Positions 1 to 64,000 of a DNA stretch of 64,000 nucleotides are shown in pieces. Position numbers and translations under genes: made by a program. The stretch's first letter is position 1, and each line of letters begins with the position of its first letter. This DNA is from an uncultured Chroococcidiopsis sp. (GTDB lineage: Bacteria > Cyanobacteriota > Cyanobacteriia > Cyanobacteriales > Chroococcidiopsidaceae), in contig CAXTYC010000017.1 of the NCBI GenBank assembly GCA_964248365.1, positions 32,001 through 96,000 of the forward strand, given 5' to 3'. The notes under the pieces are model-generated. The model did no database searches. It saw only the letters and a list, made by a program, of their open reading frames with translations, and was not told the origin of the DNA.

Positions 1-20
1 TGCACTCGTCTTTTTTTGTT

Positions 21-141
21 TCTCGCAATAGACTTGGACACCCAGGTGGGCGGGTTTCCCGACAGGAGGCAAAGTGTCCGCGCAAAGCCGCGATCGTTCG
101 GACGCAAAAAGTCTCGCTAAGCTCCTTATGCAAGAAGTCTA
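21..141. repeat. Composite small dispersed repeat (GGACAC...GTGTCC hairpin, related to the insert in carB)
   Basis: 36-87 GGACAC...GCGGGTTTCCCGACAGGAGGCAAAGTGTCCGCGCAAAG is nearly identical to the reverse complement of about 20929-20980; TAGACTT (29-35) and AAGTCTA (135-141) form inverted ends. Confidence 0.65.
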
Positions 142-173
142 ATATTTAATTCTTTCCCTTTTCCCTTTCCTCG

Positions 174-1175
174 CTATTGTGCTTTTTGAGTAAATTTCCC
201 ATTAGAATTGTCAAACGCTCTCATAGCAAGGTCTTGTGCTTGTTTGAGTGCTGCTTGTAGTTGACTTGAAAGATTGTCTATCTGTTCGGTCTGCTTGGTA
301 ATTACTTGCTCTAGAGATTGAACTTTCAATTCATAGCTTTGTTTAGTCGCTTGCCATTCTTTTTCAAATAAGTCTGCTTTGACTTTTGCGTCTTGATTAA
401 CGTCTCTAATTGCCTCTTCTCTGGCTTTCTTAACAGCTTCATCGAGTTCAGCATTAAAGGCGGTAATTTGCTTTTGATATTCTTCAAATACTGGTTGCTG
501 CTCAGTTAATATCCTTTCGCGTTCTACCCAATCTTTCTCTTTTAATTGAGTTGTTTCTTGCAATTCCCTTTCTTGATTACGCTTTTTACCTTGGTAGGCA
601 TCTGCGTTAATTTTACGTGTGAGTTCCAAACGATATTGATAGTCTTCTACTTCTTGTTGCCGCTGTTTGGCTAATAATTCGTTTTGTTCTTGCAGAAGGA
701 TTTCATACTCAGCTTGTTCTTGTTGCCAAGTTTTTCTGGTTTGAGTTCTGTCTTTTCCGAGTGCTTCTTTTTGGCTAGTAGCGTCTTGCTCAACTGCTTT
801 TAAGTTTTCTTGGTGTTCTTGGTTTAATATATCCAGAACATCTGCTACTACTCTTATTTGTTGTAACTCTTGCAAGTGTTGAGTTTCAAATTCTATAGCT
901 TGCTTGATTTCGTCTAGTTTAGAATTTTCTTTGGCTAATTTTTCTGACAGTCCAATTACGATACTGCCAAACTCTAATTGCAAATCAGCCAGCCCTTTAA
1001 CAATACTATCTACAGTGTAGGTAGTTGCTGTTTCAAGGATTTGTTTGTTTTTTTCCTTTTCGGCTGACTCTTGTCGAGTTGCTATTTTTAGTTCAAGCTT
1101 TTTTCTTTGGGCAAGAATTCTTTGAAATGCTGTCATTAGCTGTTCTTTGCTGTCTTTGACTACAAGTTGATTCAT
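174..1175 (-). CDS. Hypothetical long coiled-coil protein
   Basis: 333-aa ORF, E/Q/K-rich heptad pattern; AGGAG upstream of the ATG. Confidence 0.8.
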   Translation of the reverse strand: MNQLVVKDSKEQLMTAFQRILAQRKKLELKIATRQESAEKEKNKQILETATTYTVDSIVKGLADLQLEFGSIVIGLSEKLAKENSKLDEIKQAIEFETQHLQELQQIRVVADVLDILNQEHQENLKAVEQDATSQKEALGKDRTQTRKTWQQEQAEYEILLQEQNELLAKQRQQEVEDYQYRLELTRKINADAYQGKKRNQERELQETTQLKEKDWVERERILTEQQPVFEEYQKQITAFNAELDEAVKKAREEAIRDVNQDAKVKADLFEKEWQATKQSYELKVQSLEQVITKQTEQIDNLSSQLQAALKQAQDLAMRAFDNSNGKFTQKAQ

Positions 1176-1236
1176 GCTATTTCTCCTAGAATATGTAAAA
1201 ATGTGTAATATTTAGCTAATAGCTTTTAGCTTTTAG

Positions 1237-1281
1237 AACTGGTGACTGGTGACTGGTAACTGGTAACTGATAACTGGTAAC
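1237..1281. repeat. Short tandem heptamer repeat (ACTGGTR)n, STRR-like
   Basis: actggtg actggtg actggta actggta actgata actggta. Confidence 0.85.
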
Positions 1282-1418
1282 AGCGCGCCAGCTAATAGCT
1301 TTCCCAGCTCAAGGGTAGCTTTCAGCTTAGCTATTTCGCCCAGATGGAAATACTGAAAAAACGACAAAAGTTAGCAAAGCAATTAGCGAGATCGCTAATT
1401 ACTTATTCATTTTTTTAT

Positions 1419-1432
1419 AGTACAAATGTACT
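1419..1432. promoter_or_regulatory. Putative cyanobacterial LexA box
   Basis: AGTAC-AAAT-GTACT matches RGTAC-N4-GTWCB, in the divergent intergenic region. Confidence 0.65.
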
Positions 1433-1572
1433 GTATCAATTTAATCACCAACATGGGAGATTGTCAAGGTAGAGAGACATTAATTTATTTCCATATCTGC
1501 AATTAGAGGAATTTAGATGTCATTCAATTGGATAATAATGATGCAAGAACAGAAAAAAGCAATGCTTAAGCA

Positions 1573-2322
1573 ATGTTTACTCGTGAATTAACCAAAAGTC
1601 CTCCCCAAGCGGAAATCGGGCAGATGAGCCGCGTTTTAGTGGTCGAAGATGAAACCCTGATTCGGGAAATGCTTGTTATGGCTTTGGAGGCGGAAGGTAT
1701 GAAGATCGCCACCGCTACTGATGGACGATCAGCTCTTGCCTTACTCCAAAGTGCTGAACCTGCTTTTGGAGAGTTCCCCTTTGATCTAGTAATTCTGGAT
1801 TTAATGCTGCCGCAGATCAATGGTTTGGATATCTGCCGCTTTTTGCGTCATCAAGGAAATCCAGTCCCGATATTGATCCTTAGTGCCAAGGGTAGTGAAA
1901 CAGATCGTGTCTTGGGATTGGAAGTGGGAGCAGATGACTACCTCACCAAACCCTTTAGTATGCGTGAGTTAATCGCCCGTTGCCGTGCTTTATTGCGCCG
2001 TCAACGCTTGGGGATACCTCAAGCACCAGTACTACAGTTTAAGGATATTAGCCTTTATCCTCAAGAGTGCCGTGTCACAGTGCGAGGAGAGGAAGTTAGC
2101 CTTTCACCCAAGGAGTTCCGCCTGCTAGAGCTATTCATCACCCACCCCCGTAGAGTTTGGTCGCGCGAACACTTGCTCGATCAAGTCTGGGGAGTAGATT
2201 TTGTCGGAGATAGTAAAACCGTAGACGTTCACATCCGTTGGCTGAGGGAAAAATTAGAAAAAGACCCCAGTCATCCAGAGTATCTTGTAACTGTGCGCGG
2301 GTTTGGTTATAGATTTGGGTAG
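1573..2322 (+). CDS. sphR: OmpR/PhoB-family response regulator (SphR/PhoB)
   Basis: REC domain (VVEDE, LDLMLP, KPF) plus winged helix (KTVDVHIRWLREKLE...TVRGFGYRF); directly upstream of a PhoR-like kinase and phoU. Confidence 0.9.
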   Translation: MFTRELTKSPPQAEIGQMSRVLVVEDETLIREMLVMALEAEGMKIATATDGRSALALLQSAEPAFGEFPFDLVILDLMLPQINGLDICRFLRHQGNPVPILILSAKGSETDRVLGLEVGADDYLTKPFSMRELIARCRALLRRQRLGIPQAPVLQFKDISLYPQECRVTVRGEEVSLSPKEFRLLELFITHPRRVWSREHLLDQVWGVDFVGDSKTVDVHIRWLREKLEKDPSHPEYLVTVRGFGYRFG

Positions 2323-2414
2323 GAGTTAGGGGCGCTGGGGCTAGAGGCTGGAGGCTAGGAGGTAACAGGTTAGATTAGTAATTAATTCATACTTCATCCT
2401 TTATCCTTTATCTA

Positions 2415-3689
2415 ATGACTCTGCTGGCGTTTTTGGTGGGACTAGGGATAGGAATTGGGCTGTGGTTGTGGCAATACACCCAAATTCAGAGGAAATTACG
2501 GCATTTACTCCAGTTGATGCCTGGGGATACTTCATCTGTTTCCTTATCCACTTTGCCACGCTTGCGGCGAGAAATTATTTTGCTTCAACAGCAGCAGGAA
2601 GTTTTGCTCTCCCAACTACAAACCTGGGAACAAGTGCTGCAAGTTGCGCCAGTAGGTTACTTGCAGGTCGATGAAGAAAATCAGCTTTTGTGGTGCAATC
2701 AGCAGGCGCAGCAACTATTGGGTTTAGCTAGGTGGGAACCAAAACAGGTGCGCTTGCTGTTGGAATTAGTGCGATCGTATGAACTTGATTCTTTGATTGA
2801 GCAAACCAGGGAACAACAGCAACCAGAAGTGCGAGAGTGGGTATTCCATCCAGCCAGCGCGGATGCAGCGATGATTAGTGGACTCAAAGCGCTGACTTTA
2901 AGAGCAGCTAGCTTGCCTTTACCAGAGGGACAAGTTGGTGTATTTCTAGAAAATCGGCAACCACTAGTTGATCTTACCCAAGCACGCGATCGCTCTTTTT
3001 CCGACCTAGCCCATGAACTCAAAACGCCGCTGACTTCGATTTTGTTAATAGTAGAAACTTTGCAGCAGCAAGTACAGCCACCTTTGCGTAAATGGGTTGA
3101 CCGCCTTTTGCCTGAAATTCACCGCCTGATTAACTTGGTGCAAAGCTGGCTAGAGTTGAGCCAGCTAGAAGATCCCAACCGACAACTGAATTGTCAACCT
3201 GTTGAAGTGCGATCGCTCATCAAAGGAGTTTGGCAAACCCTCGAACCTTTAGCACAACGCCAACAGCTAAGCCTGAGCTATTCTGGTTCCGAAATATGGC
3301 TTAACGCAGATAAGTCTCGCCTTACCCAAGTGTTTCTTAATTTACTGCATAATAGTATCAAATATAGCCCTTTTCAAGGAACTATCCGCGTTATAGTCAA
3401 CACTGTTGTTGAAACTAACCGCAAGCTGGTGCAGATAAATATTATTGACTCTGGTGCTGGTTTTCCAGCAGCGGATTTACCCCACGTATTTGAGCGACTT
3501 TATCGGGGAGATCCAGCCAGAGCAAACTCCTCAGAATCGTTCAATGATACCGCCTCGCTAGGTACGGGTAGTGGCTTAGGTTTGGCGATCGTTCGGCAAA
3601 TTGTGCTGGCTCACGGTGGCTCAGTCAAAGCGATGAACGATCCAGCGACTGGCGGCGCTTGGCTACAAGTTGAACTTCCTATCTTGTGA
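2415..3689 (+). CDS. sphS: Phosphate sensor histidine kinase (SphS/PhoR)
   Basis: N-terminal TM segment, PAS-like region, H-box LAHELKTPL, N-box NLLHNSIKY, GSGLGLAI; synteny. Confidence 0.88.
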   Translation: MTLLAFLVGLGIGIGLWLWQYTQIQRKLRHLLQLMPGDTSSVSLSTLPRLRREIILLQQQQEVLLSQLQTWEQVLQVAPVGYLQVDEENQLLWCNQQAQQLLGLARWEPKQVRLLLELVRSYELDSLIEQTREQQQPEVREWVFHPASADAAMISGLKALTLRAASLPLPEGQVGVFLENRQPLVDLTQARDRSFSDLAHELKTPLTSILLIVETLQQQVQPPLRKWVDRLLPEIHRLINLVQSWLELSQLEDPNRQLNCQPVEVRSLIKGVWQTLEPLAQRQQLSLSYSGSEIWLNADKSRLTQVFLNLLHNSIKYSPFQGTIRVIVNTVVETNRKLVQINIIDSGAGFPAADLPHVFERLYRGDPARANSSESFNDTASLGTGSGLGLAIVRQIVLAHGGSVKAMNDPATGGAWLQVELPIL

Positions 3690-3773
3690 CAGATTTGAAG
3701 CACAGACAATTTTTGTAAAGTAACAGTATATTAGAAAAAATTTCTATTAACACATATTAACAAAATTGTTAAG

Positions 3774-4442
3774 GTGAATTCTATCGTCTCCAATTCGCAT
3801 CCTAACCGTTCCCAATTTGAGCGCCGCCTCAAACGCTTAGAATGTGACATTCTGCGAATGGGTGCTTTGGTAGAACGATCTTTTCGTCTGTGCCACCAAT
3901 CGTTATTTGCTCGTAATTTAGAAGCAGCTAAGGAACTTCCCTCACTCGATAAACAAATCGATCAATTCTACCGCCAAATAGAAATGGAATGTGCGGCACT
4001 GCTAACCTTAGAAGCACCAGTTGCAAAAGATTTGCGTTTATTAAGTGCCTTTATGCAACTCGTGCGAGACTTAGAACGAATTGGGGATTATGCCGAGGAT
4101 TTAGGGGAAATTGCGATTAAACTTTTTCCCTATCCACCCCATAAGTGTGTACCGCAGATTGAGGTAATGTCGCACCATGCCCAAGCAATGCTAGCAGCCA
4201 GCCTAGTGGCACTTGCAGATTTGGATGCCCTTGCCGGAAAAGAAGTAAAGCGGCTGGACGATGCCGTAGACACAGCTTACGACCAGGTTTACCAAACCCT
4301 AGCGACCGAACGGGATATCAAAGGAGTAGTGGAGCCAATTATTTTATTAGCATTGGTAATTCGTCATTTAGAGCGGATGGCAGATCATGCCACTAATATT
4401 GGTCAAAGAGTAGCGTACATTGTTACAGGACAAAGGACTTGA
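3774..4442 (+). CDS. phoU: Phosphate signalling protein PhoU (SphU)
   Basis: Repeated PhoU motifs DLERIGDYA and HLERMADHATNI. Confidence 0.95.
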   Translation: MNSIVSNSHPNRSQFERRLKRLECDILRMGALVERSFRLCHQSLFARNLEAAKELPSLDKQIDQFYRQIEMECAALLTLEAPVAKDLRLLSAFMQLVRDLERIGDYAEDLGEIAIKLFPYPPHKCVPQIEVMSHHAQAMLAASLVALADLDALAGKEVKRLDDAVDTAYDQVYQTLATERDIKGVVEPIILLALVIRHLERMADHATNIGQRVAYIVTGQRT

Positions 4443-4445
4443 TAA

Positions 4446-4479
4446 TCAGTTATCAGTTATCAGTTATCAGTTATCAGTT
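4446..4479. repeat. Tandem heptamer repeat (TCAGTTA)n
   Basis: About 5 tandem copies directly after the phoU stop. Confidence 0.85.
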
Positions 4480-4730
4480 GTTAATTTGGGTAACTGTTCA
4501 CTGCTTGTCTGTTCTACAGCAAGTGATCGCAGTTGCAAATCATTAGTGCAATTGAAGTGCTTGGACGTATTGGCGTTAAATTATTCCACATCAATGCCCG
4601 TAATTGTCTGCCAAGTCTTCCCAAGTCCTCTTGCTCGTTTTTGACGAGACAATTTTTAAGCTACGATCGCCTTGTCTTAAACTTTTAGCTCTACCATCAA
4701 ACTGTCAAAGCTATTAGCTTTTTTGTATGA

Positions 4731-5439
4731 CCTGCATCAGCAGTATTTCGCAAACAGCAAGGGCAAGGATATATTGATGGGTTAGGCGATCGCATTATCG
4801 GTTCTTTTGCTAACTGCGCTGGGGGGATAACTCCTTGGGGAACCGTCCTTAGTGCAGAAGAAAACTTTCACTCATCAAGTACCATCTGCATATACTGCGG
4901 ATGGGGCAGCTTTCGATCCGAGTGAACTACCTTTTATTCTCGATGATGGAGAAATGGGCAGTCAAGGCAATGTATTTGGTTTAGCTGGGAATAAGTATGG
5001 TTGGATTGTGGAAGTTGATCCAGCCGATCCTAATAACTACGGCACTAAACACACTTGGCTTGGACGATATTGCCATCAAGCAGTTAGTGTGCGGGTAGAA
5101 GCAGGAAAACAACTGGCTTTTTATTCCCAGTGCGATCGCACACCCAGACACGTTTACAAATTTGTCAGCCGCGATCGTTTTGGCGATTTCAAAGACAAAG
5201 CTAATTCTAGGCTATTGCAAAATGGCATGATCTATGCTGCTGTGCATTCTGGGGAAGGAAATGGAATTTGCCAAAATAAGGCACTAGAAACTCACGCCGT
5301 GACTGTTACTACTACCAAGGGCAAACAATTTTAACAAATTCGCTCTTTGCCAATTGGTTCCAATTGGGCAAGCAAAATGCTTAACATTCCACCCAAACCC
5401 GCCATCGTTGCTATTCAACGTCACACTGGAAGTGTATAA
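4731..5439 (+). pseudogene. phoX: PhoX (DUF839) alkaline phosphatase remnant
   Basis: The frame from 4731 reads IIGSFANCAGGITPWGTVLSAEENF (PhoX signature). A frameshift near 4870 leads to YGWIVEVDP...KHTWLGRY. An apparent large internal deletion follows IYAA, then an in-frame TAA at 5332-5334, then C-terminal PIGSNW...PPKPAIVAIQR. No N-terminus or Tat signal. Confidence 0.85.
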
Positions 5440-5528
5440 AAATAATCAGTAATTCTTATCAACATTTAAAACTAAACATATGGATTTACAAATAACAGTC
5501 CAAATGCACAACTAACGGTTTCTTATAT

Positions 5529-6104
5529 ATGGCTATTAGTACACCAATTTCCAACTTACTTCCTCCACTCTCAGGGCATATCTTTAGTCGTCATGACCTA
5601 ATTGAGCCGAAAGAAAATATCTTGTGGCGGATTGAACGTGGCGCAGTTCGTACTGTTACTTGGAGCGAACAAGGTACTTTAATTACACTAGGATACTGGG
5701 GAATAGGTGACATCGTAGGACAGCCCCTGTCGCGGATAATACCATATCAAATTGAGTGCTTAACAAGCGTAGAAATGGGTATTATACCGCCCCAAATGTG
5801 GCATCAGACAATAGAAGCAATGTTAAAGCATATACAACAATCAGAGGAATTGCTCAGTATTATCCACCGAAAACCTGTTTCTTTAAGATTGTGGCAGTTT
5901 TTAATCTGGTTGAGTCAAAAGTTCGGTAGGGATGTTGATCGAGGAAGATTAATAGATATAGCAGTGACTCATCAGGAGATGGCAGAAGTAATTAATACAA
6001 CACGGGTTTCTGTTACTCGGATGTTGCAGCAGTTTGAAAAAGAAGGAATGCTAAAAAGGCATCAACGACGGTTGATTCTTTGTTTACCAGCTAAAACAAG
6101 TTAA
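5529..6104 (+). CDS. Crp/Fnr-family transcriptional regulator (PtrA/CysR-like)
   Basis: C-terminal HTH THQEMAEVINTTRVSVTRML; short cupin-like N-domain. Confidence 0.88.
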   Translation: MAISTPISNLLPPLSGHIFSRHDLIEPKENILWRIERGAVRTVTWSEQGTLITLGYWGIGDIVGQPLSRIIPYQIECLTSVEMGIIPPQMWHQTIEAMLKHIQQSEELLSIIHRKPVSLRLWQFLIWLSQKFGRDVDRGRLIDIAVTHQEMAEVINTTRVSVTRMLQQFEKEGMLKRHQRRLILCLPAKTS

Positions 6105-6263
6105 ACTGTAAATGAATCAATGTAATGGCGATCGCCCGTGTAATTACGGAGGTACAATTACGGTTTCAAATTGCCCAAATTAGTGCAACAATAAAAAAAC
6201 TCAGTTAATTGCTTAATGCACTTTCTCTTGAGTCAAAACATCGGTGTGAGTGAGAACAAAAAT

Positions 6264-7988
6264 ATGTCGAAACTATTCTGGAATACTTTAAAATTAAGTC
6301 CGCTCTTTCTAACAGCTACCCTAGTTGTAGCAACTCGCGCCTCTGCTGCCGAGCCAAATGCAGCTGAGCAGCACACATCTGTTTCTCAGTTGTCTAACCC
6401 AGCACCAGATAATACAATAGCGCAGGTAACATCAGTTTCTCAGCTGTCTGACGTACAGCCCACAGATTGGGCATTCCAAGCATTGCAGTCCTTGGTAGAG
6501 CGTTACGGCTGTATCGCTGGTTATCCTGATGGCACGTATCGCGGAAACAGAGCTTTGACCCGTTACGAATTTGCTGCTGGGTTAAATGCTTGTTTAGACC
6601 GAGTAAATGAACTAATTGCCACAGCAACAGCTGACAGAGTAAATAAAGAAGACTTAGCTACCCTGCAACGGCTGCAAGAAGAATTTTCCGCCGAACTTGC
6701 TACTTTGCGCGGGAGAGTCGATAGCCTAGAAGCGCAGACAGCTCAACTAGAAGCAAATCAATTCTCCACCACCACCAAGTTAACTGGGGAAGTAATTGCT
6801 GCCGTTTCTGATGTGTTTGGTGGTAACGTAGCACTTAGCTCTAATCCTAACGATCCAACCAACATTGGTAGAGTAGGTCAAAACATAGATAATACCACTA
6901 ACACTGTCTTCTCTGACCGCGTCCGCTTAAACTTTGATACCAGCTTTACTGGAAAAGACTTACTCAGAACTCGCTTGCAAGCTCGTAACGTCGTTCCGTT
7001 TACACGCACAGGAACCCCAGGTGCGCCAGGAGACACGGGTACTCCCATGACTCGCTTAGGCTTTGATGGAGATGAAGGCAACAACATTCGAATTGACAAG
7101 TTGTTCTATCGTTTCCCACTCCTTGGTGATTTCGCTGATGTCAAACTTGATTTCACCAACGCTGAGTTGCAAGAGAACGTCTACACCTTCAACCCTATTT
7201 TTGAAAGCAGCGGTCGGGGTGCTATCAGCCGCTTCGGGCGCTTCAACCCAATCTACCGCTCAGCAGATATTTCAAATTCTGCTACTTTAGGCGGTTCTGC
7301 TTTAACTGTCAACATTAATCCCAAAGGTGCGGTGGGATTGTCTTTAGCTTATGCAGCATCTAACGCTAGTAACCCTGGTAATAATTTCGGATTGTTCAAT
7401 GGTGATTATGCCGCCTTGGGTCAGCTATCTTTCCGTCCTACAGATAATATCAATTTAGGTCTAACCTACGTTCACTCTTACGATAATGCTGTATCGAACG
7501 CTGGTGTTGCCAACTCTATCGCTGTTTCGGGCGGTACGGGTAGTGTTTATGCCAACAACCCCTTCAATGGTGCAGCTACTTCCAGCAACAAATACGGAGC
7601 CGAAGCAAGTATCAAGCTCGGCTCTAAATTAACTCTCTCAGGTTGGGGTGGTTATACTGTTGCTACTGCTGAACAAGGTCCAGGTGCAGTAACTAGAGGA
7701 AATAAAGCCCAGATTTGGAACTGGGCTGCAACATTGGCTTTCCAAGATTTTATCAAAGAAGGTAGCGTACTCGGTGTAATCTTCGGTCAACCGCCAAGAG
7801 CAGGTAGCAATGACCTTGTTGGTCGTAGAGACAGAGGCACTTCCTACCACCTAGAGGGGCTATACCGCTTCCCAATTACAGACAATATTGAAGTTACTCC
7901 AGGTGTAGCTGTAATCTTCAATCCAGAACACAACAACAACAACGACACGGAATATGTAGGCACAGTTAGAACAACCTTCAGGTTCTAA
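6264..7988 (+). CDS. SLH-domain outer-membrane porin (SomA/SomB, OprB-like)
   Basis: Signal peptide, VTSVSQLSDVQPTDWAFQALQSLVERYGCIAGYPDGTYRGNR SLH motif, FSTTTKL, terminal RTTFRF; start 6264 preferred over 6216. Confidence 0.93.
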   Translation: MSKLFWNTLKLSPLFLTATLVVATRASAAEPNAAEQHTSVSQLSNPAPDNTIAQVTSVSQLSDVQPTDWAFQALQSLVERYGCIAGYPDGTYRGNRALTRYEFAAGLNACLDRVNELIATATADRVNKEDLATLQRLQEEFSAELATLRGRVDSLEAQTAQLEANQFSTTTKLTGEVIAAVSDVFGGNVALSSNPNDPTNIGRVGQNIDNTTNTVFSDRVRLNFDTSFTGKDLLRTRLQARNVVPFTRTGTPGAPGDTGTPMTRLGFDGDEGNNIRIDKLFYRFPLLGDFADVKLDFTNAELQENVYTFNPIFESSGRGAISRFGRFNPIYRSADISNSATLGGSALTVNINPKGAVGLSLAYAASNASNPGNNFGLFNGDYAALGQLSFRPTDNINLGLTYVHSYDNAVSNAGVANSIAVSGGTGSVYANNPFNGAATSSNKYGAEASIKLGSKLTLSGWGGYTVATAEQGPGAVTRGNKAQIWNWAATLAFQDFIKEGSVLGVIFGQPPRAGSNDLVGRRDRGTSYHLEGLYRFPITDNIEVTPGVAVIFNPEHNNNNDTEYVGTVRTTFRF

Positions 7989-8018
7989 AACTATCCTCAA
8001 AACCTACTTATTTTTGCC

Positions 8019-8044
8019 AAAGTCCGCCCCTGCGGGCTTTTTTT
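8019..8044 (+). terminator. Rho-independent terminator of the porin gene
   Basis: AAAGTCCGC-CCCT-GCGGGCTTT followed by a T run. Confidence 0.8.
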
Positions 8045-8112
8045 GTCAGTAGGGGGGGTTTAACAAAAAACTCGCCTTGACAACAAATATTTTTCGTCAG
8101 GAGCGCCCCTAC

Positions 8113-8266
8113 TATAGCAGGGATTCGGGAGTAGCGCGAAGACAAACGCGGAGGTTTCCTCCGCGCAGAACGAGGTAAGAGAGGGAGTAGGAAGTAGGGT
8201 AAGAAGACTTGTAACAATTGTCTTCTAGTAAATTGTCTTGTCCTAATCTATCTACTTACTGCTATA
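8113..8266. mobile_element. MITE-like repeat with TATAGCAG...CTGCTATA inverted ends
   Basis: 8-bp terminal inverted repeats; the right part recurs at 8761-8844 and a related copy lies at about 50976-51112. Confidence 0.55.
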
Positions 8267-8410
8267 CCACCAAAGCTTTTTAATTTTCTGGCTCCAAATT
8301 GGGCGCTTTTTGAATTCCCTCCTGACACCTTTTTGTCACATTTGTCTAGAAAACTAGGATCGCCAATGGTTACTTCTACTCAAGCCTCACCCCCTTACCT
8401 CTGCTCACGA

Positions 8411-8799
8411 TACGTAAACGACTTCAATCTACAGCAGCGAACTTATCGGGTGTATGTCCAGGCTGACGCGCATCGCTCTAATCCTGTAGATATTTGCATC
8501 TACGTGCGTTCTGCCAACAATCAGGGGATTTTCGCTGACTAAAGCGACAGTGGAAGCGGCACAAGAGCGTCTCAGACCGATTCTAATGACGGTTTTTTCT
8601 CTTATTGGGTTTTTGGCTACTGGTAATTGCCAAAGCAGGCGCACAGAGCCGACAATCTCTAGCAACTGCTGTCTTTGGTGGTTTGCTTGTCTCTACTTTC
8701 TTAAGCTTATTTGTCGTGCCAGTTTTGTATATAGTGTTTGGAAATATCCGCAAGCGCTTTGAGAGAAAGGAAGTAGGTCAAAAGTCTTGTAACAATTGA
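8411..8799 (+). pseudogene. RND efflux permease (AcrB family) remnant
   Basis: Fragments in several frames: YVNDFNLQQRTYRVYVQADA, EAAQERLRPILMT, ATAVFGGLLVSTFLSLFVVPVLY; internally deleted and frameshifted. Confidence 0.85.
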
Positions 8800-9090
8800 C
8801 TTATAGTAAATTAACTTGTCTTCATCTATCTACTTACTGCTATACAAGCTGCAAAAGTGTGTTTTTCCTTAATGCGGTTGATGGTTTGAAAAATTGAATT
8901 TTAACAGCGGCTATACAAGCAAGCTGTGCGATCGCTTTTGGTGTTGAATTGGAAAATATAATAATGTCTTGCCCTAAAAGTCACGTTTTAATACTTGTAG
9001 ATTAAAATACTACTCATCCAAGCTTAGCAATTAAGCCCAGGAAGCTGGATAACTGCACTTTTCTATAGAGAAGACTTGGAGGACAGCTAT

Positions 9091-11031
9091 ATGCCTAATG
9101 ACAAGCGTTTCCTTCGCTCCAAACGTCTTCGCGCTTTGCTATGGTACACCGCTGATGGTAAGTGCCAAAGATGCGGTTGTGAATTGCCAGATAACTTTGA
9201 TGCTGACCATATAATTCCATATTCTATTTGCAAGCAAACCAACTTTCATGAAATGCAAGTATTATGTGAAAAATGTAATAGGGAGAAAGGCGCGATGCAA
9301 TTGAGAAAACATCAAGAAGAAATGCTACAAATTTGTGACCAAATTAAAGCTGGAGTAAGTAGCGTTAAAACTATAATTGCCAGCGTCACTCCAGCAGGTG
9401 GTAAAAGCGTATTAGCAGTAATTGCTGCTGCTCGTCTAATTCCAAAAGTAGCTGATGCCATCTGTTGGATCGCACCACGTCAATCACTTCAGAAACAAGC
9501 AGAAGAGGCTTTTGCAGATGGCAGATATAGGAATTTTCTGAAGCACCATTGTGTGATTCGAGCGGCAACAAACGAATATAATCCATGTCGAGGTTATGAA
9601 GGCTACGTTACGACTTATCAAGCATTAAATGCTGATCGAAGTACTCGTATTAACGCTCAAGAATTTGCTAGAAAGCGATATATTTTATTTTTAGACGAAG
9701 TTCATCATATTGAACTGGGTAGCCCAACCCATGAAGCTATTCAGCCACTAGTAGACCACGCAGCAATTTTGATTTTAGGCAGTGGCACTTATGAACGTGG
9801 CGACGGCAAGCGGATTGCCTTTTTGCCTTATCAAGAAGTTTCGGGCGGAGTCACTCTTAACCTTGAAAATTTCAATCAGCCTGATATTGCAGTAATTCGG
9901 TATAATCGCCGCGATGCCTTGGTGGAAAAGGCTATCATTCCCTTACATTTTCAACTTTGGGATGGTCACGCCCAATGGATAGACAAGGAAGGAGAATCTC
10001 GTACAATTGAAAGTTTAGCAGAAGCTGGCGATGACACAGAGGATGGTCTGTACACAGCTCTTAATACACAGTATGCGTTTGAGTTATTGGGAGAGTGCCT
10101 CGATCACTGGAAAGCTCACAGAGAGTTTAACAGACGAGCCAAAATGTTGGTAGTAGCAGCTAACATTTCCAGTGCGAACCGTTATCTAGAGCGGTTAAAA
10201 GATCTTGGCGTTATGGCTGCGATCGCTACCAGTGCTGACAGCAAAGACGCAAAGAAAGCAATTGAGCGTTTCAAAACTCACGGTAAAGATGCAGTAGATA
10301 TTTTGGTGACAGTAGCAATGGCATACGAGGGATTGGATGTACCCGCCGTAACTCATATTGCTTGCTTAACCCATATTAGAAGCGCTCCTTGGATCGAGCA
10401 AATGGTAACGCGAGCAGCCCGTGTAGATCGTGGTAATGGCGCTTTAGACTACGATCACCAACTCGGCTTCATTTATGCTCCAGACGATCGGCTATTTCAA
10501 GAATGCATTGCTAGCATCCAAGCAGAACAAGAACCATTTTTAAAAGAACGACAGGAAAAACTGCGTAGTGAATCAAGTAGTTCTGGTAGCGAACAAAAGG
10601 AATATTCGACATTTGCTAACGCCATCATACCTTTGCTTTCTGCCGCAACTCGTGAAAGAGCAAGTGGTATAAACGGCGAAACTCTAGACTATGAAGAAAC
10701 TCAACGCATTAGGACTGCAATGGAAAGTGCTGGATTACCTGGAATTAGCCCTATCCAGTTTAAGCGAGCGTGTGAAATTTATAATTCTTATCAACCAATC
10801 AGTGACATTCCTGCCCAGTTCCGAGATCCAACCCCTAGCGAAACTGAAGATAAACTTAGGCAATATATCGAAAACCACAACCGAAAGTATGAAATACATA
10901 ATCAGCTAAAGTACGGAACCCTTAACAAAGAAATTAAGACTCGATTTGGCAAAGGTCGTGAACACATGACCATAGAGGAATTAAAGCGCGTCTGGGCATG
11001 GGTGCAAGAAAAATATCCTATCGAGGTATGA
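9091..11031 (+). CDS. HNH endonuclease domain fused to an SF2 (ResIII/DEAD-like) helicase
   Basis: N-terminal CQRC...DADHIIP...LCEKCNREK; Walker A TPAGGKS, Walker B FLDEVHH, motif III SGT, motif V MAYEGLDVP, motif VI QMVTRAAR; GGAGG (9078-9082) precedes ATG 9091. Confidence 0.85.
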   Translation: MPNDKRFLRSKRLRALLWYTADGKCQRCGCELPDNFDADHIIPYSICKQTNFHEMQVLCEKCNREKGAMQLRKHQEEMLQICDQIKAGVSSVKTIIASVTPAGGKSVLAVIAAARLIPKVADAICWIAPRQSLQKQAEEAFADGRYRNFLKHHCVIRAATNEYNPCRGYEGYVTTYQALNADRSTRINAQEFARKRYILFLDEVHHIELGSPTHEAIQPLVDHAAILILGSGTYERGDGKRIAFLPYQEVSGGVTLNLENFNQPDIAVIRYNRRDALVEKAIIPLHFQLWDGHAQWIDKEGESRTIESLAEAGDDTEDGLYTALNTQYAFELLGECLDHWKAHREFNRRAKMLVVAANISSANRYLERLKDLGVMAAIATSADSKDAKKAIERFKTHGKDAVDILVTVAMAYEGLDVPAVTHIACLTHIRSAPWIEQMVTRAARVDRGNGALDYDHQLGFIYAPDDRLFQECIASIQAEQEPFLKERQEKLRSESSSSGSEQKEYSTFANAIIPLLSAATRERASGINGETLDYEETQRIRTAMESAGLPGISPIQFKRACEIYNSYQPISDIPAQFRDPTPSETEDKLRQYIENHNRKYEIHNQLKYGTLNKEIKTRFGKGREHMTIEELKRVWAWVQEKYPIEV

Positions 11032-11052
11032 CTATAAATCAGACTCAATTAT

Positions 11053-11066
11053 AGTACAATAGTACT
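11053..11066. promoter_or_regulatory. Putative cyanobacterial LexA box
   Basis: (T)AGTAC-AATA-GTACT(A), perfect inverted half-sites between the helicase stop and the next ORF. Confidence 0.65.
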
Positions 11067-11134
11067 AAATAGTTAATTCCTGACCAATATGGCTGCTGAT
11101 ACAGGGACTTGGCTGATGTAGTTAGCCTAGAAGT

Positions 11135-11905
11135 GTGATGATTTGTAGAACACTTGTGAAATCAAACATTGCCAAGGTAAGAACAGTAACGGTTGGTGAA
11201 GCAGGGGATCTCGCAGCTCCTCCAGGTTCTCAACCTTGGGCGATCGCTGTGCGACTGCAAATTCAATCTCTCCTCAAGGACAATGCTAGCAGCGTCAAAC
11301 ATCTGCAAACCTGGCTCAAAGGCATGGAGGAATATGCTGGATATCGCCAGTTAACCGATGAAAACGGTAAATTGTTTAGCTCATATGCTGCATTTTGTCA
11401 AGCTAAACCACCTTGGGGGCTTGGCTATCCTCCAGAGGTAATTGACCAGATTCTTAAGGAACTGGAGTTATTTCAAGCAGAGCAGAGTGATGAAGAAGAC
11501 AAGCAACTTAAGACTTGGGGAAATTTAGAGGGGTATTTACAGAGGTTTTCTAAGCTGGTTCAAAATTGTCCTGATAATCAGCCTATTAATGCAAGCAAAA
11601 TTAAGCAAGTATTAAATATTGGGCGCAGCAAAGCAGACCTTTGGCGAAAACGGTGGGTGGATTTGGGATGGATGGAAAAATCTGCAAATGGAGAGCGTGG
11701 CTATTACCAAATTACCGAGGAGGGGCGGAAAGTTGTAAAAGAATGGTTAGAAAAAGCGCCATCTGGTAGTACAAATGGCGAATTATGGCTAACCATTCCT
11801 CGTTGTAATTCTAAAAAGGCAGCACAGAAGCTGATTGAATCTTTAGAAGTTGACCAACTCCAAGAACTTTACAACCTAATTGGAGAATCACTCAATCAGC
11901 AGTAA
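11135..11905 (+). CDS. Hypothetical protein with probable winged-helix DNA-binding domain
   Basis: 256-aa ORF; INASKIKQVLNIGRSKADLWRKRWVDLGWMEK...YYQITEEG resembles a wHTH; start uncertain. Confidence 0.7.
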   Translation: MMICRTLVKSNIAKVRTVTVGEAGDLAAPPGSQPWAIAVRLQIQSLLKDNASSVKHLQTWLKGMEEYAGYRQLTDENGKLFSSYAAFCQAKPPWGLGYPPEVIDQILKELELFQAEQSDEEDKQLKTWGNLEGYLQRFSKLVQNCPDNQPINASKIKQVLNIGRSKADLWRKRWVDLGWMEKSANGERGYYQITEEGRKVVKEWLEKAPSGSTNGELWLTIPRCNSKKAAQKLIESLEVDQLQELYNLIGESLNQQ

Positions 11906-11956
11906 CAGCAGTACTACAAAAGTAGCATCTAACCACCTGTTCAATCTTTGCGTTTC

Positions 11957-11976
11957 CCTGGGGTTTAAACCCCAGG
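11957..11976. terminator. Perfect 20-bp palindrome between convergent genes (terminator- or REP-like)
   Basis: CCTGGGGTTT-AAACCCCAGG. Confidence 0.5.
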
Positions 11977-11993
11977 CTTGCGTCGAGTGCGGT

Positions 11994-13490
11994 TCAAAAA
12001 TTCAACAACTGGGCTGTCTGCTCAGGTTTTACCAAAGTATTCGCACACAAAATACCCGACGCAGCCACAGCCGGAACCCCAATTCCTGGCATGGTGCTAT
12101 CTCCGACACGGTACAAACCAGGAATGGGAGTGTGTGAACTCGGAAACATCCCCTTACCTGCTGCAATAGCTGGACCATAAGTGCCTTGATAACGTCGCAG
12201 ATAGTAAGCATGAGTCAGCGGTGTGCCAATTAATTCCAACACGACACGCTGACGAATATCTGGAATAATGCGTTCTAAGGCACGGTATAGGGATTGCGAT
12301 CGCTCCTGTTTCTTCTGCTGATAACCCTCATCTCGTTGCCAATTGCTGTATGGTTCTAATGTATAGGCGTGAACAACATGATGACCAGGCGGTGAGAGAG
12401 TGCGATCCCAGACGGAAGGAATGGAAATCATACAGGTATTACCTGGTTCTGTAATATCCTTTTGGGCATCATGCACCACCACGTGATGTCCTGTCAAATT
12501 TTCTAAATTCTCTGCTTTTATGCCCAAATGTAGATGCATAAAACTATCAATAGCTGGTGTGGCAACAGCCTGTTGATATAATGTTGGTACTTCCGCTAGC
12601 AAATTGTTATAGGTATCCCAAATTGTGGCATTAGAAATCACAATTGGAGCTTTGAGGATTTCACCCTGACGTAACTTTACACCCGCCACCTTGCCAGATT
12701 CCAGTAAAATTTGGTCTACATGAGTGGACAATCTTAGCTCACCACCCCAACGTTGTAAACCGCGCACTAGAGCATCAACAATTGCCCCGCTTCCTCCGAT
12801 TGGGTATTCAACTCCAACATGAGAGCGTTCGCCCAACACAAAAGCAACCTCTGGGGCGATCGTACCGTGAGCTTTTAGACCTGAAAGTAAAAAGCATTCT
12901 AGATCAATCAGTCGTCGCACCCAAGGATCGCGTACTTCCCGATCCATGACTTGTCCTACTGAACCTTGGATCGTACCCAGATGAGGCAGCATTTTCACCA
13001 GCGATGGTAAATAGCTTTTGAGTAAAACCGGAATTAGTTGCCAATCTGCTCTCAAAGCTAGTGTAGGAATTCCTTGTAAAGCATCGTATAGCGGTAACAA
13101 TCGTTTGATAAATCGCTCCAGTTCGCTAGCACCTAAAGGAGTAATTTGACTGACTGCTTCTAGATAACGCTCTTGCTGACTATAAACAGGAAAAGTGCCT
13201 TCTGGAAAGTGATAATGTCCCATTGGGTCATAAGGTACAGCTGGGAGTACTTCTCCTAGTACCTCAAGCACTTGTCGCAGGGGATTGCGACTGCTGGGGT
13301 CAATCAAACCACTGTAAAAAGAGGGACCAGAATCAAATATAAATCCTCGCCGTGAGAAACTATGCGCCGCACCCCCAGCGATCGCATGGCTTTCACAAAC
13401 AATCACTCGTTTGCCATAACGAGACAACAAAGCAGCAGCGGTTAAACCACCGATTCCGCTACCAATTACAATAACGTCACTATCATACAT
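11994..13490 (-). CDS. FAD-dependent oxidoreductase, phytoene desaturase/carotenoid isomerase (CrtI/CrtH) superfamily
   Basis: GSGIGG Rossmann motif, FDSGPS, YPIGGSGAIVDAL, GDSTMPGIGVPAVAASG. Confidence 0.88.
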   Translation of the reverse strand: MYDSDVIVIGSGIGGLTAAALLSRYGKRVIVCESHAIAGGAAHSFSRRGFIFDSGPSFYSGLIDPSSRNPLRQVLEVLGEVLPAVPYDPMGHYHFPEGTFPVYSQQERYLEAVSQITPLGASELERFIKRLLPLYDALQGIPTLALRADWQLIPVLLKSYLPSLVKMLPHLGTIQGSVGQVMDREVRDPWVRRLIDLECFLLSGLKAHGTIAPEVAFVLGERSHVGVEYPIGGSGAIVDALVRGLQRWGGELRLSTHVDQILLESGKVAGVKLRQGEILKAPIVISNATIWDTYNNLLAEVPTLYQQAVATPAIDSFMHLHLGIKAENLENLTGHHVVVHDAQKDITEPGNTCMISIPSVWDRTLSPPGHHVVHAYTLEPYSNWQRDEGYQQKKQERSQSLYRALERIIPDIRQRVVLELIGTPLTHAYYLRRYQGTYGPAIAAGKGMFPSSHTPIPGLYRVGDSTMPGIGVPAVAASGILCANTLVKPEQTAQLLNF

Positions 13491-13714
13491 CGTTCATCCG
13501 CCCAAGCGTACCACTTAGTTGTATCCTTGTAACAAATAAAATTAAACTACTTCATTATCTTTGCGCTAAGGCGAGGCGTGACATAAATCTAACGGACCGA
13601 ATAAACTAATATGTCAAAAAAGCGCCCCACTCATAGCGCCCCTTACTAGCACTTAACAGTCTAGACTGTGGGAGGAAAGACAAAAACCCGCCTCTACAAA
13701 CTTACAACTTGCTG

Positions 13715-14497
13715 ATGGCTGAGCCGTTGATCGAACTAAAAAGCGTTAGTAAATCCTTTGGTAGCAATGTAGTTTTGGATCAAGTCGATCTAACAATCTA
13801 TAAAGGAGAAGCGCTGGCTATTATTGGTCCTTCTGGTACTGGAAAATCAACTATCCTACGGTTGATTGCTGGATTAATAGCTCCAGATAGTGGAGAAATT
13901 TATGTACAAGGACAACTACGACAGGGATTAATTGAAGATGCTCCAGATCCGATTGGTATTGGAATGGTGTTTCAACAGGCAGCTTTATTTGACTCGTTAA
14001 CCGTACAAGAAAATATCGGCTTTTCCTTGTACCAACACTCGAATCTAGAGCGATCGCGCATTCGGGATCTAGTAAATCATCGATTAGAAATGGTAGGCTT
14101 GCCTGGAATTGGCGATCGCTATCCATCTGAGTTATCTGGAGGAATGCGTAAGCGAGTCAGTTTTGCCAGAGCAGTTATGTATAATCCAGACGATCCCAAA
14201 GACAGGTCAGAAGTTTTACTGTACGATGAACCCACCGCAGGACTCGATCCAATTGCTTCGACTGTAATTGAAGATTTGATCCGGCGACTGCAATGTACAG
14301 AAGGGATTTGTAATACCTACGTCATTGTCACCCACCAGGATAGTACAATCCGTCGCACTGCCGATCGCGTTCTCTTTCTTTACCAAGGTAAATTTCAGTG
14401 GGGAGGAACTATAGATAAAATTGATACCACAGACAATCCCTTAGTGAGACAATTTTTTAGTGGCAATGTAGAAGGACCGATCCATGTGGCTGGCTAA
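13715..14497 (+). CDS. mlaF: MlaF/TGD3-type lipid ABC transporter ATPase
   Basis: GPSGTGKS, LSGGMRKRV, YDEPTAGLDP; upstream of an MCE protein. Confidence 0.88.
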   Translation: MAEPLIELKSVSKSFGSNVVLDQVDLTIYKGEALAIIGPSGTGKSTILRLIAGLIAPDSGEIYVQGQLRQGLIEDAPDPIGIGMVFQQAALFDSLTVQENIGFSLYQHSNLERSRIRDLVNHRLEMVGLPGIGDRYPSELSGGMRKRVSFARAVMYNPDDPKDRSEVLLYDEPTAGLDPIASTVIEDLIRRLQCTEGICNTYVIVTHQDSTIRRTADRVLFLYQGKFQWGGTIDKIDTTDNPLVRQFFSGNVEGPIHVAG

Positions 14498-14583
14498 ATT
14501 AGAGGAACTAGGGGCTAGTGTGTAGAGACGAGCGCACAGGGTTCGTCGCTGCAAAAGAGGAACAGATGTAGGAGGAGAAAAAG

Positions 14584-16164
14584 ATGCGAACACGCGCAGT
14601 TCGAGAAGGCTCCGTTGGTTTATTGTTCTTGCTAGGACTGGGGCTATTTGTGGGTTTATTTCTGTGGTTGCGTGGCTTAAGCGTTGGTGAGCGTAGCTAT
14701 AAAGCAGTAATTAATTTTCCAATAGTAAACGGACTGCAAGAAGGCGGAACAGTGCGGTTTCGTGGTGTAAATGTAGGCAAGATTTCAACGATCAGACCGA
14801 AACCAAATGGCGTGGAAGTTGATGCTGAAATTAGTCCAGCTAACTTAATCATCCCGCGTGATGTGATAGTTGAAGCCAACCAGTCTGGTCTCATCAGCGA
14901 AGTCAATGTCGATATTACTCCACAACGGGAGCTACCAAGGGGGGAAGTTACAGCTTTACCACTCGATCCAAATTGCGATCGCACCTTGATCATTTGCAAT
15001 GGTTCCCAGCTACAAGGACAAATTGGCATTAGCACTGATGAACTTATTCGTAACTCGACTCGCTTTTTGCAAGTTTACAGTAACCAAGAACTATTCAACA
15101 ACGTCAATGCAGCGGCAAGAAACGCATCCATCGCCGCAAATTCCGTCTCTCAACTCACCCGCGAACTTTCCGTTTTCACAAGAGCTACAGGTCAACAACT
15201 GGGCAGCTTTGCTGCTACAACGAATTCAGTGCAAAGGGCAGCAAATCAAATCAGTGCCTCGACTACTAAAACAGCATCTTCCCTTGATGCAACTGCTGCT
15301 CAATTCAAGTTGACAGCCGTTCAAGCCAATCGTCTGATCGCTAACCTCGACAGTTTGCTAACTACAAACCGTTCCTCGCTGGTGACTGCTTTGAACAACC
15401 TCGCCCAAACCAGCCAGCAACTACGCACTACAGTTAACAACCTCACCCCTACACTTAACCGCGTTAATCAAGGACAACTGATCCAGAATTTAGAAACCCT
15501 AACAGCAAATGCTGCTCAAGCGTCGGCTAATTTGCGTGATGTTTCTAATGCTCTGAATAATCCTACCAACCTGCTGACATTGCAACAAACTCTAGACTCT
15601 GCCAGAGTGACATTTGGGAACGCGCAGAAAATCACATCTGACTTGGATGAGTTGACAGGAGATCCTGCCTTCCGCAACAATGTTCGTGACCTGATCAATG
15701 GTTTAAGTAGTTTAGTCTCGTCCACCCAGCAGATACAACAGCAAGTCCAAGTGGCTCAAACTCTAGACTCTGTAACATCTGTAGTGAACAATCCACAGGC
15801 TGATACTTTGAAGTTAGGCTCTAATGTAGCAATTTCTAAAATTCCCACTGTGGATAGGAAATTTGCTTCTAGGGAAACCCAGCAGTCGAACTATACTGCC
15901 AGTAGCAAGAAAGGGGAATTTCTAGCTAAAAAAACACAACCACAGTGGCTGCTCGATCTGAAGGCAAGTAGGAAGGGAAATTCCCAATTCGCAATAGACC
16001 CTGGCGCTACACTGCGTGAACGCAATTCAGAATTAAAAACGCACTTACCAATTACCAACTACCAACTACCAACTACCAACTACCAACTACCACTTACCGA
16101 TTACCAACTACCAATTAGTTTATTTGATAATTCGGTTAATTACTCTGGCGCAGCAAAGCGATAA
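14584..16164 (+). CDS. mlaD: MlaD/MCE-family protein (TGD2/Ycf22-like) with a repeat-derived C-terminal tail
   Basis: REGSVGL...TM, GGTVRFRGVNVGKI MCE domain, long coiled region. Confidence 0.88.
   Translation: MRTRAVREGSVGLLFLLGLGLFVGLFLWLRGLSVGERSYKAVINFPIVNGLQEGGTVRFRGVNVGKISTIRPKPNGVEVDAEISPANLIIPRDVIVEANQSGLISEVNVDITPQRELPRGEVTALPLDPNCDRTLIICNGSQLQGQIGISTDELIRNSTRFLQVYSNQELFNNVNAAARNASIAANSVSQLTRELSVFTRATGQQLGSFAATTNSVQRAANQISASTTKTASSLDATAAQFKLTAVQANRLIANLDSLLTTNRSSLVTALNNLAQTSQQLRTTVNNLTPTLNRVNQGQLIQNLETLTANAAQASANLRDVSNALNNPTNLLTLQQTLDSARVTFGNAQKITSDLDELTGDPAFRNNVRDLINGLSSLVSSTQQIQQQVQVAQTLDSVTSVVNNPQADTLKLGSNVAISKIPTVDRKFASRETQQSNYTASSKKGEFLAKKTQPQWLLDLKASRKGNSQFAIDPGATLRERNSELKTHLPITNYQLPTTNYQLPLTDYQLPISLFDNSVNYSGAAKR
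16046..16116. repeat. Tandem heptamer (TACCAAY)n translated in the mlaD tail
   Basis: About 10 units, giving LPITNYQLPTTNYQLPLTDYQLPI. Confidence 0.85.
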
Positions 16165-16552
16165 TTTGCTCATTAGCCTTGGGGAAGGTAAAACAGTCAA
16201 GTTCATCAAGTGTTACCCACCGAATTTCGTCGCATTCAAGTAGTTGAGGAACTCCCCCAATATGGCGGCAGTGATGTACTGTGAGGGTAACACGCAAGTG
16301 GGTGTAGTCATGTTCAATAGTAATCAAATGCTTGCCCACTTCAATGGAGATTCCCAATTCCTCCCTAATTTCTCGTTCAATACACTCTTCAACAGTTTCA
16401 CCTGGTTCTATTTTCCCGCCTGGGAATTCCCATAAGCCGCCCATCATGCCCCCTGGACGACGGCGATCAATTAAAATCTGGTGATGATTGTTCCAAATTA
16501 CACCTACGCCAATAATTTTGTGTGGAGGGGAAGTAGGTAAGCTGTTGTGCAT
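16136..16552 (-). CDS. mutT: 8-oxo-dGTP diphosphatase MutT (NUDIX)
   Basis: WEFPGGKIEPGETVEECIEREIREELG Nudix box; FPKAN. Confidence 0.9.
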   Translation of the reverse strand: MHNSLPTSPPHKIIGVGVIWNNHHQILIDRRRPGGMMGGLWEFPGGKIEPGETVEECIEREIREELGISIEVGKHLITIEHDYTHLRVTLTVHHCRHIGGVPQLLECDEIRWVTLDELDCFTFPKANEQIIALLRQSN

Positions 16553-16601
16553 TTAAGTTGCATCGTATTGAACCGCAGGGGGCGCAGGGGGAGTATTTAT
16601 T

Positions 16602-16946
16602 CTATTGTTGCTCAGAGTTGTATACTTGAGTTGATTGCAGTGTTCTTTCAAACACCATGCGCTGTTCAGCGTTACGTAAGAAGTAGCCACTAATCATTGC
16701 TGAAGCAAGCAGTCTACCAAGATTTTCCCGGCTGGTGCTGATAGTCACGTCAAAATGTTCTGAAGGCAAATTACCCAATATGCCTACGATATTGCGCTCT
16801 ATTACCTGAAAAACTTCTGCTGAGCTAGGTTTGGATAGCTGATTGATTGTTTCTGGACTCAGGGACTGGACATATTGCCATAACGAGTCATCAGTGTGCG
16901 ACTCACCATTAAAGAATTCTGAGATTTGATTTGAAGAGTTGTTCAC
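16602..16946 (-). CDS. DUF760 family protein
   Basis: LWQYVQSLSPETI...LGRLLASAMISGYFLRNAEQRM. Confidence 0.85.
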   Translation of the reverse strand: MNNSSNQISEFFNGESHTDDSLWQYVQSLSPETINQLSKPSSAEVFQVIERNIVGILGNLPSEHFDVTISTSRENLGRLLASAMISGYFLRNAEQRMVFERTLQSTQVYNSEQQ

Positions 16947-17300
16947 GTTATTCCTCGACTAGGGATGTATCTACCAGTTTCTGATTTAATTTTTTAATTT
17001 AGCAAGTAGCTTTGGTACTTTTTCCAATAGGGCTGGCTGTTAGTGCCTTTATGCAACTTAATGTAACAACTTAATTTCCCCTCTGGCAGTTGGTGAAACC
17101 GAACTCTTTTTGGGGGATGATCTCACCTTTGGGAGGGGTGAGGAGTGGGGAGTGAGGGAAAACGCTTAATGATGAATGCAATTGCATTACCTCTGGATTA
17201 CTTCAGTCAGAGTCATACTTTTGATTTGCTTTACTATAATTATTCTATTTTTGTCAATATTTTGTTATACTTATTAATAGAACTTTGTACGAGGGCATCC

Positions 17301-17477
17301 ATGCGCTACACCGATAAAGAAGGGAATACCCTCAACATCAATGAATACATGACTGCCGAGAGCTTCTTTATTGAGGCTGATATATATACCTGCGAACCAC
17401 TGGAGATGCATTTTAATGCAAAAGGAGAGCTAAGAGCAGGAAAGAGACCAAACAAAGCAGTAGCTATCTCTTTATAG
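17301..17477 (+). CDS. Small hypothetical protein (58 aa)
   Basis: GAGG at 17291-17294 then ATG 17301; MRYTDKEGNTLN...; no family recognised. Confidence 0.45.
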   Translation: MRYTDKEGNTLNINEYMTAESFFIEADIYTCEPLEMHFNAKGELRAGKRPNKAVAISL

Positions 17478-17564
17478 TCATGTCTAGGTATTGAGCTTGA
17501 TATCAAGATCTCTACCTAGCATTTACCCTTTAGTTTTCGCTCCATTTTTGCACAGGAACCAGTT

Positions 17565-17762
17565 ATGTATCAGCCCATCGAATTATCTTTAGAGCAAGAA
17601 TTTAGTCTTAGAAGCTTTGCTAACCAAGTACAGCGTATGTCCCGTGAACAAGCTCAGGAGTTTTTGATCGTGCTGCACGAGCAAATGCTTCTTAAGGATA
17701 ATATGTATAAGTCTTTTCTCAAGCACAAGTGGGAACTAGATTCAGATTCAATGTTTGTGTAA
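17565..17762 (+). CDS. nblA: Phycobilisome degradation protein NblA
   Basis: PIELSLEQEFSLRSFANQVQRMSREQAQEFL...KHKW. Confidence 0.92.
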   Translation: MYQPIELSLEQEFSLRSFANQVQRMSREQAQEFLIVLHEQMLLKDNMYKSFLKHKWELDSDSMFV

Positions 17763-17810
17763 AGGGCGATCGCTAGACTAATGACTCGATAACAGAGGCG
17801 TTGTTAAATC

Positions 17811-17844
17811 AGGGGTAGTGTGACGGAAGCTATTACACTACCCC
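17811..17844. terminator. Hairpin between the convergent nblA and sigma factor genes
   Basis: GGGGTAGTGT...ACACTACCCC. Confidence 0.5.
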
Positions 17845-18039
17845 CAACCAACGCAAGTACTGGACTTGTTGGCTCAAAAGTGCGGCGTAAATCATCAGGG
17901 CAGAAGGATGCTATTTATCAATAAGCGCCTGATCAAACTCACAAGGCATTTACAGCGGAAGTTTTCGGGGGGAATAATTCCGCCCCAAACACTTCCATAT
18001 TGAACCTACATCGCCCCAGGGTCCCCAGTCTTAGTACCC

Positions 18040-18996
18040 TTAGCTAGCCAAGTATTGATCTAAGTCAGCTTTGCGCTTGCGAAGTTTGGTTAAGGCTTCG
18101 CGCTCAATTTGGCGTACTCGTTCCCGACTAATATTGAGGCGATCACCTATTTTTGCCAGAGTCATGGCTTGTCCATCGGCTAATCCAAACCGTAGAGACA
18201 AGACTTCCCGTTGCTGGGGAGTCAAATCTGCCATCAGCTTTTCTATATCTGTAGATAAACACGACTCGGTAACAAAATCTTCTGGGGAAGCTCCTGTATC
18301 TTCTAATAGTTCTCCCAATTCGGTATCCTGATTATCCCCCACTCGTAAATCTAGCGACAGTGGCAGCCTTGCTTTTTCTAGGTACTCTCGTACCTGTCTG
18401 GGGGTTAATTCTAGTTCTACTGCTAACTCGGATATTGTCGGGGCGCGTCCCAGTTGCTGAGATAGACTGCGCTGTGCTTTTTTAATTTTGTTTAGCTTCT
18501 CTGTAATATGGATCGGTAAGCGAATTGTGCGCCCTTTTTCCGCGATCGCCCGTGTTATAGCTTGCCGTATCCACCAATACGCATAAGTTGAAAACCGATA
18601 ACCCTTGGTTGGGTCAAACTTTTCTACCCCCCGCTGCATTCCGATTGTACCTTCCTGAATCAAATCCAGTAAGTCTACGTTGCGCTTAATATACTTTTTG
18701 GCAACGGAAACTACCAATCTCAGGTTTGCTTCTACCATCTTGCGCTTGGCAATTTCACCCTGATCGATCGCTCTTTTCAACTCGATCCGATCTACCTGTG
18801 AAGCGAGGCTCCACTCATCTAAAGTCGGTTCACGACCCAACTGCTCGGTTAGAGATTCTCTTACCATATACAAGGCGGTTGATCGCTGCACCTGTTTGCC
18901 ATACACTATTTCCTGCTCGTGAGTTAGTAACGGTACACGACCGATCTCACGCAAATATGTGCGTACAAGGTCAGTTGTTGTCTGAGCGGTCTTCAT
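18040..18996 (-). CDS. Group 2 RNA polymerase sigma factor (SigD-like)
   Basis: [55 protein letters not shown]; lacks region 1.1. Confidence 0.92.
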
Positions 18997-19605
18997 GGCG
19001 CTGGGTTCTTGTTTTGTAATAAGCAGCTGTTCGGGAATAAAAAGATTAACACTTTTGTACCTGCAACGCCTTCATAAATCCAGAAAATATTATCTTTGCG
19101 AAAGATGTGGGAATTGAAGATATGTTACAAAAATGCTAATCAAACAATATGACGGATGTTGCACAAACTCAAGCTGAAAAAGCTAATAATACAGATAAGG
19201 CAATTAGTGTATGCTTTTCTCTGTCATTAGGTTACTGAATTCATTTTTCATATTATTAACTATTGTAACATTTCTGAGAGGAGATTGCTACCTCCTACAC
19301 GTAAATGCTAAAAATACAAAGGATATTTAGCCTTTGAAGGCGTGGGCGATCGCTTTACTGACAATTGATTTTGTCTAAATAGGCTAGCACATACGAGCGT
19401 AACTGCTTAGCACAAACTAATCAGTAGTCTGCCTGACAAATGCATCTAAAAGACAGAAGACAGTAAATTTTTTAATATGCATGCACCTTAAATAATTATT
19501 GAATTTTTTCTGCAATTTTTTGTTAAATTTTCCTTAAAGTTTTTGTGAGATATGTCAGGTAGGCAATGGTGGGCTACTAGCTTAAAGTTTTTGATCTAAA
19601 GGTAA

Positions 19606-19626
19606 GGTGGGCATTGCCCACCCTAC
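19606..19626. repeat. REP-like palindrome GGTGGGCAWTGCCCACC(CTAC)
   Basis: Copies also at 31502-31522 and 34662-34682, each just 3' of a gene end. Confidence 0.8.
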
Positions 19627-19629
19627 TGT

Positions 19630-22600
19630 TTATTTGGCTAGAGCGACAAACTCTTGAATAGCTTTCACATCAAGAGGCTGAGTTTGCAGAGAACGGATAG
19701 CGGCGGCGGTGGCTCTTGCTCCGGCGATTGTAGTGATGATGGGGATTTTGTAAGCTAACGCTGTACGACGAATTAGCCTAGCATCGGTTTGTGCTTCTGA
19801 GCCAGAGGGTGAGTTGACGATCAGTTGAATTTGCCCATTTTTCATGGCATCCAGAACATGAGGGCGACCTTCATGCAGCTTGAGGATAAGGTCAACATTT
19901 AACCCATTTTCTTGCAAAACTTTGCGTGTACCGTCTGTTGCGACAACTTTAAAGCCTAGCTGGAGGAAGTCTTTGACTACGGGAACGACCAAGGGTTTAT
20001 CGCGTTCACTCATTGAGACAAACACTGTTCCACTTAGAGGTAATACCTCCCCTGCACCTAATTCCGCCTTAGCAAAAGCAAGACCAAAAGTGCTGTCAAT
20101 GCCCATCACTTCCCCAGTCGAGCGCATTTCTGGTCCTAAAATTGTATCCGTACCAGGAAACTTCTTAAACGGTAGAACGGCTTCTTTAACAGCAATATGG
20201 TTCGGTTTGGGTTCTTCGGTAAGTCCCAAAGACTCTAAAGTTTCACCCGCCATCACCAAAGAGGCAAGTTTGGCTAATGGTACACCAGTTGCCTTAGAAA
20301 CAAACGGTACAGTTCGAGAAGCACGGGGGTTAGCCTCCAAAATGTAAACTTGAGGATTATAACCATGCGCCTCGACTACGGCAAATTGGATATTCATCAA
20401 ACCAATTACCTTCAACGCCTGTGCCAGTTGCACCGTCCAGGTACGAATTTGATCTAAAACTGCCGCAGGTAAAGAAATCGCAGGTAACGAGCAAGCCGAA
20501 TCACCTGAATGAATTCCCGCCTGTTCGATGTGTTCCATGATACCACCGATCACTACTCTTCCGGTGTGATCGGCGATCGCATCCACATCTACTTCGATCG
20601 CATTCTCCAAAAACTTATCAATCAAAATCGGATGATCTGGCTCTACCTGAACAGCAAAAGTCATGTAGCGCTCTAAATCATTATCACTGTAGACAATTTC
20701 CATTGCCCGTCCGCCCAACACATAGCTAGGACGCACCACTACGGGATAACCAATTTTTTGCGCGATCGCCAAAGCATCTTCATAACTTCTGGCAATCCCA
20801 TTCGGCGGCTGAGTAATATTCAACTGATACAGAATCTTCTCAAACCTTTCGCGGTCTTCTGCGATATCAATTGAGTCTGGCGAAGTTCCCCAAATTTTGG
20901 TAATGATTCCTGAAAACTCACTTTGCGCCTTTGCGCCGGACACTTTGCCTCCTGTCGGAAACCCGCTATCGCTTGTGTCCTCGTCTTTGCGTGACAGAAA
21001 CTCTTGAAGTGGTACAGCCAACTTTAGCGGAGTTTGCCCGCCAAACTGAACAATTACCCCAATTGGATTTTCTGCCTCAATGATGTTTAGCACATCTTCC
21101 TTGGTCAAAGGCTCAAAGTAGAGGCGATCGCTTGTGTCATAATCGGTCGAAACTGTCTCTGGATTTGAGTTAACCATAATCGTTTCAAAACCAGCTGCTT
21201 TAAGAGCATAGCTAGCGTGACAACAACAATAGTCAAACTCAATACCTTGCCCAATGCGGTTAGGTCCACCACCCAAAATCATTACTTTCTGCTTGTCAGA
21301 ACCAAGTATTTCTGATTCATCTTCGTAAGTTGAGTAGTGGTAGGGGGTAAACGCCTCAAACTCTGCCGCACAGGTATCTACTGTTTTATAAACTGGGATT
21401 ACACCTAGAGAATGGCGATAGGCACGGACAGAATCTTCTGTTGTTTTCGTAGCAAAAGCGATTTGGCGATCGCTAAATCCTTGTTTTTTCACTGCATATA
21501 ATTGCTCTTTTGTCAACTGCTCTAACGTAGTTCGTTTGAGAAACTTCTCAGTATCGAGCAAGGATTGCATCTGATCCAAGAACCAGGGATCGATACCAGT
21601 TAGCTCGTAGATTTCCTCAACACTCATCCCCAGTAGCATCGCGTGACGCAGGGCAAAAATTCGCTCTGGATTGGGTGTCCGCAGCTGGGCGCGGATTTGT
21701 TCACCACTGGGCAGCTTTTCGGTTTTGTCGCAACCCCAGCCAGCCCGACCTGTTTCTAGGGATCTGAGTGCTTTTTGAAACGATTCGTTAAACGTCCGCC
21801 CGATCGCCATTGCTTCCCCTACTGACTTCATTTGCGTCGTCAGCACTGGTTCCGAACCAGGAAACTTTTCAAACGCAAATCGGGGAACTTTTGTCACCAC
21901 ATAGTCAATAGTAGGCTCAAACGACGCTGGTGTTTTCTTAGTAATGTCGTTGCTAATTTCATCCAACGTGTAGCCGATCGCCAATTTCGCCGCAAACTTA
22001 GCAATGGGAAACCCCGTAGCTTTGGAAGCCAAAGCCGAACTACGAGAAACACGGGGGTTCATTTCAATCACAACCACATCCCCATTGACGGGATTGACAG
22101 CAAACTGGATATTAGAACCGCCAGTTTCTACACCTATCTCGCGGATGATTTTAATTGCCGCATCGCGTAGGCGCTGATATTCTTTATCTGTCAAGGTTTG
22201 GGCTGGAGCGACGGTAATTGAATCTCCGGTATGAATACCCATCGGATCGATATTTTCAATCGAGCAGATAATCACAACGTTATCTGCCAAATCACGCATT
22301 ACTTCAAGTTCGTATTCTTTCCAACCGAGCAGAGATTGATCGATCAGAATTTGTGAAACTGGACTAGCATCAATACCCGCTTGTGCCATTTCCTCAAATT
22401 CTTCTTGGTTGTAGGAAATACCGCCACCACTACCGCCCATAGTAAAGGCGGGACGGATAATTAGGGGATAAGTGCCAATTTCACGGGCGATCGCTTTGGC
22501 TTCTTCTAAAGTGGAGGCTGTACCACTGGGACACATTTTCACCCCAATTCGATCCATCGCCTCTTTAAATAGTTGCCGATCTTCGGCTTTCTCAATCGCT

Positions 22601-22962
22601 GGTAACTTAGCTCCAATTAGCTCAACATTGTACTTATCTAATACTCCATTGTGAGCCAACGCCACAGCAATATTCAGCGCTGTTTGTCCTCCCATCGTTG
22701 GCAATAATGCATCTGGTCGTTCCTTGGCAATTACCTTTTCGACCAATTCCGGTGTGAGTGGTTCGATATAAGTTCGATCTGCCGTTTCCGGATCGGTCAT
22801 AATTGTAGCGGGGTTAGAATTGACCAGCACCACTTGGTAGCCTTCTTCGCGCAGGGCTTTACAGGCTTGCGTACCTGAGTAGTCAAACTCGCAGGCTTGC
22901 CCAATTACAATAGGACCAGAACCAAGCAGCAGAATTTTGCGGATATCTTTGCGGCGGGGCAT
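19630..22962 (-). CDS. carB: Carbamoyl-phosphate synthase large subunit
   Basis: [17 protein letters not shown], duplicated ATP-grasp domains, MGS-like C-terminus. Confidence 0.98.
20921..20996. repeat. Small dispersed repeat with nested hairpin, inserted in frame in carB
   Basis: CTTTGCGCCTTTGCG-[GGACAC...GTGTCC]-TCTTTGCGTGACA; encodes [24 protein letters not shown]. Confidence 0.75.
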
Positions 22963-23077
22963 AGTCGTTTGTTTAGTTCTGAGTATGAGTATTCAAATCC
23001 TGACTATTGTAAGCGTCTTTCCCCACAACTAAAGTTGTCTATTTAGCAACTTTTCCAAGGATTGATCATTTATTTGA

Positions 23078-23213
23078 GGGGCTAGAGGCTAGGGGCTAGG
23101 GACTAGTAAAGAGAGCTGGGGAGGCTGGGGAGGCTGGGGGATCTGGGGGGAAATTACCTTTTCCCTTTTCCCTTTTCCCTTTTCCCTTTCCCCTAGCCTC
23201 TAGCCCCTAGCCC
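23078..23213. repeat. STRR cluster: (GGGGCTA)n / (GCTGGGGAG)n / (CCCTTTT)n / (TAGCCCC)n
   Basis: Tandem 7-9-mers, with the outer arrays inverted relative to each other. Confidence 0.85.
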
Positions 23214-23762
23214 CTAATGTCTGCCTCCCATGAATCCCAGTGTCAGGCTGTCATGGGCGAGGAAGTGACCGAGATGGTAAGCTCTTTCTTCGGTTTTGAT
23301 CAGGATTGTTTCGTATAGATAGCGGGTAGCGCGATCGCCTAAACTTTCTGCTTGGGCAGCTTGGCGACGAATTAGACTAATTATCGCTTGCTCGGCGGCT
23401 AAGTCATGTTCGACCATTTGGCGGCAAAGATATACACCGTCCTGTTCCTGCTCAAAGCAGCACAATTGGGCTAATTTGCTAAAGCTAGCTACTGGAACGC
23501 CACCTAGTCCATCCAAGCGTTCGCCAATATCATGGGCGTGTCCTTGAACTTGTTCGTAGCTCTCGCTAAAAAACTGATGCAGCATATAAAATTCTGCACC
23601 TTCAACCACGAAATGATGCTTTTGATATTGCAGATACAAGCCCTGAAAACTCGCAAGGGCAATGTTTAACCCTTCACACACAGGCATCGTGACACTACGA
23701 TCCAGCAGAATGGGATTGTCATATACCTGACCAAAGTTGCGTAATAAAGCGGCTTCTGACAT
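23214..23762 (-). CDS. dps: Dps family ferritin-like DNA-protection protein
   Basis: [41 protein letters not shown]. Confidence 0.92.
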
Positions 23763-24007
23763 AGTTTTCCTCCCTTTTTGGCAGTTTTAATTGCCGACTG
23801 CTTCAATCCACTAACATTATCCCTTTTTAGTCAATCCCCACCCTTGGGGTTAATTCATATTTTGCACCAGTCTTTAATAGAGGCTGAGTCTGGATACAGC
23901 TATTACCCAGACTTCCTCTGGCTACTAGATAGGGGAGAAAGGTGCAAGATGTCGAGTTAAGAAACGCGATCCCACTTTTCACCCTCTTTGTCTTCATAAA
24001 TTCTTAT

Positions 24008-24050
24008 TAATGCAAATTTATTGCAAAAGTCTTGAGAATTATTTGCAGTT
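24008..24050. promoter_or_regulatory. Possible Fur/PerR-type boxes in the dps-divergent promoter
   Basis: TGCAAATTTATTGCA and TGAGAATTATTTGCA AT-rich inverted motifs, next to iron-related genes. Confidence 0.4.
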
Positions 24051-24155
24051 AGGATATGCTAATGGCTAGATGCTGAACTCTCACAGTTACTAAAAGTGAG
24101 AGTTGCAGCTATTCAAAGCTAGTGCGAGTTAATTTCGGCTTCGGAGGAAATTGTT

Positions 24156-24407
24156 TTGACGTTGGGTTGTCAATCAGAATTCAAGAAGATAGTTGATGTC
24201 AATAGGGCAGATCGGTGGCAAGTGTATCACCGCTTACAAGAGTTAGATATTCCTTGTTCGTGCGCCACAGAGCAGCCATTGATAGTTCACATTGCTAATG
24301 TAGTGTCGGCGGTTCAAATTTGGAGTGTTTCAAGGCAATTTACCTGTTCTCGTCAAGATTTGGTGTGGTGGCTAAAGCGCTGCTGGCAGTATAACCAGCA
24401 GCGTTAA
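24156..24407 (+). CDS. Asr1405/Asl0597 family protein
   Basis: ADRWQVYHRLQELDIPCSC...WLKRCW. Confidence 0.8.
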   Translation: MTLGCQSEFKKIVDVNRADRWQVYHRLQELDIPCSCATEQPLIVHIANVVSAVQIWSVSRQFTCSRQDLVWWLKRCWQYNQQR

Positions 24408-24444
24408 TTGTATTCATATTTAAAATCAGAGAGGTTACAAAAAG

Positions 24445-25080
24445 ATGAGTAAATTTCATTTTGGTAAAGAAGTCTCAGCCTTTAGCCTGGAAGGAAAGCT
24501 TCTAGGTTTTGAGTTTGAAGATGGCTATAAGCGCAAATATCTACGGATAGAGAGTTTAGAAGGTGAATACTACTGCATCAAACTTGCCAAATACTTAAGA
24601 TCATCCTTCGAGTTAGATTTGCAGCTAGGGGATTGGGTGCAGATTTTTGGGGAAAAGAAGTTTGACTCTAAAAAAGGCACTCTCAAACTGAAAGCCAGTC
24701 GAGTAATTTTGGCAGGTAACAAACAAACCAAAACGCCTGTTCCATCCAAACCCAAGCCTATACAAGGCAAAGCTAATATTTTGGTGTGTCAAAAGTCTGA
24801 TTGCATGAAACGCGGTGGAAAAGGAGTTTGTCAGGCTTTGCAAGCAGCTATAAGCGATCGCGGTTTAGAAAACCAGGTAGCAATCAAAGGAACTGGTTGT
24901 CTCAAACAGTGCAAAGCGGGACCAAATGTGATAATGCCAGATAAAACCCGTTACACTCGCATTCAAGCAGAGCAAATCCCCGAAGTGATTGACAGACATT
25001 TCCCAGCCCCAAGTGTCGATGAGCAGTCAGCCAGGGAAAAAGAATTAGCAACCGTCGGGATAGCACAGCATTGCGATTAA
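24445..25080 (+). CDS. Thioredoxin-like [2Fe-2S] ferredoxin domain protein
   Basis: VCQKSDCMKRGG...TGCLKQCKAGPN; N-terminal OB-like region. Confidence 0.85.
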   Translation: MSKFHFGKEVSAFSLEGKLLGFEFEDGYKRKYLRIESLEGEYYCIKLAKYLRSSFELDLQLGDWVQIFGEKKFDSKKGTLKLKASRVILAGNKQTKTPVPSKPKPIQGKANILVCQKSDCMKRGGKGVCQALQAAISDRGLENQVAIKGTGCLKQCKAGPNVIMPDKTRYTRIQAEQIPEVIDRHFPAPSVDEQSAREKELATVGIAQHCD

Positions 25081-25243
25081 ATGAAAATAATTGACAATAA
25101 CTTAGAGGCGGGACACTCATCTAAGTTTATGACAATCTTTTGCAATTTCTGAGCAAGAAAGGGTAATTTCGATACAAATATACACATTTGAAACAATTAT
25201 TAAATGCTTTAATATAGAAAGGCAAAAAAGAATTTTTTAAATA

Positions 25244-25567
25244 ATGAATCCGAGTATTGTAGCCGCGATCGCCTACGGTATTTTAGCGATAATTGGCGGC
25301 ATTATTGGATACATTCAAGCTCGGAGTAAAGCATCGCTCATCTCTGGGATAATCAGCGGCGTACTACTGATTATCGGCGGAGTAATGCAATTACAGGGAC
25401 AATCCTGGGGGCTGATCTTGGCATCAGTTGTTACAGTTTGTCTAATAATTGTATTTGCAATGCGGCTAACTAAAACCCGCAAATTTATGCCAGCAGGATT
25501 GATGACTGTGCTAGGTGTAGCTGCATTAGTAATTATGCTTAAAGAGGGGCTAGGGGCTAGAGGCTAG
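25244..25567 (+). CDS. TMEM14/FAX1-family membrane protein
   Basis: YGILAIIGGIIGY...SKASLISG...RKFMPAGL. Confidence 0.88.
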   Translation: MNPSIVAAIAYGILAIIGGIIGYIQARSKASLISGIISGVLLIIGGVMQLQGQSWGLILASVVTVCLIIVFAMRLTKTRKFMPAGLMTVLGVAALVIMLKEGLGARG

Positions 25568-25606
25568 GGGCTAGTGTTGAGGACAACAAGGGCAAGGGAG
25601 AATTAA

Positions 25607-25924
25607 CTATTCTAACTTCTGACTTGTGACTCCTGACTCCTGAGTGCTGACTTCTGACTCCTGTTTATACATAATCTTCAGCACCAAAATCATAGAGGCG
25701 AAAAGAAAGGTGACGATGTTTGCCGCAATAATCGGAATATTTTGAATATAAAAGCCGTATACTAACCACAAAATAATTCCTGTACACAGAACAATCAGCA
25801 TACTCCAAGAAAGATCGTGCGCTGATTTCGTTTGCCAAGTTTTGATTAGTTGGGGTAAATAGGCGATCGTTGTGAGTACTCCTGCTATTAGCCCTAGAGC
25901 GGTGATAAAATCAAATTCTTCCAT
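25607..25924 (-). CDS. SemiSWEET (PQ-loop) sugar transporter
   Basis: LTTIAYLPQLIKTWQTKSAHDLS...LWLVYG...PIIAAN. Confidence 0.9.
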   Translation of the reverse strand: MEEFDFITALGLIAGVLTTIAYLPQLIKTWQTKSAHDLSWSMLIVLCTGIILWLVYGFYIQNIPIIAANIVTFLFASMILVLKIMYKQESEVSTQESGVTSQKLE

Positions 25925-26387
25925 TTGAGTACCCTACCTGTTTTTTTCCAATCTCACCAGTGCCGACATTTTAGCCTTTGTTGCACACAACCACAAATAA
26001 GATCAAAAGTCATTCGTAGCTCAGCAATGCCCACAGGGGTAAAAATAATTGCAAAAATATCGAAATTTTTTAGGTTTAAGCCAACGGGATGAATTAGTTT
26101 TGTTGTACAATAGTTTTACTTAATAATGGAAATCTATGCGCTTTTGAAAATTTGGCACAGATTTCCATTATGAAATAAGCATATCAGAAAACTCCCTGCA
26201 TATCAACCCACATCTTGCCTTTTTGTCCTGACTTTTAGCTATTTTTAATGGCGTTGCACAATTAAGAGATAATATTGTTTGTTTTTCTTTGCGGCTACTC
26301 GTTTGATGCGTCGAGACGCAACACCTTTTTAATTGAATAAATTCGGGCATAATTTCTTTGTTTTTTACGGTGGGCATGGGTGGCGTA

Positions 26388-27530
26388 CTACTCCCGCAGA
26401 ATTCCCATACCAGCTTCTCTTTCGATATAATCTGCTAAATTGATAAAATCATCGCGGGGATGACATTTCCCCCCAATCAATTGAAATGCTAACTCGCTTG
26501 ATGGGTTTTCAGGATTTTCTAGAATATGAATGCCCCAGTAATAAAGTTGATCTGAGGTGCGAATACAGACTTTTTCTGGATCTATACAGTGAAACTTATC
26601 ATCAGTTTGACTGATTTCTTTGTATGTATCTAAGAAAGCATTTCTTAGCAGCTTTAGACGTTTTATACCTGGAACTTTAAAATTATTTACCAGAACAAAT
26701 AAGTGAGCAGTTTTATTGATTTCCCTGATTTTTTTTACAGTGTCTTGAATTACGATACCATGTTTGTTTATTCCTAAAGGATTTAAAGTAGTAGGGATAA
26801 CGCAATAATCAAATCGCTCAACTAGTTCTTTAGGATTGCGCTCAAGTGCAGGTGAACAATCACAAATTACTATTTTGCAATCACGGGCAGCATTTTCATC
26901 CCAGTCTCTGGCATCATATACTTCGATAGTTGTACCAACACCTTGCTTTTTGGGAACGTAAACACCATCACCTACAAGTTTTTGTAAATTTTGTTCTGGA
27001 TCTAAATCTACAATAGCAACATTGAATCCTTGCAGAGCAAATGCACCTGCTAAATGTGCTGATACTGTTGTTTTACCTACACCACCTTTGCAAGTAAAAA
27101 CGCCGAAATATATCTTTTCTTTCGGGGGTTGGGGTGATGGCTCATCTGATTCACCGTTAACCCAAATAATCTCGTTTTCGCCAGCGACTCCACAACGGAT
27201 ATTAGTATCTTTACCCCAGGATTTGATTAAAGCACGGGCTGAGCCGCTGTAATCTTTTGTTGTAACAAAAATACCATAATTAAACTGTTGCCCTGCTTTG
27301 GAATCTAAAAAATCAACAAACTTTAAAATTTGTGGTGCTGCTACATTGTTTTTTAGCCATTTTACCTGAACAGCAGCAACTACATCTCCTTTGCTGACAA
27401 CTAAATCATAGCCTGCCTGATTTTGTTGAGGAGTTACAACAGTCCAACCGTGTCTATGGAAAATTCTTGCTACGTGCTGCTCGAAGTGGGTAAAGTCTTG
27501 TATGTAGGGTGGCTCTAAGGATGAGGACAT
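26388..27530 (-). CDS. Mrr-type restriction endonuclease domain fused to a ParA/MinD ATPase
   Basis: FEQHVARIF...GYDLVV...AVQVK (PD-(D/E)xK, Q-x-K Mrr type); deviant Walker A CKGGVGKTT, VDLDPEQN, ICDCSP; ATG 27530 preferred. Confidence 0.82.
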   Translation of the reverse strand: MSSSLEPPYIQDFTHFEQHVARIFHRHGWTVVTPQQNQAGYDLVVSKGDVVAAVQVKWLKNNVAAPQILKFVDFLDSKAGQQFNYGIFVTTKDYSGSARALIKSWGKDTNIRCGVAGENEIIWVNGESDEPSPQPPKEKIYFGVFTCKGGVGKTTVSAHLAGAFALQGFNVAIVDLDPEQNLQKLVGDGVYVPKKQGVGTTIEVYDARDWDENAARDCKIVICDCSPALERNPKELVERFDYCVIPTTLNPLGINKHGIVIQDTVKKIREINKTAHLFVLVNNFKVPGIKRLKLLRNAFLDTYKEISQTDDKFHCIDPEKVCIRTSDQLYYWGIHILENPENPSSELAFQLIGGKCHPRDDFINLADYIEREAGMGILRE

Positions 27531-27561
27531 AGATAGCAACCATTTTCCCAGGAGTGGGGGT

Positions 27562-27707
27562 GGGTTTAACAGACATATCTGTGAGAAAACAGACAATCTT
27601 GAAAAACTGACTCCTACTTATTAAAACCCTTATTTGATCTGATGTCTACAGGTGGGGGGCGGGTTTAACAGACATATCTGTGAGAAAACAGACAATCTTG
27701 AAAAACT
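27562..27707. repeat. Perfect 47-bp direct repeat (27562-27608 and 27661-27707)
   Basis: GGGTTTAACAGACATATCTGTGAGAAAACAGACAATCTTGAAAAACT twice, with REP-like GGGGCGGG...CCCCTAC flanks. Confidence 0.9.
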
Positions 27708-27712
27708 TGCCC

Positions 27713-28046
27713 CTACGGATTTTGGTTTTCTCCGTCTCGTCGCAGTAGATAGGAAAATAAATTTTCCAACCTTTCCACAGCAGCATTGAGACTTACTAAG
27801 TTTGCATCTGTCCTTGTTTTGTATTCCTCAAATTCTTGTCTTCTTTCTTCGGCATCTTCGCGCAGAATCTCAACTGCTCTCTCGAGTTCTACCGGAAGCT
27901 TCAGCCAAAACATTTACTGAAGCTCTAACTTCTGCAATGGCGTTGCTGTTAGCTTCAATTGCTTTAGCGTTTGAATCTATTCTGTAAGAAAGTGCTTTTA
28001 CTAATGCTTCAATTCTGTCTAAACGGTCAGAGTTATAATTGGTCAT
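27713..28046 (-). pseudogene. Small coiled-coil protein split by a 1-nt frameshift
   Basis: ATG 28046 gives MTNYNSDRLDRIEALV...VNVLAEAS; removing one base near 27893 continues as VELERAVEILREDAEERRQ...ENQNP. Confidence 0.65.
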
Positions 28047-28283
28047 TGGCTGTTGGAATGAGTAGATTTACACTAATTTTAAATGTTAGAGCTATGAGTG
28101 CGATCGCACCAGACAAAAAGGCGATCAAATAAGTGCGATCGCCTTTGCATATAGTCTGGTAAGTTAAACCCTTAGATAGGCATAGCTTAACTTTACAAAT
28201 GGGTAGCAATTGCATCGTGACTTAACTGCTATAACAGGGAAAACTAAAGTTATAGCAATTATTATCCGCCCCAGGAGATATGT

Positions 28284-29963
28284 ATGAGTCGCGTGAACAT
28301 TCATGGTGCTGAGTATCCAATTGGTAAAGTATTTAGCGATGAATTTGTCTTCACTATTCCTCTTTATCAACGTCCCTATGCTTGGAGTACTGAGCAAGCT
28401 GGGGAAATGCTTGAAGACTTTTTATCATTTTTGTCAGATAATAACGACTCGGTAGAGGAAATCAATCCCTACTTTCTAGGTAGCATAGTGCTGATCAAAG
28501 CAGATAAACCAGATGCTCAAGTCGTAGATGGACAGCAACGTTTAACTACCTTGACTATCCTGCTAGCAGCTTTACGAGCATCAGTACCTATTGAACACAC
28601 AAACGATTTAACTACATATCTTTACCAAAAAGGCAGTTCGATTGCTGGTACTCCTAACCGTTATCGTTTGACTTTACGTGAGCGAGATGCACAATTTTTT
28701 CAGCAATACATTCAGGATGAAGTAGGTATTAATCAGCTAGAAAATTTAAACTCTGCCCAGCTTTCCGATAGTCAGCAAAACATGAAAGATAATGCTCTCT
28801 TATTCCTCAAGCGCTTGCAAGAAATTTCTGAATTAGAACGACTTCGCCTTGCACAGTTCATTGTTAATCGGTGTTTCTTAGTAGTAGTTTCTACTCCTGA
28901 TTTTGAGTCGGCATATAGAATATTTTCTGTGCTGAACGACAGAGGTTTGAATCTATCTCATACTGACATTCTTAAAGCTGAAATAATCGGTCAAATACCT
29001 AGTCAGCAACAGGAAAAATACAGCGTTAAGTGGGAATATATCGAGGAGAAACTGGGACGCGAGATGTTCCAAGATCTCTTTACTCACATCAGAATGATTT
29101 ATCGCAAGGCGAAACCCCGTGAAAGCGTACTCAAAGAATTTCGTCAATATGTTCGACCTACTGATAATCCTCCTCAGTTTATAGATGAAACTTTACGTCC
29201 TCTTGCTGATGCCTTTTTTGATATTAAAAATGCCACCTATCAAAGCGCTAAGTATGCAGATGAAATTAATAAAATATTTAGGTGGTTAAATAGGATAGAT
29301 AATTTTGATTGGGTTCCTGCCGCCATTCTTTATCTATCACAAAATTACAACAAAAATGAAAATTTATTGCGTTTCTTTTACGATCTGGAACGCCTCACCG
29401 CAGGTTTATTTATTCGTCGAACCGATCTTAATGGACGAGTTGAACGTTATAGCAAACTGCTAACTGCTATTGAATGTGGGGAAGACTTATACAAAACAGA
29501 TTCACCTCTCCAACTTACGCCGAAAGAGCAAAATGATATCCTGCAAAACCTGAATGCCGATTTCTTAATTCTGAAAATTCGCCGCTATGTCTTGCTACGT
29601 CTAGATACTGCACTCTCTGAGGGTGAAGCGATGTACAACTTCCCTATCATTACTGTCGAACACGTCCTACCGCAACACCCAGCTCATAATAGTGTTTGGA
29701 TCAGGTGGTTTCCTGACAAGGAAAAACGGGAAAAATATGTACATTGTTTAGGAAACCTACTTTTACTTTCTAAGGCGAAAAACAACCAAGCGCAAAACTA
29801 TGACTTTGATGAGAAAAAGCGCCAGTATTTTACCACCGCTAAAGGTGTTTCCTCGTTTGCGCTGACTACCCAAGTGCTGCGGGAACAAAAATGGACACCT
29901 GAAGTAATCGAACGACGACAGAAGGAATTAATAGGTGTTCTTAAACAAGTTTGGCGTTTATAA
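28284..29963 (+). CDS. Fused GmrSD-type (DUF262 + DUF1524/HNH) type IV restriction-like protein
   Basis: IPLYQRPYAW, YFLGSIV, VDGQQRLTT, FSVLNDRGL (DUF262); TVEHVLPQ, LGNLLLLS..KN (DUF1524). Confidence 0.9.
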   Translation: MSRVNIHGAEYPIGKVFSDEFVFTIPLYQRPYAWSTEQAGEMLEDFLSFLSDNNDSVEEINPYFLGSIVLIKADKPDAQVVDGQQRLTTLTILLAALRASVPIEHTNDLTTYLYQKGSSIAGTPNRYRLTLRERDAQFFQQYIQDEVGINQLENLNSAQLSDSQQNMKDNALLFLKRLQEISELERLRLAQFIVNRCFLVVVSTPDFESAYRIFSVLNDRGLNLSHTDILKAEIIGQIPSQQQEKYSVKWEYIEEKLGREMFQDLFTHIRMIYRKAKPRESVLKEFRQYVRPTDNPPQFIDETLRPLADAFFDIKNATYQSAKYADEINKIFRWLNRIDNFDWVPAAILYLSQNYNKNENLLRFFYDLERLTAGLFIRRTDLNGRVERYSKLLTAIECGEDLYKTDSPLQLTPKEQNDILQNLNADFLILKIRRYVLLRLDTALSEGEAMYNFPIITVEHVLPQHPAHNSVWIRWFPDKEKREKYVHCLGNLLLLSKAKNNQAQNYDFDEKKRQYFTTAKGVSSFALTTQVLREQKWTPEVIERRQKELIGVLKQVWRL

Positions 29964-30047
29964 GTATGAGGCTGGCGTGATGTAATTAAACCACCAATTG
30001 AGATAAGAATAAGGAAAGCCATCTCTCATCTCACATAGCTAATCATC

Positions 30048-31472
30048 ATGACAGTTGAATACGATTTAGTAGTCATTGGCGGTGGTTCGGCTGGTTTGCT
30101 GGCGGCTGCTGTAGCTGCTGCACTCAAAGCTAAGGTAGCATTGATAGAACGCGATCGCCTGGGTGGTGATTGTCTGTGGTATGGTTGCGTTCCGAGTAAA
30201 TCTCTGATCCATGCTTCCCGCGTCGCTTACGAAGTAAAACACGCTGGTAGATTTGGTATATATTGCAAAGATCCTGAAATTGATTTTGCTCTTGCGATCG
30301 GTCACGTTCAAAGTGTAATTTCCACAATTCAACCCCACGATTCACCAGAACGATTTGAAAAATTGGGTGTAGAGGTAATTTTCGGAAATGGTAAATTTAT
30401 AGATCGCAAAACTTTTGAAGTTAATAATCGCCAACTCAAAGCCCGATCTTTTATTATTTCCACTGGTTCTAGACCTGCAAAACTTCCTATCCCAGGACTT
30501 GAAGAAGCAGGATATATTACTAATGAGGAAGTATTTTCTATTACCAAACGTCCTGATTCTCTAGCGATAATTGGCGGTGGACCAATTGGATGTGAATTAG
30601 GACAAGCGTTTTCTCGGCTAGGTTCAAATGTTACTATTATTGCTAGCCGCGATCGCCTCCTTTCCAAAGAAGATCCAGAAGCAGTTGAGGTAATACACAA
30701 ACAATTTGCATCTGAGGGGATCAACTTTTTACTCAATACTAAAGTTGAGAGAGTAGAAGTTGTTGATGGTAAAAAATACGTTTATGCAGGCAAAGAGAAA
30801 ATTGCTGCTGATGAAATTTTAGTTGCAGCTGGACGACAGCCCAATGTCGAATCCCTCAATTTAGACGCGGCTGGGGTGAAAATGGGTAAAAAGGGAATTG
30901 CAGTTAACAGCAAACTCCAAACATCAAATAAGCGCATTTATGCTTGTGGTGATGTAATCGGTGGCTACCAGTTTACCCATGTTGCTGGTTATCAAGCAAA
31001 TGTAGCGCTGAAAAATGCCCTTTTCTTACCTATCTTCAAAGCTGACAATCGGGTGATTCCTTGGGCGACATTTACTGATCCTGAACTTGCGCGTGTCGGC
31101 TTAACCGAACAAGAAGCAAGAGAACGTTTTGGCAATGATATATATGTAGTAAAGCAGGAATTTGCAGACGTAGATCGCGCCCAAGCAGAAGCCGCAACAG
31201 AAGGATTTGCCAAAATTATCACCCGACGCAATGGTGAAATTCTCGGCGCACATCTAGTAGGTGCAGCAGCTGGGGAATTGATTCACGAAATCATTTTAGC
31301 AATGTCGCACAAATTGAAAATTTCTGCCCTGGGAGGGATTCACATTTATCCCACTTTGGCAGAAGTCAACAGTAAAGCAGCGTTTGCTTTGACAAGGCAG
31401 AACTATGAGAAAAACGACAAACTCCAGAACTTGTTAAAGAAGATATTTCCTCTCTTGCGGCGTTTGGGATAA
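30048..31472 (+). CDS. Pyridine nucleotide-disulfide oxidoreductase (dihydrolipoamide dehydrogenase/mercuric reductase-like)
   Basis: GGGSAG, GGDCLWYGCVPSK, GGGPIGCE, HIYPT. Confidence 0.88.
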   Translation: MTVEYDLVVIGGGSAGLLAAAVAAALKAKVALIERDRLGGDCLWYGCVPSKSLIHASRVAYEVKHAGRFGIYCKDPEIDFALAIGHVQSVISTIQPHDSPERFEKLGVEVIFGNGKFIDRKTFEVNNRQLKARSFIISTGSRPAKLPIPGLEEAGYITNEEVFSITKRPDSLAIIGGGPIGCELGQAFSRLGSNVTIIASRDRLLSKEDPEAVEVIHKQFASEGINFLLNTKVERVEVVDGKKYVYAGKEKIAADEILVAAGRQPNVESLNLDAAGVKMGKKGIAVNSKLQTSNKRIYACGDVIGGYQFTHVAGYQANVALKNALFLPIFKADNRVIPWATFTDPELARVGLTEQEARERFGNDIYVVKQEFADVDRAQAEAATEGFAKIITRRNGEILGAHLVGAAAGELIHEIILAMSHKLKISALGGIHIYPTLAEVNSKAAFALTRQNYEKNDKLQNLLKKIFPLLRRLG

Positions 31473-31592
31473 CTTATACCATTTTAGATTTTAGAGCTAT
31501 CGGTGGGCAATGCCCACCCTACTGAAATATTCGGGCAAGAAGTCGAGTTTTGTTAAGCTAGATCAGCTTTTTGAGGAGTGAAGTCAAGCGGT

Positions 31593-32429
31593 ATGCACTG
31601 GCTATTAACTGGACGGTTGAGCGTGGAAAATGTGACAGTGGCGATCGCAGATCTGCCAAAATCGTTACAAGGCACAAAGTTGGTGCAGTTGTCCGATTTT
31701 CATTATGATGGCTTGCGGCTATCAGAAGAAATGTTAGAATCTGCGATCGCCACCACTAATGACGCTGAACCAGATTTAATTGTATTGACTGGCGACTATG
31801 TAACCGACGATCCTAGCCCAATTCATCAGCTAGTATTACGACTCAAACATTTGCAAAGTCGTCTAGGTGTCTATGCCATTTTAGGCAACCATGATATTTG
31901 TTATCCCAACTCCCAAGCCGAAATCACCAAAGCATTAAGCAGCATCGATATTCCTGTGCTGTGGAATGAAATCGCTTATCCTCTAGGAAAGGAATTACCT
32001 CTAGTAGGACTAGCTGATTATTGGTCACGCTCATTTAACATCAAACCAGTGATGAGCCAGCTTGACCCCAAAACACCGCGTATTGTATTATCCCATAATC
32101 CAGATACTGCTCAGGTGCTGAAACAATGGCGGGTAGATTTGCAACTATCTGGTCATACTCATGGCGGTCAGATTACACTGCCTGGAGGTGGTTCTGCTAT
32201 TGAGTTATATAAAACTATCCGTCGCAACCTTCCCAAATCTATCCGCCGGAGGATGCCATTTATGCAGAAAGACTGTGTTAAAGTGGTGCGACATTGGGAA
32301 TGGGCGCAAGGTTTCCACCAGGTAGGCAACAACCAAATGTATGTCAATCGCGGCTTGGGTACTTATCTCCCAGGTCGCCTATTTTGTCCACCAGAAGTAT
32401 CTGTAATTACTTTAGAGGCTAGAGGCTAG
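31593..32429 (+). CDS. Calcineurin-like metallophosphoesterase (YkuE-like)
   Basis: SDFH, TGDY, GNHD, SHNPD, SGHTHGGQ, VNRGLG. Confidence 0.9.
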   Translation: MHWLLTGRLSVENVTVAIADLPKSLQGTKLVQLSDFHYDGLRLSEEMLESAIATTNDAEPDLIVLTGDYVTDDPSPIHQLVLRLKHLQSRLGVYAILGNHDICYPNSQAEITKALSSIDIPVLWNEIAYPLGKELPLVGLADYWSRSFNIKPVMSQLDPKTPRIVLSHNPDTAQVLKQWRVDLQLSGHTHGGQITLPGGGSAIELYKTIRRNLPKSIRRRMPFMQKDCVKVVRHWEWAQGFHQVGNNQMYVNRGLGTYLPGRLFCPPEVSVITLEARG

Positions 32430-32557
32430 AGGAACTAAAGGGAAAAGGGAAAAGGGAAAAGCATTCAGGAGTCAGGAGTTAGGAGTCAGTAGTTCTCCCC
32501 CTCTCCCACTCTCCCACTCTTCCTCTAGCCCCTAGCCCCCAGCCCCCAGCCCCTAGA

Positions 32558-33445
32558 TTAAGGTTCACTTGGCTCTAATGGTCTACCTTTAGGCGTTGGT
32601 AATACGGGGCGGCGATCGCCATAGGGCATCGGAATATACTGCACACTAGGACGACCTCCTTGTGGTTGTGGGTAAAACTCCATTAGGTCGTAGATCGATC
32701 TAGGTAGCCCCACAGTAATCGGTAGCCCCATTTCTGATGCTTCCTCAACCGTGATCGGATAGTCATGGGTAACTCGTCCGGTCGTTAGCGCTTCGATAAT
32801 ATTTTCAATATTTTCGGGCTTAATTTTCTGTTGTGGAATATTGTCTTTCAACAGCGTCCGCACAAACCGCTGTACCTGTGCAATTGCTTTACGCGACAAG
32901 TCTGCCATGATCAGCGTTTGATCGTCAATTTCACTGATTGGTTTTTCTTCAACGACTTTCAAGATACTAGCGGCGGGGAAGTTACCCAACTGCGGATCGA
33001 CTGGTCCTAAAACAGCGTTGGCATCCATGACAATTTCATCCGATGCGAGTGCCAACATCGTACCGCCGCTCATGGCGTAGTGTGGTACATAGACGGTAAC
33101 TTTTGCCGGATGGCGGATCAATGCTCTAGCGATTTGCTCGGTTGCTAGTACCAAACCACCTGGCGTATGCAAAATTAAATCAATCGGGACATCTGGTGGA
33201 GTGAGGCGAATTGCTCTTAGTACCTGTTCCGAGTCTTCAATTGTGATATAGCGTGATATGGGAATTCCCAATAAACTGATAGATTCTTGACGATGAATCA
33301 GCAAAATCACGCGGCTATTGCGTCCTCGCTCAAATTCTTGGATAGCTCTAACTCGGCGAAATTCTATTTGGCGGCGTTGCCATATGGGTTGGAGCGAAGA
33401 AAGAAAGAGAAAAACCCAGAAAAGATCAAAAAAGCCAAATCCCAT
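32558..33445 (-). CDS. ClpP/crotonase-fold serine protease (SDH_sah/DUF114)
   Basis: LHTPGGLVLA, PHYAMSGGTMLAL, LGPVDPQL, THDYPI. Confidence 0.88.
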   Translation of the reverse strand: MGFGFFDLFWVFLFLSSLQPIWQRRQIEFRRVRAIQEFERGRNSRVILLIHRQESISLLGIPISRYITIEDSEQVLRAIRLTPPDVPIDLILHTPGGLVLATEQIARALIRHPAKVTVYVPHYAMSGGTMLALASDEIVMDANAVLGPVDPQLGNFPAASILKVVEEKPISEIDDQTLIMADLSRKAIAQVQRFVRTLLKDNIPQQKIKPENIENIIEALTTGRVTHDYPITVEEASEMGLPITVGLPRSIYDLMEFYPQPQGGRPSVQYIPMPYGDRRPVLPTPKGRPLEPSEP

Positions 33446-33645
33446 GTTATTTATTGTCTATTACATACAGGTTCTCCTTAATTGTTTCAATTTCTCCTCA
33501 AGAGAAAGTCTATCAAAAGAGTTAGGTGTAGTGTGCCAATCAGCACATTATAAACAAGAATTTGAGGCGGGGACTTCTATTTTTTGGTGACAAGGCTCAG
33601 CCTTGCCTTTGAGGGTTGGGAGGTTGAACCTCCCGTTATGGCACT

Positions 33646-34155
33646 CTAGTAACCACCGCGATCGCGTTCTAGGTCGTAAATCACTTTCTCAACATACCAA
33701 TCAACTGACCGATTAGGATTTTTCAGTTTGGCTTGATACAAGAGTCGGTTTGCTGTATCACGCTCATCGTGTAGAAGTCGCAGCAGTTTCTTTTGAAGTT
33801 GACGGCTAGCCTGCTCAATCCGAATAGTACTTTGTTCGTCCAGGGAAGATTTGAAACTGGAACGAGGCTTTGAACTGGACTTACCAGTATCCCCAGCTTT
33901 TTTTGCACTCAAAGCAATTGCAACACCGCCGCCTAATGCTGCTAAACCTAATATTGTGGTTGAGTCTATTTTTTCTGCCACATTTATAGTATCGTTATTA
34001 GAATCAGCAGTAAATTCTGTCAATAGCAACTGATGAGTGCTAGCTTGTTGCCACTCATTATTAGGGTGTTTCGATTCACTTGCAAAAGCACTGGTTGTTA
34101 CCTGAGTGCTAAGAACAGCAGCTAGGGCAGCGCCTAAATGTAAAAATTTCAGCAT
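33646..34155 (-). CDS. Hypothetical membrane protein
   Basis: Signal-like N-terminus, TM segment, C-terminal KLLRLLH...PNRSVDWYVEKVIYDLERDR; AAGGAG upstream of ATG 34155. Confidence 0.7.
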   Translation of the reverse strand: MLKFLHLGAALAAVLSTQVTTSAFASESKHPNNEWQQASTHQLLLTEFTADSNNDTINVAEKIDSTTILGLAALGGGVAIALSAKKAGDTGKSSSKPRSSFKSSLDEQSTIRIEQASRQLQKKLLRLLHDERDTANRLLYQAKLKNPNRSVDWYVEKVIYDLERDRGGY

Positions 34156-34336
34156 TGCTACGTCAGCAACTCCTTGATGCTGGCTTGGTAATAAAAGATC
34201 TGTTGAGCCTTGGGTTAATTTTCTGATGCGATCGCTATTTCCAAACAGCAAATACCAATACAAGAGAGCAAATACACAACAGCTTTGCCCAGAAGACGAT
34301 TTTGTTTGGACAGTAGCTCATCTATATCTACTTCAC

Positions 34337-34489
34337 ATCTTGCATTTACCCGCCTGGAATTTAAATTCCAGGCTGATAGCACAAGTCCACTACAAGTGGA
34401 CTGGATATGTCTTAGCAGTTAGTAAAACTAACGAGCGGCTATCAGCCTTGAACTTCAGTTCAAAGCGGAATTTATAGCAGGTGCAAGAT
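34337..34489. repeat. Nested multi-hairpin element (about 150 bp)
   Basis: ATCTTGCA...TGCAAGAT ends, perfect GCCTGGAATTTAAATTCCAGGC, AGTCCACT-ACA-AGTGGACT, GGCTGATAGC/GCTATCAGCC. Confidence 0.7.
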
Positions 34490-34693
34490 TTAAATCTACG
34501 CTACATTCGTCATCAACTTCTAAACTCTTCGATATTTCTAGTTTGGACTATAAATATGACACAAATGTGTCAGTTGTATTGTCTAAATGTGTTGTTTTAC
34601 TAGTGTGAATACAAATTATTTGTAAGGTGGGCATGGGTGGCATACTTACAATTGCTATGTAGGTGGGCATTGCCCACCCTACTAAAATCTCTT

Positions 34694-36085
34694 TTAATTT
34701 CGGGCAATGCCTTCACTACGGGCAGCTTGTTGCACAGCAGAGGCTACAGCAGGTGCAACTCGCTCGTCAAAGACAGAAGGAATAATGTGTTCAGGGTTGA
34801 GATCAGAGGAATTGACCAAAGAGGCGATCGCGTGGGCTGCTTCTAAGTACATAGTAGTTGTAATTGTCGAAGCTCGACAATCTAACGCCCCACGAAATAC
34901 CCCAGGAAATGCTAAAACGTTGTTAATTTGATTTGGGTAGTCACTGCGTCCTGTCGCCATTACAGCCACATCGTTTACGACTAATTCTGGCTGAATTTCT
35001 GGAATCGGATTTGCCATTGCAAAGACGATAGGGTTTTTTGCCATCGATAGCACCATCTCTCTTGTCACTACACCAGGAGCGCTCACCCCGATAAATACAT
35101 CTGCTCCCACTAAAGCACCGGATAATGATCCCATCTGACTGACGGCAAATTCTTGCTTTTCTTCGTTCAAGTCATTGCGCTGGGTGGAGAGAATGCCTTT
35201 GGAGTCGCACATCAAGATGTTTTCAGCTCCAGCTTTGACTAGTAAGCGAGCGATCGCCACTCCCGCAGCTCCTGCACCGTTAATTACGATCCGCACCTGA
35301 CCCATTGTCTTTTTCACCAGCTTCAGGGCATTGATTAATGCTGCCAAAGTGACAATTGCCGTGCCATGTTGATCGTCGTGAAAGACGGGAATATCTAACT
35401 GCTGTCTTAACAGCTTTTCAATTTCAAAGCAGCGTGGCGCGGCAATATCTTCTAAATTTACACCCCCGAAGACGGTGGCAATTTGTTTGACTGTTTCGAC
35501 AATGGTGTTAGTATCTTGACTAGTAAGGCAGATAGGGAAGGCATCAATTGAGGCAAATTCTTTGAAAAGCATGGCTTTACCTTCCATTACAGGCATTGCC
35601 GCTGCTGCGCCTAGATTTCCCAATCCTAAAACGGCACTGCCATCGGTAACAATCGCAACTGTGTTTTGCTTAATCGTTAAGTTATATACTTGTTCTGGGT
35701 TGTTGGCGATCGCCATGCAGATCCGACCTACTCCCGGTGTATATGCCATTGCTAGATCTTCTTGACTTTTGACCGCAATTCTGCTAGCAATACTAATTTT
35801 ACCACCGCGATGCAAATTGAAGGTGCGGTCATAGACATTTATAACTTTGATCTCTGGCAATGCTTTAACCGCTTGGACAATCATTTCAGCGTGTTCAGTG
35901 CTAGCAGCATCAACAGTAATATCTCGGACGGCGATAGAGCGGGTTCTGTCAACTAAATCAATCTGACCAAAAGTGCCACCACTAGCGGCGATCGCCCCTG
36001 TGACGCTTGCCAACATTCCCACACGGTTCGGAATTTGCAAGCGCAGCGTCAAACTAAAGCTGGAGTTTGGAGTGAGGTTTACCAT
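34694..36085 (-). CDS. Malic enzyme with N-terminal ACT domain
   Basis: AYTPGVG, VTDGSAVLGLGN, NLEDIAAPRCF, FHDDQHGT, GRSDYPNQINN. Confidence 0.93.
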   Translation of the reverse strand: MVNLTPNSSFSLTLRLQIPNRVGMLASVTGAIAASGGTFGQIDLVDRTRSIAVRDITVDAASTEHAEMIVQAVKALPEIKVINVYDRTFNLHRGGKISIASRIAVKSQEDLAMAYTPGVGRICMAIANNPEQVYNLTIKQNTVAIVTDGSAVLGLGNLGAAAAMPVMEGKAMLFKEFASIDAFPICLTSQDTNTIVETVKQIATVFGGVNLEDIAAPRCFEIEKLLRQQLDIPVFHDDQHGTAIVTLAALINALKLVKKTMGQVRIVINGAGAAGVAIARLLVKAGAENILMCDSKGILSTQRNDLNEEKQEFAVSQMGSLSGALVGADVFIGVSAPGVVTREMVLSMAKNPIVFAMANPIPEIQPELVVNDVAVMATGRSDYPNQINNVLAFPGVFRGALDCRASTITTTMYLEAAHAIASLVNSSDLNPEHIIPSVFDERVAPAVASAVQQAARSEGIARN

Positions 36086-36761
36086 TCTAAGTACGCGATT
36101 GTTACCTGGTAATAAGTCAGCTTATATCACTTCCCCATCTAATTGTCACGAATTGTGAAGGGAATAATAGGTGTTAGATTTGACTTGTGTTGTTTTTGTT
36201 AATCGTCCATCCTGTTAGATTTTGAAATTAAACCAATATAAATGAGAAAGTTGTAGCCTGTCAGACAAACACTAGTCAGATTGAGGAGATATTTGCACAA
36301 ATCGGGCGATCGCTCTTGTGAAATACCGCCTGATTTGGATATTTGTCTAGTTTTAGCGCATACACCCAAAATTTAACTGGTAGTTGGTAGTTGGTAGGGG
36401 CGCTCTTTAAACGAGTTATCCGTTTGTTCACAAGTATGTTTGATAAACCCGCGCGTACGGTAGTTGATATGCCACCCATGCCTACCACGATCAGATTTGG
36501 TGGGCATGGGTGGCATACTAGATCTAACCGCGCGCCAGACAAAAGCTTATTCCTTCCTTTGGATGAAATTCTAGAAGTGGCCAGATGTTAGAACTGTTGT
36601 GGAAATAAATGTTAATACTGTTGCTGTGCCTAGATAATTGATGTCAAACTCAATGCTTGCGCCAAATCTGAACAAATATTTAGATTAACAATCCCCTCTT
36701 TACACTACCTATTTGAAATTTCTGTTTGAGCTTGAATCATGGCTTGATTGGGCAACGCCTT

Positions 36762-39700
36762 ATGACACACTCCAAAATTGTAACAACACCTGACTTTCGG
36801 ACTCTGTTTGAGTCAGTACCTGGTTCATATTGGGTAGTTACACCCGACTTCACAATCGTAGCAGTGACCGATGCTTTCTTACGCACCACAATGAGGAAAC
36901 GAGAGGAGATTGTGGGTCGCAACCTATTTGAAGTCTTCCCAGATAATCCTGACGATCCAACTGCTACAGGAGTTCATAATCTGCGCTCCTCCATAGAAAG
37001 TGTACTAAAAAATCGGGCTCCGCACACGATGGCGGTGCAGAAGTACGACATTCGCCGCCCCCTATCGGAAGGAGGCGGATTTGAACAGAGGTATTGGAGT
37101 CCAGTTAATTCACCAGTTTTCGGAGCAGACAATGAAATTATATACATCATCCACCGTACAGAGGATGTGACAGAATTCGTCCGGCTTAAGCAACTGGAAA
37201 ACGAGCTGCACAAAGTAACTCAAGAGCTGCAAAGCCACCAGTCGCAAATGGAAGCCGAACTTTACCAGAGAGCGCAGGAGATACAGGAAGCTAACAGGCA
37301 GCTGCAAGCTGCTAACGAGGCTCTTACCCAGCTGGATCGGGCAAAGACAGCTTTTTTCAGCAACGTCAGCCACGAGTTCCGCACACCACTGACCCTAATG
37401 CTTAGCCCACTTGAAAACATTTTGGAAAATCCTGACAGCTCACTAGGCAAAAGTGAACGCGAACAGTTGGAGATGGTACACCGCAACGGGCTAGGCTTGC
37501 TCAAACTGGTAAATAACCTACTTGATTTTTCTCGGCTCGAAGCAGGTAGAGTGCAGGCTGTCTATGAACCGACAGATTTGGCTAGTTTTACAGCCCAGCT
37601 AGCAAGTGTATTCCGCTCAGCAGTCGAGTCTGCTGGCTTGAGCCTCGTCATTGATTGTCCACGAGGGGATGAGCCGATTTATGTTGACCGTCAGATGTGG
37701 GAAAAAATCGTCTTCAACTTACTCTCAAATGCTTTCAAGTTCACATTCAAAGGGCAGATTGCCCTAACGCTGCATCAAGTAGGCGTTAGCGTTGAGCTTA
37801 ACGTGCGTGACACCGGAATCGGCATTCCAGCAGAAGAATTGCCTTATTTGTTTGAACGCTTCCACCGTGTACAAAAAGCTCCGGCACGTACTCAAGAAGG
37901 TTCGGGCATTGGCTTGGCGTTAGTGCAGGAACTAGTGAAGCTGCACGGTGGTACAGTAAGTGTATCTAGCGTTGTAGGCGAAGGAACAACCTTCACCATA
38001 ACTCTACCAATCGGATCTGCCCACCTGCCATCAAAGCAAATCGATACCACCCGTACCTTACACTCAACTGCGATCGATCCTGCTCTCTACCGCGAGGAAG
38101 CATTGCGCTGGCTACCTGAAGAGGCAAGGGAGCAGGGGAGCAAGGGAGCAGGGGAGCAAGAGAGTCTAATTTCCCCGCTGCCCCGATCAGCCCGTATTCT
38201 ACTGGCAGATGACAATGCAGATATGCGCGATTATGTCAAGCATTTGCTTAGCCCTATTTATGAAGTGGAGGCGGTGGCTGACGGGGTGGCAGCACTAGCT
38301 GCCGTGCGTGAACAGCTGCCAGATTTGGTGCTTACTGACGTGATGATGCCAGGTTTAGACGGGTTCGAGTTGCTGCACGAACTTCGTGCCGATATCCGCA
38401 CTAGAGAAATTCCCATCATCCTGTTATCTGCCCGTGCTGGAGAAGAGTCCCGCGTGGAGGGACTCGAAGCTAAAGCTGATGACTACCTAGTTAAACCGTT
38501 CTCCGCCCGTGAATTGCTAGTTCGCGTTAGTGCCATCTTGGAGATGGTGCGTGTGCGTAAAGAGTCGCTACGACAGGTAGAAGCTGAGCGTGCCTTTTTG
38601 GAGGCGGTCTTGCAGCAGATGCCTGCGGGGGTGATCATTGCCGAAGCTCCTTCAGGCAAATTTATCCTCAGCAACAAGCAGGTGAGTCAAATTTTGCAAC
38701 ATCCTTTTGTGCCAGTTAATGCGATTGAAGAATATGTGCAGTACAAGGTTTTTCACCCAGATGGGCGACCTTACAAACCAGATGAATATCCGTTAGCACG
38801 GGCAATTAGCAAAGGTGAGATTGTCACAGGCGAGGAAATTGAGTACCTGTATGGAGACGGCAGTCATGGCATCATTTACACTAACGCGGCTCCAATTCAA
38901 GACCGAGAGGGGCGTATTATCGCCGCAGTAGTGACGTTTTATGACATCACACAGAGCAAGCAAGCACAGATCGCGCTACAGCAACTCAACGCTAACCTTG
39001 AGTACCAAGTGCAAGAGCGTACAGGTTTGTTGCAACAGGCTCTTGAATTTGAAGCGATGCTCAAGCGAATTACTGATAAAGTGCGCGACAGTCTTGATGA
39101 AAGCCAAATATTACAATCCGTCGTGCAGGAATTATGCATTGTGCTAGAGGTAAGCTGTTGTAATACGGCACTGTACAACCTGGAGACTGGCACTTCTACT
39201 ATCTGCTACGAGTACGCCATCTCGAACCCAAAAGCGCAGTCTCGCGTGATGCAGATAGATTCCTTCCCAGAGATTTACCAGCAGCTGATACAAGGTCAGT
39301 ATTGCCAATTTTGTTCAATCATTCCCAACCCTGTCCGAGGTCGAGTGGCGATGCTTGCTTGTCCGATTTTTGATGACCAAGGGGTGCTAGGTGACTTGTG
39401 GTTAATCAATCAACATGACCATGCTTTTGATGAGTTGGAGATTCGATTAGTACAGCAGGTAGCAAATCAGTGTGCGATCGCTATTCGTCAAGCTCGACTT
39501 TACCACGCTGCTACAAGGCAAGTCTTGGAACTCGAAAAACTCAATGCTCTCAAAGATGATTTCTTGAGTACCGTTTCCCACGAATTGCGAACTCCTATGT
39601 CCAATATGAAGATGGCGATTTCTATGTTAAAAAAGTTTCCTACTGGTGAACGTAGCGGGCGCTATCTGGATATCTTGGAAACTGAGTGTACCCGTGAAAT

Positions 39701-40232
39701 TGACTTAATTAATGATTTGCTAGACTTGCAGCAGCTAGAAAGTGCGCCCGATCCGATCTTACTCGCCGAGTTTGTGAGCCTACAAGATTGGTTGCCTAAC
39801 ATAGTAGAGCCGTTTCAAATCCGTGCTGGGCAACATGGGCAAACTCTACAGATTAATCTTCCCCCTGACTTACCGCCCCTGGTTTCAAACCACGCCAGTT
39901 TGTCACGAATCTTAGCAGAACTGCTCAATAATGCCTGCAAATATACAAATGTTGGTGGTGAGATTGTCCTGAGCATTTGCTACAAATCTGTTGAAGCCGT
40001 AACTGTCTTTACCATCAGTAATACAGCAGAGATTCCAGCTGACGAGTTACCACGCATCTTTGAGAAATTTTATCGCGTACCTAAGAGCGATCGCTGGAAA
40101 CAAGGCGGTACTGGATTAGGGCTAGCTCTAGTACAGAAGTTAATTGAGCAACTTGGGGGAACAATCGAAGTTGAAAGCTCTAGGAGCTGGACTAACTTTA
40201 CTGTCGAGTTACCTAATTATCCAAACTCTTAA
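36762..40232 (+). CDS. Hybrid sensor kinase PAS-HisKA-HATPase-REC-PAS-GAF-HisKA-HATPase
   Basis: Two H-boxes (SHEFRTPL, SHELRTPM), two ATPase domains, REC (LADDN, TDVMMP, KPF). Confidence 0.9.
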   Translation: MTHSKIVTTPDFRTLFESVPGSYWVVTPDFTIVAVTDAFLRTTMRKREEIVGRNLFEVFPDNPDDPTATGVHNLRSSIESVLKNRAPHTMAVQKYDIRRPLSEGGGFEQRYWSPVNSPVFGADNEIIYIIHRTEDVTEFVRLKQLENELHKVTQELQSHQSQMEAELYQRAQEIQEANRQLQAANEALTQLDRAKTAFFSNVSHEFRTPLTLMLSPLENILENPDSSLGKSEREQLEMVHRNGLGLLKLVNNLLDFSRLEAGRVQAVYEPTDLASFTAQLASVFRSAVESAGLSLVIDCPRGDEPIYVDRQMWEKIVFNLLSNAFKFTFKGQIALTLHQVGVSVELNVRDTGIGIPAEELPYLFERFHRVQKAPARTQEGSGIGLALVQELVKLHGGTVSVSSVVGEGTTFTITLPIGSAHLPSKQIDTTRTLHSTAIDPALYREEALRWLPEEAREQGSKGAGEQESLISPLPRSARILLADDNADMRDYVKHLLSPIYEVEAVADGVAALAAVREQLPDLVLTDVMMPGLDGFELLHELRADIRTREIPIILLSARAGEESRVEGLEAKADDYLVKPFSARELLVRVSAILEMVRVRKESLRQVEAERAFLEAVLQQMPAGVIIAEAPSGKFILSNKQVSQILQHPFVPVNAIEEYVQYKVFHPDGRPYKPDEYPLARAISKGEIVTGEEIEYLYGDGSHGIIYTNAAPIQDREGRIIAAVVTFYDITQSKQAQIALQQLNANLEYQVQERTGLLQQALEFEAMLKRITDKVRDSLDESQILQSVVQELCIVLEVSCCNTALYNLETGTSTICYEYAISNPKAQSRVMQIDSFPEIYQQLIQGQYCQFCSIIPNPVRGRVAMLACPIFDDQGVLGDLWLINQHDHAFDELEIRLVQQVANQCAIAIRQARLYHAATRQVLELEKLNALKDDFLSTVSHELRTPMSNMKMAISMLKKFPTGERSGRYLDILETECTREIDLINDLLDLQQLESAPDPILLAEFVSLQDWLPNIVEPFQIRAGQHGQTLQINLPPDLPPLVSNHASLSRILAELLNNACKYTNVGGEIVLSICYKSVEAVTVFTISNTAEIPADELPRIFEKFYRVPKSDRWKQGGTGLGLALVQKLIEQLGGTIEVESSRSWTNFTVELPNYPNS

Positions 40233-40409
40233 AAACTCGAGCATTCGAGCATTCAAAAGTCAAATAGCAGAAAGTAGGGAGTAGGGAGTAGGGAGTAGAG
40301 AGTAGGGGAACAATTATCAATGAACAATGATTAATGGATATCTTACTAACTCAAGAAACGTTAATTGATAATTGATAATTGATAATTGATGCTGTTGTTG
40401 CTCAAAACT

Positions 40410-40440
40410 AAAAAGCGCCCCCCTTTCGGAGGACGCTTTT
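40410..40440 (-). terminator. psbA Rho-independent terminator
   Basis: Minus strand AAAAGCGTCCTCC-GAAA-GGGGGGCGCTTTTT. Confidence 0.8.
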
Positions 40441-40477
40441 GGTGTAGAGAGGCGATATATCGCGTCTCTAACATTGA

Positions 40478-41581
<1,104 letters not shown>

Positions 41582-41626
41582 TTAAACTTCTTAGTTTTTC
41601 GGTAGCTTGTTTACTACCTGTATTAA

Positions 41627-41656
41627 ACATTAACTTATTGGATTGATTTTTGTAAA
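41627..41656 (-). promoter_or_regulatory. Putative psbA promoter
   Basis: Minus strand TTTACA-N18-TAATGT, the architecture typical of cyanobacterial psbA promoters. Confidence 0.6.
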
Positions 41657-41873
41657 GGGTTTTTTAGTTTATTTTTAGATTTTTTTTCACCTTATTTCTT
41701 GATATTAAACCAATGTTATATTATGTAACTGTATTATTTTTTGTTTACTTATTTTAACTAGTGTTAAAAAAGATTTAGCTATGTAAAAATAGGAAGCAGA
41801 GCAATTTAATTTTGTAAATTTTTTAAAGCTTATTTTAAGCAACCCTAGTAACTATAGCAGCGTATTTATTCTT

Positions 41874-42902
41874 ATGTCACGTATTGTTACTTATAGTCCA
41901 GCATACACACTCGTACCGACTTATGAGTGCTTTAATCGCTGCACCTACTGCAACTTTCGCACCGATCCAGGTGATAGTGCTTGGATGAGCCTAAAAGCGG
42001 CAGAAACATTACTCAAGGGACTACAAAACCAAGGGATATGTGAAATCCTGATTTTGAGTGGTGAAGTGCATCCGCAAGGGGCGAGACGACAAGCATGGTT
42101 TGAGCTAATTTATGACTTATGTAAACTAGCTCTCACAATGGGTTTTTTGCCCCACACCAACGCAGGACCGCTCTCGTGGGCAGAAATGGAGCGGTTGAAA
42201 ACGGTTAATGTTTCAATGGGACTAATGCTAGAGCAAGTAACACCGCAATTGTTAAAAACTGTGCATCGCCATGCTCCGAGTAAAGTACCAGAATTAAGAT
42301 TGCAGCAGTTGGAATGGGCGGGAAAATTACAGATTCCGTTTACGACCGGGTTACTACTGGGAATTGGGGAAACACAAGCAGATTGGTGGGAAACTATAGA
42401 TGCGATCGCAAACCTTCATCAACGTTACAAACACATTCAAGAAGTTATCTTACAACCCCACAGCCCAGGTAGTGAGCAAACATTTAAAGCACCACCATTT
42501 GATCTGCATCAACTACCATTGGTAATATCTACAGCACGTCAGATTCTGCCGCCAGAAATTACTATTCAAATTCCGCCCAATTTAGTTCAAGATTCTCAAT
42601 GGTTACTTGCTTGTTTAGAGGCAGGTGCGAGAGATTTAGGCGGAATTGGACCTCATGATGAAGTAAATCCCGACTATCCCCATCCGCACTATCAAAGACT
42701 GGTAGAAATCTTAGAGCCAGCAGGGTGGAAATTAGTGCCTCGATTGCCAATTTATCCTCAGTATTACAGTTGGTTAAATTCACAATTGCTAATAGAGGGG
42801 CTAGAGGAACCAGGGGCGAGAGGAACCAGAGGCGCGAATGGTTGTTTTCTCCCACTCTCCCACTCTCCCCTGATTCCCCCTCTTGTCGATCGCTACCTTT
42901 GA
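41874..42902 (+). CDS. cofG: FO synthase subunit CofG (radical SAM)
   Basis: VTYSPAYTLVPTYECFNRCTYCNF (CxxxCxxC), PHTNAG, FTTGLLLGIGE, QIPPNL, DEVNPDYPHP. Confidence 0.9.
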   Translation: MSRIVTYSPAYTLVPTYECFNRCTYCNFRTDPGDSAWMSLKAAETLLKGLQNQGICEILILSGEVHPQGARRQAWFELIYDLCKLALTMGFLPHTNAGPLSWAEMERLKTVNVSMGLMLEQVTPQLLKTVHRHAPSKVPELRLQQLEWAGKLQIPFTTGLLLGIGETQADWWETIDAIANLHQRYKHIQEVILQPHSPGSEQTFKAPPFDLHQLPLVISTARQILPPEITIQIPPNLVQDSQWLLACLEAGARDLGGIGPHDEVNPDYPHPHYQRLVEILEPAGWKLVPRLPIYPQYYSWLNSQLLIEGLEEPGARGTRGANGCFLPLSHSPLIPPLVDRYL

Positions 42903-42970
42903 AACCCGAAGACGTAACTAATCAACTTTTTGTAGAATAAGAATAGAGAAATGAGAGGTTAAAGTAGCCT

Positions 42971-44797
42971 ATCGAGACTATCTACGGAAATCTACAGGGA
43001 CTAAAACCTAGCCAACTGAAGCAACTAGCTAAGTTGTATCATCAGCGCTTACCAGGCGATCGCCTGACGACACCTGAATTTGCTCAGCGTCTGGCGGCAA
43101 TTAGCGCAGACATTGATCATGCAGTGTGTGCCTACATTAACCGTCGAGGACAAGTGATTCGTGTGGGAGTAGGCACACCCCGACAAACCCAAATTCCACC
43201 CCTAGAATTACCCCGCTACGGTGCAGAACGACTGAGCGGTATTCGATGCCTTGCTACGCAGTTGAAATCAGAACCGCCAAATGTTGCCACCCTAACTTCA
43301 ATGGCGCTGCAAAGGCTGGATGCTCTGGTAATTTTAAATATCACCCAAGCGGGATTTGAAAAGCGGGGTGGTGGAGCTACAGGTTATGTAAAAGAAACAT
43401 ATCTGGCTCACCTAGTACCCAGCAGCTCCACGATCCATGAAAGTATGGGATCTGGGGGAGCTGGGGGAACACAAGAAAATTCCTCTCTTAGCGCCTTTGC
43501 GTCTTTGCGTGACACTAATCCAAAATCTAAAATCCAAAATTCCCTAGCCCCAGATTTCGCACCACATACCGCTTGGAGTGTATCACCGCCTTTGAGCTTG
43601 GATGTCCTGGCAAACCAAGATTTGCTTGATTTGGTAGAAGGACTAGAAGCAGAGTTTGGGCGGGAATATGTCGCCCAGCAGGTAGATGTAGAACGCGATC
43701 GCGTACTATTGGTAGGGGTAATGTCTTCAGACACGAAAGAACGGCAGTTTCAGGACAACCTGGCAGAGTTAGCGCGGTTGGTAGACACTGCTGGAGGCGA
43801 AGTATTACAGACAGTGCAACAGAAAAGAGCGCACATTCACCCCCAAACAGTAGTTGGCGCGGGAAAAGTGCAAGAAATTGCCCTGACTGCTCAAACGTTG
43901 GGAGCAAATCTAATTGTATTTGACCGTGATCTCTCACCTGCTCAAGTTCGTAACTTAGAAACCCAGATTGGGATTAGAGTAGTCGATCGCACCGAAGTCA
44001 TTTTAGATATCTTTGCACAACGCGCTCAGTCCCGCGCCGGAAAATTGCAAGTAGAACTGGCACAACTCGAATATATGTTGCCGCGACTGACTGGTAGAGG
44101 TCAAGCCATGTCGCGTTTAGGTGGCGGTATTGGTACGAGGGGTCCTGGTGAAACAAAACTAGAAACAGAGCGCCGTGCTATTAGCCGTCGCATTGCCAGA
44201 CTACAACAAGAAGTAAATCAACTGCAAGCACACCGATCGCGTTTACGTCAACAGCGCCAACATCATGAAGTTCCTTCGGTTGCGATCGTAGGCTATACCA
44301 ACGCTGGTAAGTCTACACTATTAAATGCACTAACTAATGCAGAAGTTTATACAGCCGATCAACTGTTCGCCACTCTCGACCCAACCACACGCCGCTTGGT
44401 AATTTCTGATGTGGTGACAGGTGAACCTCAACCAATTGTGCTGACAGATACCGTAGGGTTTATTCATGAATTGCCTGCATCGTTAATGGATGCCTTTCGA
44501 GCAACCCTAGAGGAAGTAACAGAAGCTGATGCATTGCTGCATTTAGTGGATTTATCCCACCCTGCTTGGCAAAGTCAACTTCGCTCAGTCATGAGCATTT
44601 TGTCAGAAATGCCAGTCACTCCAGGTCCTATACTCGTCGGTTTGAACAAAATCGATCAAGTCGATAGTGATACATTAGCACTGGCTCAATCAGAGTTTCC
44701 CCAGGCGGTTTTTATTTCAGCAGATAAACGGCTAGGCTTGGAAACCTTGCGTCAGCGACTTTCTGCACTAGTTCGCTATGCTACTGCTGCTGTGTGA
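42971..44797 (+). CDS. hflX: Ribosome-splitting GTPase HflX (probable ATC start)
   Basis: GIGTRGPGETKLE, GYTNAGKS, DQLFATLD, DTVG, NKID; the coding-like frame extends upstream of the TTG at 43034 to ATC 42971. Confidence 0.93.
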   Translation: METIYGNLQGLKPSQLKQLAKLYHQRLPGDRLTTPEFAQRLAAISADIDHAVCAYINRRGQVIRVGVGTPRQTQIPPLELPRYGAERLSGIRCLATQLKSEPPNVATLTSMALQRLDALVILNITQAGFEKRGGGATGYVKETYLAHLVPSSSTIHESMGSGGAGGTQENSSLSAFASLRDTNPKSKIQNSLAPDFAPHTAWSVSPPLSLDVLANQDLLDLVEGLEAEFGREYVAQQVDVERDRVLLVGVMSSDTKERQFQDNLAELARLVDTAGGEVLQTVQQKRAHIHPQTVVGAGKVQEIALTAQTLGANLIVFDRDLSPAQVRNLETQIGIRVVDRTEVILDIFAQRAQSRAGKLQVELAQLEYMLPRLTGRGQAMSRLGGGIGTRGPGETKLETERRAISRRIARLQQEVNQLQAHRSRLRQQRQHHEVPSVAIVGYTNAGKSTLLNALTNAEVYTADQLFATLDPTTRRLVISDVVTGEPQPIVLTDTVGFIHELPASLMDAFRATLEEVTEADALLHLVDLSHPAWQSQLRSVMSILSEMPVTPGPILVGLNKIDQVDSDTLALAQSEFPQAVFISADKRLGLETLRQRLSALVRYATAAV

Positions 44798-44800
44798 GTA

Positions 44801-44868
44801 GAGGGGCTAGGGGCTAGGGGCTAGGGGCTAGGGGCTAGGGGAAGAGGGAAAAGGGAAAAGGGAAAAGG
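44801..44868. repeat. STRR arrays (GGGGCTA)n and (GGGAAAA)n
   Basis: Direct tandem heptamers. Confidence 0.85.
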
Positions 44869-45094
44869 TAATATATACTTCGCGCCTTCACAACTTCTGT
44901 CTTCTGTCTCCTATATTCTGACTCCTGACTCCTTTCTCAAAGCTAAGTTAGACTCAACAAATACAAGAGCAAAAAAAACTTCAATTTTATCAAAAGAATA
45001 TTTATTGAGACGGAGCGGAATATTATATATGCTTTTTTCCAAACTTGCAGAGTCTATCAATTAGGCTCTCAAACTCTTCATGCCTAATTAACCA

Positions 45095-46291
45095 ATGCCA
45101 TTATCTCTATTTCAAAAATCAACTTTAAGCTTGATAGCTCTAATTAGTCTTGCAGTTACTCCTCCAGCGAAAGCTTCAGAAGTTGCTTCAGTGACTGTGG
45201 TTGCTGACGGGCTTGATAATCCAAGAGGTCTGAGCTTTGCTCCTGATGGTAGTTTGTATGTTACAGAGTCAGGAGTTGGGGGAGATGGGCGATGCATCCC
45301 AGGACCTAGTTTAGAAGGGCTTTCTTCCTGCGCTGGTAATAGTGGTGCTGTAACCAGAATTAAGGATGGTAAGCAAGAACGTGTACTTACGGGGCTACCA
45401 TCCATAGCATTAAGACCAACTGGTGATACGGGGGAAGGACCTCAAGACATCCAATTTGATTCCTACGGAAATCCTTATCTTTTAATTGGGTATGGTGGTA
45501 ATCCAACAAAGCGCGACTTTCCAGAAAATTCCCCTAGCTGGGGACAACTCTATAAAGTTGACTTTAAAACTGGTTCGTTGACAAGTATTGCTGATTTTGC
45601 CAAATATGAACTTGCTAACAATGTTGATGGAGAGGCGACGCTTGACGTTAGTGGTGAAATAGCAAGTAACCCCTATGCTTTCACAATTAAGGGTCATACT
45701 GCTTATATAGTTGATGCAGCTGCGAATGACTTGTTGAGTGTGGGACTTGATGGAAGTAGTTTGAAGGCAGTAACTGCTCTACCCAAGCAAACCATAGAAC
45801 ATCCAATTTTCCCAACTCCTGCGCCAGGACAGGTAGCACCTCCTGACGCACCGCCACCTGGTCAGATACCAGATAAAATTGATATTCAATCTGTACCAAC
45901 AGGTGTGGTAGTTGGTCCTGATGATGCCTTTTATATCAGCGAATACACTGGTTTCCCCTTTCCAGTGGGTAAAGCTAGGATCTTTCGAGTTGACCGTGAG
46001 GGTAAGACAACAGTCTACGCTGATGGGTTTACCCAACTGGCTGACTTGGCTTTCGATAAGAAAGGCAATTTATATGTTTTACAATTCGGCAATGAACCAC
46101 AATGGAAGGGAACGACAGATGGTTCTCTGATCCAGATAGCCCCAGATGGTACGAAGACAACTTTGGTCAGTGGTGAGGGACTAGAGTCGGCTACTGCCTT
46201 GACTATAGGACCCGATGGTGCTATATATGTCTCAACGAAAGGCGATCGCGCCTCCCAAGGGCAAGTTCTACGAATTGAGAAAACAAAATGA
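45095..46291 (+). CDS. ScyD/ScyE-family secreted beta-propeller protein
   Basis: Signal peptide, GLDNPRGLSFAPDGSLYVTESG, SNPY, DAAANDL, QSVPTGVVVGPD, FPFP. Confidence 0.82.
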   Translation: MPLSLFQKSTLSLIALISLAVTPPAKASEVASVTVVADGLDNPRGLSFAPDGSLYVTESGVGGDGRCIPGPSLEGLSSCAGNSGAVTRIKDGKQERVLTGLPSIALRPTGDTGEGPQDIQFDSYGNPYLLIGYGGNPTKRDFPENSPSWGQLYKVDFKTGSLTSIADFAKYELANNVDGEATLDVSGEIASNPYAFTIKGHTAYIVDAAANDLLSVGLDGSSLKAVTALPKQTIEHPIFPTPAPGQVAPPDAPPPGQIPDKIDIQSVPTGVVVGPDDAFYISEYTGFPFPVGKARIFRVDREGKTTVYADGFTQLADLAFDKKGNLYVLQFGNEPQWKGTTDGSLIQIAPDGTKTTLVSGEGLESATALTIGPDGAIYVSTKGDRASQGQVLRIEKTK

Positions 46292-46367
46292 GGAGGGGCT
46301 AGAGGCTAGAGGAACCAGAGGCTAGTCTGCCCCCCTGCCAAAGTGCTCCCCAGCTCCCCCTGCTGCC

Positions 46368-47126
46368 TCAACGAGTATTCTTCCTACCTAAGCAGTAATC
46401 TCGGCGATACCAGTGCTTAATTTTCGCTGGGGAAACACCTAGTAGATAAGAGATAATTGCTACCCAGTTCATCAGTGTGGTTTGGCAAACTCCTAATTGC
46501 TGCCAACGTCGTCCTGAAGTGAAAACTGGTGATGGGATAATCGCAATGCGTCCCAAACGTCTTAAACGGCGTATCAGTTCAAAATCTTCCATCATGGGTA
46601 GATTGGGAAAGCTGCCCATTTGTTCAAATACTGTTGAGTATAAAAATATAGCTTGGTCGCCGTAGGGCATTTGAAAAAAGCGCGATCGCCAATTTACCCC
46701 GAATTCAATTAAACGCAAACTCCACGACGCATCTATCCGCAAAGCAAACGCCCCAGCAATTACATCAGCTTGTGTCAATGTAGTACGAACTAGGGTATCA
46801 AACTGAGCAGGTAAACGAGTATCGGCGTGGAGAAATAGTAAAATATTACCAGTTGCTGATGACGCACCCGCATTCATTTGACAAGCACGACCTGAAGACG
46901 CAGACAAAACTTTTACACACATTGACTGAGCAAGTTCAACTGTGCTATCGTGACTACCGCCATCGACTACAATTACTTCCACATTCGTACCGTGTTGGGT
47001 ACTGGCGATCGCATCGGTAATAGTTTTTGCTTCATTCAGTGTGGGAATGATTATAGAAATTTTTTCGAGGCTAATAACTTGACTCCTGATTTTGTTCCCA
47101 AATCGGCAAATCCTCCGGTCGATCAA
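46368..47126 (-). CDS. GT2 glycosyltransferase (TIGR04283-type)
   Basis: ISIIIPTLNE, VDGGS, LFLHADT, PYGDQ, MEDFE, TSGRRW; start uncertain. Confidence 0.88.
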   Translation of the reverse strand: MIDRRICRFGNKIRSQVISLEKISIIIPTLNEAKTITDAIASTQHGTNVEVIVVDGGSHDSTVELAQSMCVKVLSASSGRACQMNAGASSATGNILLFLHADTRLPAQFDTLVRTTLTQADVIAGAFALRIDASWSLRLIEFGVNWRSRFFQMPYGDQAIFLYSTVFEQMGSFPNLPMMEDFELIRRLRRLGRIAIIPSPVFTSGRRWQQLGVCQTTLMNWVAIISYLLGVSPAKIKHWYRRDYCLGRKNTR

Positions 47127-47694
47127 CGTCGGCTAGCTCAGATAGATAGGCAACGGATAAGTTAAGCTTTTTGGCAATATCAATAGTTTGTTGCAATACT
47201 CGGTTTGTTCCCCAGTTAATACCAATAAATAATTCTGGGATAAAGTAGCGTAAACCGAGTAAATAATAACCACCGTCGAGCGCAGGACCAAGTACTAGAT
47301 CGTAAGAGTGTAAAGCTTCAAACGCGAGGGCAATCAAATCAGCGTTTAATTGGGGGCAATCAGTGCCAATGATCACAGCATGATCTATATTATCTTGAAA
47401 AGCAAGAGATAGCGATCGCGCCATCCTCGTACCAAGATCACCTTCGCCTTGGAGTTGGTAGACAAGATCAGATCCTAACCAATGTACCATCCGAGTTTGA
47501 TCGCCACCTGCAAAGCGTACTTCGAGGGTAATTGGGCGTTGGTGTTGCAATTGTCTGACTTGATCTAAAGTATACTCTGTCATCTGGCGTTGTAGCGTTG
47601 CTGCCCCATTTGCGCCCAAAGCCGGAATTAGTCGTGTTTTCGTCTTTCCAGGCTCTGGATAGCGGGTGAAAATAATTAAGCGTTCTTTCATCAT
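47071..47694 (-). CDS. DUF2064 / TIGR04282-type glycosyltransferase-like protein
   Basis: IFTRYPEPGKTKTRL, QGEGDLGTRM, IGTDCP, GPALDGGYYL, DVDRPEDL. Confidence 0.9.
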   Translation of the reverse strand: MMKERLIIFTRYPEPGKTKTRLIPALGANGAATLQRQMTEYTLDQVRQLQHQRPITLEVRFAGGDQTRMVHWLGSDLVYQLQGEGDLGTRMARSLSLAFQDNIDHAVIIGTDCPQLNADLIALAFEALHSYDLVLGPALDGGYYLLGLRYFIPELFIGINWGTNRVLQQTIDIAKKLNLSVAYLSELADVDRPEDLPIWEQNQESSY

Positions 47695-47924
47695 TACTTT
47701 GTACCAAGATCGCGACCGCAGCGATATATCTGATTAAACTCGCCCCTACCAGATACCAAAATTTACAATCCTAAGAGCGCCAATTTTGAATACTCGTGTA
47801 TTTTAGAATGATTATCTACCAATTTCACAGATGATATATTCTTTACACGTTTAAATCAGATAAAAGTAAAATGTAAAAGTTTCGATCTGGTCTTGCGGTC
47901 AAGCAAAAATTCAATACTATCGCA

Positions 47925-48656
47925 ATGCATAGAACAGTTGAAGTGTTACCAAATCAAACGGCGCTGATTGAGCGATCGCTCGATATTACGCTCTCAAAAA
48001 TTCAAACAGCTATCGGGGAAAGAGGGTACGCTACGATCGCCTTATCTGGTGGTAGCACCCCCAAACCACTATACGAAGCGATCGCACAGCAAAATCTACC
48101 TTGGGATAAAATTCATGTATTTTGGGGTGATGAGCGCTATGTTCCCGCCGATCATCCAGATAGTAATCAATTAATGGCTCGTCGCGCTTGGCTAGATCGA
48201 GTTGATATTCCAGCCCAAAACATCCACGCGATGCCAACAGAAGAACCCGATCCGGCAGATGCTGCCCGTGAATATGAAGCACATATACAAGAGTTTTTCC
48301 ATACTCAGCCTGGGGAATTTCCAACTGTGGATCTAAATTTGCTAGGCATGGGAGATGATGGACATACAGCATCTTTATTTCCCCACACACCAGCATTGCA
48401 AGTGCGCGATCGCCTAATTACTGTAGGCTCAAAAGATGGGCAGCCCCGCATCACCTTTACCTTTCCAATGATCAATCACTCTCGCTGTGTCGTGTTTGTA
48501 GTAGCTGGTGCTAACAAACGACTTGCATTAGCTCAAATCTTTGCTCCCGCAGCTGATGACTTTACCTACCCAGCGCGACTAGTCCAACCTGAAGGAGAAC
48601 TTTGGTGGCTGCTCGACTGGCAAGCAGGGATGGATTTACAAGTTAATAATGGCTAA
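47925..48656 (+). CDS. pgl: 6-phosphogluconolactonase
   Basis: LSGGSTP, FWGDERYVP, LLGMGDDGHTASLFP. Confidence 0.95.
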   Translation: MHRTVEVLPNQTALIERSLDITLSKIQTAIGERGYATIALSGGSTPKPLYEAIAQQNLPWDKIHVFWGDERYVPADHPDSNQLMARRAWLDRVDIPAQNIHAMPTEEPDPADAAREYEAHIQEFFHTQPGEFPTVDLNLLGMGDDGHTASLFPHTPALQVRDRLITVGSKDGQPRITFTFPMINHSRCVVFVVAGANKRLALAQIFAPAADDFTYPARLVQPEGELWWLLDWQAGMDLQVNNG

Positions 48657-49014
48657 GTTAAGCTAATGTGCTTGGTGTTGCATAAAAGATAGTCAGCTAA
48701 TTTTAGATTTTGGATGCCCAGATTTTAGATTAACAAGGCGGTTCGAGGGAAAGAGTATTCTTCCCCCCGACACGCCGCCCCATAACGCGCATTGAGGTTC
48801 CAGCAAATAATCAAGATAACTTGTTTTTATCCATAACCCCTGTTAAGTTCCAGCAAACCTATGAATTTTGGATTCAAACAGATAAACCCTAATCTAAAAT
48901 CTGTCTTGGAAAGTTTGGCGGGACCCAAACCGACACCGCCAACTTTCCGCAAAATGCAAAATCTCTGCTGCGATCGCTCCTTTCTCCGCTGATTTTGATG
49001 CAAGGATAAACTTC

Positions 49015-49764
49015 ATGATCGTCTGCCCGAACTGCAATCACCCCAACCCAGAGGGAGCGCAAGCCTGTGAAGCTTGCTATACCCCCTTACCAGCCACTAC
49101 AGGTTGTCCTAACTGTGGCACTCCTGTGCAAACAGATTCCAGATTCTGTGGACAATGTGGCTTTGACCTGCATTCTAGTACAGCAACAGCAACACATCCT
49201 AGTGTCAGCGGTGAATTGCCTCCTACATTACCAGACTTAAATACTCCACCGCCGCTTGTCCAGCCACCAGTGGTAGAGTCTAGGCTAATCATATCCAGCT
49301 CCACACCCAGCTCTACACCAGAACCACCTACAGAAGTAACATCTAGGGCAAATAGCACCTCAGTTAGCCCTTCCCCTCCCCCCAGTCAACCTACACCCGA
49401 ACAAGTCGCGGCAAGTTCCAAAACTCAATTGCAGCAGTACAAAGCACAGCTTTTGCACGTACAATCTAATACAGCCATTGAGTTACCACAAAACTTATCT
49501 GTGATTCATATTGGCAAGCCTAATGACCGGATTCCGCCAGATATAGATGTTGCCGGATTTGCCAATTCAGAGATTGTATCCAGAATTCATGCTGATATTC
49601 GTCTAGAGGGCGATGCATATTACATAGAGGATATGAAAAGCTCTAATGGTACATACGTCAATAATCTGCCGCTTTTACCAGGTAATCGCCATCGTTTGCG
49701 AGTAGGCGATCGCATAGCATTGGGTAAAGGAGACTTGGTAACATTCCTGTTTCAGGTTTCTTAG
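49015..49764 (+). CDS. Double zinc-ribbon + Pro-rich linker + FHA domain protein
   Basis: Four CxxC pairs; VSRIHA, SSNGTYVN. Confidence 0.88.
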   Translation: MIVCPNCNHPNPEGAQACEACYTPLPATTGCPNCGTPVQTDSRFCGQCGFDLHSSTATATHPSVSGELPPTLPDLNTPPPLVQPPVVESRLIISSSTPSSTPEPPTEVTSRANSTSVSPSPPPSQPTPEQVAASSKTQLQQYKAQLLHVQSNTAIELPQNLSVIHIGKPNDRIPPDIDVAGFANSEIVSRIHADIRLEGDAYYIEDMKSSNGTYVNNLPLLPGNRHRLRVGDRIALGKGDLVTFLFQVS

Positions 49765-49794
49765 CTGCTATTAGCTCCATTTTCTGCCCTCAAA

Positions 49795-50109
49795 GTGATT
49801 ACAATTATTCTTCTGCATCCCCAGAACGCTACTGCAATTCAAAGTTGGACATTTAAAGATGAATCAGTCATCCGCATTGGACGGGCGACAGATAATGATG
49901 TCGTTTTGTTGAGTGCTGTAGTTTCCCGCCATCATGCCGAACTACGACAGACGAAAAAAAATTGGGAAATTATGAATTTAGGTGCTAATGGTACTTATTT
50001 AAATGATGAATTCCTAACTGAAACAGTACCATTAGTCGATGGAGGAATTTTGCGTCTGGCTATATCTGGTCCAAAACTCCAAGTTCGGTTTGGTGCAGTT
50101 CCTTTGTAG
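49795..50109 (+). CDS. Stand-alone FHA domain protein
   Basis: IGRATDND, VSRHHA, GANGTY. Confidence 0.88.
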   Translation: MITIILLHPQNATAIQSWTFKDESVIRIGRATDNDVVLLSAVVSRHHAELRQTKKNWEIMNLGANGTYLNDEFLTETVPLVDGGILRLAISGPKLQVRFGAVPL

Positions 50110-50246
50110 CAAAAAAAAGATAATAAATTAGCTTTTGGATAATTGGTAATTGGAGAAAGGGAAAAGGGAAAAGGTAATTCGTAATTTCCCCTTACCCCCC
50201 TCTGCCCCTCTGCTGCCATAACGAAAAGTATTAAACTAGGATGAGA

Positions 50247-50969
50247 TTAGCCAGCGATCGCAGCTAAAGAAAGCTTCAATTCTACTGTTTGTTTTTCTAG
50301 TTCCCCAGTTTGAATTTGTAACTCATATAGATTATCTTTTAGCTGGTGTCTCAGTTCTCTAATAATTACTAAATCTTGCTCCAGTTCTTGTTTTTGGTTT
50401 TGGAGTTGGATAATTTTGGCTTGTAAGTGATTCGTTTGAGTTCGCATAAAGTCACAGCTAGCTTCTATATTCTGTTTTTCTTGTTCGATATAACATAAGT
50501 AATTATGTAGCTCAGCTTGACGTTGCTGCGCGATCGCAACTTGATTTTGTAAGTCATGAACTGTTGCTACTAATTGTTTTTTATTAGTTGCTAGAGAGAT
50601 TACGTCTTGACTTAGTTGTTGCTGCTCCCTACGTTGTTCAGAAATTTCAGTATAAAGATAACTCAACTCTAATTTTAAAAAGTTGAGCTTAGCTTCTAGA
50701 CGATGTTTTTCAGTAGCATTTGTCCAAATAGATTGCTGCAATTCTATCCGCTGTCTCTCAAGTTGGTAGATTTGAGCTTTAAGATTGTTTATTATAGGCT
50801 TGTGCCGCATTCGCTCTGTGCCATTGACAACAAAAACAGCCGCATAAGTGGCAAATACAGAGATTAAACCTGTAAGTAAAGCAGGTTTGATATCTCTGTT
50901 CACAAATAGACTAAAACCAAAAGCGACACCAAAACTAACTGAACTTAGAAGTAGTTGATTGTTTAGCAT
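50247..50969 (-). CDS. Hypothetical protein with two N-terminal TM segments and a coiled coil
   Basis: Hydrophobic N-terminus, Q/L/E heptads. Confidence 0.75.
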   Translation of the reverse strand: MLNNQLLLSSVSFGVAFGFSLFVNRDIKPALLTGLISVFATYAAVFVVNGTERMRHKPIINNLKAQIYQLERQRIELQQSIWTNATEKHRLEAKLNFLKLELSYLYTEISEQRREQQQLSQDVISLATNKKQLVATVHDLQNQVAIAQQRQAELHNYLCYIEQEKQNIEASCDFMRTQTNHLQAKIIQLQNQKQELEQDLVIIRELRHQLKDNLYELQIQTGELEKQTVELKLSLAAIAG

Positions 50970-51428
50970 ACAAGAGGGAGTAGGGAGTAGCGCTCAGAAC
51001 GAGGCAAGAGAGGGAGTAGGGGATAATCAATTATCAATGTTCGCGCTTGTTGCCGCCGGCTACAATAAACAATTGACAATTGACTTGTCCTAATCTATCT
51101 ACCCCCGCTATATGAGGTACAGTAGCAAATAGCAGTCGTTCTATAGATAAGTAATTGCAAGATGACTAAAGAAATGATTTTTAAGTAGAAACACATAAAT
51201 TAGTAACCAAAAAACTAAACATATTCAAAAAGCAAATAAGTCTAAAGCTCGGATAGAATTAAAACAATTAGCAATACTAACTTGTTATATTAGGGAACGC
51301 CTATAGCAAAAACCATGAAGATGAATGTATTCATCATGCCTTAGAGGTAAAAAATGAGTGACAAGAGGGTTCTTGATTGCTAGGCTTCTTGCTCCAAAAG
51401 ATATGTAGTTGACGCAGGGCGGTGAAAA

Positions 51429-53969
51429 ATGCAACATGAGGACAATTCCCCACATCAACAGTCTCAAGAGTTATTAAGCTTACGCCAAAAAGATGCCCAC
51501 CTGACAAATGCGATCGCTACATGGCAAGATGTACAACTCTATTGCACAAGTGTCAAGAATCCCAACGCCGCAGTACTCTTGTTCGATCAAAGTTTGTGCT
51601 ACCTGCTAGCTGAAGGAATAGAGCTAGAGACGTTGGGGCTTTTAAGTGCAGCATTGATCGGTAAGACAATATGGGAAGTATTACCAGCCCAAACTTGTGC
51701 AGAGATAGAGCCAATTTATCGCGCCGCCCTATCAGGTAAAACAACTGTTACAGAGCAATGGTATAATAATAAAATTTATCAAGTTTACACACTGCCAGTA
51801 AAAAACGAGCAGGGAGAAATTTTTGCAGGCATGGTGATGATGCAAAATATTACTCAACAAAAGCTTGCCGAAGCAGATAGACAAAAGAACCAGCGGTATC
51901 GCTGTCTTGTCACAGCCACAAGCGATGCAGTATGGACAACAAACGCCCAAGGACTGGTAATCGAAGATCTCCCCTCATGGCGATCGCTAACTGGACAAAG
52001 CTACGAAGAAATTCAAGGATGGGGATGGTTGAATGCTATCCATCCAGATGACCGCGAGTTAACAGCACAACGCTGGACTGATGCTGTTGCAACAAAAAAT
52101 ATCTATCAAATTGAGTATAGACTACACACAGCTGATGGTAATTACCGCTTCTTCTGTATGCAGGGTGTGCCCGTTCTAGATGAAAACGGTGAAATTCAAG
52201 AATGGATAGGCACTCTCACAGATATCAGCGATCGCAAGCATTCAGAAATCAATTTGCAACAGAGCATAGAACGCCTGCGCTTGGCATTAGAAGGGGCGAA
52301 TCTAGGAATGTGGGATTACGACCTGCTTACCGGAAAGCTTTTGTGGTCGCTGCAATGTAAAAGGCTGTTTGGTCTAGTACCAGACGATTGTGAGATTACC
52401 TATGAAATTTTCCGCAATGCTCTCCATCCCGAAGACAGAGAATGGGTTGATCGAGCAGTAACCCAAGCCATTAATGATAGAAGTGACTACGACATTGAAT
52501 ACCGTACCCTTTGGGCTGACGGTACAGTACGTTGGATCGCAGCTATTGGTCGTGCTATTTACGACAATACTGGTCAAGCAATACGAATGAATGGCACAAC
52601 TCAAGACATTACTGAGCGCAAAGAAATTGAAGCCCTACGCGCCTCAATTCTCGCCCGTGAGATCGCAGCTAGGGCTGAATCTGAAGCAGCAAATCGGATG
52701 AAAGATGAGTTTTTGGCAATTGTTTCTCACGAACTACGTACACCGCTCAACTCAGTCCTTGGTTGGGCAGAACTCCTACATACCCGAAAATTCGATTCCT
52801 CCAAGACAGCTAAAGCTATTGAGACAATTCTCCGCAATGCCAAATTGCAATCGCAATTAATTGAAGATTTACTGGATATATCGCGTATGATGCGCGGCAA
52901 CATTCAACTAGAAGTCCAGCAAGTAAACCTGATCTGCGTCATTGAAGCTGCACTAGACACAGTACGTTTAGCAGCAGAAGCTAAATCAATTGATTTTAGA
53001 TTTGCGATTAGTGAAAATTTAGAACTTAGGGCAAGAAATTCAAAAACTTATAACCTTAGCGCCTTTGCGCCTTTGCGTGACAAAAATCCAAAATTCTTAG
53101 TCTTAGGAGACGATCGCCGTTTACAACAAATCGTCTGGAATCTGCTTTCTAATGCCATCAAATTTACACCAAACGGGGGTCAAGTAGAAATCAGGCTATC
53201 AAAGATAATGGGTAATAAAAATGAACAAGCGCCAATAACCGATGACTCTTTACCAATTACCAGCTACGCTCAGATCGAAGTAATCGACACAGGCAAAGGT
53301 ATCAAATCAGACTTTTTCCCCTATATTTTTGAGCGCTTCCGGCAGGCAGATAGCACTCTCACCCGCTCGTTTGGTGGACTAGGGTTAGGGCTGGCGATCG
53401 CTCGTCAGCTAGTAGAATTGCACGGTGGCACTATCTCTGTAGCAAGTCCAGGTGAGGGACTCGGTTCTACGTTTACAGTCAAATTGCCCCTTTTGGAGGC
53501 AAAAACAGAGCTGGGGGATCTGGGGGAGCTGGGGGAGAAAAACCACTTACCCCTCACCCCTCACCTCGTCACCCCTCACCCCTCACCCTTGACTGGTTTA
53601 CAAATCCTAGTTGTAGATGACGAAGCTGATACCCGCGACTTTATTGCGAAAGTGCTGGTGAAGGAAGGAGCCATAGTGATGGCGGTAGCATCAGCGGCGG
53701 AAGCTCTAGATGTACTGGCATTGCAGCCAGATGTTTTAGTAAGTGATATTGCTATGCCCGAAGAGGACGGTTATTCTTTGATTCAAAAGGTCAGAGCAAT
53801 AGAAGCAAATAAAAAGCAGCGATTACCAGCCGTAGCACTGACAGCACATCCCAACAGTGAAGATCGGATCAACGCTCTTTGTGCAGGCTTTCAGACTCAC
53901 GTAGCTAAGCCAGTCGATCCGGCAGAATTAGTAGTAGTAATAGCAAACTTGAAAAATTATCAATGCTAA
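51429..53969 (+). CDS. Multi-PAS hybrid histidine kinase with C-terminal receiver
   Basis: PAS/PAC (HPDDRE, HPEDRE), SHELRTPL, NLLSNAIKFT, GLGLGLAI, REC (VVDDE, SDIAMP, KP). Confidence 0.92.
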   Translation: MQHEDNSPHQQSQELLSLRQKDAHLTNAIATWQDVQLYCTSVKNPNAAVLLFDQSLCYLLAEGIELETLGLLSAALIGKTIWEVLPAQTCAEIEPIYRAALSGKTTVTEQWYNNKIYQVYTLPVKNEQGEIFAGMVMMQNITQQKLAEADRQKNQRYRCLVTATSDAVWTTNAQGLVIEDLPSWRSLTGQSYEEIQGWGWLNAIHPDDRELTAQRWTDAVATKNIYQIEYRLHTADGNYRFFCMQGVPVLDENGEIQEWIGTLTDISDRKHSEINLQQSIERLRLALEGANLGMWDYDLLTGKLLWSLQCKRLFGLVPDDCEITYEIFRNALHPEDREWVDRAVTQAINDRSDYDIEYRTLWADGTVRWIAAIGRAIYDNTGQAIRMNGTTQDITERKEIEALRASILAREIAARAESEAANRMKDEFLAIVSHELRTPLNSVLGWAELLHTRKFDSSKTAKAIETILRNAKLQSQLIEDLLDISRMMRGNIQLEVQQVNLICVIEAALDTVRLAAEAKSIDFRFAISENLELRARNSKTYNLSAFAPLRDKNPKFLVLGDDRRLQQIVWNLLSNAIKFTPNGGQVEIRLSKIMGNKNEQAPITDDSLPITSYAQIEVIDTGKGIKSDFFPYIFERFRQADSTLTRSFGGLGLGLAIARQLVELHGGTISVASPGEGLGSTFTVKLPLLEAKTELGDLGELGEKNHLPLTPHLVTPHPSPLTGLQILVVDDEADTRDFIAKVLVKEGAIVMAVASAAEALDVLALQPDVLVSDIAMPEEDGYSLIQKVRAIEANKKQRLPAVALTAHPNSEDRINALCAGFQTHVAKPVDPAELVVVIANLKNYQC

Positions 53970-54113
53970 ATTGGTAGTTGGTGAAAGGGGAAAGGGAAAA
54001 GGGAAAAGGAGTCAGTAGTCAGTAGTCAGTAGTTAGTAGTCACAATTCAGAAGAGTTAATTCTTCATCTCCCCTGAACCCACTCTCCCACTCTCTCCCTC
54101 TCCCCATCTTCCT

Positions 54114-55394
54114 CTAGCCCCTAGCCCCTTCTTCAGCCACTTCTGCTTGCAAAAAATCAATAAACTGTCGTGCACTCCGCCCAGAGCGACCGTTGTGACG
54201 AGTTGCCCACTGTAGGGCGCGCGCCTCTAGATCTTCTTGATTTAGGGTAATTCCGGCTTGGGCTGCTAGATGGTGGACAATTTGGAGATAAGTGTTTTGA
54301 TTAGCTGGTTCAAACGTCAAAGTTAGACCAAAGCGATCGCTAAATGATAGTTTTTCTTGCACTGTATCCCAAGCGTGGATTTCTTCATTATTACTCGGAC
54401 GAGGGCGATCGCCAAAAAACTCCCGAATCAGGTGGCGACGATTAGAAGTAGCATAGACAACTACATTCTGTGGTCGTGCGGTTAAATTACCTTCTAAAAC
54501 AACTTTCAAAGCTTTAAAAGCATCATCATCTTCTTCAAAAGAAAGATCATCGACGAAAATAATAAATTTCGGCGGCAAACCCCGTAGTTGTTCCACAATG
54601 GCTGGTAAATCTCTCAAATCAGATTTTGCAACTTCAATTATGCGAAGATTGCGACTACCATATTCATTCAATAACCCTTTTACCAAAGAAGATTTACCAG
54701 AACCACGACTACCGTACAACAATACGTGCAACGCCCGATAACCTGCTAGTAAAAACTCTGTATTCTTTAGTAAAGCATCTCGCTGATACTCATAGCCCAC
54801 CAGTTGATTTATCCCGACTGAATCAGGGTAGGGAATTCCGATTAATTGCCCCGACTGCCAACGTAAAGCTTTATACCGAGCAAATATGCCAGTACCTTCT
54901 TTGCGGTAATAAGCTGCTAGTTTTTCCACATCCGCCCAATTTTCTCCAAGGGGCGTTTCACGAATTGCGCTTGAGTGCATAGTTAGGGCAACGGGTGCAA
55001 CATTCAACTTTGCCACACCTTGCACCCACTGGCACAGTTGTTCACTATCACACTGATAAAGATTGTACAAAGCTTGCAAATCTTGCTTCGCAGCTGCTAC
55101 CACTTGCGGTAATTTCGCCAAGTCTGTCTGCTGAACTTGACGAGTAAAAGGATTATCATCAGTGAGAATTTGGCTAATTAGATACTCTTGCCAAGTTTGA
55201 TTTCTAGCAGCTAAAGCTCTGAAGTATTTGCCATAGGCTTTAATACAACCGAGCCAGTCGTCACTATTACATAAAGCTTGTAATAGGTTGAGGAAAGCTT
55301 GCCCAACTTCATCCTCAAGTACAGATTGATACAGCAACAAGGAAGCTGCTTGAGTTTGGAGAAATTGAATTGAGGCGATCGCTTGACTATCCAT
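54114..55394 (-). CDS. DUF815 AAA+ ATPase
   Basis: GSRGSGKSS, FVDDLSFE, YATSNRRHL, SDRFGL, GRSGRSARQF. Confidence 0.9.
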   Translation of the reverse strand: MDSQAIASIQFLQTQAASLLLYQSVLEDEVGQAFLNLLQALCNSDDWLGCIKAYGKYFRALAARNQTWQEYLISQILTDDNPFTRQVQQTDLAKLPQVVAAAKQDLQALYNLYQCDSEQLCQWVQGVAKLNVAPVALTMHSSAIRETPLGENWADVEKLAAYYRKEGTGIFARYKALRWQSGQLIGIPYPDSVGINQLVGYEYQRDALLKNTEFLLAGYRALHVLLYGSRGSGKSSLVKGLLNEYGSRNLRIIEVAKSDLRDLPAIVEQLRGLPPKFIIFVDDLSFEEDDDAFKALKVVLEGNLTARPQNVVVYATSNRRHLIREFFGDRPRPSNNEEIHAWDTVQEKLSFSDRFGLTLTFEPANQNTYLQIVHHLAAQAGITLNQEDLEARALQWATRHNGRSGRSARQFIDFLQAEVAEEGARG

Positions 55395-55555
55395 CGATAT
55401 TAATATTTAAGCGTTGCACAATAAGGTAATGATTGTCCTTGTAACTTCCTTCAGATGCTAAATATCCTTTGTTTTTCTTAGCGACAAGCACGTCTTTGCG
55501 TGAAACTTGCCAAGCTGATGAACGTAGCAAGACGGATTTTTCACTTTAGCTAATA

Positions 55556-58141
55556 CTACCAACCCACGACAATCATCCAAAGACTAATTCCCAACACTAG
55601 GGTAGATAAATGTTGTGGTAAAAGCGATCGCATCGGTTGACGGGCGATTTTCCCAGTTAATATCACCGTCAACAGAACTGAAAAAATCAGCGTTGTTCCT
55701 TGCAAAAAAGCCGTGACAGCAGGATGAGCCACCAAAACAGGCATTCCCTCACCGCCCAAGCCAAATGTTGCCAAACTCACAGGCAGAATACGTCCTGCTT
55801 CCCCCAACCCCAAACGCAGATAGTAAGCCAAATTTCCACCCCATACTAGGGGTAAGTAACCATAGGCAAGTTCCACAAATGGTTTAGGTTTGGGCATTGG
55901 GAATGCTGATTTTGGCTTGTCCCCAGGCGATCGCTTGGGAATGTAATTGATTAACCAATGATAAAGCTGCATCAAACCATATACCAGCAGAGCAACACTA
56001 GCTGGAATCATCAAAGCTAGTAGTGATAATCCCAAGTGAGGCAAAAACTGTGTTAAATCTATATTCCAACCCAGACTTGCCTGTATTTCTGGTAAGCGAT
56101 GCAGAAACACTCCACCAAACAGCAAAAACAACAAAGCTACTTCATAACTGCGGGGGACATGGGTAGTCCACAACTCAATTCCAGGGGGACGTAAATTCAC
56201 CTCTACAGAACGATGGGGACAAGCTTTGAGACAAGTCATGCACAAAACACAATCTCGGTTATCTTCGAGTTGTGCTGGATGAGAATACAACGGACAGCCC
56301 CCTGTTTCCATTCCCTCACCTTTTTGGGGACCACCTTTATAACACTGATAAGTAGTGCATTCTGCCGAACAAGTACCCTGCTGCGCTCGTAGCTCAGTCA
56401 TTGATAATTTGGCAAATAAACCATTCATCCCCCCAATGGGACACAAATAGCGACACCAAAACCGCCGCTCAAAAATCGCAGAGAAAATCATAGCCCCAGC
56501 GGTGATTAAGAGCAGTAAACAAGAAGAAAGGTAAGCTGTATCTTCTAGATGCCAAAGTTCTTCCCACAAGAAAATTAGGGTAAATAACCCAAACAAAAAC
56601 CATCCTCCCCATTTTTCCGCTGACTCTCGTGGCCAACGCTTCAACTGCCGAGGAAAAAGCCATAGGGATAGCTTTTGCGTGACTTCTCCGTAAATCATGA
56701 ATGGACATACGGCACACCACACTCGCCCCACAAACGGAAAACCCAGCAATACCAAAGGCCACCACCAAGCCCAAAACATATTTAAGGCGAAATTCTCACT
56801 GCGATGCTGAGGACCTACAAATAAGATTGCTACAACGATCGCAAAAAACCACAAGGTAAAGCCGTAGTTGATTCGGTCTGGCCACCAAGGACTACGTAGA
56901 AACCGTCGTAGACCAGGATAAAGATTTAACAAATTGACGCGAAATTGTTTTTTCTTCGTCTGGGCTGACCAAAAGATTTCTTCGGTTAACTCAAGATTGC
57001 CCGCTGACTGGACAATTGCTCTTTCTACCAGGCTTTGTAATTCTTGAAAGTTGCCAGGGAAATCGTAGGATTGTAAGCGGCGCAGAGCTTCTGGTGTGAT
57101 TGTAGGTTTAGCAATACTTCTACTGCGCGTATAAAGACTGATGTAGTATTCGACTAAAGCTTTGAGATCAGCTTTACGCACTCTTAGAGGAGGCACTTTA
57201 ATCGTATGACCGACACAACGCGCGATCGCAGGTTGTGTTTTTTCAGCAATCATCAAAATACGCGCTCTACTAGTACGCGGTTGTACTGACTCATCTTCCG
57301 CCCGACTAACTGGGGTGTAAGTACCCGTTTGTAACAACTGAGCTATTTTAGGTACTAATTCCGAGGGCAATTCTTGGATATTATTCAGAATTAAAGTACC
57401 TTCACCCAGCCATTCGATTAATCCTGGTTTTCCATTAGCACGACCAAATAGATCTGCACCGCTCGTTTGCAGAAGACCACAGTTGACTTTAATTATCGGT
57501 TCTCGTCGTTGGGAAGAACCAAAGTGGATCAGGCTAGCTATATTGTCTTTCTCTAGTCCTGGTTCGCCAAAAATTAGAACTGACTTGCGATCGCTAGCGG
57601 CTTCTCTGATTTCCTGACGCAGACGCACAGCATAGCGACTTGTCCCGACAACGCCGCGTTTTACCTTAGTTACTAGATAAGGACGTAAGGCGATCGCTCG
57701 CTCTTGCTCATAGGTAAGTGCAGAGGTTAGCTGACTTAATTCTTGCGCTAATTGGCGGGAGACAACCTCAAGAATTTCTGGGTATTGAGCCACTATCTCT
57801 CGGAAAGAAGCAGCCCGAACAACCCACAGGTGACACTCAGATAAAGTGGTAATTGTTCTTTGGGCTGGCTGATCTAATAGCAACTCCTGTAGGTTAATGA
57901 CTGCTCCAGGGAGTAGACTAGTCGCTCCAATTGAGTTTGTTTGACTGGTGCGAACGCTTTCCAGATGACCTTGTTTGAGAATGTATAGTGCATCTGGGGG
58001 AGTGTCTTCTAAAACTAGGCGCACCTGTGCTGGTACAATTTGCTCTTCTATTACCCTTGCGATCGCATTTAATACCTCTGGCGACAAGACTGCTAGAGCC
58101 GTTCGCTCTTGTAGCCATATCACTAAGTCTGGAGATATCAT
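55556..58141 (-). CDS. cNMP-binding + degenerate sigma54-activator AAA+ + NapH/NosR-like 4Fe-4S membrane protein
   Basis: cNMP fold N-terminus; GEPGLEKD, VPPLRVR, FPGN; GRVWCAVCP, RFWCRYLCP, CVLCMTCLKACP; multiple TM segments. Confidence 0.85.
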   Translation of the reverse strand: MISPDLVIWLQERTALAVLSPEVLNAIARVIEEQIVPAQVRLVLEDTPPDALYILKQGHLESVRTSQTNSIGATSLLPGAVINLQELLLDQPAQRTITTLSECHLWVVRAASFREIVAQYPEILEVVSRQLAQELSQLTSALTYEQERAIALRPYLVTKVKRGVVGTSRYAVRLRQEIREAASDRKSVLIFGEPGLEKDNIASLIHFGSSQRREPIIKVNCGLLQTSGADLFGRANGKPGLIEWLGEGTLILNNIQELPSELVPKIAQLLQTGTYTPVSRAEDESVQPRTSRARILMIAEKTQPAIARCVGHTIKVPPLRVRKADLKALVEYYISLYTRSRSIAKPTITPEALRRLQSYDFPGNFQELQSLVERAIVQSAGNLELTEEIFWSAQTKKKQFRVNLLNLYPGLRRFLRSPWWPDRINYGFTLWFFAIVVAILFVGPQHRSENFALNMFWAWWWPLVLLGFPFVGRVWCAVCPFMIYGEVTQKLSLWLFPRQLKRWPRESAEKWGGWFLFGLFTLIFLWEELWHLEDTAYLSSCLLLLITAGAMIFSAIFERRFWCRYLCPIGGMNGLFAKLSMTELRAQQGTCSAECTTYQCYKGGPQKGEGMETGGCPLYSHPAQLEDNRDCVLCMTCLKACPHRSVEVNLRPPGIELWTTHVPRSYEVALLFLLFGGVFLHRLPEIQASLGWNIDLTQFLPHLGLSLLALMIPASVALLVYGLMQLYHWLINYIPKRSPGDKPKSAFPMPKPKPFVELAYGYLPLVWGGNLAYYLRLGLGEAGRILPVSLATFGLGGEGMPVLVAHPAVTAFLQGTTLIFSVLLTVILTGKIARQPMRSLLPQHLSTLVLGISLWMIVVGW

Positions 58142-58304
58142 AGTTACTTTGCCGCTTGCAATACTTCCTATTTTAGATTTATTGCTTCACCCTGCTAAAC
58201 AATCTAAATACCCCAAGCCCCGCTGGCGTTGATCGATAGCGCCAATTTATACTTTTGATTGGCGCTTTCCTAGACTGTTAGCTGCAAGTTCTAAACCGAG
58301 TGCT

Positions 58305-58397
58305 ATGAGTATGGCGGATCTTCCCAATCTCTGGGTTCCTTTGACACTTCTTGGTTTAATTGTAATTGCTGCTATTTTTTTCAGCCGCAGCCGCTAA
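58305..58397 (+). CDS. Putative small single-pass membrane protein (30 aa)
   Basis: MSMADLPNLWVPLTLLGLIVIAAIFFSRSR*; below the ORF-track length cut-off. Confidence 0.55.
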   Translation: MSMADLPNLWVPLTLLGLIVIAAIFFSRSR

Positions 58398-58499
58398 TAT
58401 AATTCGGAAGACCCACGACAGAAGTCAGTAGTCAGAATAGTTAATTCTTCATCTTGTCCATCTCCCCCTCTCCCCTTTTGCCCCTTTTGCCCCTCGTCC

Positions 58500-59471
58500 C
58501 TAATAAAGCCGATCTAAGACATATTCAGTCATGTTAATCAAGGCTTGTCGAGATTCGGAGGGTGGTAGATCATTTAAATGCTCAACTGCTTTATTGGCAT
58601 GATAAGCAGCTAATTCCCGCGATCGCTTGATGCCTTGACTATCTAAAATTAGAGCGATCGCTTTGTCTAAATCCCCTGACTGCTCAAACCTCCGTTCAAT
58701 CAAGGTTTCTAAGTATGGTTTTTCTTCTAGGGCAAATAAAGCCGGAGCAGTCAGATTACCACTTTTAAGATCCGATCCTGCTGGCTTACCCAAAGTTTCT
58801 GTCGAACCAGTAAAATCCAAAATGTCATCTACAATTTGGAACGCTAAACCCCAATGACGACCATAGCCGTGTAGATGCTCCGCTGTTTCTTGAGAAACTC
58901 CGCTGAGTAAACCAGCAGCTTTGGAACTGTTAGCGATCAAAGAAGCCGTTTTGTAATAGCTCTTGTCTAAGTAAGTTTCTAATGTGATGGAGGTATCAAA
59001 ACGAGTTACTCCCTGCTGAATCTCACCTGCTGCAAAATTCATAATTACTTCTGAGAGTAATTTTACTACCTCTAGGTTGTCCAGGTTAGCTAAATGCCAG
59101 GAAGCTTGGGCAAACAGGAAATCCCCAGCCAATATAGCTACGCGATTATCAAACAAACTATGAACGGTGGGAACTCCACGCCGCATGGGCGCTTCATCTA
59201 CCACATCGTCATGTACTAAACTTGCCGTGTGAATCATTTCTGTAATTTCGGCTAACCTGCGGTGACGGGGGGTAATGTCTTCATCCAACATTGTCGCCCG
59301 TGACATCAGCAAGACAATTGCTGGTCGCACCCGCTTTCCTCCAGCTCCGAACAGGTATTCTGCCGCTGCAAACAGGATGGGATGACGTGTACCTATTAAC
59401 TCTATTAAGTTCTCTGACAGCAAACGCAGGTCTGCTTCAACTGGAGAAAAGAGGGAAGTCGCTGAGGTCAT
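58500..59471 (-). CDS. sds: Solanesyl diphosphate synthase
   Basis: GGKRVRP, HDDVVD, KTA, FQIVDDILD. Confidence 0.92.
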   Translation of the reverse strand: MTSATSLFSPVEADLRLLSENLIELIGTRHPILFAAAEYLFGAGGKRVRPAIVLLMSRATMLDEDITPRHRRLAEITEMIHTASLVHDDVVDEAPMRRGVPTVHSLFDNRVAILAGDFLFAQASWHLANLDNLEVVKLLSEVIMNFAAGEIQQGVTRFDTSITLETYLDKSYYKTASLIANSSKAAGLLSGVSQETAEHLHGYGRHWGLAFQIVDDILDFTGSTETLGKPAGSDLKSGNLTAPALFALEEKPYLETLIERRFEQSGDLDKAIALILDSQGIKRSRELAAYHANKAVEHLNDLPPSESRQALINMTEYVLDRLY

Positions 59472-60079
59472 GAATAACTGACTCTATATTTGTTTACGAA
59501 ATTTTACATATTCTGTACTCATTTTAAGCGCGATCGCGGCAAGCTAGGGATTTCATTTTTTGCTATTGCAAAGGAGGGAGTAGGTTCGCGCTTTGGGAGC
59601 AGGGGGGACTCGCTCTTCCCCGTCCCCGAACTCTATGGGGATAGGGGGGAGAGGGGGGCACTTTGGCACTTTGGCAGGGGGTGCACTTTGGCAGGGGGGA
59701 GATGAAAGAATTAAATATTCTATCTTCTGTCTTCTGTCTCCTTTCCCCTTTCCCCTTTTCCCTAAAAGTCTAGATTCTTGTGTTAGCCTAGATGATGAGG
59801 CATTTAAACAAATTCACACAATCAACACAAATCAGTCGCTCATTCTTGACCGACAAGAGTTGCTAGTTGAAGTAAGTGTAAATAGTTAAGCGCAGTCCAG
59901 ATACTTGGCATCATTCCAAAATTACTTGGTACTGGTCAGTCAATTAACTGGTTAGACCCGTTTGCTGCCAAAACCACGTAGTCGGGCAATTGAGGGTATT
60001 GGATAAGTGGCGTGCAAAGAAAAAATAAATAATAAAATTGCCGGAAAATAATTAAGTTTTCTGGCAATTTTAGAGTGTT

Positions 60080-60111
60080 AAAAAACCACCCAAAAATTTT
60101 TGCTGGTGGTT
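60080..60111 (-). terminator. Probable terminator downstream of murI
   Basis: Minus strand AACCACC-AGCAAAAATTTTTG-GGTGGTT-TTTT. Confidence 0.55.
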
Positions 60112-60381
60112 AATTTGCTCTGCGTGTATTAAAAATTTCATCTTCCTCTCTCTTAACGCTGGCGGTAAAATGACTTACGGTAATGTACCTGTGATTATTC
60201 CTATTTTGGCGACTGGTTATTTATTAACTGTTTATGTATTATTAGCACTGGCACAGCGCCATACTAAAAATTCTAGAGCAGGGGAGAATTAGGCAGAGGA
60301 GCAGGGGGGCAGGGGAGGAGGGGAGAAAAGAACAATTTCGAATTTTCCTTTCCCCTTTACCCTTTTCCCTTTTTCTCGCCC

Positions 60382-61287
60382 CTAATCAAGAAATTCGAGT
60401 GGTAGGCTAGGAGTTAGTGTATCTTCTAAGAAAACTTGCTCAACGAGTGGGGTGTAGCCTAGCCATCGTACGGACGATTGGGCAAATTGATGAGGGCATC
60501 CGCTGACGTAGAAGCGAGTTGGAAAAGGCGGGTAAGTATTCCTTAATCCTAGCAAATCCAGTTCTTGAGCTACAGCTTTGACAAGGTAAATAGCTGGATC
60601 AACCAGTTTAACTGATGGTGGAAGCAGCGATCGCAAAACAGGTGCTAAGTGGGGGTAATGAGTACAGCCATAGATTAAAGTGTCAATTTGCTGCCCTCGT
60701 AAAGGAGCCAAATATCGCCGTGCCACTTCCTTAGTATAAGGATCGTGGAGCCGATTTTGCTCAATCAATGGCACAAACTCAGGACACCCAACCTGCCAAA
60801 CCTGAGCAGTACCATCAATTTCTAGAATCGCTTGTGGATAGGCATTGCTAGCAGCAGTTGCTGGGGTAGAGATCACACCAATTCGTTTACCTTGCTGGAT
60901 GGCTGCTTTAGCTCCAGGTAGGATTACCCCCAAAATTGGAAAAGGAAATTCAGAGCGCACTGTCTCCAACGCCAAAGCCGAACTAGTATTGCAAGCCATG
61001 ATTGCCATTTTGACTTGCTTTTTTTGCATCCAACCCAGGATTTGCCGCGCAAATTGTATAATTTCTGTCTTAGAGCGGTTGCCATAAGGCAGCCGAGCTG
61101 TATCTCCAAAATAAAGAATTGATTCTTTGGGAAGTTGCTGATAAAGCTGAGTTAAAACAGTAAGCCCACCCACACCGCTATCAAAAACTCCAATCGGAGA
61201 TTGCTGAGGTTCTCGACTCAGAAAGTAAGAAAAATTGCTGTTGCAGGTAGAAGAATAAGATACAGTTCGATTGTTGCCAGTGATCAT
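60382..61287 (-). CDS. murI: Glutamate racemase
   Basis: FDSGVGGLTV, ACNTSS, GCTHYP; start uncertain. Confidence 0.95.
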   Translation of the reverse strand: MITGNNRTVSYSSTCNSNFSYFLSREPQQSPIGVFDSGVGGLTVLTQLYQQLPKESILYFGDTARLPYGNRSKTEIIQFARQILGWMQKKQVKMAIMACNTSSALALETVRSEFPFPILGVILPGAKAAIQQGKRIGVISTPATAASNAYPQAILEIDGTAQVWQVGCPEFVPLIEQNRLHDPYTKEVARRYLAPLRGQQIDTLIYGCTHYPHLAPVLRSLLPPSVKLVDPAIYLVKAVAQELDLLGLRNTYPPFPTRFYVSGCPHQFAQSSVRWLGYTPLVEQVFLEDTLTPSLPLEFLD

Positions 61288-61413
61288 GCTTGTCGCAGGG
61301 TTAGAAGCGAGTTTGATAGGTTGATGGGTGTGAGGAATGGGAAAACAATACTTTCAAACCCGCCTGTCAACTTGTCAGTTACCAGGCACAAATGTATAAT
61401 TAAGTATTATTAC

Positions 61414-63387
61414 CTAATTTTGCCGGATGTACTGCAAAATACCGCGAACGATCGCCTCAGCCATTTGATTTTGGTAATCCGAAGTTGCCAGTTTAGGAGC
61501 GTCTTCACGACCCGTCACAAAACCAACTTCCACTAAAACAGCAGGCATTGAACTCTTCCTTAATACATAAAATCTAGCTTTTCGCACATGGCGATCGTGG
61601 ATATTAACATTTTGCAAAATGTTGTTATGAATTGTCTGAGCTAGACGATTACCACTGTCGAAATAATACGTCTCCAAACCACTGACATCAGGACGGGTAG
61701 GAAGGGAATTAGCGTGAATACTAACAAACAAGTCGGCATTTGCCCGCTCTGCTATGTCTACTCGTGGTTGTAAATCAACGAAATAGTCAGAATCTCGCGT
61801 CAGTACGGCTTGAATGCCCTTTTCCTCCAAAAGCTGGGCTATCCGTTTGGAAATTGGTAAAATTATATTCTTTTCTTGCAGCCCACCAATCCCAATCGCG
61901 CCTGGGTCTTTACCTCCATGTCCAGGGTCAACGATCACGACAAGCCGCCCCTTACGAGCCAAAGGTCGTGCTGGTGGTCGCTTGATTTCTGGTGGTGGCG
62001 ATGGCGCAGAAATAGAAGTATTAGAATTTGGGTTAGTAGAGGAGGGCGGTGTCAATACAAGAGAAGAGCGTTGTAACTCTAGAGATAACAACTCCGGTCT
62101 AGGCTGCTCGATATCCCTCACTCGCACCCCTGCTGCTGGCTGTACCAAAATCGTTACCGTTCGGGGGTCAGTTTGACGTAAACGTACTCTTAGTACAGGA
62201 CTGCTAGCGTCTAGGGATGGTCCTTTAACTGAAGAAGCTAACTGAGCATTGGTAACAGTGATGCTGTAAGAGGCAGATTGACGATCCCAGCCGCTGGCAT
62301 AAGTGATGATTTGATCGGCTTTGATCAGCAGTTGTGTTCCATCTCCAGACAGTTCTATAGACCCAATAGTTGCTAAGTCTGGTGAGGCTTGGGAAAGTGG
62401 AGCTGATTGTCTGTTCTCTTGTGTTGCTAGCGGCTGACTATTGGTGGGTAGCAAGACTATACCACCAAATTGACCACGTAAGTTACTATCGCTTGCCCTC
62501 CAGTTCGGGCTATCTGGATTTACCTCCATTGTCATACGGACAATGGGCGGCGAACTTTGTATTTGGGTCAGCTTGATACTATTAATGCCATAGCGATCGT
62601 CCAACAGTTTTGGCTGAACAAAGCGCGGTGATAGGGTTGCGCCTTTGAGGTCAATATTAATGTTGGTTTGGTCAGAGCTTCGATTGAGTTGAATGTCAGG
62701 GCTACCACTACCAGTAGTACGGATAAAAAATCCATCTCCTGTGGGTAGTACTCTCTGCACTTGAAGGGTGTCTGAAGCTGGGGCATCAGATACCGTGTCC
62801 CGAGCAACTTTATTTACAACCAAACGTCTAGGTTTAGAATCGGGCTGGGTAGGTGTAATTACTGAGAATAACTTTCTAGGGGAGGAAGCGGTGGCGGCTT
62901 GCGTGATTGGCGGTTGTGGCGCTGCTAAGCTACTGGGCTTAGATGCTTGCTCTAGCGGTGCTTGTGGTGCTGGGGCGGTTGGGGCTGAGGTAGTTGCTAC
63001 TTTTTCAGGACGAGGTAGCTGTACCGTCCAGTTGCTAGGGGAAGCACCGTGAAATTTCACTTGCCCAGGGTCTAGATGATAACCTGGACTTAGTTCAATC
63101 ACAAGCCGAGTTGTTGTTTTATCAACCTGCCCAACGCGGATAGAGCGATAGACACCGCCGATGTTCTTCTTTACGGTTGTCCGCTTCAAATCTGTCCCTG
63201 GTAAATCAATCACCAAACGTGTTGGGTTGAAAACCACTTTTGCCTTGGGTTGAACCTTGCCCTGGGTTTTAATTTCCAGCTTGTTGTACTTAGCATTAAA
63301 ATGCCAAGCATTCAGTCTCGCTGCGGAAGCAGGAGACGAAAGTAGAAAAATGCTCAAAGTACTGGGTAATAGCCAGTATAATTTCAC
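61414..63387 (-). CDS. amiC: N-acetylmuramoyl-L-alanine amidase AmiC (AMIN domains + Amidase_3)
   Basis: Signal peptide, PTRLVIDL AMIN motif, DPGHGGKDPGA, SIHAN, LVEVGF; adjacent to murI. Confidence 0.93.
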   Translation of the reverse strand: MKLYWLLPSTLSIFLLSSPASAARLNAWHFNAKYNKLEIKTQGKVQPKAKVVFNPTRLVIDLPGTDLKRTTVKKNIGGVYRSIRVGQVDKTTTRLVIELSPGYHLDPGQVKFHGASPSNWTVQLPRPEKVATTSAPTAPAPQAPLEQASKPSSLAAPQPPITQAATASSPRKLFSVITPTQPDSKPRRLVVNKVARDTVSDAPASDTLQVQRVLPTGDGFFIRTTGSGSPDIQLNRSSDQTNINIDLKGATLSPRFVQPKLLDDRYGINSIKLTQIQSSPPIVRMTMEVNPDSPNWRASDSNLRGQFGGIVLLPTNSQPLATQENRQSAPLSQASPDLATIGSIELSGDGTQLLIKADQIITYASGWDRQSASYSITVTNAQLASSVKGPSLDASSPVLRVRLRQTDPRTVTILVQPAAGVRVRDIEQPRPELLSLELQRSSLVLTPPSSTNPNSNTSISAPSPPPEIKRPPARPLARKGRLVVIVDPGHGGKDPGAIGIGGLQEKNIILPISKRIAQLLEEKGIQAVLTRDSDYFVDLQPRVDIAERANADLFVSIHANSLPTRPDVSGLETYYFDSGNRLAQTIHNNILQNVNIHDRHVRKARFYVLRKSSMPAVLVEVGFVTGREDAPKLATSDYQNQMAEAIVRGILQYIRQN

Positions 63388-63832
63388 GGTACTTTCTCCT
63401 TATTCGCATTCATCCGATGCAGTCAACGTCTCCTGAAGTTGGCGCTTCACTCCATCAAATATTGAACTTTTTGCCCTATGCCGACCATGAGTATATACGA
63501 GTAATCAGTAGATAGCTGAAATTGGATTTAAACATACTATGAAATGCTCTCATCCGATCTGACGCGAAACATTGATTTTCGTTCTCACAAGGGTTAGCGA
63601 TGCCTTAGGGCGAACCATAATCAACTGAGCTACCAATTTACAGAAAAATTAATTGAATAGCAAAGGTTTTTGTAGTATAATTTAATCCTTTTTAACCGAT
63701 AGTGGGCGTTAATGCCTCCCTTGTTCAGCAAAAAAATTTGTCAATTGGTCAATATATTGCAGCAATACGTCGGTTGTGGTTGAATTTTGCCGTTTACCGT
63801 CCTGCTAATGACATCAAAATTTACAAATAAGG

Positions 63833-63975
63833 GGGCTAGGGGCTAGGGGCTGGGGACTAGGGGAAGCCTGTGGCAGGGTAAAGGGTAAAAGTAATTCGTA
63901 ATTCGTAATTCGTAATTCGTAGTTAATCATTCTCCCCCTCCTCTTCTAGCCCCTAGCCCCTAGCCCCCAGCCCCT
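63833..63975. repeat. STRR cluster (GGGGCTA)n / (GTAATTC)n / (TAGCCCC)n
   Basis: Tandem heptamers, with inverted outer arrays. Confidence 0.85.
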
Positions 63976-64000
63976 ATTTGGGTGATGCCTGAGTACCTGT

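Follow-up and report, generated by a model that had tools for sequence, protein, structure and literature searches.

We analyzed a window of 64,000 nt (the whole stretch of DNA presented above), in which two consecutive genes on the forward strand encode an HNH-SF2 helicase fusion (ORF1) and a partner protein (ORF2). Judged from the genes it carries, the window is probably cyanobacterial. The features of the locus are listed in Table 1. Judged from their substitution patterns both ORFs are real genes under purifying selection, with dN/dS values of 0.11–0.17 in the HNH and helicase core of ORF1 and of 0.07–0.14 in the N-domain of the partner. The partner length of 256 aa given in the preliminary description, which was made from the sequence alone, holds for the GTG start; the homologues, however, begin at the ATG one codon downstream. 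The upstream flank was found as described there, with the porin terminator followed by repeats and acrB debris, and the acrB remnant consists of C-terminal fragments. The 20-bp palindrome downstream of ORF2, formerly read as a sign of insertion, is present as well, but it belongs to a repeat that gave as many as 30 BLAST hits at a single position within the own genome and for this reason marks neither an insertion nor a border. Five RNA runs contained small shares, and in one of them, X19, we observed short contigs over both genes; as this library may contain DNA, they are no proof of expression.

Table 1. Features of the two-gene locus and its flanks (positions in the window)
Feature	Position	Strand	Basis or remark
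OprB porin intrinsic terminator (upstream flank, outside the system)	8019..8040	+	
Dispersed repeats around acrB fragments (flank debris)	8130..8850	.	70-nt copies at 8198-8267 and 8776-8845
ORF1, HNH-SF2 helicase fusion	9091..11031	+	646 aa; Pfam, AF2 model, dN/dS
Zn-binding HNH module of ORF1	9163..9297	+	residues 25-69; HNH_5 E 8.6e-9, column conservation
Purine-rich Shine-Dalgarno-like stretch and ATG (9295, M69) at the HNH/helicase junction	9280..9297	+	
Sigma-70-like partner promoter (-35, 16 nt, -10)	11028..11055	+	consensus match only
Candidate cyanobacterial LexA box AGTAC-N4-GTACT, overlapping the -10 that ends at 11055	11053..11066	.	consensus fit, conservation
ORF2, partner gene	11138..11905	+	255 aa from ATG 11138; 256 aa from GTG 11135
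Hypervariable turn and wHTH recognition helix of the partner	11615..11641	+	residues 161-169
Genome-wide ~50-bp repeat with 20-bp palindrome (11957-11976)	11946..11995	.	not cassette-specific

ORF1 showed domain matches above the Pfam cut-off for HNH (residues 25–69), ResIII (69–234) and Helicase_C (345–445), and the motor motifs Walker A (K105), DEVH (202–205) and motif VI are present, which bears out the N-terminal Zn-binding HNH module and the SF2 helicase read from the letters before. By column conservation the HNH residues C25, C28, D39, H40, C59, C62 and N63 agree with the family, and the position that we take to be the central Asn of the HNH consensus is Glu in most of its members. Walker A position 102 is A in ORF1; among 122 proteins checked it is G in 104 and A in 4. 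The AF2 model (pLDDT 86.2, pTM 0.74) consists of a RecA1/RecA2 core (~69–480), a disordered linker (482–510), a beta/helical subdomain (~513–566) and a tail of three helices (582–641), the latter being the short helical C-terminus that had been noted. This tail presumably resembles that of SdrA/Rv2917-type actinobacterial SF2 helicases, for which we know of no HNH or partner. The name SdrA/Rv2917 is found in a single table row of PMC2587704. A profile of residues 524–568 scored in most, not all, partner-coupled helicases and also in 5 uncoupled ones, so that it is no clean marker. M69 is a possible internal start, which would yield an HNH-less helicase: of 11 fused relatives checked, 10 have a Met after the HNH, and 7 phage loci encode the HNH as an ORF of its own, which ends where the helicase begins. 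By Foldseek the nearest solved fold to the motor is RadD (E 2.3e-13, TM 0.40, 16–18% identity), with XPB and UvsW likewise among the best matches; HsdR and SauUSI were also among the structure matches, and the identity to the RadD, HsdR and XPB motors is below 20%. RadD (YejH) itself was rejected on account of this low identity and of a score of 23.7 bits with model NF053632, far below its cut-off of 720, and neither an HNH nor a coupled partner is known for RadD.

The AF2 model of ORF2 (pLDDT 80.7, pTM 0.46) comprises an unnamed N-domain (~20–115), a wHTH (129–207) and a helical tail (216–255). The wHTH, suspected before, is backed by a fold match to MepR (Z 9.2, rmsd 2.4, 77 residues aligned), and the match list of the structure search was filled by the wHTH. 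Searches of Pfam, NCBIfam, PHROGs, PADLOC and PDB sequences gave no family name for the partner, none of the matches being above cut-off. In the ESM Atlas the partner led to unnamed, largely phage clusters (0.92 and 0.90), while the leads DUF3102 and Plasmid_parti_N scored below 0.9. With regard to a reader domain for modified bases, as type IV restriction would need, we saw only weak Mrr_N matches in 12 of 124 members (best E 3.6e-4). The relatives form 537 clusters at 50% identity, linked to the partner mostly by the N-domain. The wHTH is the cyanobacterial version of the partner, and elsewhere a different helical domain takes the middle part. A broad partner alignment searched against viral sequences gave zero matches.

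We compared the pair with known systems. No PADLOC system model matched over full length (short motor or HNH matches were all that was found), in line with the earlier statement that the pair fits no named system, and the Ham models of Hachiman gave no match at E 0.01. The portions of 10.1101/2025.07.10.664194 used here describe nuclease-NTPase systems (Hachiman, Gabija, AbpAB and Azaca) as one to three genes with a nuclease and an SF2 helicase, without a methyltransferase and sometimes with an accessory protein of no known function; its main text does not mention HNH. Hachiman is reported to respond to DNA damage. The pair shares this anatomy, with a nuclease and a helicase in an operon of one to three genes and no methylase or Cas gene, but differs in its N-terminal HNH, in a second gene encoding an HTH of variable helix and in being common on phages themselves. 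Hna, as far as the excerpts of PMC13381803 go, is a single 845-aa DinG-like SF2 helicase with a C-terminal PD-(D/E)XK nuclease. Like ORF1 it joins nuclease and SF2 helicase in one chain, but it was rejected because ORF1 has an N-terminal HNH as nuclease, a ResIII/RadD-like core, a modelled helical C-terminus and a second gene. Nhi and Nhi-like proteins, the latter listed as SF1 in the portions of 10.1101/2025.07.10.664194 used, were set aside since ResIII and Helicase_C with DEVH make ORF1 an SF2 protein, and Hachiman, described as a separate PD-(D/E)XK HamA and an SF2 HamB, since the partner here is a wHTH protein without a Ham match. Type I enzymes (HsdR) and the type IV enzyme SauUSI resemble ORF1 in combining an ATP translocase with a nuclease; type I/III restriction-modification was rejected because the cassette holds no cognate methyltransferase or HsdS gene and the match covers ~95 motor residues. 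HsdS is the separate, fast-changing specificity subunit of type I enzymes, and we use it as a working analogy of what the partner might be. We found no description of the pair in the literature searched, though candidate-system tables in supplements could list it. In sequence terms it belongs to an unnamed nuclease-helicase-partner family of nuclease-NTPase anatomy, which the available descriptions of Hna, Nhi-like proteins and Hachiman set apart from these.

The family spans cyanobacteria, actinobacterial plasmids and uncultured phages. Full-length matches were absent from 40 relatives, and in 400 genomes of the phylum we found the helicase in 1 and the partner in 2; two other families have the partner, one in 33 genomes out of 389 and the other in 33 out of 144. 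The cyanobacterial copies occupy about nine different contexts, some of them stable within a lineage, as after tRNA-Ser in Nostoc and Argonema. At 24 cyanobacterial loci the helicase is broken in 8, while the partner is intact in all 22 that have it; some of the broken helicases may be assembly errors. The order HNH-helicase-partner also occurs in uncultured phages, in actinophage PIS136 (the only case found among annotated phage records) and on Streptomyces plasmids, where all three HNH-bearing loci opened show it; the helicases of these plasmids and of PIS136 are ~23–27% identical to ORF1, and their partners score against the profile with E values from 1e-8 to 1e-25. On alphaproteobacterial plasmids two helicases were seen that have no HNH and no same-strand gene directly 3'. 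By this distribution the pair is patchy and old.

Such scattering might also result from a selfish cassette akin to homing elements: the partner would pick the target site, and the HNH-helicase would initiate gene conversion or insertion. The roughly nine chromosomal sites would be expected from it; no integrase was seen next to the cyanobacterial copies, and in three different contexts the similarity upstream of ORF1 starts near a HIP1-like site. HIP1 is, however, found once per kb, so that this border may be chance. Against homing, too, the helices differ between copies that share a locus, the own genome has a single copy, and no empty site was found in the relatives checked, in which both flanks are variable and porin and desaturase are not adjacent. 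We consider this explanation very improbable.

We analyzed the coupling of HNH, helicase and partner in 158 helicase loci. Of these, 80 come from genomes, where 436 stretches had been confirmed, and 78 are viral, fetched from the best 80 of 108 candidates; 15 were excluded because their flanks were short. Among the remaining 143 we observed HNH and partner in 33 (21 cyanobacterial and 12 viral), neither in 104, HNH only in 3 and partner only in 3. The partner is present after 33 of the 36 HNH-bearing helicases, and the 33 loci with both, compared to 6 with one only, confirm that the two genes co-occur elsewhere, as a two-gene system had been proposed. On the trees (the first without 7 short and 20 near-copy rows, the second with 63 rows) 8–9 changes are needed for each trait, and an independent-pairs test of their coupling was not significant (3–4 pairs, p 0.25). 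In a reverse scan of 25 metagenome partner loci the helicase was upstream in 11, HNH only in 1, absent in 7, and the flank was too short in 6; 4 of the 7 long-flank loci without an SF2 gene have a primase/helicase gene upstream instead. Co-occurrence on this scale supports the HNH-helicase and its partner as a genuine two-gene unit.

A LexA-type box upstream of the partner had been pointed out before, and we found it to overlap the –10 element of the promoter and to fit the cyanobacterial LexA consensus RGTACNNNDGTWCB, as quoted in PMC3091678. The promoter match is weak alone, since 10 sigma-70-like sites were found in the region compared to 7.1 expected. The half-sites of the box are kept while the spacer changes in L016, L017, L209 and G177, and the box is degenerate in L029. 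The own genome carries lexA, and similar boxes precede lexA and ssb; perfect sites occur 7 times in its 5.58 Mb, one of them before ssb. The perfect palindrome is not enriched genome-wide compared to other spacers (7 versus 2–7), so that the case for LexA rests on position and conservation. A second layout was observed in a clade whose partner overlaps the helicase end: all five tRNA-Ser loci have the box, 57–58 nt before the helicase ATG. No box was found at 14 Microcoleus, Okeania/Dapis, Hormoscilla and Planktothrix loci (L030 only partly examined). Among ten genomes compared, all 6 with a LexA match have the box and none of the 4 without one does, kin being non-independent and completeness not given. 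In four genera the pair is kept although no LexA match was obtained, and its safety can therefore not depend on LexA gating alone. A conserved 14-bp box over the promoter in a genome with lexA is, at the sequence level, what a member of the LexA regulon should have, and it supports the predicted link of the pair to DNA damage through LexA. As the partner would be repressed in both layouts, a required positive subunit fits better than an antitoxin.

In order to judge the role of the pair we regarded its neighbourhood. Of the anticipated DNA-damage-linked defence module, the LexA link holds, while anti-phage defence was not borne out. The phage copies sit in replication and recombination modules. 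The signal for enrichment in defence islands, which had been raised as well, was weak: by raw count, only one type II restriction-modification pair among 116 neighbour proteins at 18 cyanobacterial loci looked like a whole defence system. The remaining PADLOC matches are by our own reading generic kinase, ABC, cyclase or TnpB domains, and NACHT, AAA and WYL neighbours at three loci are likewise raw counts. No methyltransferase gene adjoins the pair in the window, and the one match at these 18 loci lies ~5 kb off beside its own REase. Of 14 viral loci that have the partner, 6 show a replication initiator next to it on its downstream side, and RecT/Sak4 genes are nearby in 6; among 106 selected proteins the phage pair is surrounded by RecT/Sak4, replication-initiator, DnaB and terminase genes.

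Given these phage neighbours and the weak defence-island signal, the main rival to a conflict role is an accessory of phage replication and recombination, with RadD/UvsW-like processing of forks or branches, the HNH as nickase and the partner as loader or origin binder, domesticated in cyanobacteria as an optional SOS repair module. We take it seriously, although we hold it rather unlikely. RadD as nearest solved fold, the phage replication modules, an SbcC-like ATPase cluster in 47 loci, partners that also follow primase-helicases, HNH-less helicases that are syntenic in Nitrospirales and the few defence neighbours would all suit such a function, and LexA boxes suit repair as much as defence. 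It leaves unexplained, however, that diversification of the recognition helix is confined to coupled partners (see below), and the pair is rare, patchy and often broken, unlike core repair genes.

Near-identical partners diverge at the wHTH turn and the recognition helix. P0124 reaches 98% identity over the N-domain, compared to 70% across the turn/helix region, and a contig from run X4 matches to the left and right of 11622–11697 but departs within this segment. For further comparison 60 partner loci were fetched from 73 matches in two families; 26 are helicase-coupled and 34 orphan, and some orphans are fixed in whole genera (12 of 12 and 7 of 7). After removal of 7 orphans that were truncated or frameshifted, and with 11 further coupled copies included, the 37 coupled partners showed 25 different helix motifs and the 27 orphans 4. 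Where the background identity is 80–90%, coupled partners agree in 39% of the recognition residues and orphans in 100%. The helix pN/pS was 0.70 versus a background of 0.20 in coupled partners (14 disjoint pairs) and 0.07 versus 0.31 in orphans (11 disjoint pairs); the helix positions were picked after the variation was seen, and the orphans are mostly from two clades. The ratio stays below 1 and pS is raised too, a mark of recombination. At four Okeania/Dapis loci the helix is nearly unchanged (8–9 of 9 residues). Homoplasy of helices across clades was seen in only one pair and is not claimed. As far as these alignments reach, they show that the recognition helix evolves fast only in helicase-coupled partners and is frozen in orphans, and this is our chief new argument that the pair acts in conflicts. 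Promoters remain 85–94% identical where helices share as few as 1–3 of 9 residues, and for this reason the own promoter is probably not the target.

These data also bear on a toxin-antitoxin or addiction pair, with the HNH-helicase as toxin, the partner as antitoxin and autorepressor and the orphans as anti-addiction immunity. The partner is retained with the HNH and lost together with it, decay affects the helicase and spares the partner, of the 60 partner loci fetched 34 lack an upstream helicase (in some cases throughout a genus), and PADLOC gave a weak PsyrA match (E 0.002). Yet the LexA box of the window lies on the partner alone, and repression of an antitoxin while its toxin is made would be unlikely; moreover, promoters are nearly constant while helices change, and the frozen orphans do not track the helix variants. 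We therefore regard addiction as improbable.

The reading that we favour, tentatively and as plausible rather than probable, is an SOS-gated, partner-aimed nuclease-translocase of phage/plasmid type, kept in some cyanobacterial chromosomes for conflict with phage and mobile DNA. The wHTH of the partner would bind a DNA site, its conserved N-domain or tail would recruit the helicase, and ATP-driven translocation would bring the HNH to nick or cut DNA. As no methylase accompanies the pair, self-protection would come from LexA, which would repress the partner in the window clade and the whole operon in the tRNA-Ser clade. DNA damage, for example by prophage induction or phage replication, would turn the system on, and it would then attack rival mobile DNA or kill the cell, the diversification of the helix tracking changing targets. 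A bolder version, which we think unlikely, is a methylase-free restriction machine: the HTH partner would be a plug-in specificity subunit with a helix swapped between strains, LexA instead of methylation would spare the host until DNA damage or prophage induction, the cyanobacterial winged helix would have replaced an ancestral middle domain, and the partner would repeatedly have been kept alone as a fixed regulator.

The locus contributes a LexA link found in two layouts, together with the contrast of recognition helices between coupled and orphan partners. If the helix sets the cleavage site, the pair would represent a new, regulatory and not methylation-based, form of control of self and non-self and a retargetable ATP-dependent nuclease; should it instead be an accessory of repair, it would stand for a new, optional pair of SOS genes in cyanobacteria. 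The locus offers two handles for tests, the SOS switch and a natural panel of the 25 helix variants set against frozen orphans.

Variable arrangements of the partner and the HNH-helicase were observed among the homologous loci fetched (coordinates are collected in the table). In one array (L029) the helicase lies between two partner copies, and downstream of this array comes a gene for a 774-aa AAA/Schlafen-like helicase. In three phage contigs (L154, L155 and L157) the helicase occurs as two or three tandem paralogues that adjoin PhoH and DHH genes, with the partner absent. Two elements carry nearly the same partner, in one case behind a DUF3854/DUF3987 primase-helicase and in the other behind the SF2 helicase of this family. 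At a locus in an Abditibacteriaceae genome an HNH-helicase likewise has no partner; it stands immediately 3' of a gene with a WYL domain and of two related genes, DUF6745 being present in one of the two.

Internal deletions of the cassette were represented by the protein P0186 and by locus L242. One deletion form is a single protein in which the HNH end of the helicase is fused to the C-terminal part of the partner; in another, a 426-aa helicase is without RecA2 but still has its tail and partner.

We observed invariant helices in orphan partner clades, without helicase upstream, that are fixed across whole genera (L232 and L276-L292; L241-L257; L258-L263). A gene with an Mrr_N-like wHTH lies near one of these clades, and in one genus the orphan partner is reduced to about 106 aa of wHTH plus tail. 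The genus-fixed orphan partners are possibly domesticated regulators.

In three different contexts, the similarity to relatives upstream of ORF1 starts close to a HIP1 site; as HIP1 sites occur once per kb, this coincidence may be due to chance. Among the relatives examined, the sequence on the 3' side of the desaturase-like gene varies, so that this flank may be a hot spot for insertions.

Further LexA-type boxes were found in the own genome. The second perfect AGTAC-N4-GTACT site within the window has a response-regulator-like ORF on one side and a divergent 333-aa ORF on the other. Another perfect box lies 52 nt upstream of the gene for a YADD-motif protein of 467 aa, to judge by its sequence a candidate retron-type reverse transcriptase. 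One more box precedes a 401-aa ORF that resembles a tyrosine integrase.

Coordinates of the features described (G000, own genome; C, its contigs; L, fetched loci)
Feature	Location
Second perfect LexA-type site	window 1419-1432 (G000:C17:33419)
HIP1 site	window 8928-8935
FAD-dependent desaturase-like gene, varying 3' flank	window 11994-13490
Perfect box, YADD protein gene	G000:C24:41752-43200
Box, 401-aa ORF	G000:C7:46026
Partner-helicase-partner array	L029:8656-12822
Near-same partners, different helicases	L201:4342-7547, L205:1-1590
HNH-helicase, Abditibacteriaceae	L044:8920-12002
Internal deletion	L242:254-1534
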